A DNA stretch of 63,195 nt, filler included, from Salisapilia sapeloensis CBS 127946 (lineage: Eukaryota; Protista; Oomycota), in NCBI GenBank assembly GCA_023334545.1. It is 10 parts of 10 records of this genome, joined end to end, with 100 filler letters (N's around TTAATTAATTAA, not from the genome) between each part and the next. Parts side by side here need not be neighbours in the genome. Positions count along the whole stretch, not along the records: positions 1 to 21,313 come from JAADVB010000288.1; 9 more parts are not named here. One strand, written 5' to 3'. The notes below the pieces were generated by a model. It was given only the letters and a program-made list of their open reading frames with translations. It did not search any database and was not told the DNA's origin. This document shows positions 1 through 63,195 of the stretch, in pieces. Position 1 is the first letter of the stretch, and each line of letters opens with the position of its first letter. Made by a program: the position numbers and the translations under genes.

Positions 1-225
1 TAGCTGATTGTGGTTTGCCACTTGCCATTGGAAAGCCTACCCTAACATTTCAATATAGCTTTCCCGTCAAATTAGGAGTACACAAGCAAGTGATTGTTCG
101 TCTTGGATGCAATCATGAGGAAGCCATCTTCGAGAAGACTTCAAGGCACGCCTGGTGCTCGACATGTGCAAATTTGAAAAAGCGCGCGAAAGGTTTGGTG
201 AGCTCTTCGCTTTACTTGCGCTAGT

Positions 226-590
226 GAGCCCTTCGCTATTATTTCGGAACAGGTATCGTACAGTGTTAGACGAAATAATTGGTTGATATTTACGACTCAC
301 ACTGGACATCGTCCCTCTGAATTTGCGAAGAGCTCAATGTTGCAAGTAAACCGAATGACACTTCAACCTGAAGGGCTTCTGAGGATATGCTCGACATTAT
401 TCCACTCCAAAGCATGACAGGGGAACAGACGATAAACGTAGATAGGACTGGGAAGGAAACTAGCGGTGTAAGAGTAGGACGAACGGCCAAAGGCATGGCG
501 AGTGATTCCAAGTATATTTTACCCTTATTTGTTTTCATAATACCCGATTACCCGCTGAACGAACACGGTTTGAGTCGACTCTTGCCTTCT
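226..590. repeat. Degenerate dispersed repeat, second copy at about 36655-37015
   Basis: Shared blocks read by eye in the same order and orientation, e.g. gaagagctcaatgttgcaagtaaaccgaat vs gaatagctcaatgttgcaagtaaatcgaat and cttctgaggatatgctcgaca in both. Indels are present and no intact ORF is shared. Confidence 0.75.
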
Positions 591-1122
591 AGTTGAATTT
601 GTCAAGTATCGAAGTTACAGCAAAAGTTTCAATTTTGGAAATATGGCAATGAGCCTCGAAAGTAATAGGAAAGCATCGTAGCAGCGAAATCCATCACAAG
701 CGGGATGCTTCGCTATATCATCAATACTATACGCTCGTAAGCTAAACTAGATTGGCATATTGTAGTTACACTCCTTTACTTGTTATAAGCTAATTCCGAA
801 TTTCTCTGAGATATACTTTTAGCCATAAACTCTCCATACTGTCACCTAAAGCATCGCTAGACAATGAGAACAACCAGCGATGTGATACTCATCTAACGTT
901 CATGCTTACAAAAACAAAAGCTACCACTACTTTGCACGCAGACACTGAGCCACAACACGTCAACTTCACTCTATTTAATGTAGTCTCAAATTCCCAAGAA
1001 GAATGCAGTATAAATTGAATGTACATGAATACGTTTGAAAGCAGCCAGTTCATCTCTAAAACAGTACTATCTCGAGAGTACGCTTGGTCGTTCCGTATCT
1101 ATCGCATACAAGTATAGAAACA

Positions 1123-3390
1123 CTATTGCATCGGGACTACTTGGAGCTGATACACTTGTAAAGCCTGAGCTCGGTAGCAAGCAGCAGAGTGCAATAGGTA
1201 AAACTCCCACGTCCTTTTAAACGACCACGGCAGCGATCGAATCTTTTCCGCTCGGCGCAATCGCTCCCCGTGCGAAGTCGACCTCGCACGCAGTCGATCT
1301 AACGTCGCTTCGATCTCTTCATTCGTCTCAGCCGTCACGACTTCTTCGTCACTTTCGTTCCACCGCTCTTGGAACCGTCGATTCCATTCCAAGAACGTCT
1401 TCTCGTAATGGTCCGAGTACGACAGGACAGCTCGTAGTCGAAAGCTACTTTCTCGAAGCAAGAAACGAACGTGTGGGAGCGTGACTGCGATGCACGGGAA
1501 GGAACTATGGATGTACTTGTTCGTCCAAAGGTGGGTCGTGACGACCGACCCTGGACACGCAACAAATTCAAGTAGGGCCAGTCCGTCCGGTGTTTGGAGA
1601 CGGCGCAAAGTGCGAAGGAACCAGAGCATTTGCGGACGAGTGAGGGTTTCGAGAAGACCACTGCAGGTGATTCGTGTGAAACTCTTGTCTTCCAGGTTGC
1701 TTAACGCGGATAAGAGCTACATGAGAGAGATGTGTTAATAAAGGAAGAGAAGAACAATTGGTGAAGAGTATACTTTGGAAGGAGATGGAGCGACGATGAA
1801 CTCCATTCGATCAGCGACTTGGAGTTCCGAAGCGAACTTTCGAGCGTGGACTAGTTCCTGGATGGAGCTGAGGATAGACACGACGTGTACGTTGGGAGAT
1901 GACTCAGCCAAGTAGCATCCAACACCACCCCACGATCCCATACTCAAGTCCAACACTCGATGTGTCTTATCCTAATACAATTTGTATGGTTAATCATCAT
2001 CAAGTAGACAAGTAATATGCATTCTGTACCTCTAGTCGCAGTTTTTCCACAATATTCCGGAGCTTCCGTTCTTGTGCTTCCTACACATATTATTAATACT
2101 TTTCTTTTATGACAATAATTGAGAGAATATACTTCTAAAGTAGTCACTCCTTCGCTCCAGATACCAAAACTTTGGTGTAGATATCGGTCCATGTAATCCT
2201 TTCGGAATTCCGGGTTTAAATCAAATTGCTCTGCGACTGGACCGACGACGAGACCGACGGATGACGGAGCGTAGTTGAAGATACGTGCGGCGAGAGCGAC
2301 GATACGAGCGTTCCAGGATCTATACATCTCCCGGCGTGCTTCCAATGGTACGGTCATGATGCCAGTGATGACTTCGTCCAGGGGACGGTGGGAAGTAGCC
2401 CACAGACCACCGACATAGGACTCGCCGATCGCGATGAGACCGTCTCGCATCCAATCGAGCCAAAAGGCATCATTCCGAACGATTAAATCCTATGATAAAG
2501 CATATAAAGTACTGAATAAAAGTATCGATCGATGGTTAAATGTACCTGCGACGGCGTGATACCACCTGCGACGAGTAGATGTGCCATAAATTGCTTTGCA
2601 TTGCGCCGTAGTCGTGGTAGAATCAAAGATCTTAAAGCTTGTAGACTTATTAATATCGATCCAGCTAATGCAGTCGCAAAGTAGACCCAGAACGATCGCT
2701 ACATGACAAATCGTCTCTTGTCATTCAGTTATCTCGAGGATGGGAGAGAAGGATGCGTACCTGATCTGCTAGTACACTGAAGAGAGGAACGAGGAAATTG
2801 AGCATGAGCTCCATCTTATAGGCCGCATTCCAAAAGTTACGCGAGCGTGGTGGATTGAATCGATAGACGTGATCAGCTCGAGGGAAGAAGCCTGGTCCGG
2901 CGACGAAATAGCTCCAGACCTGAGATGCTCTATATGATGCATACTCTTTAGTCACTGCAGCGTAAAGATGAGAATACAATTGTACTTACGCTAGTGCTGG
3001 GATGCTCATCCAGATACGGACGAGTGGGAGGTAGCATGAGATGAGCATCATGGGCGCGACCAGGTGGATGAGTACGTCGACAACGCGAGCGAAGAGACCG
3101 AGCGACATGGAGCTAGCCCAATTGCCGAGCCATCCGTTGAGGAGAGCAGAGAAGGCTGTTCGATCGAGTGCGCGTAGTGAGTACCATCCGACCATGATGG
3201 TTGTGCCGGTCGTGGTCGCGATCCCGAGCGCTGCAGGAGAGGCGACGACGTGGGCTGCGACGGTGTACACGAGCCATGTGGAGGTGTACATGAGCTTAAC
3301 GCCGGCCATAGCCGGTAGGATCACGACGGAGAAGAGCAAGGCGATGGCCAAGGCCGCATCGGCCCCCGGGCCTCCTTCCGCTTCCAGCAT
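1123..3390 (-). CDS. Fusion of an N-terminal AIG1/FAR-17a-like multi-pass membrane domain with a cyclopropane-fatty-acyl-phospholipid synthase-like methyltransferase (about 640 aa, 7 exons)
   Basis: GT-AG exons 3390-2990, 2929-2761, 2698-2546, 2489-2133, 2080-2030, 1971-1774, 1716-1123 join into one open frame of 1923 nt. CFA-like motifs: DGLIAIGESYVGGLW, EAQERKL, VLDLSMGSWGG, DHYEKTFLEWNRRF, WEFYL, VYQL. Confidence 0.85.
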
Positions 3391-4601
3391 TCTTCCTCCG
3401 ATGCACACGAGCGTTTGAGCGACATCCGGCCTGTCACAGTGGCTTGACTTGGTTTCACTATGGCACTTCAAAAAGAGGAACTCGAGTCGATCGAGTGTAC
3501 GCTCGTCCAATTAGCGCCGACTTTCGGTGGAAATGGGTATTTGGAGAGGATACACGAAGCGAAGAGATGTACGAAAAACGTTTTTTTTCTCGACACGTGT
3601 GAATTGAGGGGATTTATATCCATGTAGATGGGAATCTTGGTAGATTTTAAATGATGTGAAAGGAAGACGATGATGGAAAGGAGGAGAGAGCTGCTTTGAC
3701 CATGTCGTATCATTTGCGTTTCGTTTCAAGATTGTGGTAGATACGACGGCACGAAAGACATACTTGGAAATGATGGGGTCACCGGTCTTTCGTGTTAGAG
3801 GCTGCCATTGCGTTTAATACGTCAAGCACGGCAGAGTGCACGAATAGATTCGCTATTATTCAAATACCATGTCCCTTCAGGCCTTGTATTCGTGGGCAAA
3901 ATGTTTGCTGGAACGCCACGACTTACTTTCGGTTGTAGATTTGTATGCAATGACCGGTTTACTTACATATCATCAACGTCTAAACTAAACACCCGATTAC
4001 TCGACGCAAGTTGGGTGGATCACACCCAGACATGTATGCAGAGTATAGACACCAGGTATCTATTGGACACTTCGGGCTCATTTGTGTTGTTGATCTACCT
4101 GAAAACAAGCAAATTTAAACACGTACGACATGGTATGCAAATACTGGCAATCTAAATATCTCTTTACTAAGGTTCAAGTTGTAGTCAGTTGAGCTAGTTG
4201 GAACTTCCAAAGTTTCGGTCGAGCGACGACGCAAGTTCATCGAATCGTAAGTTTAGTGTACATGCTCCGATAGGACGATGCATTTCGATCTGGATCAGTA
4301 TCTTTGTCATTCAATCAGCCTCTATGAGCTTTCCATGCCGGCAGCCATAACTCTACTTCAACCTATACTCCTAACGATTCAAGTGTAACCGTCGTTTTTA
4401 CAGTATTATGACATTGCTACTTGTCAAATACTCGATCAACATTCATCGGCACCAGACGTCAACCTTTACAAGTACAGTCAAAAACGACAAGATGCATGTG
4501 CGTGAACAGCAACTGATTCTCGAATTTGTTTATCCGGTTTTCTAAAGCCAGTAGTCTAGCTAGATGCTATCTAGTCACTTTCATATCCTCTTCAAGCGAC
4601 A

Positions 4602-7600
4602 TTAGTGACCTCCAGTGAAGTTATTGCTCGTGGCGTCATTCAACGAGTCGTTCGCGAGCTTAAGCAAGTCATTGTTCGAGTATCCGCGACGAGCCCTGTT
4701 ATTCAAGTCCCTCTGCGCCGCTTGTTCTTCCGAATGTCGATGCTCGTCCTGAATAATCACGCTCAGTCGATTCGACGCGTCTTGCAACGCCGTCAACTCC
4801 GTTTCACTGACGTTCCGCATCGCTTTGAGCGCGTTGTCACTAAGCGTGTGCGTGATGGCACTCGAGTCATGATACTGTCCATTCTTCTCTTCGCCACTAT
4901 CACTGCCATTCGCCAGTGTAAGCGCCGAGATCACTCGCTGTTGCTCGACAATGATGTCACGCATCTGGTGCAGAGACATATCATCTTGATCGTCTCGTCC
5001 TTGGTTCGTACGAAGAATGTCTTCGATGACGACACCTCGACTCAAAGCGTTGTTGTACAACAACCAGGTCTGGATCTTACCTGGCACATACAACGCCGAG
5101 AGAAGCAGGATGAAACCAAAGGAAACACCACCGAGGAGAACGTCATGGACATAGTAGAAGCTCGAGACACTACGAGAAGTTGCGCCGAAGACGAGTAGAG
5201 ACCAAGACGCAATTGCAGCAGCCAAGTAGATCATACTGAGCATACAGCGGAACATACCGTCCACGTACATGAAGAGCGTGATAATACCACCAGCACACAC
5301 GACGATCCAGATGGACTTGAGGAAACGCACGAGACCAGTTTCTCCTTGTCTTGTGTTAAAGAACAGAGACGAGATCGTCACGTAGACCAGAGCGATGCCA
5401 AAGGTGAGGGCAAACGGAAGCCACGTCTTCTTGTGCAAGAGCGAGTGGTATGAGTCGTTCGCAGCGAGGATCGCAAGAGCTAGACACATGTAGAGCACAC
5501 CCTTGGCAGCAATACAGAGCTTAGCCCACGTCCGTAGTTTCGAAAAGTAGGCATTCTCTTCTCGGAACCACGCTTCCCACGATTGTTCCGGGTTCCCTCC
5601 CGTTCCACGCATCCACTTGAGCCATACACGCAGATCGTCCGTGACGTCTGCCCATTCAAACGCGAGTGGGTTAAACCAGAACGGCGAGAAATACCAGGAG
5701 AAGGCAACGAGCCAGAGAGACCAGGTCATGGCAAAGTACTGATGTCCGATGGTGAAGAGCCAATAGACACTGAGACCGAACGCGATTTCAACAGCAGAGT
5801 ACAAGTGGCTGCTAGCGTAGAACCGATAGAGCTCATCGAATCGCGAGTGCTTCGTGACAAAGCCACGACCGGTCGCTCGGTACTTGGCACCACCGGCCAA
5901 GATGGTTTGACCGTAGTAGAACCACTTGGTGCCGATGTGGAAGAGGAAGTAGAACGGACCGCCAGTGACGACGATCATGAATACTTCCTTCAACGCTGCC
6001 TTGAACCCTCGTTCGACCGATATCGTCGCCATGAGCGGCGCAGTCGTGAAGAATGCGACGCATCCAAGCATGACTTGTAGGTTCGACAGCAGCACCGGTT
6101 CTCTTCCACCCACTCCTTCGAGTGCCATGAGAGCTCGGAAGATGTTGCAGTAGAGGAGGATGTATACCGTCCAGATGATGAGGGACGTCGTAAGGTAGAA
6201 TCCAACGTGGTTGTAGTAGAACGACAAGAGTTTGAAGAAATCAAGACGCTGGGCAATACGGTAGACGTCACGCGAGAGCGACTGCTCTGCAGCACCTTGC
6301 GCCAATTTCGCTTCGAACTTGTAGATCTGCTGCATACCGACATCTCGTCCCTTTCCAGCCTTGACGTACTCTGGGAACGCCACGGTGCCACCACGAAGAC
6401 AGTTGTTGTAGCCAGCGAAAATGTCTTCCGACAGATTGATACCTTTGCTTGCCTTGCTGATACCTCCACGTGTGATGAAGAAGAGTTTGTTAAAGACATC
6501 TGGATGACCATAGTGCATACGCACTCGCAGTGGATTCGTTAACGTCCGTTGACCAAGCGTGACGAAACTCGTTTCTTGGAGAGCCATGTAGTTCGCGAGG
6601 GAACTGACACTTCCAGTGAAAATATGCTCCGGCAGTCCGACAATTGTGGTCGGACGATCGGCTGAGCCAGAGTCAAACTCTTCCAAGAGATTACGCATCT
6701 TCAAAGACTCTTCAATGTACCCGTCTTGGTTCATATCAATCGTCTGCAAGTGTTCCCCTCGCGTGAATACGATCGCAGCGTTCTGATTCTCTGGCTTACC
6801 TTCTCCGAGGATCGGATTACCAGGCAATCGAATGCGATACACTTCTTCCACTTGTCCTTGCGTCTCACTTCCTTTGATCAAGACAGCAAAGTACGACTGT
6901 TCCTTTTGATAATTCACGCGAACTTCATCAATGTACGCGACACGAAGGTTCGGGAAGCGATGCAAGAGGTACTCGATATCTTGCGCTCTCGGATCGTTAT
7001 TCCGCTTTTGACGACCATATACTTGACACGCGACGACGTAGGTGAATTTCGTTCGTACGAGCTCTTCAATCTTTTCCGTAGGTACTTGCTCGATCTCAGC
7101 TAAGAGACGAATCGCAGCTTCACCGTACATCATGCCTTGCACCGTACGAGCAAGTGTCTGACCACGTAGACTAGCCCATAGTCGTAGCTCAGCCGCTGTA
7201 TCCGGGTTCTTCCACAAGTTCTTCTTGGGCTTCACGCGCTCGATAAAGTTCTCCCAGTCTTGTTGATAGACTGTTTGTAGGAACAAGAGCGTGTGGACGT
7301 CTAATCCATCTCGCTTCGACTCGAGATCTGTCTTGGAGTACAAGACGTCTTCAGCATAGAATGGCGTCATGACACTCCACGACTTCATCTCTTCCAGCAA
7401 CGGTGCGAGAGGCATGTCCATGAAGATCGAGTTCACAAAGAAGAGAAGACGTCTACGCGCATCATACGATCGAGGCTCCGCGTCCACTTTCTGTAACGTC
7501 AGGAGACCATGCAAGTGCTGTACGACGACATCTGCGTGCTTTTCAAACGCCGTGAGCGTCAATTGTTCACCAGCGTACTCGTCATCCCAGAAGAAACCAC

Positions 7601-10600
7601 GTTCTTGCGTCAGGATCCACGTGAGTCTATCAGCTAGACCACGGCTTTCAGCTTGGAGGTTATCAATGTCGTCCAAGCGCGTTAGCATGGTCTTTCCGAG
7701 ATTGAGGAACGTCCGGAGCTTGTCTCGGATCTGTACCAAGTGCGTGCCTGGGATGACATGCGACCCACCGCTCTTGCTCTTACTATCCTTCGGTTTCGAG
7801 TTACCTTGTTGCATGGCCGCAATACGGCCGATACCAGCGCCACGACTACGTCGAGGGACGGTGCCACCAAGAGATGACAGACCGGTGGTACTCGCAGACT
7901 TGGTCAATCCACTAGAGCTTGCTCCACGAAGACCTTGTTGCTGCGGGAACTGGTAGTTGGAATAGTCCGATGGATTCTTACGTACTGGAATGTACTTGGC
8001 GTTCTTCTTCCATCCACCAAGGTTGGAGCTTAGAGAAGATAGCAAGTCTGCTAATGCAAGCGCAAAGGGTCCGATCTTTCGAAGGTTGAGCGCTCGGAAA
8101 GCACCACGAGAAGCCCATGAGTTTAGTGTGCTGCAGATAAACTGAACGTCATTCGAGTGACAAGGTCCGAGGACGTTAATGAGCACCCATCTCGCAAGCT
8201 CCCACACTTCTTCCACTGCTTCTTCAAACATGACGTTTTCACCTAGAATCTCCAAGAGCGCGTCTTGTAGTGTTCGTTCCGTGACATCTTTCTCTCGACT
8301 GTAGACGTTTTCAACAGCATTACAGAACGATTCAAAGCATCCAGCGAGTTGGAATTGTGGCAAGTAGATCTCACGCTGGTATCCATCAAGACGTTGGAAG
8401 TGGAGAAGAGACTTTTCCTTGTTCGAAATCAAGTCATCTGCACGCATCGTATCGATCACGACATCCCATGCAACAGAGAAGGAGATCCACTTTTGACGAC
8501 GAGCTTGTAGGATCTCGTCTGCAGTCTGCTTGCGACGCGAAAAGGAGAGCAAAGGTGTCTGATCCGACTTGCCGTTCGTGCGTTTCATGGAGGAAGTTGC
8601 TGGGTCGCCAGTCACTTGGTCTAGAACTTCATGTCCTCGAATGGACGATACAGAGCCGTAAGAATCATGTCGAGACGACTTGTGTAGCTCACGTCCGGTC
8701 TTGGACTGTATCGAAATCAGCTTTGCGTTAAACACATCTGCGGCACGAGCAAAGGCAGCCCGAACGCGTGTAAAGTTACGAATTTCACCGATACGTGACG
8801 AGAATCCGACAAACGTGCCGGTGAAAGCAAGCCAGATACTGTTCCAGATCGTCATGTCGACGCAGTAGACGAGGAAGAATGGCATCCAATTGAGGAAGAT
8901 GAGGAAGGCTGTTGGGAGCATACCGACATTGTTCTCGACATGATCGGCGTACAACAAAAAGGTTGGTACGACGACAGGAGCAATCTCGAACTTGTAGCTA
9001 AAGAAGAGTTTCCACGTAAGGAGTGTGATCCAGAAGACGTAGTATCCAAAGCTTTGGGATGCAGTATCCAGGACGTTATCACCGACGTAGAGCCTGTTCA
9101 TAGGACTGAGCAAGTCGCGTGCGTAGGCGACGGGACCCCAGTGCGTGCGACGTAGCCAGTTCATGCACTGCGGCATGATCTGAAGGACGCTGTTGAAGAG
9201 TCCTGGTAGGTGGAGGAAGAGCATCGTGCTATAGTACGTCGCCCACCATGCACCTCCAAAGTTCAGTGCTTGCCAGTACAAGGCGATGCTGATGACAGTA
9301 AGACACAAGTGAGACAGCAAGAGAAGTGCATGTCGGACGAGATCGGACGTAGCCATACGAGCGTCGTAGATGGAGAAGATGTCGAGACCACCACGTAGGC
9401 CGTGCAGTACGAACGGCGTGATCAAGGTGCTCGAGATGACTTGCAAGGCATCCTCCAGATCCATTTCTTGCTTATTGGCAAATGCAAGAGCGACGAGGAA
9501 GTGGAAACTGACGACGTGGAACTCAAAGAGACGGAAGAACGCACGCAGAGATGCGAGCCATGTACGTTTTTCCAAGAACGACTTATCACATGATTCGCTC
9601 AGTTTCTCCGCAACACTTTTCGGTCCATTGGATTGAGAAGTGGTTTGGAAAAAGCCGGAGCGGTGTTTCTGGAAGAACGCAGGGTTTGGAGACGCGGCAA
9701 TCTCGTTCACGGCTTCATACTTGTAGTCGTACTCGAGACACGAAGCGTCCCAGAAGAACTCGTTAAAGTCATCGTACGTACGTCGATCTATATGATCGGC
9801 GTTACCGCCCATTTGAGACTTCATCAGACCGTAGATGGGCGTGATGACCGTATCTAAGAAGTGCCCTTCTTCACGCGTCGTCTGTCGTACACCAGGATAC
9901 TCTTGCTTCATCTTGTGGAAGAGGAAACAGAGGGATTCAGGGACATGACGCAAGTTACTAGCTTCACCCCAGATGAAGAAGAAGAGACATAGATCGACGG
10001 CAATTTCGTCCACTTCGGAAAGTCCGCTACGTGACGGTCGCGACTCGTTCCAACAAAGAGGTTCGACACGAAGTTTCATGCACCAGTTCTGGTAATTACC
10101 AAACACTTGGGCATGTAAAGCACGATATGCGTTTGCACCTTTACGACTGTTGTTCGCCAATAGGACAATAATGTGCTCTGCTTGGTTTCGAAGGTTTGTC
10201 GTTTGGAAACCAAACGTACGTTGGACGTTCGTCGCAGTCTTGATAACGTTACCAAACGGACGAAGGTGAGCTGGTAGAGCGTCTGGCGAAAAGTAGTTCG
10301 ACTTGTCGTTGTGTGCACTTTCGTCCTGATGACACCACGCACGAGCGTCGGATCCAGCCGAGATCGACGTGGACTTTGCTTTGGCGGAACGCACTTCAAA
10401 GACCGTTTTACCATGCGTCGAGTAGAACTGGAAGACTACACCAAGGATAGCGACACCAATGAACAACGCGTACAACAACAGACACTCATCTCCAGTACAC
10501 ACATGCTGGCTCTTGGGCTCTACGCCGCCAAGGAACAGACCTGATAGCTCCCAGACGTTCGCAGCAACGTCTCCAGAGTCAAACCAGTACGACAACGAGG

Positions 10601-12416
10601 TCATGATCGCTAAAGCGCCTAGACCAGACGTCGCAAAGATCACAACGTGCTTTTTCTCAATGTTGCACAGTGGAGCACAGAGCCCGCAGGTCACAAGGAC
10701 AGCTACGAGACAACGTGCGAGGACTAACGGAAGGAATTGACCGATCAGCAGGCTGGCGAAGAGTCCTAGTAGCGCTCCTAATGCATACGTAGGGAAGAGC
10801 GCACAGATACCAGCAATGACGATGCCACTCATACAAGCGATGAAGACTTGGATCCAGGCCAAGTCATCCGCCGAGACAAAATTGAATGCACCATAGAACC
10901 CAGCGACAAGTAGCAAAGAACTCGTGTAAAACGTAGCGGACTTGGCATGGTTGACACCGCCAAAGGCGATCGCGGCACCGATGACCAGGTTCAAAAACGC
11001 GAACAAGTGTGTGAGTGCAGGACCAAGCTGCAGGGACACGTACCACGGCAGGCCATAGTCTACCGGATGCGTGTACACCCATGTTTGTGTCGGGAAGGCC
11101 TCTGGGTCACACCCGATGGACGTGTAGTTGTTCGGGTTACCTTGATAGACTCGTACGTAGTCAATGGTAAAGTTGCTTGGCCAGATAGAGTCACAGATCT
11201 GTCCGTGGCATGGCGGAGAGAATTTTTCGGACACAGCAGTACTTAAAATGAGGTAGCTTGGCTCCACCGGGATCATACGTGGTGGCACATTGTTGGACCA
11301 GACGTTCAGCGCGGAGCCTGGGATCTCAAAGAGGAAGTTGTAGTCCAACCACCATCGAATGTGACCGTCTGGACCGGGCTGCCAATCGAGCTGGTACAAA
11401 TGGTACGCAGTGAACGCGTTGGACTCGAGCTGGGTTAAAGCCGAGATGGCGTCTAGTCCGTTTTCACCGTAATAGTCGCTGTTGATGCGCGTAAAGTTAC
11501 CGTACTTGAGTCCTTGGTACCACTGTCCAGGGCCTGGCAGCGTCTCGGAGGCAGGACGAAGGTCGTCCGTGAGACTCGGTGTGATCTGGAGCGACGTGGA
11601 GATGAAAGCAGGCTTGTCTCGCGCTCGAATCTGTCCTTCCATGACGTCAATTTCAGTCGAGCCACGACCTTGGTAAGGGTTGAGGCCGTAGTTGACAGGA
11701 TACGAGTTCGGGTCGTGCTTATCCGTGAGGTTACCACAAGCACTGATCTGTTGCTTCTTCTTCTGCTGCTTTTCAATGTACGGCGCGCAGTAGTCAAAGC
11801 TCCATGGCCACTTTCCGTCTTGCGAGTCCGTGAAAGCCGCTCGACCGAGGTTGCCCATGATCCAAATGGCTGGCCAAGTACCTGGGATACCCCACTTGCC
11901 TGGCAAAATGGCTTTGACTTCGACAAAACCACCAGTGTAGCAAAACTTGTTCCATGTCTGGACACTTCCACTGACGTAATGCGCGCCGCGGTACTTTTCC
12001 TTTGGCTTGCTGGTCGTGATAATCAAGTTTCCCTTATCGACTTGGACGGCACTCGGTAGAAAGTAGTGTTGACCCATATTGGTTTTATCTCGAATGTCCA
12101 CGGCAGTCCATTTCGGATCAAAGCCAGCTTCGAACGTACGCTTACTGTCGTTGAACTCATCGGAGAAGATCAAGTCGTACTCCATCGGGTTGCCCGTGAA
12201 AATGTCGTACGGACCTTGCGGGACTTTAAACTTGTAAAACTCTTTTGGTGTCTCTGGATCGATCCAGTTATCCGTATGCAAATCATCTTCGTCTTGCACT
12301 GCAAGGGGAACGAGTGCATGGACGGAATGGAGGAAGCAAAGGGATAGGAGTAGGAGCTGACATGCTAGCAACCGGTGCGATCTTCCTCCGTGAGCAGGAG
12401 GAGAATACCGGTGCAT
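4602..12416 (-). CDS. 1,3-beta-glucan (callose) synthase GT48 fused to an N-terminal KRE6/SKN1-like GH16 domain and a DUF4203/TMEM198-like membrane segment (2604 aa, no introns)
   Basis: First ATG at 12416 (the track start at 12578 is GTG), followed by a signal-peptide-like stretch. GH16 motifs WPAIWIMGNLGRA and EIDVME. FKS1 motif WGEASNLRHVPE. GT48 motifs LRGQTLARTVQGM, GEGKPENQN, IDMNQD, EHIFTGSVSSL, HYGHPD, NLSEDIFAG, KGRDVG. Confidence 0.95.
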   Translation of the reverse strand: MHRYSPPAHGGRSHRLLACQLLLLSLCFLHSVHALVPLAVQDEDDLHTDNWIDPETPKEFYKFKVPQGPYDIFTGNPMEYDLIFSDEFNDSKRTFEAGFDPKWTAVDIRDKTNMGQHYFLPSAVQVDKGNLIITTSKPKEKYRGAHYVSGSVQTWNKFCYTGGFVEVKAILPGKWGIPGTWPAIWIMGNLGRAAFTDSQDGKWPWSFDYCAPYIEKQQKKKQQISACGNLTDKHDPNSYPVNYGLNPYQGRGSTEIDVMEGQIRARDKPAFISTSLQITPSLTDDLRPASETLPGPGQWYQGLKYGNFTRINSDYYGENGLDAISALTQLESNAFTAYHLYQLDWQPGPDGHIRWWLDYNFLFEIPGSALNVWSNNVPPRMIPVEPSYLILSTAVSEKFSPPCHGQICDSIWPSNFTIDYVRVYQGNPNNYTSIGCDPEAFPTQTWVYTHPVDYGLPWYVSLQLGPALTHLFAFLNLVIGAAIAFGGVNHAKSATFYTSSLLLVAGFYGAFNFVSADDLAWIQVFIACMSGIVIAGICALFPTYALGALLGLFASLLIGQFLPLVLARCLVAVLVTCGLCAPLCNIEKKHVVIFATSGLGALAIMTSLSYWFDSGDVAANVWELSGLFLGGVEPKSQHVCTGDECLLLYALFIGVAILGVVFQFYSTHGKTVFEVRSAKAKSTSISAGSDARAWCHQDESAHNDKSNYFSPDALPAHLRPFGNVIKTATNVQRTFGFQTTNLRNQAEHIIVLLANNSRKGANAYRALHAQVFGNYQNWCMKLRVEPLCWNESRPSRSGLSEVDEIAVDLCLFFFIWGEASNLRHVPESLCFLFHKMKQEYPGVRQTTREEGHFLDTVITPIYGLMKSQMGGNADHIDRRTYDDFNEFFWDASCLEYDYKYEAVNEIAASPNPAFFQKHRSGFFQTTSQSNGPKSVAEKLSESCDKSFLEKRTWLASLRAFFRLFEFHVVSFHFLVALAFANKQEMDLEDALQVISSTLITPFVLHGLRGGLDIFSIYDARMATSDLVRHALLLLSHLCLTVISIALYWQALNFGGAWWATYYSTMLFLHLPGLFNSVLQIMPQCMNWLRRTHWGPVAYARDLLSPMNRLYVGDNVLDTASQSFGYYVFWITLLTWKLFFSYKFEIAPVVVPTFLLYADHVENNVGMLPTAFLIFLNWMPFFLVYCVDMTIWNSIWLAFTGTFVGFSSRIGEIRNFTRVRAAFARAADVFNAKLISIQSKTGRELHKSSRHDSYGSVSSIRGHEVLDQVTGDPATSSMKRTNGKSDQTPLLSFSRRKQTADEILQARRQKWISFSVAWDVVIDTMRADDLISNKEKSLLHFQRLDGYQREIYLPQFQLAGCFESFCNAVENVYSREKDVTERTLQDALLEILGENVMFEEAVEEVWELARWVLINVLGPCHSNDVQFICSTLNSWASRGAFRALNLRKIGPFALALADLLSSLSSNLGGWKKNAKYIPVRKNPSDYSNYQFPQQQGLRGASSSGLTKSASTTGLSSLGGTVPRRSRGAGIGRIAAMQQGNSKPKDSKSKSGGSHVIPGTHLVQIRDKLRTFLNLGKTMLTRLDDIDNLQAESRGLADRLTWILTQERGFFWDDEYAGEQLTLTAFEKHADVVVQHLHGLLTLQKVDAEPRSYDARRRLLFFVNSIFMDMPLAPLLEEMKSWSVMTPFYAEDVLYSKTDLESKRDGLDVHTLLFLQTVYQQDWENFIERVKPKKNLWKNPDTAAELRLWASLRGQTLARTVQGMMYGEAAIRLLAEIEQVPTEKIEELVRTKFTYVVACQVYGRQKRNNDPRAQDIEYLLHRFPNLRVAYIDEVRVNYQKEQSYFAVLIKGSETQGQVEEVYRIRLPGNPILGEGKPENQNAAIVFTRGEHLQTIDMNQDGYIEESLKMRNLLEEFDSGSADRPTTIVGLPEHIFTGSVSSLANYMALQETSFVTLGQRTLTNPLRVRMHYGHPDVFNKLFFITRGGISKASKGINLSEDIFAGYNNCLRGGTVAFPEYVKAGKGRDVGMQQIYKFEAKLAQGAAEQSLSRDVYRIAQRLDFFKLLSFYYNHVGFYLTTSLIIWTVYILLYCNIFRALMALEGVGGREPVLLSNLQVMLGCVAFFTTAPLMATISVERGFKAALKEVFMIVVTGGPFYFLFHIGTKWFYYGQTILAGGAKYRATGRGFVTKHSRFDELYRFYASSHLYSAVEIAFGLSVYWLFTIGHQYFAMTWSLWLVAFSWYFSPFWFNPLAFEWADVTDDLRVWLKWMRGTGGNPEQSWEAWFREENAYFSKLRTWAKLCIAAKGVLYMCLALAILAANDSYHSLLHKKTWLPFALTFGIALVYVTISSLFFNTRQGETGLVRFLKSIWIVVCAGGIITLFMYVDGMFRCMLSMIYLAAAIASWSLLVFGATSRSVSSFYYVHDVLLGGVSFGFILLLSALYVPGKIQTWLLYNNALSRGVVIEDILRTNQGRDDQDDMSLHQMRDIIVEQQRVISALTLANGSDSGEEKNGQYHDSSAITHTLSDNALKAMRNVSETELTALQDASNRLSVIIQDEHRHSEEQAAQRDLNNRARRGYSNNDLLKLANDSLNDATSNNFTGGH

Positions 12417-12583
12417 GATCAAATCAGCTGTAGGAAGGAGGTAGGAGGTGAAGACAAGTTCTTGTTGCTGGATCGAATGAAAGCAGGTATCCAAAGTAGC
12501 TAGTAGAAAGGGGAGAATGCCTTTTGGCAAGGAGGCGGACGAAACGCTTCTGCCAACGGGGCAGAGATCTTGCTCCACTCGAT

Positions 12584-12597
12584 GGAATTGAAACTGA
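12584..12597 (-). promoter_or_regulatory. Candidate INR/FPR-like core promoter of the glucan synthase
   Basis: Minus strand reads TCAGTTTCAATTCC about 170 bp upstream of the ATG; only a partial match to the oomycete INR+FPR consensus. Confidence 0.35.
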
Positions 12598-12875
12598 CAC
12601 GATGCCAGTCGAAGACCAGCGGCTGCGCTTTATCAGACGGGTATTGTACGACCTGTCTATATGCAATGCATACTCAGGTATACGTTCTTTCTATGCGCGT
12701 CGACCGGAAAGGGAGGAGGAGGATACATATAGACAAGTTTATTTCGTGCTAGATTGTACAGGAGGAGGAGTCCAAGCAACTCATTGGTGTATTGTATAGG
12801 GAGGATCGCGTTGGCTATTGCCACGGTTTTCAGCTCTGATTCAGGACAGCCAAGCATATCACTTCATTGGACACG

Positions 12876-14954
12876 ATGTTGCGCCGGACACTGACGAGCT
12901 CGCTCCGCCGCCGTAGCGCACTGCAGAGTGCCTTCACGGGCAATGCGAACGTGTTGCAATCGACCCGATCCTTCTCATCCAACAACATCCCGACCGACAA
13001 GCTCCGTATGTGCTCTCGAGCTCCCTCGTGCCAGCCGTTGGCTAGTCAACGCGGCCATCTTCATGCATGATGTCACTAACGTTTCCATGCTTTTTAGGCA
13101 ACATTTCTGTGATTGCTCACGTCGATCATGGTATGTGATGCTATCTATATCATCCTATCTCTATCAAATGCTCATGCGACTGCATAATCAGGTAAAACGA
13201 CATTGGTGGACGAGATGCTCAAGCAAGGTGGAGCTGACCTCGAGTCGGATCGAGTGATGGATTCGATCGATCTCGAGCGTGAGCGAGGTATCACGATCAT
13301 GTCCAAGTGCACTCGTATCGAGTACAAGGACCACGTCCTGAACATCGTCGACACGCCTGGCCATCAAGATTTCGGTGGTGAAGTCGAGCGTGTACTGTCT
13401 ATGGTCGACGGTGTCGTGCTCGTCGTGGACGCGACGGAGGGACCGATGTCGCAAACAAAGTTCGTGCTCACAAAGGCATTGCAACGTGGTCTACGACCTC
13501 TTGTGGTTATCAACAAGGTCGATCGTGAAACCAGTCGACTTAACGGTGAAGTCGAGAACGAGCTCTTCGACCTGTTCGTTGCTCTAGATGCGACGGATGA
13601 GCAGCTCGATTTTCCTATCCTGTACGCTTCTGCGAAGCAAGGATGGGCTGTTCGAGACTTAGACAATGCCGATGAACAGCGCAATAGTATCATCCCACTC
13701 CTTGATGATATCATCGAGTACGTACCAAAGCCGGAAGCGGATGCGACAGCTCCGTTTGCCATGGCTGTGACTATGATCGGACACGACCCGTACGTTGGGC
13801 GTCTGGGCACTGGCCGTATCGAGTCTGGTACGATCAAAGTGGGCGATGCCATCCACGTCGTGAACCGCGATGGCAAGAAGCTCGAAGCTGGAAAAGTGAC
13901 CAAACTATATGTTACCCGTGGTGTCGTTCGTAGTGAAGTGGACTCTGCTTCGGCTGGTGACGTAATCACGGTCGCTGGTGTCAATGGCTACGTGTCCGAC
14001 ACGATTTGTGACCCGTCTGTGTCGGCACCGATTTCGTCGCCAAAGTTGGACCCGCCTACGATCTCCATGACGTTTGGTGTGAACGACTCGCCGTTGGCTG
14101 GCAAGGAAGGCAAGTACCTAACTTCTTCTCACATTAAGCAGCGTCTGCAGAAGGAAACCGAGAACAACGTTGCGGTGTCTATCTCTAACAGCTCTAGCTC
14201 CGAGGCGTTTAACGTCCACGGTCGTGGAGAGCTGCAGCTAGCTATCCTGATCGAAGAGATGCGTCGTGAAGGATTTGAGCTGAGCGTCTCTGCGCCGCAA
14301 GTGCTGTTCCAGTACGACCCGGAGACCAAGGATCGTCTAGAGCCGGTGGAAGAAGTGACAATCGATGTCGATGCCGACTACTCTGGCTCGGTCATTGACA
14401 AACTATCGAACCGTGGCGGAGAGATCATTGAGTTCAAGGAGATGCATGACAAAGTACGTCTGCTCTTCCGTATCCCGAGTCGATGCCTCATGGGATACCG
14501 AAGTGAGATCAAGACGGATACGCGCGGAAGTGGTGTCTTGCACTCGATCTTCCACGGGTACGAGCCGTTTGCTGGTGACTCGAGTATCCCGTCCAAGGGT
14601 AAGCTCATTTCGTCTGCTAAGGGCATGGCGACAGGGTATGCTTTGAACTCGCTCGAGGACCGTGGTGAGATGTTCGTCAAGCCTGGTGACGAAGTGTACA
14701 CGGGCATGATCGTCGGTGAACACAACCGACCGGTGGACATTGAAGTGAACCCGACCAAGGAGAAGAAGTTGACGAACATGCGTGCGTCCGGTACGGATGA
14801 GAACATCAAGCTGGCGCCTGCGAGGTACATGTCATTAGAAGACGTTGTGACGTATATCGGATCGGACGAGATGATCGATGTGACGCCGACGACCATTCGT
14901 ATGCGCAAGCGTGAGCTGTCTGCAAACGACCGCAAGCGCACACAAAAGAAATAG
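12876..14954 (+). CDS. typA: TypA/BipA translational GTPase, probably mitochondrial (3 exons)
   Basis: Exons 12876-13005, 13098-13130, 13192-14954 rebuild [18 protein letters not shown]. Also [33 protein letters not shown] and [15 protein letters not shown]. The N-terminus is Arg/Ser-rich with no acidic residues, like a presequence. Confidence 0.95.
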
Positions 14955-16503
14955 ATTGTTGACATTTGATTTTGTGCACAACGATGGTGTTGCGTTCCTT
15001 CTTCATGGAGTGTTTAAATTGTCAGGGGATGACGTTGGAGATGATCGAAGGGTGCTCTGACGGTAGAGGTGTATATAGGTGGTAATTCACATTCATAAAG
15101 TTGTTGGATAGTTTTAAGGAAGTTGCATAGGATGCTGAATGGCAGTCACGAGTACAGACTTGATCTTTGGCGTGGAGAAGCACTAGGAAAGTCATGCATG
15201 TTGGACACCCGTCTTGATATTTACATATGAGATTGGCTTAAAGATCGATTCTCCGTCAAGCTTATAGACAGGATGGATGGCCGAGCTGATGCGTATGGTA
15301 TATATCAAGCCGGATCTGGATAGGGCGACACTAGGTGTTTACCTCGGACAAAAACGGTCACATCATGTGACTCAATTTTGATTATGATGTGCTAGTTATC
15401 CTTTCCGAGTTGCTTAAAAATTGACTTACCAGCTTGTAGAGCATGTGCATACGCTACGAATTCTAGTAAGATAAAGATTTGGAAGTCACCATCAGCAACG
15501 AGGTGAAAGAAAGCTCGAGTAGTAACCGCCTCGTGAAACATAGCATTGAATGTATATTTTGCTGCCATTACATCACGCGAATGGTGTTTTTGCAATCGTT
15601 TTCCGCCAAGTTGCAATCGCTTTGAGTGCTTCTTCTACGCTTGCTTTTGCCCTCGTTTGGAACTTTGTGCTGGAAGATGAGAGGGGATTTATGAGAGGAT
15701 ATCCACAGTCCATATTGTAGCACGGTATGATGGTAGATAATGCCGATAGCTATTTTATACAAGCAGAATTGTAATACTAGAGGAATGGATTCCTTTTTCG
15801 TGGACGCGACAGAATGGACAATGACCGAGACCGAGTACGTAGTGATGATACCGTCAGCCTGGATGCTCGCCATTCAAAGTGGTTCAACAGTAAATTAAGC
15901 ATTGCAATACAAATGACTCCTTCACAGCTCATATCTCATGTCCGATTGCAATACAGATCTACTGCATGCTGCAGCATAGATAGATCCACAGGCGCGATGC
16001 GCAGAGGAGCACTGCATGCGTCGTTTCATCCTCCAAAAGTTACTAGATCGAATATTGGCCAATAAAAAAATGGACATGTTGAATTTCCACCAATATTGTG
16101 CTCTGCATAATCTACACGCCGCCACTTCCAGCAGCCCAAATATAATGCAGTCAGCAATGGTGTGCGATGGCCTCTTGGCAAGGCTTGATGAGCTTATGGA
16201 CTTTCTAAAATACGCACGAGATGAAAAGGCTGACTTCCATGGCATCGTAGGCCTATTCTAGTACTTTACAGCACTCTGAATGATAATAATGGACAAATGG
16301 TAGGTGACTTTCTTGTTCCGACCGAATGAAGCTCCGAATAGTAGCGATAATTTCGTCTGCGTCCGCACAGTCGACATGAGGAATGGTATGCATTCCAAGC
16401 GGACCTTTTCCTACAATAAAACTCAACTCGTTCATGCATAGGCATTCATATATCAACTGCACCGCTCCCTCTGGAAAGCCGTTTACAGGAGGATGTCGCC
16501 GAG

Positions 16504-17043
16504 GTGCGAGTAACCTTGGCTGACTTTTTGTACATGTACTCTGGGGAAGCAAGCCCAGCAGAGATTGCTAGCATGATCATGTCCGGTCGTGTATGTGTCG
16601 CCTGGAGTTCATACGGAAAGCTCAAGGCTTTTGCCGACTGCTTCGACTTTACAAGTGAAAAGTGGGATGCCTACTACGAGTACCTTGCCATCCGAGGATG
16701 TGTCTCTGTCCTTCCCACTTGCAATAAATCTTGCTGTGAATCAAGTACAAAGGAAGAAATTGACTCGGACTGGTTGTTGGTTGCCGATGCTTCGAGCACA
16801 ACGACAGCGAAAGCTGGTGATTGGGAAGTCGTGACGGACGCAGGTTGCTACTCGATCCCACGTGAACAGAGAGACAAGATGGTGGAAGTGATGGGAGAAT
16901 CCCAGCTTGACGCGTGGCTGCAGCGTCTAAGTGGTGGACATCTTCGTCAGACGCATGTGGAGCGAGTGCAAGAGAACGTCAGGAACTCGTTCCATGGACT
17001 TCGCGACATTGCTGAAAAGCTCTTTGTCTCAATGGAAGCGTAG
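16504..17043 (+). pseudogene. Unassigned 179-codon ORF, possibly the intact 3' remnant of a longer decayed gene
   Basis: Protein-like composition, no ATG at its start, and stop-interrupted protein-like frames upstream. No family recognised. Confidence 0.3.
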
Positions 17044-18081
17044 GTCGGAGACGATGAGGATACGACCTTGTACTTGAAGCGATTTATATACTTTATGTTG
17101 GCTATAAACTTGCTTGATTTACTTGTTTTTACTCTCGTACGAGAGTTTTTGACAAAGCTTTTCATGTCTTGCATAGACGATCTTGAGAATAGGATGCAAT
17201 GTATGCATGTAACATGCCGTCTTCGTAGCATGACCGTCTCCATTGCCGTTGGAGCAATAGAGATCTAGTGCATGATCTAGTGGCATAGCGCATGAAAGCC
17301 TAGTCCGGATACTGCGAAAAGGATACTGCTCAGGCGAGGCGAGTACACAACCGAATGCATGTAGAAACCGTAAGCTATTCCCTATGCCGAAAAGACGTGG
17401 CAGCTCATCTGCTGCTTTTAACAGTAAAAGGACTTTCAATCGTCAGCAAAAGGATCTGAAAGGACAAAGTTACTCTTCCTTATCGAGCGTAGTGTCTTTC
17501 CGGAGGGTGGAAAGACAAGGGTAGAATACGCTGGCATTGCGAAAGCAGTGCCATTAGATCGAGAAGTGAGTGCATTACCAGAAGCGAACAGACATCACAA
17601 GAGCAAGATAGCAAAGGTGTACTTATGTTACGACCTAGTGACATGATCGTCACTTCAATCGATGGACTCACTATGCTCGAAGCGCCACCACATACTCATA
17701 GACTCAAAGATCGTCGAGCTAGTCGTCATAGCCGTCGATATTTGCAATACCAAGTTTAATAACCCGAAATATATTTATACGATCGTCTTGAAGTCTTGAC
17801 TGACATGAATGTCACGTCTGCACGTTATCTATCTACTGTCAATTGCACGAAAGCAAGTCGTGTCTATCGTACTGGTCTGGCAGCACGTCTTCAACACGAA
17901 AGACTTCCTACCCCTGTCACGTCGTTCGATTGTGGCTTTCGACTAAAAAATTGTATAGTGATATCAGTCGATGCCATGTGGACAGCATGGCCTCTATCGC
18001 AAGCTACCTGGAGCCAGAGCCGTTGTTGCCCGTACCGTTCGCAGTAACGAATCGGCCTCGAGGTGCACACATACCTGCAAG

Positions 18082-19575
18082 ATGGCCACGAACACGTTTG
18101 ACGGAGAGTCCACGGCTCGAGCGAACGGAGCAAGCACTGAGTTTGACGTGGATAACGTAGCGTATGGTGCTGAGAGCACGAACCGAGCTGTGGATGTTGC
18201 GTCGGCTCCATTCGCAACGACGGACCCGGCAGATGAGAAGGACAATCTAGATGACATGCGTTCCAAGCTGGCTCAGAAAAAGAAGCCGATTTACGCTGGA
18301 CTTGCCTTCCTCGTCGTCGTCGTGATCTGTGTCAGTGTCGGTGTCAGCACCGGTGGTTCCTCCAAGGCCAATACCGAGTCGAAAAACGAAAACACGCCTG
18401 CACCGGAGCCGAAGACGACAGCTCCTTCTACTAGCGTCCCGGACGATGAAGGTCTTGTGAACCCCTACGGTTCATCCGCCAGTACATCCGCCAGTACATC
18501 GGCATCAGCGTCCTCGTTCTCTTCTGCCAGTAACTCGTCTGAAGGTTCCCAAGTCTGGAACGAAGACTGGGTCGGAGGCGACTATGACATCGGTAGCAAT
18601 GCTTCTGCTTCTGCTTCTGCCTCTGCATCTTCCTCTGCATCGGCTTCTGAACCACCATCTACAACCGAGTCACCGGCTACCACTGCACCTTCGACGCCTG
18701 AACCGACCACGACCAAGCCGCAAGAACCACCTGCCGAGTACACGGACATTGGCTTCGACTGGACGAACAAGGACAACTGGGAATACGCCGATGGTAGTGG
18801 CATTCCCAATGGCATGTTCGGTGACGACGGCATCAAACTCACGAGCAGTAACAGCAAGCAACCCATCCGGACGCATAAAGGATGGGGTGGTGAACGCGTC
18901 ATTCTTATTGAATGGGAACGCTCTTCCTCGAGCGACACGAACATTTGGATGCTCAACACCAAATTGCAGAGTCAATTCGGCAAAGGCAATGGTTGGCCGT
19001 ACTGGGGTGAGCTCGACATCTTCGAGATGTTCACACAGGACACTGTCGATCGATCTGGGTACAGCTTCTCTGGCTTCGGCGGTTTCTCCGACGTTGCTAG
19101 TTATGGGCAGCTCACTCTGCACATGGGTCCAGCAGCCGAGAACGGTGACCCGTGCTTCTGCCCAGCAAGTTTCTCCAAGAGTGCCTGGTACAAGAACATC
19201 CAACCGATGGTCTCTGGCTGCTCGGCGCAGTTCTCTAACGACGAGAAAAATTCGATTGCGACAGTCCTCGGCCGTGATGAAAACGGTCAGTTCTTGCAGC
19301 TTATCCAGAATCCGACTGTGACCAAGGGAGGCAAAGTGAACGATCAGGACACATACGACGTTACTCAAGGCAGTGGAGCCGTGACGGCCAAGATCTACAA
19401 TAACAAGGACCAATTCTGGGGCGCTGATGCATCGTCTCCATGTGCATCGGGAGGCGGTCACGACCCAGACACTGGATTCCCATTCTTCGAAGAATTCCGC
19501 ATCATTTTGGAAGAGCAGAAGAAGGATTCCGACGCTTGGTTCAAGGTGACCAACATCAAGGTGCTAAAGAAGTAG
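18082..19575 (+). CDS. Type II membrane GH16-like glucanase/transglycosylase with Ser/Thr/Pro-rich stalk (497 aa)
   Basis: ATG 18082; single TM IYAGLAFLVVVVICVSVGV; SASAS/EPTT linker; catalytic-type motif GWPYWGELDIFE (ExDxxE). Confidence 0.8.
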   Translation: MATNTFDGESTARANGASTEFDVDNVAYGAESTNRAVDVASAPFATTDPADEKDNLDDMRSKLAQKKKPIYAGLAFLVVVVICVSVGVSTGGSSKANTESKNENTPAPEPKTTAPSTSVPDDEGLVNPYGSSASTSASTSASASSFSSASNSSEGSQVWNEDWVGGDYDIGSNASASASASASSSASASEPPSTTESPATTAPSTPEPTTTKPQEPPAEYTDIGFDWTNKDNWEYADGSGIPNGMFGDDGIKLTSSNSKQPIRTHKGWGGERVILIEWERSSSSDTNIWMLNTKLQSQFGKGNGWPYWGELDIFEMFTQDTVDRSGYSFSGFGGFSDVASYGQLTLHMGPAAENGDPCFCPASFSKSAWYKNIQPMVSGCSAQFSNDEKNSIATVLGRDENGQFLQLIQNPTVTKGGKVNDQDTYDVTQGSGAVTAKIYNNKDQFWGADASSPCASGGGHDPDTGFPFFEEFRIILEEQKKDSDAWFKVTNIKVLKK

Positions 19576-20157
19576 ACCTGAGCTCTCCGAGCCAATTTTG
19601 TTCATTCTGTCTCGTAATCCATCTCGTTCTCTTGACCAATATATCGTTTTTATCTCTATCATGCAGTGCTTCTCGATGTCTTACATAAGCTCGAAACAAG
19701 CATGACATGCACAAACATGCAATTATACTCATTTAGAGCCAACGACCGCAGTAAATCTTCCCTCTACATGCGTACCCGACCATCGAATCATTCTGTTAGA
19801 AAATACAACTTTTCGTACCCATCTATTTATAACTTCAATACACCCGTCAAGTCGCTTGGCAACCTTCAATCGACTCATGATAGAAAGCCCAGGATGGCCT
19901 CGCGTGAAACACCTAGCTCGTCTCTTGATAGGAGATCAATGATGAAGATGAAGGAGGTTGACCATAGCACCATCCTCAAAGCGGTACCACGCTTCACTCG
20001 CGAAGTTGCCATTGCTCGAACAAGCACACTGACATGACCGACCGCTACACCAGCTACCATGTGCCTTCCCCAACACTGCCAACCTACCTACTCCGCCGAT
20101 CGTTTCCGCACTTCGTGTGAAGTCTTCCGTGACAGTATCTAAGCTGTAGTCACCACT

Positions 20158-21313
20158 GTGGCTGATGCATTCAAAGGTTTCTTCGAAAACCTCATGCTTG
20201 CCCATTACTCGTCCTATATGCAGTCGAGAAAGCGCTTGACTGTCGGACCTGCGACGAAACCGATCGCGACTAAAGCTAGTGACGCTAAAGGTGCCGCTTC
20301 TCACTTCGTGTCCGACGCGAAGAATGCCGTTACGCCGCTCGGGTTACCGCCGAATGCCATCCATGACGAAGCCGCTGACGCCGGAGTTACCGTACACGAT
20401 GTGACAGGGTCGATGACCCTTTTGGAGTTTCTTAAGAATGACTCCAGTGATGACGAAACGGATGATGCATCCACCGTGTCCAACTCGATGGCCTCTAGTG
20501 CTCCTTTGATTCGATCAATGAATAGTGGCGATACTCGCGTGATCGCATCCGATGCGACGCAATCGATCGTACCCTCAAAGCTACTGGGTGCTGAGTCTAG
20601 TGACAACCACTTCGGAACTAACTCGGTTGCATCCGAGTCGACGGAGTCAATCTCTCTACTGGAGCTACCTGAGGACGAAGACAATGCCCGATCCACTGTA
20701 TCGGACTCGACCGACTCGATCGCACTTTTGGAGACGCTGGACGCTGTGTCTAGTGATGATGAAGTCGAAACCAACTCCGCTGCAACCAAATCGATGGCTT
20801 CTAGCCGTCCTTTTGAATTTCCCGTGAATGACGACAATGCCAACGCCATCGTGTCCGAGTCACCACAGCCGCCCACACTCTCTGCGAGTCTAGAAGACGA
20901 TTCTAATACAAACGACTTCGAAACTAGCTCGATTATGTCCGACTCGACGGGGTCGATTTCGCTCTTGGAGCTACCTGTGGGCAATGACGAAGACGAAGCT
21001 GCATCCGACTCGACAGAGTCCATCGCACTATTGGAGACTCTGGACACTGAGCTTGGTGACGACAATTTCGAGACCAGCTCCGTTGCATCCGACTCAGCGG
21101 ACTCTATCGTCTTGTTGGAGCTACCTGCGGATATCAACGATGACGACACCGCATCCAACGCTTCGGGCTCGATGAAGTCGATTCCTCTCCTGGAAGACCC
21201 CATGTTTAGCTATGACTGCTTCATCAAGAAGCTGTACAAAGATGCAGCCAACATTGCCAAGAACTTTGATGCGAGAGCTGCGAGTGTCTCCAGCTCGACG
21301 AAGAAAGCGCCAA
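20158..21313 (+). CDS. Acidic Ser/Asp-rich repeat protein, 3' truncated by spacer, start uncertain
   Basis: Open for about 385 codons up to the contig end, with recurring SISLLELP and SIALLETLD motifs. The same frame has stops at 20035 and 20140 downstream of an ATG at 19897. Confidence 0.55.
20400..21200 (+). repeat. Coding tandem repeat with a period of about 150 nt (50 aa)
   Basis: LLELP motif starts at 20650, 20956, 21106 (spacing 306, 150); LLETLD motif starts at 20719, 21022 (spacing 303); degenerate units lie between. Confidence 0.7.
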
Positions 21314-21413
21314 NNNNNNNNNNNNNNNNNNNNNNNNNNNNNNNNNNNNNNNNNNNNTTAATTAATTAANNNNNNNNNNNNNNNNNNNNNNNNNNNNNNN
21401 NNNNNNNNNNNNN
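21314..21413. other. Artificial contig spacer
   Basis: 44 N + TTAATTAATTAA (stops in six frames) + 44 N. Confidence 0.98.
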
Positions 21414-21885
21414 CAATAGGTACTGATTTGAAGCCTTTATTACAATACGATATCGACATTTTCTATAAGTTTCCACTGTTAAGGTATATCTATTATATGT
21501 GACAGCTATGGGTCTCCCTCGCTAGCGATCAAGAGGAACAGTCGTCTTTGCTATTTATCAAAAGATAAAGGACAATAGCGTCATTAGGGGGTGTCAAACC
21601 TGCTACTATTGCAAAATATACTGAGATGTCTAATTGCCAAACAATCGGGCACAGACCTAAAAATCAGAAGTTTTATTTCGAGCGCAATTGAATCAGTCAG
21701 TCTCCAAATAAGATCAATAGAGCCGAAAAATGAGGCACTTTTTGGCAGGTTTGACATCCCCATTATACTAGTAATAGTGAGTGCAAGCAGGAAATAACCT
21801 CAACGCTTACATCACGCTTAAACTTCACCGCCAACGAAGCAAACTGTCCATCAATTCAAACTTTTAATTGTAATTTTTATTAAGG

Positions 21886-23445
21886 TTAGACATCAATTTC
21901 ATCCTTTTGTTTGCAGCCCACTTTGGTTACTTCATCCTGACGGAGTCGTAGTTCAGTCATCTTCAGCCATGCTAGCTGACGATCACGCTCTTGGTCTTTC
22001 AGATCCAGTTCCACTGAGCTAGTCCTCCATGCGTTTTCAAGGATCATATTCCATTCCTCTGAATCCGTCGAAGCCCCTCGCATGATGGAACCCTCATCCG
22101 AAGAACTAGCTTTAGACTCAATGATCGGCATTCCGTCATTAATACACGTGAATTGGGCAAACGCGCTCAGTGAACCTTCCGTTGAAAAGCTGAAATTATC
22201 CGAGTCACAGTCATACACTTCACCTGCGCAGGATTCTCTCCCAGACCAAGCACTCGACTCATCTGTCAGCTGCGAAATCCTGGATGGTACGACCACAGTG
22301 CATCCGCTGCCTTCCTTCTCGTATCGCCCCGCTCGAATTTCCTGTCGAGCTACCTTGTACGAGCTGACTTGGTTCGTGAACTGGTCGCAAGTGAGACAGA
22401 GTCGAACCTTCTTGGCCATCAACTTCAAGTTGGAGCCGGATTCGAGTAGCTCCAGAGAAATTACGCACTTGCTACAGACGGATGAGTCACACAAGGTGCA
22501 CGGGTAAGCTTTGCGCAACGGCCCAAACTTTTTGTTGCAAGACCGACAGTTCGACTTGTTTTCAGCTTCTTCGTTGCCAATAAAGCTCATCACATCATTT
22601 TTGTTCACATTCTTTCTCTGAAGGAGCCACGAAAGCTTCTTCATCTTGGCACAATGGGCCGAGGACCAAGTGTTCATAAGCCCACTGGCCAGTGTGACCA
22701 CAGCGATCGAGTCGAGGAGGTTGTTTCCAAACACCTCGTAATATGCTTTAGTGAACACCTCAACCGATTGATCCGACGTGGGTTTGAAAAGAACACAAGT
22801 CGATATACGGCCCCGGATAATGCCTCGTCCTTCCAGGGGCGGAGTGGATGGCAAGTCGACTGAATGCGCGAGATAGTATCCGATGCGTTCGTCTTTATTG
22901 ACTTGGAGAATGCCATTCGCTCGAATGTAGACGATATCTCGGTCTTTAACAACCCCTCGGAGTGCTGGACTTGGACTACCAGCATGCCACTGGAGAGCAG
23001 TGCAACGATACGGATGCCCCAGACTCGGTTTCTCGATCGTCGAGAGAATCTGAGCATTCATCGTTGCGTGTCCGGCGTAGCTTGCGCTTTGCAAAAGTGC
23101 TGCCTCGTCGCCGTTGACGAGACCGAACAAGAGGTCGTCCATATTGCTTCAGATCGTCCCATTGCCGACGATGACTCGAGGCATTTGCCATCCAGCACTA
23201 TCGGTGTATGAATCTTTCACCACACGCCGAGATGGATGCCGCTCACGGTACATGGTCACATTATTGGATGTCTTGATTGGCTTCCATCGCCTGCGATGGA
23301 AGCCACGGGGTTTAAACTCATCAAACTCTTGAAAGTTTCGAAGTGCTTCGTGTACGAGTATCATGGCGATACGCTTGCAGTCAGCTTTTTTCGCATCCGA
23401 GAGGTCGAAGCCTTCATATGCGTCTGCATTCCACTGCGTCGCCAT
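21886..23445 (-). pseudogene. Oomycete-type START-like + FYVE-like zinc finger gene with one in-frame TGA
   Basis: ORFs 23445-23149 and 23142-21886 share a frame: GTI*SNMDDLLFGL. START-like WKPIKTSNNVTMYRER and RGIIRGRIS; FYVE-like CRSCNKKF...CTLCDSSVCSKC...LCLTC. Confidence 0.75.
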
Positions 23446-23474
23446 CAGTAAAGAAGATCCGTGCTAACGAATGT

Positions 23475-23490
23475 GCAAATTTGGAAATGA
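23475..23490 (-). promoter_or_regulatory. Oomycete INR+FPR core promoter
   Basis: Minus strand TCATTTCCAAATTTGC, 29 bp upstream of the START-FYVE ATG. Confidence 0.75.
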
Positions 23491-23860
23491 AGTGAAGACC
23501 CGGTATGAGCGCTTCAGGCGGAGACGATACGGTGGGAAATATGTATGGCGTGCTCAAATACCGCCCTCTGTCGTGGATTATTTGCCTTGTTACCTGATAA
23601 TGTAACATACCTGTACAGACAGAAAAAATAGTCAAAGGGTTCAACGGTACAATAACTATCTTCATAATTAATTAAGCAGCAGGTGGGACAATGATGTCGG
23701 CGAAATACAGGAAGTTGAAGCTATAGAGATCTGGAGTCGATAACGTCGAAACGACGTCAGACCGTGCCGATCAGTTAGTCCTCTTCTATATTTCTATTGC
23801 AACCGTCTTTGTAACTTGCGACGGAAATGAAGCCAAGACTAAATGACAAAAAGGGAGTAA

Positions 23861-23960
23861 NNNNNNNNNNNNNNNNNNNNNNNNNNNNNNNNNNNNNNNN
23901 NNNNTTAATTAATTAANNNNNNNNNNNNNNNNNNNNNNNNNNNNNNNNNNNNNNNNNNNN
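23861..23960. other. Artificial contig spacer
   Basis: 44 N + TTAATTAATTAA + 44 N. Confidence 0.98.
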
Positions 23961-24418
23961 ATGACACAGTGTCCGCTGTTATCAGATGTAAGCTGAGTGT
24001 TGCACGGGAGCAGCTCTTCGAACTGAGGCTCACCATCAGGTGTGCAGTCTCTAGTTTCCCGGAAGCCAACGCATTCATATTTGGATAGATCACCTAAAGC
24101 TGAAGTGTTCGAGTGTATGGCGCCTTTGCCTCGATAGCTGTCTTTACTTCGCAGCCAAATTACTGCTTGGCTTCCAAGATATTGCATGCAGCATAGCAGA
24201 AGCAGGATGCCGAGTATAATGAGGAATTCTGACCGAGGATGCCTGTGTCGCTCAGCAATTCTTCCATGCCGACTTTTTGCATTTGCTTTTGCTACATTTT
24301 TAGGAATAGGAGCACAAGCTGACCGATCTGTCATCGAGCTTACTTGGACAGCTAAGTACGGTGATACGGATGCACGCGGTGATTCTCGAGAGAGTCTGCA
24401 GATAGGTGGTGAATCCAT
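23961..24418 (-). CDS. 5' fragment of a type II membrane protein, probably an oomycete mannosyltransferase-like (GT71) glycosyltransferase
   Basis: ATG 24418; TM FLIILGILLLLCCMQYL; Cys module YECVGFRETRDCTPDG...C...SGHC resembles the stem module of oomycete mannosyltransferases. The catalytic domain is lost at the contig end. Confidence 0.5.
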
Positions 24419-25181
24419 GGCTCTTGTCCAGCTTTTTCGAAAATGAATAATAAATTTTATGCGTGCAATATGCATCCAGGAGGATTGCTGCACAGTTGCA
24501 TTAGCCTCGTCACTTGATTCCCCATACAAAATGGAAATCGCGGCATTGCAACCGTTGGACACGTAGGGTAGAAACAAACAACTACCTAATCGATATGCGA
24601 CTACGAGTTAATGGCTTCACAAGCTACGACTATCATCCTCTTTTCGCGAAAAGAGCGTTGAACGCGCACATTGAAACTTCATACCTAGCAATATGCATGG
24701 CTGAAACACAACCATAGGCCTCGGATGGCACTGCGATCTCCTTGTATAGATCCTGGTAAAGGCTTGACGTGTTCAAAGTTACTTCAAGAGTACACGAAAA
24801 CGAACGGAAGCCGCAGCTCGAAATTTCTATTGTATCGAATGAGCTTTTCGGCACACGAACTGGCTACGTCGTCTTGGCGCAGCCTTTACTCTGTGGCAGA
24901 TGGCTGCGTATAGGTCGTCCGTAGCATCTTATCCTACATATCTTGTATGTAGGTAGAATCTAGCTTGGTGTACCAACCGCCTACCATGCATGTACCAGAA
25001 TCCAGATTTCACTAGGATTTAGTATTCCTTACTTTACTCTTGCCACGTGCAAATTGATCAGAAAGCCAAGCTCGTAGGAGACAGAGCGAAGACGAGTGTG
25101 GCCCCCCACTCCTGATCAGCTTCCGCACAGCACTAGATAGTACCACATCAGCCTCCCCCTGCCATCCGCACACAGTTGACA

Positions 25182-27622
25182 ATGGACAAGGCACTGCTCA
25201 CGCGTGCCACGAACAAGGAGGATACGCCCACACCCGGATACCTCTATGGCGAGATTGCTCGCATGACCCAGCACAGCTACGAGACGTGCATGAAAGTCCA
25301 AGACTTTCTCATCGGTCGAGTCAAGAATAAACACCATACCATCAAGTTCAAAGCGCTGCAGGTCATCAAACACATCTGCCGCGAAGGTCGCGTCGACTTT
25401 AAACGGGAGATGCAAAAGCACATTCCTACCATCAAAGAATGTCTCCGTACGTAAATCTTTTCCTACTTTGGATATGTGCCTTGCATGGGTTGTATGCTAT
25501 CAGTCTGTGCTCATTCAGCCTGTATCTCCATCTTTTGTGTAATGAGATCGTCTGACGTATCATATTAATAGAGTTCCGAGGTCCTCCAGATCCGTTGAAA
25601 GGTGACGAGTACTACCGCCGTGTCCGAGACGCCGCGAAGGAGTGTCTGGAGGCCATATACGACACGGACAACACACCAGGACTCGGTGGCATGGGTATCT
25701 CTGCTCGTATCCAAGGCGTGGGCAACCCAGCAGAGCAGGCACAGGCGACTTCTGGTTGGGGCACTCGCCTTCCGTGGGGCAAGAACAACTCGGCGCAACC
25801 CGAAGCTCCTCAAATGGGCGAATTACCGTCTCAATCGTACAATTACCCGCAGCCTGGCGGCTACGGCGGTCCTGCTCCTGGCTACAACGGTCCACAGCAG
25901 TCGATGGAGCAGCCACCGCAGTACGAATCTCCTTATGGAGGCAATGCTAGTCAGTACGGAGGCCAAGCCGGTCAGTACGGAGGCCAAGCCGGTCAGTACG
26001 GCGGTCAGGCTGGTCCGTATGGAGGCAACACTGGCCAGTACGGAAGTAACGCTCCTCCTGCTCCACACGCTCCGCAGTACGGAGGCATGCAGATGGGTCA
26101 GGACCAACGATTCTCTGGCATCGGGAACCCCATGTACCAGGACGCACGTGGAGAAAAGAGTTTCTTGCAAGGACTCAAAGAGAAAGCAGCGTCCAAGCTG
26201 TCTCGAGCGAATGAGAAGCCGATGAATGGACCGCCCGGGAGCTCCCACGCTCCCGACGGATGGAGTTTTGCGAACAATCGAGGACCTACGAGCGGATACA
26301 ATCCGTCTGGCAACCTCCCATACAACCCGGAAGAGACCTATCGCCCTGCAGCGTTCAGCGGTGGCTTCCGAGCAGCGTCTGTGGACTATGGCGAGGATCC
26401 GAGGAAGAGCGCGAGTTCTCAACTACGTGAAAAGGCGTACGAAGGCGATCGCAAGAAGGGTCGCGTCGGAGGCGTGTGGGCAGCGGACAATACGCCTCAA
26501 ATGGCACCGCAGGCTTCTCCTCAGCCGCAGATGAGTCAAGCGCCTCCTATGGCTGACCGTCGTCCTTACGCTGACCGTCCGGAGCCTCCTCGGCAAGAGT
26601 ACTCGTACCCTACGGAAGAGCGCGAGTCTGCGACTGGAAGCACGACTGGAGCATTGAGTGACGGGACGTACGAGAGGAACCTCGTGGAGGGTCTGTGTGC
26701 TCCAGGTGGCATGCGTGCCGTGCCACCCAAGGACAAGATGGAGTACTTTTTACGGAGTGCGTCGACGCTAGATGCGGATATCGTCGGTCCGATCTTGGAA
26801 GACTGTCTCGCAGATGGACAATGGACGGTGGCGAGTAAGGCTTTGGCGACGATCGAAGCGTTGCTGAAAGCAGATGGCTGTGAGGACTTTGAAGACTACT
26901 TTACGGAGAACTCGGAGGAGATCCAGAATTGTACCAAGAGCGGCAAGGCTGCCGTGCGTGACCGAGCGATCCGAGTGCTTTCCACGCTCGGACTGTCGAG
27001 TGAGGCGCCGAGTAAGAGTCGATCTGCGACGCCTAGTCGGCAGACGGGAGGAGCCCAGACGGATCTTTTGGGCGACTTTGACACGCACCAGCCATCCTCC
27101 GAGTCGTCTCTCTTCTCTGGACTGCAGACGTCGACTTCTGCAGCTCCGGAGCCGAAGGAAGAGCCAACGGAAGTGGCTGATATGTTTGGCGGCCTGCAAA
27201 TCCAAGGCGGACAGGAGTCGAGTCCAGCTCCGAGCAGTAAGCCTCTGGTGCTGGATCCGCTGCTGGAGCCTGTTCCGATGCAGAGTCAGGCTTCGAATGG
27301 CATGGGCGCGAGTGGCGGCATGGGCAACATGAACATGATGTATGGTGGGAACATGCAGATGAACCCGATGAACCAAATGAACCAGATGAATCAAATGAAC
27401 CAGATGAACCAGATGCAGTACATGCAGCAGATGCAGTATATGCAGCAGATGCAGAACAGTGGCCAGGGCGCGATGGGGCCTGCGATGGTGCCGAGCGGAT
27501 ACATTGCGAAGACAATTCAAGAGCCTTCCGACGGTGCGCGTGCGAACGAGTCTGGCTTTGGGTTCATGCAGAAGAAGGACGATTCGTTCAACTTTGTCAA
27601 GGACGCGATGAAGAACAGTTAG
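25182..27622 (+). CDS. TEPSIN: Tepsin (AP-4 accessory ENTH/VHS protein), 2 exons
   Basis: Exons 25182-25446 and 25572-27622. ENTH MDKALLTRATNKEDTPTPGYLYGEIA...KFKALQVIKH...GPPDPLKGD; second folded domain ERNLVEGLCAPGG...KAL; C-terminal LFSGL, MFGGL and FNFV motifs. Confidence 0.85.
25950..26054 (+). repeat. 21-nt coding tandem repeat (GQYGGQA), 2 perfect and about 3 degenerate units
   Basis: gtcagtacggaggccaagccg at 25950 and 25971, then diverged copies. Confidence 0.85.
27368..27452 (+). repeat. Coding microrepeat (MNQ)x5 then (MQYMQQ)x2
   Basis: atgaaccag-type 9-mers followed by 18-mers. Confidence 0.8.
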
Positions 27623-28002
27623 AAGTGGAACGGACTTGGTTTTTACGTCTTTAGATGACGCGAGTCGAGCGTCCTGGAAGAAGTGGAAATGAAAGTAAGG
27701 TGTACCAAGATAGCTCGTTCGTCCTGTTGGTTTGGAATAGCAATTCCGAATACAAGTGGTAAACTATACAGGACCCATGTCTTTCAACTGTAACAGTAGA
27801 TCCCGGGAAGCAAGGCTGAAGGCTTCTGCAACTGGGTTCATGCCTTTCCATATCAAGTGGTTACTAACATGAATAGATGTGTCGTGGGGTGGCAGGATTG
27901 AGACTCCTCAAGTGATCGAGTCGGCATGTACTCATCGATGCTTGGGACTGAGAGGGAGTAGTCGATGTATTTGTCGACGCGAACATCTTGGTATGCAGTC
28001 CC

Positions 28003-28102
28003 NNNNNNNNNNNNNNNNNNNNNNNNNNNNNNNNNNNNNNNNNNNNTTAATTAATTAANNNNNNNNNNNNNNNNNNNNNNNNNNNNNNNNNNNNNNNNNN
28101 NN
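28003..28102. other. Artificial contig spacer
   Basis: 44 N + TTAATTAATTAA + 44 N. Confidence 0.98.
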
Positions 28103-29198
28103 CCTCCACCTCGTAAACGAATGTGGGCGTATCTTCCGTCTCCGCGACACCATCCGTGCCTTGCAGAGCAATAGCAGAGTCGTTGGATTCCAAAGAGTAA
28201 ATCTGGCCTTGTCCTTGGTTGACAAAGTACCCGTTGTTCCATAACAACTTGAAGTGCTCTCGGAAGAACCGGCCAGCGCTAGGTCCAATTAAGCTGTAAC
28301 CGCTTTGGCCGTAGCATTCTCCGTCACTTTCACCCGGAATTTTGCCATAGAAAAAGAAGTCGATGTTTCCAAAACCAGTGTTGGAAGTCGGTGGACGACC
28401 GATGCCACCAAAGTTGGCATTGCACCACTCCGTACTAGGTGGATACTGGTTAAAGTTCCGGGAGGAGTCTACAATGCAGCCAACACTGTTTCCGTTTCCA
28501 CCAGCTTTCGCGTAGGAACTCTTGAAATTTGAGCAATAGGCTGACATCTCCGCATTCGGACGATAGTTGGATGTGTTCAGCGTGACACCTTTCACTTTGC
28601 CGTTGGAGGCGTCTGATAGCTTCTTGACAACCCTCGCAACACGGTCTGTCTGGTCGTTTCCTGAAAGCGTCCAGTATCCGACATCCGTGTAAATATCGGC
28701 GTTCGGGTTGGACGCCAAGAGTTTAATTCCGGCGATCATGTTTTGCTCGTAGTTGTTCTGTTGTGCGCATTGCGCATCAGCTAGCAGACCAACCGCATCA
28801 GGCTCTAAGACGTACAGAACCGGTCGATTTCCAATGGCGTTTACGAGCTGGCGAATGTAATTCAAGTAGTCTCCCTGGTTTTGGTTGGTTCCACCATTCG
28901 AGAAACCAGCATCACAGTCCTTGTTTGGTAGTCCGTAGACGATAATAGTGACTCGCTGAGATGTGTCGTAGCAAGATCGGATAAGATCATTGACAACGGA
29001 CGTATAGTCACCATTGTCAGTGTACCATGTCGCAATACCTTGTGCAGCAACGGTCTGCAGAGCACCTGCCATTTCCGGGTATTGGCGCATAGCTTGGGTA
29101 TACGATCTTGGCATGATGGAGCAGAAAGTTTCACCAGAAACAACAGATAGACCGAGGGTGGCCATGGCCAGCAAAGCAGCTTTGAACTGTCGGAGCAT
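28103..29198 (-). CDS. Secreted GH6 cellulase (cellobiohydrolase/endoglucanase), 3' truncated
   Basis: Signal peptide MLRQFKAALLAMATLGLSVVSG; IVYGLPNKDCDAGFS, VLEPDAVG, NTSNY, IVDSSRN, EWCN, KIPGESDGEC. Confidence 0.9.
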
Positions 29199-29239
29199 AG
29201 TTCAGACGGATGAAGGCTTTCGGATGTGCTTGATGTAGC

Positions 29240-29255
29240 GCAAATTAGAGAATGA
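29240..29255 (-). promoter_or_regulatory. Oomycete INR+FPR core promoter
   Basis: Minus strand TCATTCTCTAATTTGC, 41 bp upstream of the GH6 ATG. Confidence 0.75.
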
Positions 29256-31592
29256 AAGCAGCGATGAGATTTGGTGCGCTCCTTAGCGAGAAGAGGCTCG
29301 GCTGATGAGGTGATTTGCACGAGAGAAGTGCAATCGTGACTTTCACTGGCGTACGGCTGGTTCCATATTGCCAAGCAATGCAAGTTCTCTATAAGCCATG
29401 CGGGAAGAGGCTTCTTGTAAGGTGCAGTATCCCAGAAGCTGTCTGATAAATCACACTTTCACTAGCTTCAAACACAATCTACTCAGATTGTCGTTCACTA
29501 TGTTCGACTTCCTATGTGCCCACTTCAACTGATAATGTTAAAGACCGGTTCACGCCATACATAGACTGGACTGTAGCCACTACTGATGGTCAAGCTGACT
29601 GCATGTATCTGTCTGAATCCATATCAAAAGCCCAGCCGTCGTTGATGGCTACATTGTGTCATCGCTACTTGGACAGTAGAGTGTGAGCTTTGTGAGTTCC
29701 GCCGAGTGTAAATACTGTAACTTGTACTAGATTCACGAACACAAAGATTTACTGCTGGCCTCACTATCCCATTGCAGTGCTAATTGTGCCATATTCAGCA
29801 CCAACTGACCAGATCGAGGTAATGAGTTGTATGCGCCCTATGCAATAAAAGTCGGAACTATTCTGTTATTGAAATACAAGTACGTCACTAGCTTTATATG
29901 AAAGGTAACGATGGGTCGATGCAACTCAGTATCTTATTCTTCAACATGTCGTATTAGGCGACGACATGAAGTAGCCATCTTCAACTAGAAGTACGCCTTT
30001 TGCCGCACGCTGATCGTCAAATACATTCCAAAACGAAGTGAATGGAAAGTTTCACTGTCCTGTAGCATCCCTAAATGAAGTCCAGACGTACATTCTGCAA
30101 ATTGTATGAACTACATTTGCCTGTACTTGTAGGCAGCTATAATTTATGCACATGATTGCGAGAATGGGCAGCGTGTATGAGCAACTCATTGAAACTGGTC
30201 TAGTTTAGAAGCAGTAGAAGAAATCCTCGTAACACAGATTTGAATCTGTCGATTGCGTTGCCTCGTATAAATAATGAGCCCGAGTTGATAAGCATTGAAG
30301 TTGCTTTCACCGTCCGGGCAAATGACTGTAGTCATTCGTCTGTTCTGGCCATTTTGGTTTCGACGTGTAGTAATTATATGTTGCTTTGTCTAATCTAAGT
30401 ATTTTTTCCATGCCGCTTCCTAAATTATTTTCCATGTATTCAACACTCAGAGTTGCCCAAAAGCCATGCTTCTCAGACTATACTCTCTCATTTTCTCCTT
30501 TGCACTCGCAAACAATCTCAATCTTTTTAGTGGCAAAGAGTTTCTTTATTTAATTAAACCCTTTGAGATTGCACTAACTCCTACCATCAATTGATTCGAT
30601 GGGGTAAATCATGTTAATGGCCATCATATATGAAGAAACAATGTCAACCCAGTAATACGCACTTCTTCCTGTCATGGAAACTTGAAATTCATGCTAAAAC
30701 TGTATCTTGAATGACTTGAAACCCGCTAAAAACGCTCATCAAAGTAAGGTACAAATGTTTCATTGTTTCAAGCTCATATAAAGCCTCAACGCTTAAAGAA
30801 AAAGCTCCAGTCAATTTCATGAAGTAAAGAATTATATGCAAGCACACCTCTTTGTCTATCCCGAAATACGCTGCATAAAGATGCTCTTCAACGTATTTAA
30901 ATGAGTTCGTAGAGCATGTATAGACTCCATAACCATCTCCGACCTTGAGCCAACTTAGAAGTCTGGTGAAAATTGGATCATATGAACAAGCCCTGCATGC
31001 TTGACACAAGACCGAAGCTATCTTCAAACAAGCTAATGCAACCTAGCCTTACCGCCATATAATTGTGGGTAACAATGCTGTGCTGAAACTCCAGGCAGTA
31101 GGGATGACAAAACTATGGAAATCTTTTCCCATTATCGTAGCTTCATGCTCGTTACCTGGTAGTATCTGACGACTAGTTCCACTTTGTTATTCCTAGCATA
31201 AGTCCTTGTCATTGAAAAGCAAAGCGATAAAATGTCTAGATGCTCGTAGTGATGCATATTGGTAACCTCTTTGCAACACAAAGTCCAAGTTTCCATACTT
31301 CATGGTAATGCTTGTTCCGGGTTGAAATGTGCGTTTAGTCAAACGCCTCTTTAAGATATGACCTCGTACCATTGATATTTTGCTGAAAGTAATACATGCG
31401 ATTTGACAAGTAAATGATATTGTGCTTTACTTTATACACATCATATACAGATACAACTCCAGAGCCGTATTTCTTGGTCAGATTAATATTCAAGAAAAAC
31501 GTGGAAAGATCTAAGTCTTCGAGCCTCCACTGTATCGGATACCCACAGGCCCATCTGCCAAAATCTCTTCCATCCCACTTGTTGAACGCGAT

Positions 31593-33176
31593 ATGTACAC
31601 GCCAACAAAACTACTCCGATCGGATGCTTTCGCTCCTTCGCTCCTAGCGATTGCCGCTGCGACAGTCTTCATAAGATACTGGTCACATGAGACCTCCCAC
31701 CGAAATGGTAAGCCACTGCCGACACCAGACACGACTTTACCGATACTAGGCAACACGTTGGATGTGGTTAAAAAGAATAAAGACCGTTTCTTCGAGTGGA
31801 TAACGGATGAAAGTATGAAGCATGAAGGTCATGGTTGGGTGCTTCAATCCGTTGGACGTCCACCAGCGATAGTGATCACTTCACCTGAGCTCGTGAAAGA
31901 CGTCATGAATACCCAGTCTGAGATTTTTACCCGAGGTCCTCTCAGTCAAGATCTCGTCCGTGACTTTCTAGGGAGGGGATTGGTAGCAGCCGATGGAGAC
32001 GATTGGTATTTTCAGCGAAAGACCGCCAGTCATCTATTCTCACTTCAAATGATGCAGCAAGTCATGCACAAGACGATCGTTGAGAAGACCGCTGTGCTTT
32101 CAAAAGTGCTCCAGCACTATGTAAACTCGAAAGAAACGTTTAGTGCTCGCGATCTATTCACACACTTTACATGCGACGTCTTCGTTCTAGCTGCGTTATC
32201 CGTGGATCTTGACTGCATGAATAAAGGGTTTAGTGGTCAAGACTCTCTTGAGTTTATGAACGCCTTCCACACCATGAGTTTTGCGACGCTAAAGCGTACA
32301 TTTCGTCCCCTTTGGTTGTGGAAATGTATGCGAGCGCTAGGCATTGGTAGTGAGCGTGAGCTAGCCAAATCGCGGAAAGTAGTTGATAGCATGATTGCTA
32401 ATGTCATCGAACAATCAGTACAGAAGAGAACTGGAAACGGTGCAAACGAAAGCGAATCGAAGGATTTGATCTCGTTGTTCTTTAACAACAAAGCAAAGAG
32501 TTTAGCACATACTCATGACGTGGACGTAAATGCAACCTATGTGCGAGATATGGCCGTCAACTTTATCTTTGCTGGACAAGACACATCTTCCGTAAGCTTG
32601 AGTTGGTTTGTCGTCATGATGAATCGCTACCCGAATGTCGCTGCTCGTCTCCGTCAAGAACTGCATGAAAAGTTCCCAAAGTTTCATTCAGATGCACAGG
32701 AACTACCATCAATGAAGGAATTGAACTCTCTCACGTATCTTGAAGCAGTTATTCGGGAAAACTTACGACTCAATCCACCTGTCTACGCTGCAAGTCGTAC
32801 TGCAAGCAAGTCTACTACGTTGGTGGATGGCACGTACGTCCCAAAACATTACCGGGTGGTGGTCAGTATATACACTATGGCTCGACTTAAGTCCATTTGG
32901 GGAGAAGACGCAGCTGATTTCAAGCCGGAGCGCTGGATTAACGAGTCCACGGGTGAAATCATCTACGAAAGTCCGTTTAAGTTTACAACATTCATGGGTG
33001 GGCCACGCCAATGCATCGGCATGAAGTTTGCGATGCTCGAGATGAAAGTAGCGATCGCGATGCTGGCGAGCAAATTTGAGATAACCATGGAAACGGATAA
33101 GTGGGATGTGCCGTACTCCCTTGGTGTTACGAACCCGGTAAAGATCCCGTTGACGTGCAGCGTCCGAAATGTGTAA
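31593..33176 (+). CDS. Cytochrome P450, CYP86-clan-like (fatty-acid hydroxylase-like), 527 aa
   Basis: N-terminal anchor; I-helix FIFAGQDTS; ExxR (ENLR); KPERW; heme motif FMGGPRQCIG; C-helix GDDWYFQRKTASHLFS. Confidence 0.92.
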   Translation: MYTPTKLLRSDAFAPSLLAIAAATVFIRYWSHETSHRNGKPLPTPDTTLPILGNTLDVVKKNKDRFFEWITDESMKHEGHGWVLQSVGRPPAIVITSPELVKDVMNTQSEIFTRGPLSQDLVRDFLGRGLVAADGDDWYFQRKTASHLFSLQMMQQVMHKTIVEKTAVLSKVLQHYVNSKETFSARDLFTHFTCDVFVLAALSVDLDCMNKGFSGQDSLEFMNAFHTMSFATLKRTFRPLWLWKCMRALGIGSERELAKSRKVVDSMIANVIEQSVQKRTGNGANESESKDLISLFFNNKAKSLAHTHDVDVNATYVRDMAVNFIFAGQDTSSVSLSWFVVMMNRYPNVAARLRQELHEKFPKFHSDAQELPSMKELNSLTYLEAVIRENLRLNPPVYAASRTASKSTTLVDGTYVPKHYRVVVSIYTMARLKSIWGEDAADFKPERWINESTGEIIYESPFKFTTFMGGPRQCIGMKFAMLEMKVAIAMLASKFEITMETDKWDVPYSLGVTNPVKIPLTCSVRNV

Positions 33177-34587
33177 GGAACATTTGAGCACGTACGATGA
33201 AGACTAACATAACAAGTTCGTAGTAAATGGCAATAAAAATTAACCTTTGGATCAAAAGCTACAGAATGAGCAGTATTGTGTGTGTATGATAGGACACGCG
33301 ATTCACTTGATCGAAATTACCAATTCGCTATAATTTTGCGCCGTAGATCAACAGATAACACAGATATAGACTTTTGATATTGATCTCAGGCACGTGCTAC
33401 TGGGTGCCAAGCTCAAGAAGGATAGGATAACATATTATTAAAAAGTAAAGTTTATCAATAATGATAAAAGAAGAAAGTAATTAATATATACGAGGAGTAC
33501 CAAAACTCGAGAGGCGTGTAAACCTTAGCAATAACCTATATTTGCGATTGTCAGTATCACCCTGCTTAAGCATGGAGCTTTTAGTGTAGAATAGTCCGGA
33601 CTTCGATTCCGATGCAGTCTATCTGAGCAATCAATTTTCAATCTTATTTTACTGATGTCGCTTTCGTGGAGCTCACACGAAACACATGGCCTCTCAAGCT
33701 ACATCAAGATCCAACCGAACAACAAAGACTCTTGCTAGCAATTAAGCGCGCGTGCTATTCGACTTTCTCGTGTATCATTCCCTGGCACCTCGAAACGGGT
33801 CGTCTCTAGAGGTATCTGATCCGGCATACCCGACGCGACAAAAACAAAATGGATGCTGAAACACCAGCGCTATAAATGTAAACTTGTAGGACGACTTTCA
33901 GTGATATTAAAATCACTATTAAACAAAATGTAAACGTCCATTAATGCTTTATAGCTCATTCTACGATATCAACCTGGATAATGGCTCAGTGGCGTACCGT
34001 ACAAAGAGAGTTAGTTATATGCGTTGATTCAAATCTGAAACTACCCCATGTCTTATGGTGATCTTGAAGCACAGTGCGCCTTCCATTGATTTCAAACTAC
34101 TGCGCTGGTATGTAGAACTTAAAAATCAAATCAACGGCTAGAAAGCTAGATCCCTCTTCGACACATAGTGACTGAATCGGTGTTTGGAATAGATTTGGTA
34201 CAAACGTTTTAGCATTATCTACCATAAAGGCAATGCGTTGGGTTTTAAGATCACTTCGCATTGAGTTTTGCGCTCCAGTTTCTAGCAATTTTTGGCGAAC
34301 CTAGGGGTTTCAGCGTTTGTGACAAAAGTCACAAAATCTTTAATGCTTTAGATTAAACCGGATGCTATCGAGGGACTTTGCACCAATATAAGATATTAAA
34401 AGCGCAGCAATTAGAAGATGTTATATTGAGCCTTTGCTCAATCCAACGGATAAACGCGTTATCTAATCTAATTATACTTCTCATGGTATTCATTTTTTTG
34501 ATAATGGTCGCCAGTGTTTCCGAGATAGAACTCACTTACCTTTCATCACCCTCGAGATAAAGCCGACGACAAGACCCCTAAAACAAC

Positions 34588-35679
34588 ATGCTACGCCCAA
34601 TGACACTCGTCTCTCTCTTGGCAGCCTTCGCAATGACAACGTTGCCATCCATGGCACAAGACGACCTACCAATCTATGGTCTGAACTATAGTCCTCGGTC
34701 CGGTCCGGATTGGCTTCCTGATATTCGATGTAAGAGCTCTGAAGTCATTCGTTCGGAGCTTGTGAGGTTAAAAGAGTACACAAACCGCCTCCGCTTCTTC
34801 AGTAACGTCGACTGCGATCTCGGTATCTCTACAGTGGAAATTGCCCATGAACTAGGCTTCGAGATGTCACTTTCTATGTGGGTGAACAATGATGACAAGG
34901 TTTTCCAAGGAGAAAAGAAAATGCTTAACACAATGATCAAAGAGCACCCAGAGTGGTTCAACGATCGTTCAGTCTTTCGTGACATTCGCGTCGGCAGTGA
35001 AGCTATCTATCGCGGTGAGCTGACGGCCGAAGAGAACATTAAGTACATGGAAGAGGTGAAAGCTCTTCTAGTCAAGAATAACATTACGTTGCCGGTGACT
35101 ATTTCCGAAATTGGAGATGTTTATGCTGAGCATCCAGAAATGGTTGATGCAGTTGATTTTGTGATGGCCAATGCGTTCACGTTCTGGGAAAAGCATCCAA
35201 TCGAAGGCGCTGCGGCTTATTTCAAAGAACGAATGACAGATGTGATCAACGTGGCTAAAGATAAAGGGAAGAGATTTGAGGTCGGTGAAACAGGATGGGC
35301 CACTGCGGGCTTTCACAAAAACGCTTCGGAGGCAAGTCCTGAAAATGCCATCAAGTACTTCACCGAGTTTACAGCTCTTGCCGAAGAGAATAATTGGCCA
35401 TACTACTACTTTACATCTTACGACGATGACTGGAAGAAATACTACGCTTCAGAAAGCGACTCTGATTCAGTTGAGACTCACTTTGGTATCTTTGAAGCTG
35501 ACGGGACAATGAAGGCTGCATTCGCTGACTACTTCCAAAAGGCCATCCGGACTGAAGATCATGCTACCATTAACGACGACCAAGTGACGTACGACCACAA
35601 CGACGAAGAGGATGCCAGCACTCCAGCAGATAGTGACGTTACCACGGAACCTACGGGTGCTGTAGACTTTAATGGTTGA
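34588..35679 (+). CDS. Secreted GH17 beta-1,3-glucanase/glucanosyltransferase, 363 aa
   Basis: Signal peptide; GLNYSPR; VGSEAIYR (acid/base Glu); VGETGWATAG (nucleophile Glu); HFGIF. Confidence 0.92.
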   Translation: MLRPMTLVSLLAAFAMTTLPSMAQDDLPIYGLNYSPRSGPDWLPDIRCKSSEVIRSELVRLKEYTNRLRFFSNVDCDLGISTVEIAHELGFEMSLSMWVNNDDKVFQGEKKMLNTMIKEHPEWFNDRSVFRDIRVGSEAIYRGELTAEENIKYMEEVKALLVKNNITLPVTISEIGDVYAEHPEMVDAVDFVMANAFTFWEKHPIEGAAAYFKERMTDVINVAKDKGKRFEVGETGWATAGFHKNASEASPENAIKYFTEFTALAEENNWPYYYFTSYDDDWKKYYASESDSDSVETHFGIFEADGTMKAAFADYFQKAIRTEDHATINDDQVTYDHNDEEDASTPADSDVTTEPTGAVDFNG

Positions 35680-35813
35680 ATCAATGTTATCGGTAATGAA
35701 GATTGACTGTACGAGTCGTGATATGTTAAGATAAACACATTCCACATGAGCAAGTACGTTTTCTTTTAAAGTGTTTCTATTATTTGTAGTGTTTTTGTTT
35801 TATTGTAAGGTCC

Positions 35814-36554
35814 TTACAGCTTCGCATCGAAACGTTTGTCGTCCGTCACCGAGGCCAACCATGTCAGCAAGATAGCGTTGACCTTCGCATGCTGCTCCCA
35901 CAACACCCAGTGACCAGCGTCCTCGATCAATGCCGTTTGAAGCTGAGGAATGAATTTCTTCATGTGCCTTCCCATGGAAGGACGTAGCACTGAATCGTCT
36001 TGTGCAGCGATGAACAGAGCCTGATGACCGATCGTCTTCGGCAAATGGCGCGAAGTTTCAAAGTCGATCTTGGTAGTCGTGTAGTAGTGGCAGCATGGTT
36101 GAAATCCAGTTTCCGAAAACTGCTGCACATAGTAGTCCAACTCTGCATCAGAGACGACAGACGATTTCTCCGTGTACACGGAGCTCGGATGGTCGACCAC
36201 GTTCAGCAACATTTCGCGTAGCGGCAATTTTTCCTCCTTCGGTAGAGCATTGAAATCCTTACTGCTCTTGTACATGGCAGTAAAGAATCGGCGAGGAACC
36301 TGATCAAACTTGGCAGCTGCATTTTCCGTGTCTGAGAGCACCTTTTGGTAATCGAACTGAGGAATCCTCTCGATCACACCGTCAAGGTCCACGTACTCAT
36401 CCTTGGGTGGGGAGTATGGGGTGCAGACACCGCAGACGGCAGACACACGCTCCGGGTGGTAGAGGCACATGTGCCAGACCATCGATCCACCCCAGTCATG
36501 GCCGATGAAGACAGCTTGCTCAATGTCGAGAGCATCAAGCAAACCAGCCAAATC
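35814..36554 (-). CDS. Soluble epoxide hydrolase-like alpha/beta hydrolase, 5' truncated
   Basis: FIGHDWGG (Asp nucleophile), FDYQ and HYY lid tyrosines, DSVL, AGHWVLWE. Confidence 0.88.
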   Translation of the reverse strand, partial: DLAGLLDALDIEQAVFIGHDWGGSMVWHMCLYHPERVSAVCGVCTPYSPPKDEYVDLDGVIERIPQFDYQKVLSDTENAAAKFDQVPRRFFTAMYKSSKDFNALPKEEKLPLREMLLNVVDHPSSVYTEKSSVVSDAELDYYVQQFSETGFQPCCHYYTTTKIDFETSRHLPKTIGHQALFIAAQDDSVLRPSMGRHMKKFIPQLQTALIEDAGHWVLWEQHAKVNAILLTWLASVTDDKRFDAKL

Positions 36555-36654
36555 NNNNNNNNNNNNNNNNNNNNNNNNNNNNNNNNNNNNNNNNNNNNTT
36601 AATTAATTAANNNNNNNNNNNNNNNNNNNNNNNNNNNNNNNNNNNNNNNNNNNN
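36555..36654. other. Artificial contig spacer
   Basis: 44 N + TTAATTAATTAA + 44 N. Confidence 0.98.
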
Positions 36655-37015
36655 TAGCTCTTCGCTTTTATTTCGGAGCAGACACAGTACAATGGTGAAC
36701 GAAATAATTGGTCGATATTTGCGACTTGCGCTGTACACCGTCCCATTGAAATGGCGAATAGCTCAATGTTGCAAGTAAATCGAATACAACTTCAATCTGG
36801 AGGCTTCTGAGGATATGCTCGACACGATTCCTCGCCAAGACATGACAGAGGAACGGAAGACAACCGTGGATAGTGACGTATGAGTAGGATGACCCGACAT
36901 AAACTTAGCTACTGATTACTGTTACAGTTTATCCATGTTTGCTCACGCAATGCCTAATGCTCCTTGCTTAATGCCCGATTCTACGCGCAATGAACACGGT
37001 ATTGACTTGCTTTAT
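36655..37015. repeat. Degenerate dispersed repeat, other copy at about 226-590
   Basis: Same blocks as 226-590, including gaaataattgg.cgatattt.cgact and cccgatt...gaacacggt. Confidence 0.75.
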
Positions 37016-37522
37016 CTGAAGCAGTGGTTTAGGTTTAATTCATGTCTTGGCTGCTGCTCTTAGGCCTTGTAGAATAACTGTAGGATATACGGCGCTAAAA
37101 CTTGAATGGAAGCCTGGATAATTGAAGTCGATAAAAGGTCGTTGGCAGGCTTACGAGATAAAAAGGTTTTCTGTGCATACATTCAACCAATTAAATAACA
37201 GTCTCATGTTCAACGAGATTTAAATAGTGGTTTACGCGCCAAAAGTGGGACCTTGGTGGAGATGAACAGCTCTTTTGTGGTCGTGGAATGCAGGTATAAA
37301 GTATCTTTCACGGTCATGTACCTCAAATCCACAGATAGGACCTGACGAAGGCAATGCCGGGCTGATTTTATCCAAGCTACTAATGTTGAGTTAGCAAAGC
37401 GCAACAAATGACCTGCTTGATTAGCTGAGCCCATCTGACTTGATACCCGTTTGTTTTATGTATTTGACGTGTGGACACTTGGAGCTGTTCGCACCGACTC
37501 ATCTTCAGCTATGCTTGCATTG

Positions 37523-37538
37523 CCATTCATCGTTTTGC
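37523..37538 (+). promoter_or_regulatory. INR+FPR-like core promoter
   Basis: CCATTCATCGTTTTGC ending 7 bp before the lipase ATG. Confidence 0.5.
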
Positions 37539-37545
37539 TCCAGCC

Positions 37546-39065
37546 ATGACAGTACTCCAGCTCCTGCTTTTCGTCGCTACCTTCTTGGCCTCACCAGCCA
37601 CTGCTGACAACAACTACCCGATTGTGTTTGTGCATGGCTTCGCTGGTTGGGGCCCTGGTGAACACAATGGCTTGCCTTTTTGGGGTAACATCCAAGGAGA
37701 CTTCCTTCAGAATCTGACTGATGCTGGCTACACTGTCTACGAGGCTAAGGTCGGCCCATTCTCCTCCAACTGGGATCGTGCATGTGAGCTCTACGCTCGG
37801 ATCAAGGGTGGCAATGTCAACTACGGAACGAAGCACTCTTCCCACTTTGGACATGAAGCCACTGCTGGACCATTCGATGGGCTATACCCCGAGTGGGGTG
37901 AGCAAGATGAGAATGGAAACATTAAGAAGGTGCACCTACTTGGTCACTCCATGGGTATGTGTCCTTGACATTATAATACGTCCAGAATGATGATTAGTAT
38001 TTGAACATGATAGGTGGACAAACAATTAGGATGCTTGCGCACTTGCTCGCGAAAGGCACTGCTGGAGCTCCAGTGGAGGAAGACCCGTCTTCGCATGAGC
38101 TATTTGCTGGTGGACACGACTGGGTGGCCTCTGTGACCACTATCTCATCTCCCAATCAAGGCACTCTCCTCGCTAGCGCTTTAAATAACTTTGGTGCTGT
38201 GGTGAAGAATCTCGTGATCGGATTCTTTGCTCTTACTGGAGTTACTGGAAATGATGAAGTTGTTGGATTCGATGCCATGTTCGATCAGTGGGGTGTCCAA
38301 CCAAAGGGTTCAGATGAGTCGCTTATCGACTACCTCGATCGCGTCTTTTCGAGCAAAGCGTTTACTTCGAACTTTAAGGACATTTGTCTTTGGAGTCTGT
38401 CGACTGATGGAGCTGAAGAAGAGAACTCGTGGGTGACTACGCTGCCGAATGTGTATTACTTTAGCTACGCTACGTTGGACAGTCACCCAGCAAAGAACCT
38501 GCTGCTGCAGCCGATCCACCTACCCAACATTCAAACGATGGCCTTCCCATTAACGATTGTCTCGACCTTCTTGGGTAGCCGGTATGGTCCAAACCACGGT
38601 TTTACCGAGTTGTGGCAACCTAACGATGGTGTTGTCAACACCGTTTCGATGAGTGACATCGGAGACGGAAATGCCGTGAGCTTCAAAGGCGACGCCCAGA
38701 CTGGTATTTGGAATCATGTGGCCGAGCTCGACCATTTGGATCATAATGCGGCTACTGGCACTACTATGCACACGGAAGTCTATGGTGTGTACAAGTCGCA
38801 TGCTGAGCTACTCTACAGCTTGGACGTGTCCGGATCGCGACGCCTGAGCGCAACGCCTTCCAGCGCTGCGGATGATTTGCAGAATGCAATCACAACGCTG
38901 AAACAAGCTGCTGCTTCTATCCAAACGAAGGCAGACTTTGAAGCCAAGTGTGCTGCAGTTAGTGACAATGTAAAGATGCAGAACTACTGCAAATTGATGC
39001 GTGAGAACATGGAGGATGTCGATCAGACGGAATCTCGGCGTTTACGATCCGTAGAAGGCCAGTAA
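37546..39065 (+). CDS. Secreted triacylglycerol lipase resembling the Staphylococcus/Geobacillus type (family I.5/I.6), 2 exons
   Basis: Exons 37546-37954 and 38014-39065. PIVFVHGFAGWG, GPFSSNWDRACELYA, GHSMGGQTIR, SPNQGT, NDGVVN, LDH. Confidence 0.9.
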
Positions 39066-39339
39066 AAAACGCAATGCATCACAAACAAACATTTTCTCAA
39101 AAAGCGTTTAATACGATGTCCAACCTATCTCTCTTCCTTGACGTCAATGATGTGACAAGCTACTGGATTTGAAAAGATTCAAATCGAATCCAATCAACAT
39201 GCCTCGGGAATAATCCAACCATCATTTCGAACGCAAGTGTTTGCAAATAGGACATGGATTACGTCCGCCGAGAAGATTCTCAACTTGAATTTTATATCCG
39301 CACCGTCGGGATCAGCTCATAATTAAAAAAGCAAGCAAC

Positions 39340-40587
39340 ATGGGAAGAGCAAACAACGCACTCGCACAGACATTGCGCAACAAGTTCACGCAGGAATGGT
39401 CATCTCGCCGGTATCAGATGGAGTACGAGACGTTCAAATTTAATCATTTGCTACATGGCGTCATGGCGCTGTATGATCTCGGTGCTTCCGAGTCCATGAT
39501 TGAATCCTATGCCAAAAGCTATACTGCGAAACTCGTGCCGGTACCAGAGGAAGACAAGCCCGCAACGGAAACGCTTTCGACGTCTCTTACGCACGAGACT
39601 GCTCGTGAATTACTTGGGAAGCAAACACACTTTAACGAGCTGCGAGCGTTGTATGAATCGGAAGTCAAAGTCGAGGGTGCTGATGCAACGATTCGCCGCC
39701 ATCTTCCGACGCTCGTCGATGGCTTAGCCGGATCGCTGTTCCATACGATCATCCACATGGGCTACTCGTATCACCTAGGCTGCGATCGTAGTATTGCCGA
39801 AGCACTCGCGTATATGCATAGCATGCACCTGGCATTCGACGATCCGGAGAACCCGTATCGAGCGACAAAGAGCATCAATACCGATCGTGAAAAGTTCGTT
39901 CGAAAGGATGCACTCATGCTAGCCAAGTCGCTGGGTGATCAGGACGTGGTGCTCTCTGAAATAAAAGATCGTCTGGCTCAATCACCACTCAAGGATCTAT
40001 CGACGAGCGGTCTTCAGAAGGTGTTCATGAGTACTTCTTCCGATCCAAAGTGTGGAAGCATTGATGCCTTCCGTACTCTTGCGGATACGATTGATCAGTA
40101 CGATCTAACTGAATTTGACGGCACCGTCGCGCTCGACTTCTCTCTCTGGGTCTACACGATGCTCGGACACAACGACTTTGTCATCCTTCATGCTGTAACT
40201 GCCGCATGGGGTCTCCACCAAGTGGAGCATTTGCTGGAACATGACGACCGCGTACGTGCCTGGCGTGTGTGGCTGCAAGTGACCTTGTCGGCCTACATTA
40301 GTCGTGATACGAGTGACCTCTTGGACCATGACATCTGCGAAGGCTTTGAAAACCAAGTGTCTGGACTAGCCGACTGGAATGACATTGTCGAGCAGGCCCT
40401 TCAAAGAGATACCTTGGCCGAGACGCATGCCTACAAGTTGGTGCAAGTTGCTCGCGATCATGCAAACGAGAAGAGCACATCGAACTTTTTGACTTCGGAT
40501 GAAAGAGATTTTATCGGCCGCAAAGCTGCGCTCAAAGTCCTTTCGGAAGACTACGGCTTCAAGGCGCATCCGAAGCTTGCTGCGTAA
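39340..40587 (+). CDS. Questin oxidase-like / DUF4243 (AflY/HypA-like) oxidoreductase, 415 aa
   Basis: FNHLLHGVMALYDLGAS, GLAGSLFHTIIHMGY, DFVILHAVTA, ETHAYK. Confidence 0.75.
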   Translation: MGRANNALAQTLRNKFTQEWSSRRYQMEYETFKFNHLLHGVMALYDLGASESMIESYAKSYTAKLVPVPEEDKPATETLSTSLTHETARELLGKQTHFNELRALYESEVKVEGADATIRRHLPTLVDGLAGSLFHTIIHMGYSYHLGCDRSIAEALAYMHSMHLAFDDPENPYRATKSINTDREKFVRKDALMLAKSLGDQDVVLSEIKDRLAQSPLKDLSTSGLQKVFMSTSSDPKCGSIDAFRTLADTIDQYDLTEFDGTVALDFSLWVYTMLGHNDFVILHAVTAAWGLHQVEHLLEHDDRVRAWRVWLQVTLSAYISRDTSDLLDHDICEGFENQVSGLADWNDIVEQALQRDTLAETHAYKLVQVARDHANEKSTSNFLTSDERDFIGRKAALKVLSEDYGFKAHPKLAA

Positions 40588-40824
40588 GACTGGAAGTGGT
40601 TTATCTTTGCTTAATCTAACAATGAAATGAAAAAAGTTGATTACTCGAAACTTATCGCTTCCTTTCTCGTTCGCTTTAATTGCTTCATACTTATCCTCTA
40701 GCATTTACTACGATGAGCTGGAAAATATCTCAATGTTGCGGAAATGTCAGCTATCGTAGAGTACCTCGATAAAATAAAAGTCGATCAATACTTGTGTAAA
40801 AACGTATGAAGTAAGCTTTCAATT

Positions 40825-43800
40825 CTAATAAAAGAAGCCTCGTGCCACGCCTTGCTCTTCTTCCTGTTGACTGGCAAACGAGTTAAAGATCTGCTCCAAC
40901 GTCGTCTGGGATATCGAGTACTCCTTGATGCTCATATCCGTCTTCATGCCTTCCATTAGACGAAACACATCAGTTAGCTTCAGTTCATTCTGCTTCGTAT
41001 TTCGTAGCTTGAAGCGGCAGAAGTCATTTTGTCGCTCCATCACTTCCACTGTATCTTGTCCGACTTGCTTTTTCATCTGAAAAAGCAAGGAGTCGAAATT
41101 ACTTTCTCGATGATACCATGCGTAAAATGCTCTTGCAGGGACAAAACCATCTCTTTCAAATGCTGCAGCCAAGTTGTATCCAGTTGGATGTGATGACGTC
41201 AAGCGACTTGGATAGTCTCGTTTACCGATGCCTTGGCACTTTTCATCCAGATCTGCATAAGTGATCATTGCATTTGCCTTGACACCCGGATAGCTTTCGA
41301 GATCCTGTGACTCCGAGCTAAACATTATATGTCCATGACCAGACCATCTCCAAAATGACTTTTTAAGTGCTGCACACTTCCCAGACAACGAAGACGACCA
41401 CCCACCATGATACCCACATTCGAGCACAGTGCTTCACACTCTTCCATCGAATGAGTCGTCAAGACGATGGTGGCCGAATTGCTACGAGTCGAAATGCCCA
41501 TAATGACATCCCACATGAAGAGTCAAGACACAGGATCCGTTTCTGTCGATGGTTCATCCATGAAGATAATCTCCGGGTCTCCGATCATGGCGATAGCGAC
41601 ACTCAACTTGCGTTTATTGCCACCACTGAGACCTCCAGCCAGCTTGTCTTCAATTGCCTCCATGTTCAGCTGCGAGATCTTCTGCTGGATGACGGCGTCG
41701 AGATTATACGTTGGTACGCCTTTGATCTGAGCAAATAGCTGCAAATGTTCCTTGACAGTCATGAGGTCGAAAAGTGCACCGAACTGAGAGCAGTACCCGA
41801 TGAGACCGCGGATCTCGATCTGCTGCGTCATAATGCCAAAGCCACCTAATGTCGCATTGCCTTGTGTGGGCAGGACGTCTCCTGTCAGCATCTTCATAGT
41901 AGTCGTCTTGCTTACTCCATTGATGCCAAGAAAGCCAAAGCACTCACTTTTCTTCAGACTGAACGTGAGATTGCGCACAGCCGGCCTGCTTCCCTTGTAC
42001 ACCTTCCGAATACCCTTTAAAACGATGGCATCGTCGTCAGCTTCGCCCGAGTTCACCTTCGCTGCTTCGTTCTGGGCATCCTCATCGATATTGTACATCT
42101 CATTTTCCACATCCCCACGGCCAGAGAGCTAATGCTTAATCTTTGGAAACGTCAAAGCTTAGTCGATGCCGATCGCCAACGTGCTGAAGATGATAACGTC
42201 CAGGACGAGGAAGATGAGCTCATAGCCCATGATATCAGTACTCCATGGTTCTGTCTTCTCTTCTATACGACTCATGACAGACTCTATTTCATGCTGTACC
42301 ATCCTCAAGAGTCCATTGCTCAAGTTAAACAATGATGAGAGTCTCCAAATGAACACAAGGATACCGTGAATGGGTTTCGCACTCTCGATCGTGTCCAAGA
42401 TAAACGATATGACGAGAAGCAGTGTACCGAAGAGGAAGTTGGCCATCACAGCATACGTCTGCGAAGATGCTGCATCGTTTAGCAGATATGAGATGCAGTA
42501 GGTGAATGGTATAATTGCAAAGCCGAAGAGGACGACGAGGACAATCAGCATCTTGAATGTCATGTCGGTGCAAGACACACAATCCTCGCTTCCAGACAAT
42601 GCCGTGATGTCGAAGTATTTGATGAGGATGACACCAATGACGGCAGGCGCCAGGTACGTAAGGTAATCCCATACCATTTTAGCTGTCCAAAAGGCTGGAA
42701 GAGAGACTCCAGACACGAGTTGCTGATGCTTAGCGTTTTGCTTCGATACTTTTTCCTTCACAAGGAAAACAACGATGGCATCAGGGAAGCAAGTGAATGA
42801 GATGGTGACGAAAATGCATGCTGTGAATGCCATAAATGTACCAAAGAGTGATTTACTCGACTGTGACATTGGCAGCGGATAGTTGTTCACCGTCAAGCTG
42901 ACATCGTCGGAGCTGTTTGCGAAAAATCGATAGATGGCTTCATCCACCAGCGCTTTAAAGATGATAGAACCATGCGTGGCTGACGTATTCGTGAATGTGT
43001 TGTAGCTCACGGTGTTGGTATCATGGCTTCCATACAACAAGAGCCCTCCGTATTGGCCTTTCACAAGCTCCTGCTCATCCTTTCTGTAACCTCGATTATA
43101 GATCTGTTTGCTAAAGGCTAGATTGTAGCCTTTCAAATCATTTGTGCTACCAACTAAATCGTTATACTCGACACCAAACAAAGTTGGAGAGTCCGAGTCA
43201 ATTATTGAGATAGATGCATCATCCAGCATTTGCGTATCGAAGTCACGCATGTAGTTCTGCATAATGTCTTGACACCACGTACTATCGTCATTGTTCGGGT
43301 AGCAATAAAAGGGTGTTGGTGTATTCTGACCCTGGTCGAATATGTCCATGTTTAGTTTCATACTCGGATCATCGCTTGTGGTACTCGAGCTTTCCAACAT
43401 CTTGAAGCCGACGAAGAGCATTGCGGCCGGAAGAACGATCGTGTATCCCAGCATATTCTTATCCCGAACAGCATTGTAATAGCATTTCCAAAACAAATCC
43501 TTCAAGTGGATCATAAAGTTAGTATCTAAATACGAGCTTGAATCTGTCGATTCTCCCCGCTCATTGCGGTCAATATCGCTATCACGTCGAGTAAAGTTTG
43601 CATCAGACGTATGGCCATCAACATGTAGATTCTGAGAAACGCCCGCAGACCCAGCTTCTCCATCATACATGTCGCTATTTAGCGTGTGCTGGTGCGTTTC
43701 GTCATTGATCTCTGCGACCTTGATGAACACTTCTTCCAGTGTCGTGACGGAAATGCCATAGTTGCGAAGTCCCATTATATCTATCGAATCATCCAGCTTT

Positions 43801-46751
43801 GCAAAGAGATTTGGAAACTTAGAGGATGCATTTAATGGCAGACGGAAACTAATTTCCGTCCCCACGTTCGATAGAAGAGAAGCTTCAAGTATCGACTGCA
43901 TGATAAACTGGATCACTCTCTCATCATTGCAGGACGTATCCTTCTCCAGCGTCATATTGTACCCGACGCCAAAGCGGTTCTTGAGAAACAGTGAAGATCC
44001 ACAGCATTGGAGCTTTCCCTCTGACATGATAGCAATACGATCTCCTAGAATGTCCGCCTCATCCATAAAGTGCGTGTTTAGCACCATGATCGTATCATGC
44101 CAATGGTTCAGCAAGATCTCCCAAGTACTCCGGCGACTACAAGGGTCCATGCCAGACGTTGGTTCATCCAGAAAGACAAGTTGACTGTCACCTAAAAGTG
44201 AGGTGGCAACCGACAGTTTGCGCTTCATACCTCCAGATAATTCGCAGACCTTGACATCCATCTTTTCCGTCAGCCCGACCTCATGAACATGCTTCTCGAT
44301 TACATCAGCCAGCTCCTGTTTCCGATAACCTCTTATCTTCCCAAACAAGGTCAGATGTTCCTTCACAGTCAATTTTGGTAAGATCACGTCGTGTTGGAGG
44401 CATAGACCGAGTGACTCTCGAATTTTATCCATGTTGGATGACATTTTCAGACCTTGGAACACTGCGTCAACACCAAAAGCAGGTGTCATACCTGTCAACA
44501 TGGAGATTAATGTTGTCTTTCCTGCTCCATTAGGTCCCAGCAAGCAAGTAATTTGGTTCTTATACATGGTCATGTTCATGCTATCAACGGCGACCACGAC
44601 ACCACCACGTACAGAGAATACCTTCCTAAGCTTTTCAATTGCAAGCACATCTCCAGCTCTCTCTTGCTCTTTCAAGTCTTCACTCACATGCTCAAAGTAA
44701 CTGTTACTGTCCTTTGATCCGTTCTGAGTCGAATTGGAGGTTTGAATCGTTATTTGAGCTCTCTGACCAGACCTATTTCGACCACACCAGAAGGATGGGG
44801 AGAATGGGAAGTACGACTTGAAAGGAACACCATAATCCTTTGGTATCACACGCTCGAGATACAAGCCAATGATGAGATATAGTACGATGTCCACGGCAAG
44901 CATGTAGAGCGAGCTGCCGAAGTGGAAATTCTTGCTCAGAGCGTCCACGTTACCGAACTTGATGCCTTGACCAGTACTCTCCAAATCCGAGATGGTCCAT
45001 GCGCCAAAGATCACTGAAATTGGTGATAATAGGCACAATGCAATGCGTATGCTTTCGCTCGTATTGGTATGGATGATGGGTGTAGGGAAGTACATGAGGA
45101 AATAGATGACCATGCCAACTTATGATCCTGTAGTCGACTTGATGAAGATGGTGCTGATCATATAGCTAAACGATAGGGCGCGCATACCGAAGAGGAAAAA
45201 GAAGACGAGAACTAAGAACGGATTGCTTTTCAAGAAGAGTCCCACGAGTCCGGCTAGTGGAACGAGGACAGATGTGAGGAAGATGATAATCGTGTATGAT
45301 ATAAACCATGACGCGACAATATCACGCTCCCGAACACCTAATATATTCATGAACTCTCGCATTCGAGTCTGCTTTTCCATGACAAACACCACAAGGATCC
45401 GAGACGTCATATATAGATAAGCGAGGAGGTAGACGATGCCAATGACATCACGAATATTGCTGTGAAAATCCGACTTGGAATAAGTGTCCACAGGAAATGA
45501 GATGACAGATCCACCAGGGAAAGGTTGAGGAGCTTGACGTAATGGTCGGACAAGTTGCTCCTTGGTGGTGTCAGAAAATGAAGAAAAGATCGACGAGCCG
45601 TTCGATATATCAAATTCATTTGTAGCATCCATTGCGCTGACGACAGAGGTAAAGAGCAGGCCATGCTCAAGAGTGGACAAGAGGATTTCATCCAATTCTT
45701 CTGACGATTCTGCTATCGTTTCATTCCGCTGACAACCACCAGACACTGATTTACTTTCCACACCCCATCCCGACATGCAGTTCACGAACCTCGTGATAAG
45801 CGTTTGAAGAGTCATGAAGCCAGATATAGTATATTTGGAGTAGTAGTCTGTCTCGAGATAAGCTTGAAAGTCATTCACATCTCTCCGATCGCCACTTGTG
45901 CGAGGGATATATCCTGGGCTTTGGTCATTATCTGGTGTCGAGTTGAGTCTTAGAGTGTATTCAAACTCAGTATAGGTGCCAATGTCTTGATCGGATGCGA
46001 AAGTATCAAAAACGATACCACCATATATGTGTGGATGGTCGATCCCATCACCATACTCATCACTGGAAGTATAATGCTCCATATCTTTAGCAGAGACAAC
46101 TTTTTTAACACTGTCGACGAATGAAAGCAGTGCAAAGCTCTTGGAAGACGTATTCTGGAGTACGATACGTGGATACCAATCTTCGATCGTCTGGAAAAAA
46201 TAGTCTCCCGTGAAAGTATTGTCTGGTGCAATTCCGATCTTGTAAGGTGCCGCTTTTCCATCACACTCTTCTGGGAGTTGTATGGAGAAGATTTGTTAGT
46301 AGAGACGAATCCGTTCATCACGACGCCTTGCTGACAAGTCTTGTAGTCTTCATCCGATAAGTCTCCCAGACGAATTGCATCTTTAATCGACTGGTAATTT
46401 AGGAAAAACAATAGACCAGGAATAGTCGTTCCACTAAGATAAAACTGGCGCTTGGGAAGTTGGTAACCAATTGATCGTCTGCGTGTCTTCCGTTGTGAAA
46501 AGGTTGTACGAAGTGCCCTGTGCACCATCCGACGAGGCCAAAGTAGAAGTACTCCATCCAGATGGAATACTGATATTATTCGTCACGCGGCGGATGATAC
46601 CCATGATGAGGATAAAACACACGGGAATGAGTACTTCTGCCGTCATAGTAAACGGATGGCGTTTCTTCAACATCCAGTTTTTGCTCAAGAGCGTTTTGAT
46701 GTAGGCATAGTTCGTCCGATTCGACGCAAGATGCGATTGCTTATTAGGCAT
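40825..46751 (-). pseudogene. Full-length ABCA transporter pseudogene
   Basis: Two TMD-NBD halves (GPNGAGKTT, LSGGMKRKLS, DEPTSG; GINGVSKTT, LSGGNKRKLS, DEPST) and C-terminal SQTTLEQIF. In-frame stops at 45120, 42159, 42129, 41523; frameshifts near 46460, 46270, 41330. Confidence 0.88.
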
Positions 46752-46797
46752 GTTCAAGGTAAAGCTCGATGGCAGGAAGTAGAGTTGTGAGAAGAAG

Positions 46798-46813
46798 GCA
46801 AATTGGTAAGTGG
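46798..46813 (-). promoter_or_regulatory. Oomycete INR+FPR core promoter
   Basis: Minus strand CCACTTACCAATTTGC, 46 bp upstream of the ABCA ATG. Confidence 0.65.
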
Positions 46814-48968
46814 CATCCTTTATGATACTCCATGCGCATCTCCGCACGTACATTATATAGGAATCATTAATCTGTGAATTTTATTTACATACTTTTCCAA
46901 GAATTTCGAAGCTATGCATAGCGACACATTTGAGGAGTAGTCGATTAAATCGATCGAACAGATGCATGAACGTGCAATGTACCTCTACAGAAACAGGGGA
47001 ATGAATATTTGAAACAGGATACATCACAGGTACCGCAAATATCTAGCGCCTAGATCGATAGTCGCCATCGACGAGCAGATCTACAATCATATAAATCCAG
47101 ATTACCAGCCGGTTTAAAAACCAGTACTGTACTCTTATGGGGACTGTTCTAGCATGCCTATGGCAAACTGATCCACGGGCTCACTTCTACATGGAGACGG
47201 AAGATCGGAGACGAATCTTAGCAATGGGCCATTACTGGTTACATCTTTCTACATGCAGAAACATAAACTTTTCTTGGGTCATAACACTTAATGAAGAAAG
47301 ATCGACGTGTTTTGCAGTTTAACGCCTATTGTTCAACGATGCCCAAGCGAGATACAAGTGTTAATAAATATCGAAATTGGGTTGAGCTCACCACTTTGAA
47401 TGTCTTAAGAATGAAACGGTGTCCGTGCCCTCAAAACGTATCCTATTCTGATGTTACCTAATAGAGGAAAACATTTAACCAGGGAAATTTGGAGAAACGG
47501 TCGAAATAATATCAAGTTGCAACTCAAGCAATATTCTTCACCTTACACACAGATAAGATGGAGAAAGCATATCCCGTTGAGTGACTTGTGTCCAATCCGT
47601 TATTAGAATAGAAAAAGACTAGTCTATATTTCTATGTTAGCTAGATTTACCGCGAGCTTACTACTTCCAGCTTTTCGAAGCATGTATATATCGTCGCTAT
47701 ATACTTATGCTGATAAGAGAAGCAGAAAAGCATGAGCCAAGTTGTTACCATAAAATAAGCGATATAGAAGCCGTGTGGAACCTCAGAGTGTTAAAAACAA
47801 CAGAAATTCCTGTAGATGGCATTCGTTGCCATCATTAATGTCTTTCGCTTTGTAGAAAGTGTTGGAGTAACCAATCTGAGCTTCGGAAGGGAAATCGGAG
47901 AGCAATCCATTTATCCTTTAATATCCAAATATAGAATATATCCAGTCCATGGGATGACTGCTTCAACAGTATTACCCAGTGTTCAGGTCGTTGAGTCGTC
48001 CTGGCTTCTCTGATGCACCAGATCTGGGTCTCGTGTCATCTTGGGATACCACGAGGGGCTCCAAGGAATCGTATACTCCAATAGAAAGCACTAACTACAA
48101 TGAAAAGCTCTGCTAAGAATGCAGAGTGTATACAAGGTGGAAAATGCTTGAAGTCTAGCTTGAGGCATACAAATTCTTCACGCATGGTTCGCACTGAACT
48201 GGTTAGGAAAAAGTTGTCAATTATCAGAAAATATAGTGGGAAATCAATTCGCTGGATTGCGTATTCTGAAAGCTGCAACTTTATCCGTCCACCCTTCGTG
48301 CTTCTTTTGCTCACCATCGTACTCGACCTTAGAGTCTGTAATAATGCTAGGTTATGTAGATAATCTATCAAGCGCAACTACAATAGCTATCACTGAAGAC
48401 ATATTCGAGCACCTTATACATAGAAGTGTTGCCACTAAAGCCGATTCATGCGCTTACAGTAGGGTTTGAGTCCTGCATAATATCGCAACCTATATTTGGA
48501 CTGATAAAATGCTATAATCTTCAGTCCTGCTCAGTTTTACGCCTAGAAGGGATGCGATTGACAATGTAAAGGTTAACAAGGGTCTTGTTTGTGTGTTAGC
48601 ATGCAATCTTTCTGTTGCCATTCATTCTTGAGGCGCTTCCTGCTTAGTAAAATCGAACTCTGTCAAATGTTGGAGACTTGAATCCGTTTTTGTGACCTGC
48701 ATTATACAAAGGATTCCCGAAGAAATCGCTACAAAACAGTAAAAGTATTAGTCAATTCCGCATTGGAAGAATCATGCTACATAAAGATTTTATCCAAATC
48801 ATCAAACGTAAGTGCATACACGTATAACATGTTTGGAACGTTCGCTTCGACCTTGTCCAACTTATTGTTTCGCATATATCTATGTACAATCAAAATTACA
48901 TCAAAAGCGATATCTATGCTCGTAGTCGAGAGATACGCACGCTCCCATCAAGTATGGCCAATCACCAA

Positions 48969-49068
48969 NNNNNNNNNNNNNNNNNNNNNNNNNNNNNNNN
49001 NNNNNNNNNNNNTTAATTAATTAANNNNNNNNNNNNNNNNNNNNNNNNNNNNNNNNNNNNNNNNNNNN
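48969..49068. other. Artificial contig spacer
   Basis: 44 N + TTAATTAATTAA + 44 N. Confidence 0.98.
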
Positions 49069-49209
49069 ATCCATCTATCATTATGCGGCTTTGTGTACGA
49101 ATGGTCAAGGGCAGATCGCTCCATTTCGAGCCATCGATCTATATTACAGCAGAAAGAAACAGATTGATACAGATCGACGAGCAAAACACGCGCACGACGC
49201 CGAATTGTA
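49069..49209. repeat. 141-bp perfect inverted repeat (left arm), partner 51819-51959; possible transposon terminus
   Basis: Exact reverse complement of 51819-51959. Identity stops abruptly at a TA dinucleotide on both inner sides. Confidence 0.92.
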
Positions 49210-49276
49210 CACACTGCTTCTAGAGATTAGAAAGATTTGTCTGCTTATGGTTTTATGCTTATCTTATTACCGGTTA

Positions 49277-51712
49277 GGTGGGTTCGGGCGGGCGAGGAAA
49301 GCTCATCTTTGGACCGTATAAATATTCCCGCGAACCGAGTTGACAATGATCGTGTTCAAAGTTACCGGAATGTATTACTTGCCGTGGACTGTTACAACAG
49401 AACTATCCTCCATTACGTAGTTACCAATTTCATTTTGTAACTCTTTCCCAGTGTTCTAAAGTCGCATCTCTTTCAAGTAGGTGGCAACCCAAAAGCAAAT
49501 TCATCCTTTTCAAAAAGTTGATGCAACAAAGCAGCTATGCTGGCAAGAATCTCAGTTAATCTTTCGACGAGGTGCATTGCTCATGTACGTAATACTCTTC
49601 GGTTTTGTTAACTAGTGATGTAGATGACTTCGGATACCTGCCTCTGTACTACGCCGTGCTTCACCAATCGATACCACAAATTAAGTGGCTTTTTCAATTC
49701 GGTATTGGATTAGTGTTGACAATGGATGATGTAGGATCACTGGCATCGATAGCTAACAGCACTAGAATCGAGAGTATTCTTTACAAAGCACTCAGATCTA
49801 GAGACGAGTACCTTTATCAGCAAGACGCCATATCTGCGCAATGCCACGATAATGGGATCGATAGCACAAACTTTGGTCTGAGTGCTTATATTGCTGTAGC
49901 AACTACCATGCGATCCAATATGAACCTTAACATAAGCGAAGGCGCAATTCTCCACGATGCTGCAAAGTATGCGAATATAAAAGCGGTTGACAGATTAGTT
50001 TCTGAAAAGAATATTGACGTTAATGCGAGAGATGGTAAAGGTTGGACAGCCCTTCATGTGCGTATCTACAGAATATGAATTGCAGATCGACGAATATCAT
50101 TGTGCGGAAACTAAATTTAGAATATAGTACTGCGCGCATGGGGGAAGTGAAAGTCACGAAAGGATTGTCAAAAGATTACTAAACTGCGTATCTGTTGAAA
50201 TAAACGCTCGATCGATAAAGGGAAGGACTCCACTGCATGTGGCGATGACCACCAGTGAAATTAGTCATAGTGGCTTCAATAGCAAGCAGAAGCCTGAACG
50301 ACACCCGGCAGTGTATACGAAGACAGAAAGCTATTCAGACTCGAGTTTCTCACTGATAAGGACGTTGGCCAAGAATGGAGCTGATCTTAACGCCAAAGAC
50401 AATGAAGGAGACACGGCGCTTCAGCTTGCCGCAAGGCACAACGATGTTTCGAAAGTGAAGGAGTTACTACAGCTTGAGGCTAATCCATATATTGCAAACA
50501 TCAAAGGAAGAAATATTCTTCACACTGCAGGTACTGCATCTTTGGATAGGAAATGAACGACTTATAGTAATGTTTTGCTTTAGCGAGTTACGGCCATGAA
50601 ACAGTTACCACATTCATCAGCTGTTGGGACGCAGATCACCGATGCGTGCTCACATCTTCCGCTGATCTTCGTGGTCATTATCCTAGTGATTTGGCTAGGA
50701 ATGACTTATCCCGAAATGCTACACGAGTAATTACATTTCGAAGCTGCTGCATTAATAGATCTGAATAACTTCATCGCGTAGAATCTGTGGGAAGCGTGTT
50801 ACAAGGGAAACTTTGGCGGTATGAAAGATGCCTTACGGAGCTATAGTCACAAGCTTCCTGATGAAATTGACGCGTTTTATCTTGCTCCAAATGACAGCGC
50901 CTACTTTACCAAGCGGACGTCGCTTCACATCGCAGTACTCACTTATCCAATTGTAATGCAAGTATCTATGCATTTGAGATTGCCATTGTGGCTATGTAGA
51001 TACGAGGATACTGTGACTACCTGGCAAATGCAAAAAGAACCGATAATCGAGCGGAAACAACATCCAAGATGTGCGACTATAGACAAGTTATACGATATTT
51101 GATTAGTGCTGGTGCCAATATTTCGATAAGTTTCACATGATGGTCTTTCGACTACGCTTTTAAACTAATCTTAATTTTGATGTGCACAGTCTAGATAGGT
51201 GGGAGATTACACCCTTCATGATCGCAGCAACGAATGAGGATGTGCGTATAGAGTTATACAGTTGAATGTGAAGCGCACATCTAACATAATGGTCGACCTT
51301 ACTGACGATGTTATTAGACCAAGACTATCCTAATATTACTAGAAGATGCTAGTCGGTCTGACATCACAATTGGTGATATTCGTGGAAACACAGCACTTCA
51401 TTACGCATATGCGTATAAACATGTAAGTTTTCTTACATATGTAGAAGTATGCGTGATTGTATAAACTTGAATTTAGGCAGAGATATCTTGTATACTAGAA
51501 GACTATGTCGACGAAGAGGTATGCTGTATAAGATACGTGCAAAAAGAAAGCTTTATAGATACGCTTACATCGTATTTTGTTAGGAGCTTACCAACAATGA
51601 CGGCAATACCCCACTTGAAGTAACCGGTCGAGAAGCAAAGATCTACCCGAAAGATTGTCAAACCGCACTACTACAAAAACGTAGCTGGAATAAGCGAGTT
51701 CATTTCAAATAA
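49277..51712 (+). CDS. Multi-exon ankyrin-repeat protein, 5' end missing
   Basis: Spliced exons give RTILHY, YLPLYYA, ILHDAA, DGKGWTALH, KGRTPLHVA, EGDTALQLAA, NILHTAA, RTSLHIA, RGNTALHYA, DGNTPL; stop TAA at 51710-51712. One donor site is non-canonical. Confidence 0.8.
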
Positions 51713-51818
51713 ACTTGAACTGAAGCAAATCGAGCCTTTCATCGCATGCATGTTCAAACCTGCAGCCTCTCTTAAACGTTTGAGTAGATCTCACAATAGT
51801 TACATGAAAACTTGCATC

Positions 51819-51959
51819 TACAATTCGGCGTCGTGCGCGTGTTTTGCTCGTCGATCTGTATCAATCTGTTTCTTTCTGCTGTAATATAGATCGATGGCTC
51901 GAAATGGAGCGATCTGCCCTTGACCATTCGTACACAAAGCCGCATAATGATAGATGGAT
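51819..51959. repeat. 141-bp perfect inverted repeat (right arm), partner 49069-49209
   Basis: Starts TA CAATTCGGCGTCGTGC and runs to the contig end. Confidence 0.92.
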
Positions 51960-52059
51960 NNNNNNNNNNNNNNNNNNNNNNNNNNNNNNNNNNNNNNNNN
52001 NNNTTAATTAATTAANNNNNNNNNNNNNNNNNNNNNNNNNNNNNNNNNNNNNNNNNNNN
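51960..52059. other. Artificial contig spacer
   Basis: 44 N + TTAATTAATTAA + 44 N. Confidence 0.98.
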
Positions 52060-52060
52060 T

Positions 52061-52249
52061 CGGGAAGAGTACGGTCGGTCGGTGGCACCCACGGCTCCTT
52101 TTGACAAGTTCCTCATCGACCATCGCGGCGACCTGCAAGCAGTGTTTCCAAGCAACACGAGTGCTTCAGAGGTCGAGGTGATTGCCGAGGTGGAGCGACT
52201 ACTGTCGGATCTACCTCATCCTGAACCGAGTGATACCGACGTAGAATAA
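52061..52249 (+). CDS. 3' end of an unknown gene (copy 1 of an inverted pair)
   Basis: Open frame REEYGRSVAPTAPFDKFLIDHRGDLQAVFPSNTSASEVEVIAEVERLLSDLPHPEPSDTDVE*. Positions 52060-52200 (141 bp) are identical to the reverse complement of the other contig end; the first mismatch is synonymous (cta/ctg). Confidence 0.6.
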   Translation, partial: REEYGRSVAPTAPFDKFLIDHRGDLQAVFPSNTSASEVEVIAEVERLLSDLPHPEPSDTDVE

Positions 52250-53366
52250 ACCATCGTGTTTCTTTCAAGACAAAATTCATTTTCTATATTATGTATTATG
52301 CTCCTAGATTGGACATGATCGAGTTGATCTGGCTGTGCGTCATTAAGATGAAGCTATTGTTAATTCTTGGTGACGTGCTATGTGTTCATGACGTGTCGAT
52401 TGAACTTTGTCCAATAGTAGCCTAGGATCAAGTACGAATGGCGAATGTTAAGAGGTTTTCGAAAGATACCGATAGCATTTAGTGAATGGGAGCCGAAAGA
52501 GTCTATAGGATAGCCTTCGACTTGCCACATACCTGAGTAATAACTCCAAAGCTCACTTGAAATATCGATAAAGATGAAGGGTAAAAGCAATGAAATAAAT
52601 AGAGGAACAGTAGGCAACGGCTCCAGTTGGAAATCATTCTACTGCATGCATGTGAATCACGGCTACCAACAGAATAGGAGTTAAGTCATTTGACAAAAAA
52701 ACGGAACGAATAGCGCCGGTGATGAAGTATAGCACAGACACGAAGGCTACTGGAAACTATCTATTAAATCACTCATTTTTGTACGCCATAAAAATTCAAA
52801 GGTGCATGGATATGTCGAAGGTTAAGCCGTACGTGTAGTGATTCTGAGTATCGTAGTAAAGTATACGTGGTGAAGATATAAAAGTGTCAGAAACAACATC
52901 AAGTAGGTTGAATTCTTCACGCTACGGTCACACGTCATTAGCATCGCAATCACACAAAGAAACTTGATTTAATATACCTATCAAGCTATGCATTTAATAT
53001 TAAGCACCTCTAGTCACTTCGAATTGTTTCTTTACTCTTTGCATTATCTATGACCATTCTTTTGTCAGTGGCATGTCCTATGTGAAGAACAGAGGTACTG
53101 CTTCCTGACTGCATAAGCCATTTTACATGCTACCATTCTATGCACTCCATACGGACATCTTTGTGACTCACCTGGATCATCTCGCGAAGTTGCTGAGCTG
53201 GCACGTTTTGCTCCGCATCCTTCCCACTGAGACTTTGTATGCTTCTAGCCATTTGTCTCGTCTTGTAACACGTTTTATGCTTGGCAAATGCCAATTGCCT
53301 ACTGCTACATGCTCAACTTTCCATGACAGGTCTACCAGACCTCAATTTAGTCAGTCACACGCATAC

Positions 53367-56300
53367 ATGGGATTACTAGTGCTGCTTTATACGCTGGCGG
53401 TGGTGTACTTTGGCCATGTCGTGGAGGCTAAAGACCAAAAGATGTGTACTCGTGCGAATGAGCTCACGACAGACTGTGGAGGTCAATGCCACGCGCTCTG
53501 TATCAAATACCGACACCCGAAAGACTGTGGCGATGAATGCAAGGCAGACGATGACGGATGCAAGTATGAATGCATCGACTCCAATGCAACCGAAGCGTGG
53601 AACATCTCTTTGGATGGCGTACCTGCATGGAATAATTCCCTCCGGACAAGCACACAGATTGTTGCGATCCGAGCACTCAAAGTACCGAAAGACGTCTCTA
53701 GCCTAGCTATCACGACATCTTGCGAAGATTGCTCGACGGAGAAAGGATACGTCCATAATGCTATCTTTCCAGATCATAAAATCGTTAGAGATGGAGGCAG
53801 CGTCTCATCTCTCAAGTTCACCAACTTGAACTGCTCTCACATTCCCTCCAGTGCCTTTGACATGGATCTAGACACATTAACACTACAGAACTGTGCCTTG
53901 TTAAAGGTACCTAGCTACGTGTTGAACCAAATAGAGCTATCGACTCTTGATCTGAGCCGTAACTTTATGAAAACACTACCAGATGACATTACGACGTTAC
54001 CACTGGAAATGCTGAAGCTGGACGACAATCGATTTTCCAAGTTTCCGACGCTATTGAGTGGACTGTCCACATTGAAGCGACTCAGTATGCGGGACAACAA
54101 CATCACCAAAGTCGACTTAAAGCTGAAGAAATCGCCTCTAGAAGTGCTGTCGCTTGACCGTAACTCGTTGACAAAGCTTCCGGACTTTGGTAAAGCGTTT
54201 CCGAAATTGACGACGATTTATATGAACCAGAACCAGATATCGCATGTCACGGGAAACTACTCGACAAACTTGACCAAGCTCGTGTTACGTGGGAACGAAC
54301 TAACTTCTTTCAACGCATCTTTCCGGAATCTCTCGCATTTGGACGTGGGCAACAACAAGTTGAAAAAGTTGTTGACTCTTCCACCAACATTGCGTATCCT
54401 CAATGCAACAGGCAACGCTCTTACGTCGCTTCCAAAGGACAAGCTGATCTCTTTGACGACACTAAACCTTTCGAACAATTCTCTGCAGTCTTTTGACATG
54501 AAAGTCCCGAGCCTCAAGGTCTTGGACTTGCGTGCAAATGACTTGAAGGAACTACCTTCGAACATATTAAAACTAAAGCACTTGGAAGCATTGTACCTCC
54601 GTGGAAACTCAAAGCTAAAGGGTACGAAAATATCGTTGGAGCAGTATCGCTTCCTGTCGAATCTCAAAAAGCTGGATATCGATAAGAAGATGTTTAAGCC
54701 GGATGGAGACTGCAGCTTTGAAAGCGTAGAAGGCGACACGATCTGCGCGAAGAAGCAGTCAGATCCAAATAAGGAGAAAGCAGTCTTAATTGAGGACACT
54801 GGAAGTCAAGAAGAAGATGATGGGAGCACAACGTCATTCGTTGCCATCGCAGTCATAGGATGCGTCATTCTCTGCATTCTCGGATACGTTAGTGTTATCC
54901 GGAAGAGGAATAAGACCCCTCCTCTGTCTTCCCCTTCGTCTTCTCCTCCTCCACGTAAAAAGTCACCGGAAGAGCTGTCATCCATGTACCAATTCAGCTC
55001 CAAGATGGCGTCCAAGCTGCATTCGATCGAGAAAGATCAAACGTCTAGTTTCATCTTCAATTCGAACATGATGCAGCCGAATGTGTTTAATGATCCGTCG
55101 CTAAATGCCTACCGACTGAATCACGAAGCGATCAAGATGGAATACAGCTTGGCTTCCGGAGCGTACGGAGAAGTCTGGACAGCGTACTATCGTAATGAGC
55201 TCGTGGCAGTCAAGACGCTGTCTGCATCAACAACAGGGAATGACCATGCGTTGGATGGATTTGTCGATGAAGTGAAGCTCATGTCTCGACTGGACCATCC
55301 ACGTATCGTCCGCATGTACGGCGCGACGTGGACAGACAAGACTGACTTGCGTATCGTTATGGAGTACATGTCGAAAGGAGACTTGCATTCGTTACTACAG
55401 ACTCCTGCCTTACCAAAAGGTCAGTGGGATAAAGCCAAGTTTCAGATCGCCATGGACATCATGGAGGCACTTACGTACATCCATTCACTCGATCCGATTC
55501 TCATTCATCGCGACTTAAAAAGTAAAAATGTGCTTATCAACAGCCTCTTACGTGCCAAAGTCACAGACTTTGGAACCGCGTGCTTCCACCATGACTTTGA
55601 TGGTATGACCATGGGCGTCGGAACTGGACGCTGGATGGCACCAGAGATGTTGTTGGAGAAAGCAAACTATACGGAGAAGGTAGACGTGTACTCGTTCGGT
55701 ATCATCTTATCCGAATTGGATACGCACGCGATGCCGTTCAGTGGTATCATGGCAGATAGTCGTGATGCAGATGACGACGAGGAAGAAGAGATGCCAGAGT
55801 ACGGTATCTTGCAGATGATTGTAGGTGGAGAGCTCCAGCCGTCATTCTCGGCTTCATGTCCACCTGCCATCGTCCGAATCGCTCAGAAATGCTTTGCGTT
55901 CCATCCAGAAGACAGACCATCGGCACAGAAAGTAGCGTTTTGGCTACGACAAGCAGCAGCAGAAGAGCTGAATAAGAGTAAGGACGGACCAGAGGTGCCT
56001 CAACCGTCTGGAAAACCACAAGAGTCTGATAAACCTTATCACTCGAAGCAGATGAGAGCATCCCAGTCGTCTTCATCGTCTACACCATCGACTAAATCGG
56101 GTGGACCGAGTCCAAGACGTGCAGATACGCACGGGACTTCATCGTCGTTGGATTATGTCAAGAAGAAGAGAGGTAATGTACCGCGCCGGAATGCGAGGTC
56201 GTACTCGGACACTCGATCAGAGAAAATTTCAAAGCGTAGGCCTGCGACGAAAGAGAATGAGAAAAGGAAGGAGGTACCGTCGAATCATACCAAGTCGATG

Positions 56301-56507
56301 AGTAAGATGACGTCGTCAGATACGAGTTCACGTTCGATGTCTGTAAGTTCGGCAGGAGTGGATGATGCCAATAACGGCATTTTAGTCCTGAAGAGCAAGC
56401 ATGCAGCAAAAGATGCGGACCAATTCTCCAGTATGGACGACTTTGCCTTGTCTCGATTCTCGGAGCAATCTGCCGCTAGTAATACACCACGCGCGTATGC
56501 GATTTAG
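53367..56507 (+). CDS. LRR receptor-like kinase (TKL group), 1046 aa
   Basis: ATG 53367 with signal peptide MGLLVLLYTLAVVYFGHVVEA; Cys-rich N-module; many LxxLxLxxN repeats; TM FVAIAVIGCVILCILGYVSVI; kinase GAYGEV, VAVK, HRDLKSKN, DFG, WMAPE, DVYSFG. Confidence 0.93.
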   Translation: MGLLVLLYTLAVVYFGHVVEAKDQKMCTRANELTTDCGGQCHALCIKYRHPKDCGDECKADDDGCKYECIDSNATEAWNISLDGVPAWNNSLRTSTQIVAIRALKVPKDVSSLAITTSCEDCSTEKGYVHNAIFPDHKIVRDGGSVSSLKFTNLNCSHIPSSAFDMDLDTLTLQNCALLKVPSYVLNQIELSTLDLSRNFMKTLPDDITTLPLEMLKLDDNRFSKFPTLLSGLSTLKRLSMRDNNITKVDLKLKKSPLEVLSLDRNSLTKLPDFGKAFPKLTTIYMNQNQISHVTGNYSTNLTKLVLRGNELTSFNASFRNLSHLDVGNNKLKKLLTLPPTLRILNATGNALTSLPKDKLISLTTLNLSNNSLQSFDMKVPSLKVLDLRANDLKELPSNILKLKHLEALYLRGNSKLKGTKISLEQYRFLSNLKKLDIDKKMFKPDGDCSFESVEGDTICAKKQSDPNKEKAVLIEDTGSQEEDDGSTTSFVAIAVIGCVILCILGYVSVIRKRNKTPPLSSPSSSPPPRKKSPEELSSMYQFSSKMASKLHSIEKDQTSSFIFNSNMMQPNVFNDPSLNAYRLNHEAIKMEYSLASGAYGEVWTAYYRNELVAVKTLSASTTGNDHALDGFVDEVKLMSRLDHPRIVRMYGATWTDKTDLRIVMEYMSKGDLHSLLQTPALPKGQWDKAKFQIAMDIMEALTYIHSLDPILIHRDLKSKNVLINSLLRAKVTDFGTACFHHDFDGMTMGVGTGRWMAPEMLLEKANYTEKVDVYSFGIILSELDTHAMPFSGIMADSRDADDDEEEEMPEYGILQMIVGGELQPSFSASCPPAIVRIAQKCFAFHPEDRPSAQKVAFWLRQAAAEELNKSKDGPEVPQPSGKPQESDKPYHSKQMRASQSSSSSTPSTKSGGPSPRRADTHGTSSSLDYVKKKRGNVPRRNARSYSDTRSEKISKRRPATKENEKRKEVPSNHTKSMSKMTSSDTSSRSMSVSSAGVDDANNGILVLKSKHAAKDADQFSSMDDFALSRFSEQSAASNTPRAYAI

Positions 56508-56563
56508 GAAGAAGGTGAATATGTCAAAGAAATGAAATTCTGTATTGAAAGAAAGACGATGGT

Positions 56564-56752
56564 TTATTCTACGTCGGTATCACTCGGTTCAGGATGAGGT
56601 AGATCCGACAGCAGTCGCTCCACCTCGGCAATCACCTCGACCTCTGAAGCACTCGTGTTGCTTGGAAACACTGCTTGCAGGTCGCCGCGATGGTCGATGA
56701 GGAACTTGTCAAAAGGAGCCGTGGGTGCCACCGACCGACCGTACTCTTCCCG
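56564..56752 (-). CDS. 3' end of the same unknown gene (copy 2, inverted)
   Basis: Same peptide as 52061-52249; similarity decays about 35 bp after the stop codon. Confidence 0.6.
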   Translation of the reverse strand, partial: REEYGRSVAPTAPFDKFLIDHRGDLQAVFPSNTSASEVEVIAEVERLLSDLPHPEPSDTDVE

Positions 56753-56753
56753 A

Positions 56754-56853
56754 NNNNNNNNNNNNNNNNNNNNNNNNNNNNNNNNNNNNNNNNNNNNTTA
56801 ATTAATTAANNNNNNNNNNNNNNNNNNNNNNNNNNNNNNNNNNNNNNNNNNNN
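56754..56853. other. Artificial contig spacer
   Basis: 44 N + TTAATTAATTAA + 44 N. Confidence 0.98.
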
Positions 56854-56951
56854 GGTGCTGTGGTGGAGTGCACTTGTCCTGCGAGCATTTTTTCCTTGTC
56901 TGTCTTGCGTGGCGCGCGTGTGGTTTGCGCGTCGTTCCTGGTGGTGTTCAT
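56854..56951 (-). CDS. Possible 5' fragment of a maltose/galactoside O-acetyltransferase-like gene
   Basis: MNTTRNDAQTTRAPRKTDKEKMLAGQ resembles the N-terminal EKEKMLAG motif of that family; only about 30 codons are visible. Confidence 0.35.
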
Positions 56952-57148
56952 GATGGTAGCGGCTTTATGTTTCGTCTTCCGCACGTCTAGGGTGGTGTCG
57001 GCAGTGGGCGAATGTCGGAGTGGCCGGATGGAAGATAGCAGTCGACGCTGCAGACGTCCGCGATCAAGTGGATGTGGTTTCCGTATCTCCCAGCTGTCTC
57101 GTGCATATAATATTTACTATTGTACATATGCTATCTGTTAATGTATGA

Positions 57149-57221
57149 GGGGATGTAGCTCAGATGGTAGAGCGTTCGCTTAGCATGCGAAAGGTACTGG
57201 GATCGATACCCAGCTTCTCCA
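57149..57221 (+). tRNA. tRNA-Ala (anticodon AGC)
   Basis: GGGGATGTAGCTCAGATGGTAGAGCGTTCGCTTAGCATGCGAAAGGTACTGGGATCGATACCCAGCTTCTCCA folds as a cloverleaf with the G3:U70 Ala identity pair and one U:U mismatch at 6:67. Confidence 0.93.
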
Positions 57222-57229
57222 ATCGAATC

Positions 57230-57239
57230 TTTTACTTTT
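57230..57239 (+). terminator. Pol III terminator T-runs
   Basis: TTTTACTTTT starting 9 bp after the tRNA. Confidence 0.6.
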
Positions 57240-57890
57240 GCTACTCGGGCCGATCCTGCCCGCTACGCTTTTTTTGCGCCACATCACAATCTTTTCAACC
57301 TACCGCTTCGCAGACGCTGCTTTGCATGATGATCCCAACCGCTACGGATATTGTCGAGGTAGCCCAAGTTGTAATCCCCACCCATTCATTCCCCAAACTA
57401 GCCGACTCCCATGCGGAAATTTTATCCAACCCATCGTCAACTCCGTTTCCGCTTTTGCACATTTATACCCCAGCTTACTGCAAAATAAAACCAACAAATT
57501 GCACGTCGTCTGAAGCGACTGATGAGCCTTCCGAGTCAATTCCTGCCAGTTTTCTTGCACTTCTAATCTTAGCGCATGCAGTACAATACTATTGTAGCGT
57601 GATGCGGTCGTTCAAAAAGACCCGGCTGCATACAGCACCGTACAAGCTCACGAGTTCGCGCTGCTGCAATCGGCTACACCTCATGCGTTTCCATCGGCAG
57701 GGCGCGTTCAGCGGCATAAACTGCGCAGCTCAGAAGATCTACGAACCCTCCTAGTCTTACGCTACCAAAGATCACGGTCGTGGTTAGATGCAGGATACAC
57801 GACGAAATGAAGACTCCATGCATTCCGGTCGAAACTTTATGAAGTGCGGAACTTGGCAGCTGAGGCATACAATCCCTACGTGGTTGATGA

Positions 57891-57990
57891 NNNNNNNNNN
57901 NNNNNNNNNNNNNNNNNNNNNNNNNNNNNNNNNNTTAATTAATTAANNNNNNNNNNNNNNNNNNNNNNNNNNNNNNNNNNNNNNNNNNNN
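57891..57990. other. Artificial contig spacer
   Basis: 44 N + TTAATTAATTAA + 44 N. Confidence 0.98.
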
Positions 57991-58078
57991 AACAACCTGC
58001 GTCTCATATTATGCGTGTCAGTTCTGCTAGAGAGTATGAAAATTTAGTAGGGTGGCTTCTTTGTGGATTGGCGGAGGT

Positions 58079-58129
58079 GTCTCGATGGTGTCTCGAAGGG
58101 TCTGGAGGGAGTCTGGAAGGTTCGGCAAG
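58079..58129 (+). promoter_or_regulatory. Candidate heat-shock element array
   Basis: GAAggTTC at 58116-58123, embedded in tandem 10-11-bp units gtct(c/g)ga(a/g/t)gg, about 30-75 bp upstream of the INR. Confidence 0.45.
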
Positions 58130-58155
58130 ATCGCGGCGTGTGGCGTGGGCAAAGG

Positions 58156-58171
58156 TCATTTTGGAATTTGC
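58156..58171 (+). promoter_or_regulatory. Oomycete INR+FPR core promoter
   Basis: TCATTTTGGAATTTGC, 50 bp upstream of the HSP70 ATG. Confidence 0.75.
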
Positions 58172-58221
58172 GAGCGAAGAGCAACTCATCCCGGAAACAA
58201 CAAGAAGAACTACTTATAAAC

Positions 58222-60201
58222 ATGTCTGAATCCAAGGTGCAAGGACAAGCCGTCGGTATCGACCTCGGCACGACGTACTCGTGCGTCGGCGTGTGGCAGA
58301 ACGACCGTGTGGAGATCATTGCGAACGACCAGGGTAACCGTACGACGCCTTCGTACGTCGCTTTCACGGACTCGGAGCGTTTGATCGGTGACGCTGCGAA
58401 GAACCAGGTTGCGATGAACGCCTCGAACACGGTGTTCGACGCGAAGCGTTTGATCGGGCGCAAGTTCACGGACGACGTTGTGCAGAGCGACTGCTCTCAC
58501 TGGCCGTTCCGCGTGTCTGCGGGTCCGGCGGACAAGCCTCAGATCCACGTGACGTTCAAGGGTGAGGAGAAGACGTTCCAGCCGGAGGAGGTTTCTTCGA
58601 TGGTTTTGGTGAAGATGAAGGAGGTTGCGGAAGCGTACGTCGGACAGGAGGTGAAGAACGCTGTGGTGACGGTGCCTGCGTACTTTAACGACTCGCAGCG
58701 TCAGGCGACGAAGGACGCTGGTTCGATCGCCGGCATGAACGTTTTGCGTATCATCAACGAGCCGACGGCGGCTGCCATTGCGTACGGTCTTGACAAGAAG
58801 GGCGGCGAGCGCAACGTGCTTATCTTCGATCTTGGTGGCGGAACCTTCGATGTGTCGCTCCTGTCGATCGAGGAGGGCATCTTCGAGGTGAAGGCGACTG
58901 CGGGTGACACTCACTTGGGTGGTGAGGACTTTGACTCTCGCCTGGTGGACCACTTTGTGCAGGAGTTCAAGCGCAAGCACCGCAAGGACTTGTCGCAGAA
59001 CCAGCGCGCGATGCGTCGTCTACGCACGTCGTGCGAACGCGCGAAGCGTACGCTTTCGTCTTCTGCTCAGGCGTACATTGAGATCGACTCTCTGTTCGAG
59101 GGCGTGGACTTCAACAGCACGATCACGCGTGCTCGTTTCGAGGACATGTGCGCGGACTACTTCCGCAAGACGATGGAGCCTGTGGAGAAGTGCCTTCGCG
59201 ACTCGAAGCTGTCGAAGAGCCAGGTGCACGAGATCGTGCTTGTTGGCGGTTCGACGCGTATCCCGAAGGTGCAGCAGTTGCTGTCTGACTTTTTCAACGG
59301 CAAGGAGCCGTGCAAGAGCATCAACCCGGACGAGGCTGTTGCGTTCGGCGCGACGGTGCAGGCCGCGATTCTGAGCGGCAACTCTGACTCGGAGAAGCTG
59401 AACGACCTGTTGCTGTTGGACGTGACGCCTCTGTCGACGGGTCTGGAGACTGCTGGTGGCGTGATGACGACGCTGATCCCGCGTAACACGACTGTTCCGA
59501 CGAAGAAGTCGCAGACGTTCTCTACGTACGCGGACAACCAGCCTGGTGTGCTGATCCAGGTGTTCGAGGGCGAGCGCTCGATGACGAAGGACAACAACTT
59601 GTTGGGCAAGTTCAACCTGGACGGCATTCCGCCGATGCCGCGTGGTGTGCCTCAGATCGAGGTGACGTTCGACATTGACGCGAACGGTATCCTGAACGTG
59701 TCTGCGGTGGAGAAGTCTACGGGCAAGGAGAACAAGATCACGATCACGAACGACAAGGGTCGTCTGTCGCAGGCGGAGATCGACCGCATGGTTGCGGAGG
59801 CGGAGAAGTACAAGGCGGAGGACGAGGCGAACAAGGAGCGCATCGACGCGAAGAACGGTCTAGAGAACTACGCGTACAACCTGCGCAACACTTTGAACGA
59901 GGACAAGTTGAAGGACCAGATCTCGGAGGAGGACCGCAAGAGCATCGACGACAAGGTGACGGAGACGATCGACTGGCTGGACGCGAACCAGTCTTCGGAG
60001 AAGGAAGAGTACGAGGCGAAGCAGAAGGAGTTGGAGGGTGTTGCGAACCCGATCTTGCAGAAGATGTACGCTTCTGCTGGCGGTGCTCCGGGCGGTATGC
60101 CTGGCGGCATGCCTGGCGCGGAGGGCGCTGCTCCTGGCGGCGCTGCGCCTGCCCCTGACGCTGGCGGCGACCAGGGCCCGAAGATTGAGGAAGTGGACTA
60201 A
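58222..60201 (+). CDS. hsp70: Cytosolic HSP70, 659 aa, intronless
   Basis: [37 protein letters not shown] repeats, C-terminal KIEEVD. Confidence 0.98.
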
Positions 60202-60348
60202 GTCTGCCGCTTGTTTAGCCTCGCGTAGAGATAAAGGAACAAGTTACTCCTATATATGAAGAGGATACTCGGGTCGCTTTTGTTTTGTTTGTCTTGTTTG
60301 TTTTGTTTGTTGATTCTGGATGGTATTTGTCTAGTGAAGGTAGAGGCT

Positions 60349-60465
60349 TTATTCGTATTCGTCGTCGCTGTCATACCACTCGTCTTCTTCTTCGTCGTCC
60401 CCGTCGAGTCCGCCAAAGTCGAACTGGATCGGAATAGACGTCAAAGCGTAGACTGCGAGAGCGAT
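60349..60465 (-). CDS. 3' end of an unknown gene convergent with HSP70
   Basis: Open frame IALAVYALTSIPIQFDFGGLDGDDEEEDEWYDSDDEYE* from the contig end. Confidence 0.5.
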   Translation of the reverse strand: MALAVYALTSIPIQFDFGGLDGDDEEEDEWYDSDDEYE

Positions 60466-60565
60466 NNNNNNNNNNNNNNNNNNNNNNNNNNNNNNNNNNN
60501 NNNNNNNNNTTAATTAATTAANNNNNNNNNNNNNNNNNNNNNNNNNNNNNNNNNNNNNNNNNNNN
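60466..60565. other. Artificial contig spacer
   Basis: 44 N + TTAATTAATTAA + 44 N. Confidence 0.98.
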
Positions 60566-60706
60566 TCGACCGCTGTACGGTCTTCTCGTGATCACCGTCA
60601 GGATGCAGCTATCCTCTTTCGGTTTCCTGTCCTGCACGCCCAGCATCTCGAGCGCGTGCGACCGAAAGGCTGAAATCAGCTGATTGTCATGACAAGGCTC
60701 GTCGTC
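60566..60706. repeat. 141-bp perfect inverted repeat, partner 63055-63195 (coding in both GT61-like paralogs)
   Basis: Exact reverse complement; encodes DDEPCHDNQLISAFRSHALEMLGVQDRKPKEDSCILTVITRRPYSGR. Confidence 0.95.
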
Positions 60707-61868
60707 ATCTAAATGTGCCATCATGGGTCCTGTCGTCTCGAAGGGTGCCAACATGACGCTCTTGAAGTAAGAGACGCGCTTGACGAGGTGATCGCCTGTG
60801 ACGAGGGGGTAATTTGGACTAAGGACGGCTTTATAGAGTTCGTCTGGGGGAGAAGGGTAGCCGTCGTCTAGGAACACGACTTGGGTGTGCTGAGGAGACC
60901 ACCCGACCGCCTGTAGCATGATCCAAGCATTCAAGACGGCTGAGATCTGGAAGAAGGGATTGTGGTCGTCCCGTCTAGCCACCATGATGGCATTCGCATG
61001 GGGCGTTGGTTCAATGTAATCAGCATCACCCACTTCCTGTCTGCTCAAGAGCGCATTTCGGTTTTCGCAAATGGCGTACCCATCGCTCGGGTCATTCGCC
61101 AGAAGCTGGTCCCACACGCGCGGAGCTCCATTCACTTTGGTCTGCGCCTTGCCGCACACGCAGTAGGCGGACGGGTCCATGTAGACGAAGCGAGGATCGT
61201 GGTTCCCTCCGTCCTAGATGAAGTGTCAGATGCGACGATGATCGTAAAGAGTAGATAGAGTACCTGAGAAATGTCCGAAATAGGCTTGAACACCCTCGAT
61301 TGGCGGAGATCCAGCTGCATGTTGTGCCACACCGTTCCTTTTACGCGATGGTTGTAGTATGTGTAGCTGGATGCTGCCGAGTCGTTATTCGAGTGCGGAA
61401 TCTACTCCAATGCATGTTTAGCAATCGATGCATTTGATCTCTTTCACTTCCATCGCATGCATTTACCTGACAGTGCTCCTCAGCTGACTCCTTCAGCTTC
61501 TCTATGATGCCGTAGTCTCTGTCCCGAATGCACTGCTCGTCGTCACTCGTCAGCGCAGGCCACTCGGGGAAGGGTCGTGCATCTACCTCTGTCTCCGTCG
61601 CAGACTGGTTGTTCACGTCTTTCGTCGTAACGTCATCGAACCTAGCGTACTTTGGGTCCTGCAGATCGGTCTTGGGCTTCTGGCCGATGCGGTAGCGGAG
61701 TGATTGATGGATATTGCTCAAGGTCGCCGAGAACGAGGTGAGAAAAATCAAGAGCGCGAGCACGCAGATGAGGGTAAAGGTGAGCATCAGTGTGCGCCGA
61801 GGAAACCTGCTCCGCCTCTGGTTCCGCTCCATCTCGGTGCTGGAGGCTACGTTCTTATCCGTCGCCAT
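60566..61868 (-). CDS. GT61/EOGT-like type II membrane glycosyltransferase, paralog A, 3' truncated
   Basis: Exons 61868-61467, 61401-61264, 61213-60566; TM LMLTFTLICVLALLIFL; ARRDDHNPFFQISAVLNAWIM; ILTVITRRPY. Confidence 0.8.
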
Positions 61869-61973
61869 TGTCTCCTGACGTGGAAAGACGCTGATGGAGC
61901 TAGTGCGGATCGAGATACAGGCTGCTGGTCTTGTATTCTGGTGGACAGATTAAAAGATCTTTTATTTGGAGAG

Positions 61974-63195
61974 ATGAAGGACCACCCCAAGTCGTATCTG
62001 CCCTTCGCAGTCACGAGAGTGCAGACCAGAAATAGGCTAGGGAGGATCGCTTGCGCCGTCTGTACTGGGGCTCTACTGCTTTCCATTTTGTATCTCGGAT
62101 ATCGACCTTCTCTCGCATTGTAAGTCCTACTGTGTCGCGCAGTCCATCGATTGCGGCCGAGCTCATTTTCGCATAGACCGATCCTACAGCAATGCGCACT
62201 CGAGAGGGATATGGGGATCATCCCAATGTTGACAGCTAGTGCACAAGCACACTGCACCGTGAGTGTACACAGGAATTACCATGTACTCGCCAATTCTTAC
62301 GATCAGTATATATGACAATTCAGGCATCCATTGGAGGACTCGCACCGTCTTCATACACGTTTTACAACTCGAGGGGAGCCCAAATACAGGCTACACACTG
62401 GCAGAACCTCCAGCTAAACCTCGAAAGCATTCAAGTGCATCAACCCATCGCTAGTATTGCCGACGCAAGTTACTCGTATTTAACTCCAAGCGCACACGCA
62501 CATAACCTTTTTGAACATAGGATGGTGGTACGCATGACCCTAGATACAAGTATAAGCCAGATATTGCTATCTGCAACTGCGACTCTCCTCAGCTTACCTC
62601 GTCCTCCCTCTTGGATGCTGCTGCTCCTCCAGTGTGGGACAATATACTCGTCACCAAGAAGTTTTCCGGCGACCTGTACGCTTGCATGCAGTCTCCACCT
62701 CAGATCAAAGATCTATCGATCGACTCTACTGGTGTTCATCAGAAAGTGGTTACGTCTTTTGATAAGAAGACGTTGGTCTTTGGCAGGAGAGATGACCACA
62801 ACCCATTCTTCCAGATCTCGGCCGTCTTGAATGCTTGGATCATGCTTCAAGCCCTTCACTGGTCTTCAAACGATACCCGAGTCATGTTCCTAGATGAGGG
62901 CTTCCCATCTCCCGTCGACCAACTTTACAAGGCGATTTTATCTCCCAACCATCCGATCGTCCGAGGAGCCGACGTCAAGGGCCAGATTATCCACTTTGAT
63001 CATGTTTTAATCGCTCCATACGAAGAGAGTGGTCCGATGATGAGGCACTTGAACGACGACGAGCCTTGTCATGACAATCAGCTGATTTCAGCCTTTCGGT
63101 CGCACGCGCTCGAGATGCTGGGCGTGCAGGACAGGAAACCGAAAGAGGATAGCTGCATCCTGACGGTGATCACGAGAAGACCGTACAGCGGTCGA
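61974..63195 (+). CDS. GT61/EOGT-like type II membrane glycosyltransferase, paralog B, 3' truncated
   Basis: Exons 61974-62119, 62177-62258, 62324-62464, 62521-63195 keep one frame; TM IACAVCTGALLLSILYLGY; GRRDDHNPFFQISAVLNAWIM; third intron is GC-AG. Confidence 0.8.
63055..63195. repeat. 141-bp perfect inverted repeat, partner 60566-60706
   Basis: Window ends exactly at the reverse complement of the contig start. Confidence 0.95.

What the first reader, a model, noticed from the sequence alone, without database searches (positions are those of the whole stretch)
2546..3390. AIG1/ADTRP (FAR-17a)-like membrane hydrolase domain fused to a cyclopropane fatty acid synthase-like methyltransferase
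Seen: splicing seven GT-AG exons gives one 640-aa protein whose first ~210 aa are multi-pass membrane. By-eye alignment to recalled human AIG1: KLMYTSTW vs WKFLTFID (catalytic Thr region), GTTIMVGWYSLRALDRT vs GVFVVAVFWIIYAYDRE, DVLIHLVAP vs NHGMHTTVLP (catalytic His), HVYRF vs WVYPF. Established: AIG1/ADTRP are Thr/His transmembrane hydrolases of fatty acid esters of hydroxy fatty acids, and CFA synthases methylenate acyl chains of membrane lipids. Inference: one polypeptide may couple acyl-chain release or transfer to SAM-dependent chain modification. I do not recall this architecture being described.
Basis: partly seen in the sequence, partly recalled or inferred. Interest (0 to 1): 0.75.

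Follow-up and report, generated by a model that had tools for sequence, protein, structure and literature searches.

The report
Oomycete membrane-anchored lipid methyltransferase, not AIG1
This is one real seven-exon oomycete gene that joins an undescribed seven-helix membrane domain (no detectable kinship to AIG1/ADTRP) to a strongly diverged cyclopropane-fatty-acid-synthase-type methyltransferase, which makes it a testable candidate for the unidentified enzyme that methylates oomycete membrane lipids.

Summary
Seven GT-AG exons on the minus strand (3390 to 1123) give a 640-aa protein. Spliced transcript contigs from three samples, 100% identical to the window, remove all six introns at exactly the predicted junctions and join the membrane part to the methyltransferase in one molecule.

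The fusion is conserved end to end in at least 15 annotated oomycete species (580-643 aa). It also occurs in a divergent marine metagenome lineage.

The C-terminal 400 aa is a CMAS/CFA-synthase-family domain with a non-canonical active site. Only the Glu and Tyr of the bicarbonate ligands remain, the His is replaced by Glu, and the SAM motif I carries an insertion.

The AIG1/ADTRP reading of the N-terminal ~235 aa is not supported:
- No Pfam match to AIG1 or the related TMEM164, GPC1, YwaF and YpjA families.
- The proposed Thr is Asp or Gly in Saprolegniales.

The domain is an orphan family (25 cluster representatives among 1.84 billion) with invariant Trp39, Asp105 and His109.

My best guess is a membrane-embedded lipid C-methyltransferase, possibly the unidentified oomycete sphingolipid C9-methyltransferase. 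That function is inferred, not shown.

The parts
1123..3390 (-). Whole coding region of the 640-aa fusion protein (7 exons, 6 introns)
   Evidence: Assembly and translation. Spliced contigs X1-X3 cover it without mismatch. It aligns over residues 4/11-636 to full-length oomycete orthologs at 53-60% identity.
2990..3390 (-). Exon 1, residues 1-133 plus 2 nt: helices 1-5 and the start of helix 6 of the membrane domain
   Evidence: The intron position is shared with other oomycetes (ORF calls P0001-P0008 end with ...PALM at the same point).
2761..2929 (-). Exon 2, residues 134-190: end of helix 6, the conserved PPRSxxFW loop and helix 7
2546..2698 (-). Exon 3, residues 191-241: last transmembrane helix, continuing as the linker helix into the methyltransferase
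   Evidence: Its equivalent is conserved (64% identity) in Nothophytophthora, between two genes that the public annotation wrongly separates (L002 2219-2386).
2133..2489 (-). Exon 4, residues 242-360: N-terminal subdomain of the CMAS-type domain (WLDWM...IGESYVGGLW; FDLNPEF...QSFGIW)
   Evidence: Alignment to bacterial CFA-synthase-family proteins and to E. coli CFA synthase 6BQC.
2030..2080 (-). Exon 5, residues 361-377
1774..1971 (-). Exon 6, residues 378-443, with SAM motif I
1123..1716 (-). Exon 7, residues 444-640 plus the stop: core of the CMAS domain
   Evidence: Pfam PF02353 CMAS, E 5.9e-10, 39.3 bits against a cut-off of 27.
3283..3285 (-).
   Evidence: It is the second residue of helix 2. 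It is T or S in Peronosporales and Pythiales but D or G in Saprolegniales.
3274..3276 (-). Codon Trp39, invariant in the family
   Evidence: Alignments A1-A3.
3064..3078 (-). Codons Asp105 to His109 (DVLIH): an invariant Asp-x3-His pair in the middle of the 29-residue helix 95-123
   Evidence: Invariant in 19-21 sequences, including both repeats of a dinoflagellate protein.
1924..1956 (-). Residues 383-393, VLDLSMGSWGG: modified SAM-binding motif I (canonical VLDIGCG-WGG)
   Evidence: First Gly replaced by Ser, plus a one-residue insertion. Saprolegniales have DLHLDSAGG and similar.
1648..1650 (-). Codon Glu466, equivalent to E. coli CFA synthase Glu239 (bicarbonate ligand), retained
1567..1569 (-). 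Codon Glu493, at the position of E. coli His266 (bicarbonate ligand); Asp or Glu in every member of the clade
3321..3425 (-). Out-of-frame upstream ORF (34 codons, ATG at 3425) that overlaps the main start codon at 3390
   Evidence: Transcript contigs X1 and X2 extend upstream of it, to 3537 and 3440.

Best explanation
Shown: a single seven-exon gene is transcribed and spliced into one mRNA for a 640-aa integral membrane protein. Residues 1 to about 235 form a compact bundle of seven transmembrane helices plus one short amphipathic helix. This domain belongs to an undescribed family found almost only in oomycetes. It has an invariant Asp105-x3-His109 pair in the middle of one helix, an invariant Trp39, and two conserved loops (LRxxDRxAF and PPRSxxFW). 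The last helix runs straight into a CMAS / cyclopropane-fatty-acid-synthase-type class I methyltransferase domain (residues about 242-640). The active site of that domain is derived: the Glu239 equivalent is kept, His266 is replaced by Glu, Cys139 by Phe, and motif I carries an insertion. Inferred: if the methyltransferase is cytosolic, where S-adenosylmethionine is available, all the conserved loops face the same side. The membrane domain would then bind a membrane lipid and present it to the methyltransferase, which adds a methyl carbon from SAM to a chain double bond. Because the bicarbonate site used for cyclopropane ring closure is remodelled and an acidic residue sits where the His was, the product is more likely a methyl-branched olefin than a cyclopropane. 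The best candidate reaction is C9-methylation of Delta-8-unsaturated ceramide, which gives the 9-methyl sphingoid bases known from Phytophthora and Pythium. I put the gene structure and domain identities at about 0.95, an active lipid C-methyltransferase at about 0.55, and the C9-methyltransferase assignment at about 0.3.
For: Gene model and ORF. Single spliced transcript across all junctions in three samples at 100% identity, plus a related organism. Purifying selection against that relative: 29 synonymous versus 11 non-synonymous differences, and 16 versus 4 in the membrane part. CMAS domain: Pfam 39.3 bits for exon 7 and 85.7 bits for the ortholog P0011; E. coli CFA synthase 6BQC at E 3.3e-21; structure TM 0.80 to bacterial CFA-synthase clusters. 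Fusion conserved in Phytophthora, Peronospora, Peronosclerospora, Plasmopara, Pythium, Globisporangium, Saprolegnia, Aphanomyces and Thraustotheca, and in a divergent marine metagenome contig, L007. Membrane domain: confident models with pTM 0.77 and 0.82; invariant W, D and H. It also exists as membrane-only paralogs placed directly upstream of the fusion gene in Peronospora and Nothophytophthora, and as a tandem duplicate in a dinoflagellate, so it is an autonomous module. Active-site mapping: with the E. coli ligand list taken from PMC3132707. Oomycetes make 9-methyl-branched sphingoid bases (PMC11376384 and bioRxiv 10.1101/2021.10.18.464766). No held paper that mentions a C9-methyltransferase concerns an oomycete gene: the single paper holding both terms is on a fungal endophyte. 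The fungal enzyme is a membrane-bound CFA-synthase relative (own knowledge: Ternes et al. 2006, J Biol Chem 281:5582). The nearest clusters by language-model features include fungal CMAS proteins of about 450 aa and one cluster automatically named 'sphingolipid C(9)-methyltransferase' (a lead only).
Against: Motif I is degenerate. The second Gly is Asp, Gln, Ala or Glu in Saprolegniales and in L007, and L007 also lacks the Glu239 equivalent, so the domain may not bind SAM in every lineage. No fungal C9-methyltransferase sequence could be obtained, so the clade's relationship to those enzymes is untested; its closest non-oomycete relatives are bacterial, at 27-30% identity. Plant cyclopropane synthases work with Gln in place of His266, so losing the His does not exclude cyclopropanation. 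I could not show that this is the only CMAS-family gene in oomycete genomes. No coordinates were available, so the position of Asp105 and His109 relative to the methyltransferase active site is unknown.
Confidence: 0.5

Rival explanations
1. One reading: the membrane domain is a very remote member of the AIG1/ADTRP (wider AIG1/TMEM164/GPC1/YwaF/YpjA) superfamily of transmembrane acyl hydrolases and transferases. A nucleophile on helix 2 and a His on helix 4 would couple acyl-chain release or transfer to methylation on the same polypeptide.
Confidence: 0.1
2. The membrane domain is only a passive anchor. The protein is an ordinary cyclopropane fatty acid synthase acting on phospholipid acyl chains, as its database names say.
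For: CMAS family membership. Plant cyclopropane synthases tolerate changes at His266 and Cys139. The E. coli enzyme also needs an N-terminal part for membrane binding (own knowledge).
Against: A simple anchor would not need seven helices with invariant intramembrane Asp and His residues and conserved loops, nor exist as separate paralogs and in a dinoflagellate without a methyltransferase. Most residues that are invariant in bacterial CFA synthases are lost. Cyclopropane fatty acids are not a known feature of oomycete lipids (own knowledge).
Confidence: 0.15
3. The methyltransferase fold is a pseudoenzyme. The protein would then be a lipid sensor, transporter or scaffold that uses a CMAS-like lipid-binding pocket without transferring methyl groups.
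For: The motif I glycines are replaced in Saprolegniales and L007, and the Glu239 equivalent is lost in L007. Meanwhile the non-catalytic C-terminal motif RTWEFYLLHxAA is the best-conserved part of the domain.
Against: In the window's own lineage and in all Peronosporales and Pythiales, the central Gly of motif I, the GG pair, the Asp and the Glu239 equivalent are retained. The domain is under purifying selection.
Confidence: 0.2
4. The membrane part and the methyltransferase are two adjacent genes wrongly joined, as annotated in Nothophytophthora sp. Chile5 (205 aa and 393 aa).
For: One public annotation splits them.
Against: Spliced contigs from three samples cross the exon 3-exon 4 junction within one continuous ORF. 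The 'intergenic' gap in Nothophytophthora holds the conserved exon-3 equivalent in frame. At least 15 species are annotated as fusions.
Confidence: 0.02

Closest known systems
Bacterial cyclopropane-fatty-acyl-phospholipid synthase (E. coli Cfa, PDB 6BQC; Pfam CMAS PF02353)
   Same: Same fold and family for residues about 242-640, including the small N-terminal subdomain (GESYxxGxW), the FDRI...E strand, WxNKYI and the C-terminal RxWEFYL motif.
   Different: Only 27-30% identical. Bicarbonate ligands Cys139 and His266 are replaced (Phe349 and Glu493). Motif I has Ser for the first Gly and a one-residue insertion. There is a 9-residue insertion where the bacterial DYR motif lies, and a 35-50-residue insertion before the last helix. 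The first ~30 residues of the bacterial enzymes are replaced by a 235-aa integral membrane domain.
Fungal sphingolipid C9-methyltransferase (Mts1, Smt1, FgMT1/2)
   Same: A membrane-bound CFA-synthase-family methyltransferase with an N-terminal membrane region (own knowledge: Ternes et al. 2006). Its product, the 9-methyl sphingoid base, also occurs in oomycetes.
   Different: The fungal enzymes have about two N-terminal hydrophobic segments, not a seven-helix domain (own knowledge). No specific sequence relationship was shown here; the best non-oomycete hits are bacterial.
AIG1/ADTRP FAHFA hydrolases and the wider AIG1/TMEM164/GPC1/YwaF/YpjA superfamily
   Same: A multi-pass lipid-facing membrane domain of about 230 aa with an invariant intramembrane His.
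   Different: No profile match, fold similarity at noise level, the candidate Thr is not conserved, and there are seven transmembrane helices plus a short amphipathic helix instead of a six-helix core.
Plant cyclopropane synthases (Sterculia, cotton) with an N-terminal oxidase-like domain
   Same: A eukaryotic CMAS domain fused to a large N-terminal extension and bound to membranes, with His266 also replaced.
   Different: The plant extension is a soluble oxidase-type domain (own knowledge), not a polytopic membrane domain.

Membership tests
AIG1/ADTRP (Pfam FAR-17a_AIG1, PF04750) | Significant match to the family profile | tested here: not met
   hmmscan at E<=10 of the window's exons 1-3, of 8 orthologs and paralogs, and of all 21 members of alignment A1. 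There was no hit to PF04750, nor to PF14808, PF10998, PF09529 or PF07187. HMMER's filters drop most matches above E of about 0.1.
AIG1/ADTRP (Pfam FAR-17a_AIG1, PF04750) | Conserved Thr nucleophile (AIG1 T43, ADTRP T47) on helix 2 | tested here: not met
   Thr36 is T or S in Peronosporales and Pythiales, but D or G in all Saprolegnia and Aphanomyces orthologs. ADTRP T47 and H131 are from PMC8123165; AIG1 T43 is from my own recollection of Parsons et al. 2016.
AIG1/ADTRP (Pfam FAR-17a_AIG1, PF04750) | Invariant catalytic His on helix 4 | tested here: inconclusive
   An invariant His109 exists mid-helix, but its equivalence to the AIG1 His could not be established.
AIG1/ADTRP (Pfam FAR-17a_AIG1, PF04750) | Thr and His adjacent in three dimensions | not testable with these tools
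   The structure tool returns no coordinates. In sequence, Thr36 is the second residue of helix 2 and His109 is residue 15 of a 29-residue helix.
CMAS / cyclopropane fatty acid synthase family (PF02353) | Profile match above Pfam's gathering score | tested here: met
   Exon 7 alone scores 39.3 bits against 27. Orthologs P0011 and P0027 score 85.7 and 71.5 bits.
CMAS / cyclopropane fatty acid synthase family (PF02353) | CFA-synthase fold | tested here: met
   For ortholog P0011 residues 246-620: TM 0.78-0.81 over 322-336 residues to bacterial CFA-synthase clusters. PDB 6BQC at E 3.3e-21.
CMAS / cyclopropane fatty acid synthase family (PF02353) | Canonical SAM motif I (VLDxGCGWG) | tested here: inconclusive
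   The window has VLDLSMGSWGG: the Asp, one Gly and the GG pair are kept, the first Gly is Ser, and one residue is inserted. Motif I is degenerate in Saprolegniales and L007.
CMAS / cyclopropane fatty acid synthase family (PF02353) | Bicarbonate ligands of cyclopropane synthases (E. coli C139, E239, H266, Y317) | tested here: not met
   In the window these are Phe349, Glu466 (kept), Glu493 and Tyr547 (kept here, Phe in many orthologs). The ligand list is from PMC3132707.
Sphingolipid C9-methyltransferase (functional class) | Membrane-bound CMAS-family methyltransferase in an organism group that makes 9-methyl sphingoid bases | tested here: met
   Architecture. 9-methyl bases in Phytophthora infestans and Pythium.
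Sphingolipid C9-methyltransferase (functional class) | Orthology or specific clustering with the fungal enzymes | not tested
The nearest listed relatives are bacterial.
Sphingolipid C9-methyltransferase (functional class) | Methylation of Delta-8 ceramide | not testable with these tools
   Needs enzymology or genetics.

The most novel reading that the evidence does not exclude
The seven-helix domain is itself a new kind of lipid-handling membrane module, built around an intramembrane Asp-x3-His pair. It would extract or orient a Delta-8-unsaturated ceramide and feed it to a re-engineered, bicarbonate-independent CMAS domain. This single polypeptide would then be the missing oomycete sphingolipid C9-methyltransferase, the maker of the 9-methyl sphingoid-base pattern that plants sense through the RDA2 receptor kinase.
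Probability: 0.2. Interest if true: 0.8.

Novelty: new variant of a known kind. Interest (0 to 1): 0.55.

Why it matters
Oomycetes include major crop and fish pathogens. Their 9-methyl-branched sphingoid bases are a molecular pattern recognised by plant immunity, yet among the papers searched here none that mentions a C9-methyltransferase concerns an oomycete gene. This gene is conserved across oomycete orders. It combines a lipid methyltransferase fold with a membrane domain absent from Pfam and from solved structures. That gives a concrete candidate to test by knock-out and lipidomics, and a new membrane-protein family to characterise. If the methyltransferase proves inactive, it would instead be an example of a lipid-modifying fold turned to another use.

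Tried and rejected
1. AIG1 membership: Pfam scans, a profile search of PDB sequences, Foldseek against PDB, two full VIA-align scans and two Atlas fold searches gave nothing above noise.
2. Families known to sit beside bacterial cfa genes (DUF2878, DUF1295, DUF1365). I expected one of these from memory, but none was hit.
3. Language-model look-alikes for exon 1 and for the ortholog's N-domain: no usable hit.
4. Profile word search with alignment A2 to reach distant relatives: only oomycete sequences came back.
5. A second copy of the membrane domain in the window, as in the tandem paralogs of Peronospora and Nothophytophthora: none found.
6. The two-gene model: rejected.
8. Two literature look-ups failed to give details of the fungal enzyme, and nothing on Saprolegnia sphingoid bases was found.
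9. Steps I could not run. The spliced 640-aa protein could not be handed to the database tools because it has no reference; exons and the ortholog P0011 (54.5% identical) stood in for it. There was no Thr-His geometry check because no coordinates are returned. There was no comparison with an actual AIG1 or fungal C9-methyltransferase sequence.
Full report
**The observation**

The gene lies on the minus strand. Joining 3390-2990, 2929-2761, 2698-2546, 2489-2133, 2080-2030, 1971-1774 and 1716-1123 gives an uninterrupted 640-codon ORF. The six introns are 52-62 nt long and all have GTA...(T/C)AG ends.

Public data confirm the model. Contigs of three runs from one study (X1-X3, 2086-2224 nt, no mismatch to the window) skip 57, 58, 52, 56, 62 and 60 nt at precisely these junctions. 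On the plus strand the skipped ends read CT..AC, which is GT..AG on the coding strand. Each contig runs through all seven exons. Sequence that lacks the introns must come from mRNA, so the membrane part and the methyltransferase are on one transcript.

A related organism (X5, 95-99% identical) shows four of the same junctions. The one at intron 3 was laid 4 nt off, with 4 letters of its own between the two sides. Of its 40 listed differences, 29 are synonymous and 11 are not; in the membrane part the split is 16 to 4. ATG 3390 is the only in-frame ATG upstream of the conserved sequence. An out-of-frame 34-codon upstream ORF (ATG 3425) overlaps it.

**Conservation of the fusion**

A search of 1.84 billion cluster representatives with exon 1 found only 25 proteins. 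Among them are full-length fusions from Pythium oligandrum (620 aa) and Aphanomyces euteiches (586 aa). Their clusters add A. cochlioides (579 aa) and the full-length A. astaci protein (588 aa).

A search with the methyltransferase half of the Pythium protein added Phytophthora sojae, P. ramorum, P. infestans, P. fragariae, P. pseudosyringae, P. megakarya and P. nicotianae. It also added Peronospora, Peronosclerospora, Plasmopara, Pythium insidiosum, Saprolegnia diclina, Thraustotheca and A. stellatus, mostly 580-643 aa.

The window's protein aligns to these orthologs over residues 4/11-636. Identity is 53-60% to Peronosporales and Pythiales and 34-41% to Saprolegniales. The host is therefore an oomycete that is none of the annotated species.

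Nothophytophthora is annotated as two genes. However, the 'intergenic' gap holds the conserved exon-3 equivalent in frame (L002 2219-2386, 64% identity), so that split is an annotation error. A divergent marine metagenome contig (L007) has the same architecture, at 35% and 29% identity for the two halves.

**The C-terminal domain**

Exon 7 alone passes Pfam's CMAS threshold (39.3 bits against 27). Orthologs score 72-86 bits. E. coli CFA synthase 6BQC is the best solved relative (E 3.3e-21). The ortholog's domain superposes on bacterial CFA-synthase clusters at TM 0.80.

The active site is not canonical. PMC3132707 lists the E. coli bicarbonate ligands as C139, E239, H266, I268 and Y317. Mapping through the printed 6BQC alignment and a 23-sequence alignment gives:
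- C139 corresponds to Phe349.
- E239 corresponds to Glu466, which is retained.
- H266 corresponds to Glu493, which is Asp or Glu in every member of the clade.
- Y317 corresponds to Tyr547, which is Phe in many orthologs.

Motif I changes from VLDIGCG-WGG to VLDLSMGSWGG. In Saprolegniales and L007 the central Gly is also lost, and L007 lacks the Glu239 equivalent. Most residues that are invariant in bacterial CFA synthases are gone, while RTWEFYLLHxAA is invariant in the clade. The closest non-oomycete relatives are bacterial, at 27-30% identity and E around 1e-24. The most distant full-length oomycete ortholog, by comparison, scores E 2.5e-71.

**The N-terminal domain and the AIG1 claim**

Two AlphaFold2 models of the Pythium ortholog were confident: residues 1-245 (pLDDT 88.6, pTM 0.77) and residues 1-215 (pLDDT 86.3, pTM 0.82). 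Both show helices that map to window residues 5-28, 35-49, 52-75, 79-93 (short, amphipathic), 95-123, 126-144, 164-190 and 193-233. The last helix continues into the methyltransferase.

Alignments of 19-21 family members have only three invariant columns: Trp39, Asp105 and His109. Near-invariant positions form the motifs ALGxAT, GWY, DRxxF and PPRSxxFW.

All Saprolegnia and Aphanomyces proteins start just before this point with ML(A/G)CSYxxD, lack helix 1, and carry Asp or Gly there.

The AIG1 tests were all negative or at noise level:
- No member hits PF04750 at E<=10.
- No member hits the related families defined by Reed et al. (bioRxiv 10.1101/2022.07.06.498872): TMEM164 PF14808, GPC1 PF10998, YwaF PF09529 and YpjA PF07187.
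- A profile search of all PDB sequences at E<=10 found nothing, and Foldseek found nothing at E<=0.001.
- The best ESM Atlas fold is an unnamed 158-aa actinobacterial membrane cluster (TM 0.45 by the query, 0.59 by the target). No AIG1-type family appears among the rows shown from the 30 nearest models.

The AIG1 reading is therefore not supported. What survives is the bare pattern of an invariant intramembrane His plus a variable hydroxyl residue on an earlier helix. I give a very remote relationship about 0.1.

**Is the membrane domain just an anchor?**

Probably not. Membrane-only paralogs exist. In Peronospora destructor and Nothophytophthora one sits directly upstream of the fusion gene. 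A metagenomic oomycete contig shows the same Bin3-gene-then-paralog order. A dinoflagellate (Polykrikos) transcript encodes two tandem copies without a methyltransferase, and both keep the Asp-x3-His pair. The window has no second copy.

**How it most likely works**

What is shown:
- One polypeptide.
- A polytopic domain with conserved intramembrane polar residues.
- A derived CMAS domain under purifying selection.

The rest is inferred. If the SAM-dependent domain is cytosolic, the helix order places the R-x-x-Y-T start of helix 2, the LRxxDRxAF loop and the PPRSxxFW loop on the cytosolic face next to it. Asp105 and His109 would then lie roughly a third to half way into the bilayer. I propose that the membrane domain binds and orients a membrane lipid whose chain double bond is methylated by the CMAS domain.

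The bicarbonate site is remodelled and a carboxylate sits at the His266 position. Deprotonation may therefore give a methyl-branched olefin rather than a cyclopropane.

Oomycetes (P. infestans, Pythium) contain 9-methyl-4,8(10)-sphingoid bases, the pattern sensed by Arabidopsis RDA2. In fungi this branch is made by a membrane-bound CFA-synthase relative (Ternes et al. 2006; own knowledge). The one held paper containing both 'C9-methyltransferase' and 'Phytophthora' is about a fungal endophyte, not an oomycete gene. That makes sphingolipid C9-methylation the most attractive specific function, at about 0.3.

Against this reading:
- Motif I is degenerate in Saprolegniales.
- There is no tested link to the fungal enzymes.
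- I could not show that this is the only CMAS gene in oomycetes.
- Plant cyclopropane synthases work without His266.

**Novelty and verdict**

The fusion is already present in public proteomes under automatic names. Its N-terminal domain has no Pfam family, no solved or recognisable fold and no literature that I could find, and its methyltransferase is a distinct derived clade. I class it as a new variant of a known kind.

Noticed in passing
window 4602-12578 (-): An intronless ORF of about 2650 aa joins an SKN1/KRE6-type beta-glucan synthesis domain (PF03935, E 1.6e-73) to an FKS-type 1,3-beta-glucan synthase (PF02364, E 6.6e-193; FKS1_dom1). It is a large fusion typical of oomycete wall synthesis and lies head-to-tail next to the finding's gene.
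   Followed up: partly
window 13203-14954 (+): TypA/BipA-type translational GTPase (BipA_C, GTP_EFTU, EFG_C). The ORF as listed starts at TTG, so the true start is probably in an upstream exon.
   Followed up: partly
window 17971-19575 (+) and 20158-21313 (+): Two ORFs have no Pfam match. One is a 534-aa Ser/Ala/Thr-rich protein with a hydrophobic segment. The other is an acidic protein built of repeated 'SDSTxSIxLLE' units that runs off the end of the piece.
   Followed up: partly
window 3321-3425 (-): A 34-codon upstream ORF (ATG 3425) is out of frame with the main start codon of the fusion gene and overlaps it. It lies inside the 5' leader covered by transcript contigs X1 and X2, and could damp translation.
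   Followed up: partly
L003 4001-4764 and 4961-7204; L002 534-1172 and 1510-3671; L005 2586-4732: In Peronospora destructor, Nothophytophthora and a metagenomic oomycete contig, a membrane-domain-only paralog sits between a Bin3/dsRBD RNA methyltransferase gene and the fusion gene, and a WW-domain gene follows. The window lacks this neighbourhood.
   Followed up: partly
P0056, P0058, P0062 (Globisporangium splendens, G. ultimum, Phytophthora boehmeriae): Public gene models of about 1000 aa merge the fusion gene with the neighbouring WW-domain or Bin3 gene. Nothophytophthora splits it in two. Automatic annotation of this locus is therefore unreliable in both directions.
   Followed up: partly
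P0033 (Polykrikos kofoidii transcript, 554 aa): A dinoflagellate protein holds two tandem copies of the same membrane domain with the Asp-x3-His pair and no methyltransferase. It is the only member found outside oomycetes. Contamination or gene transfer was not examined.
   Followed up: no
L007 204-2441 (marine metagenome ERZ23498527): A divergent fusion (35% and 29% identity) has lost both the motif I glycines and the Glu239 equivalent. It may be a natural catalytically dead version.
   Followed up: partly
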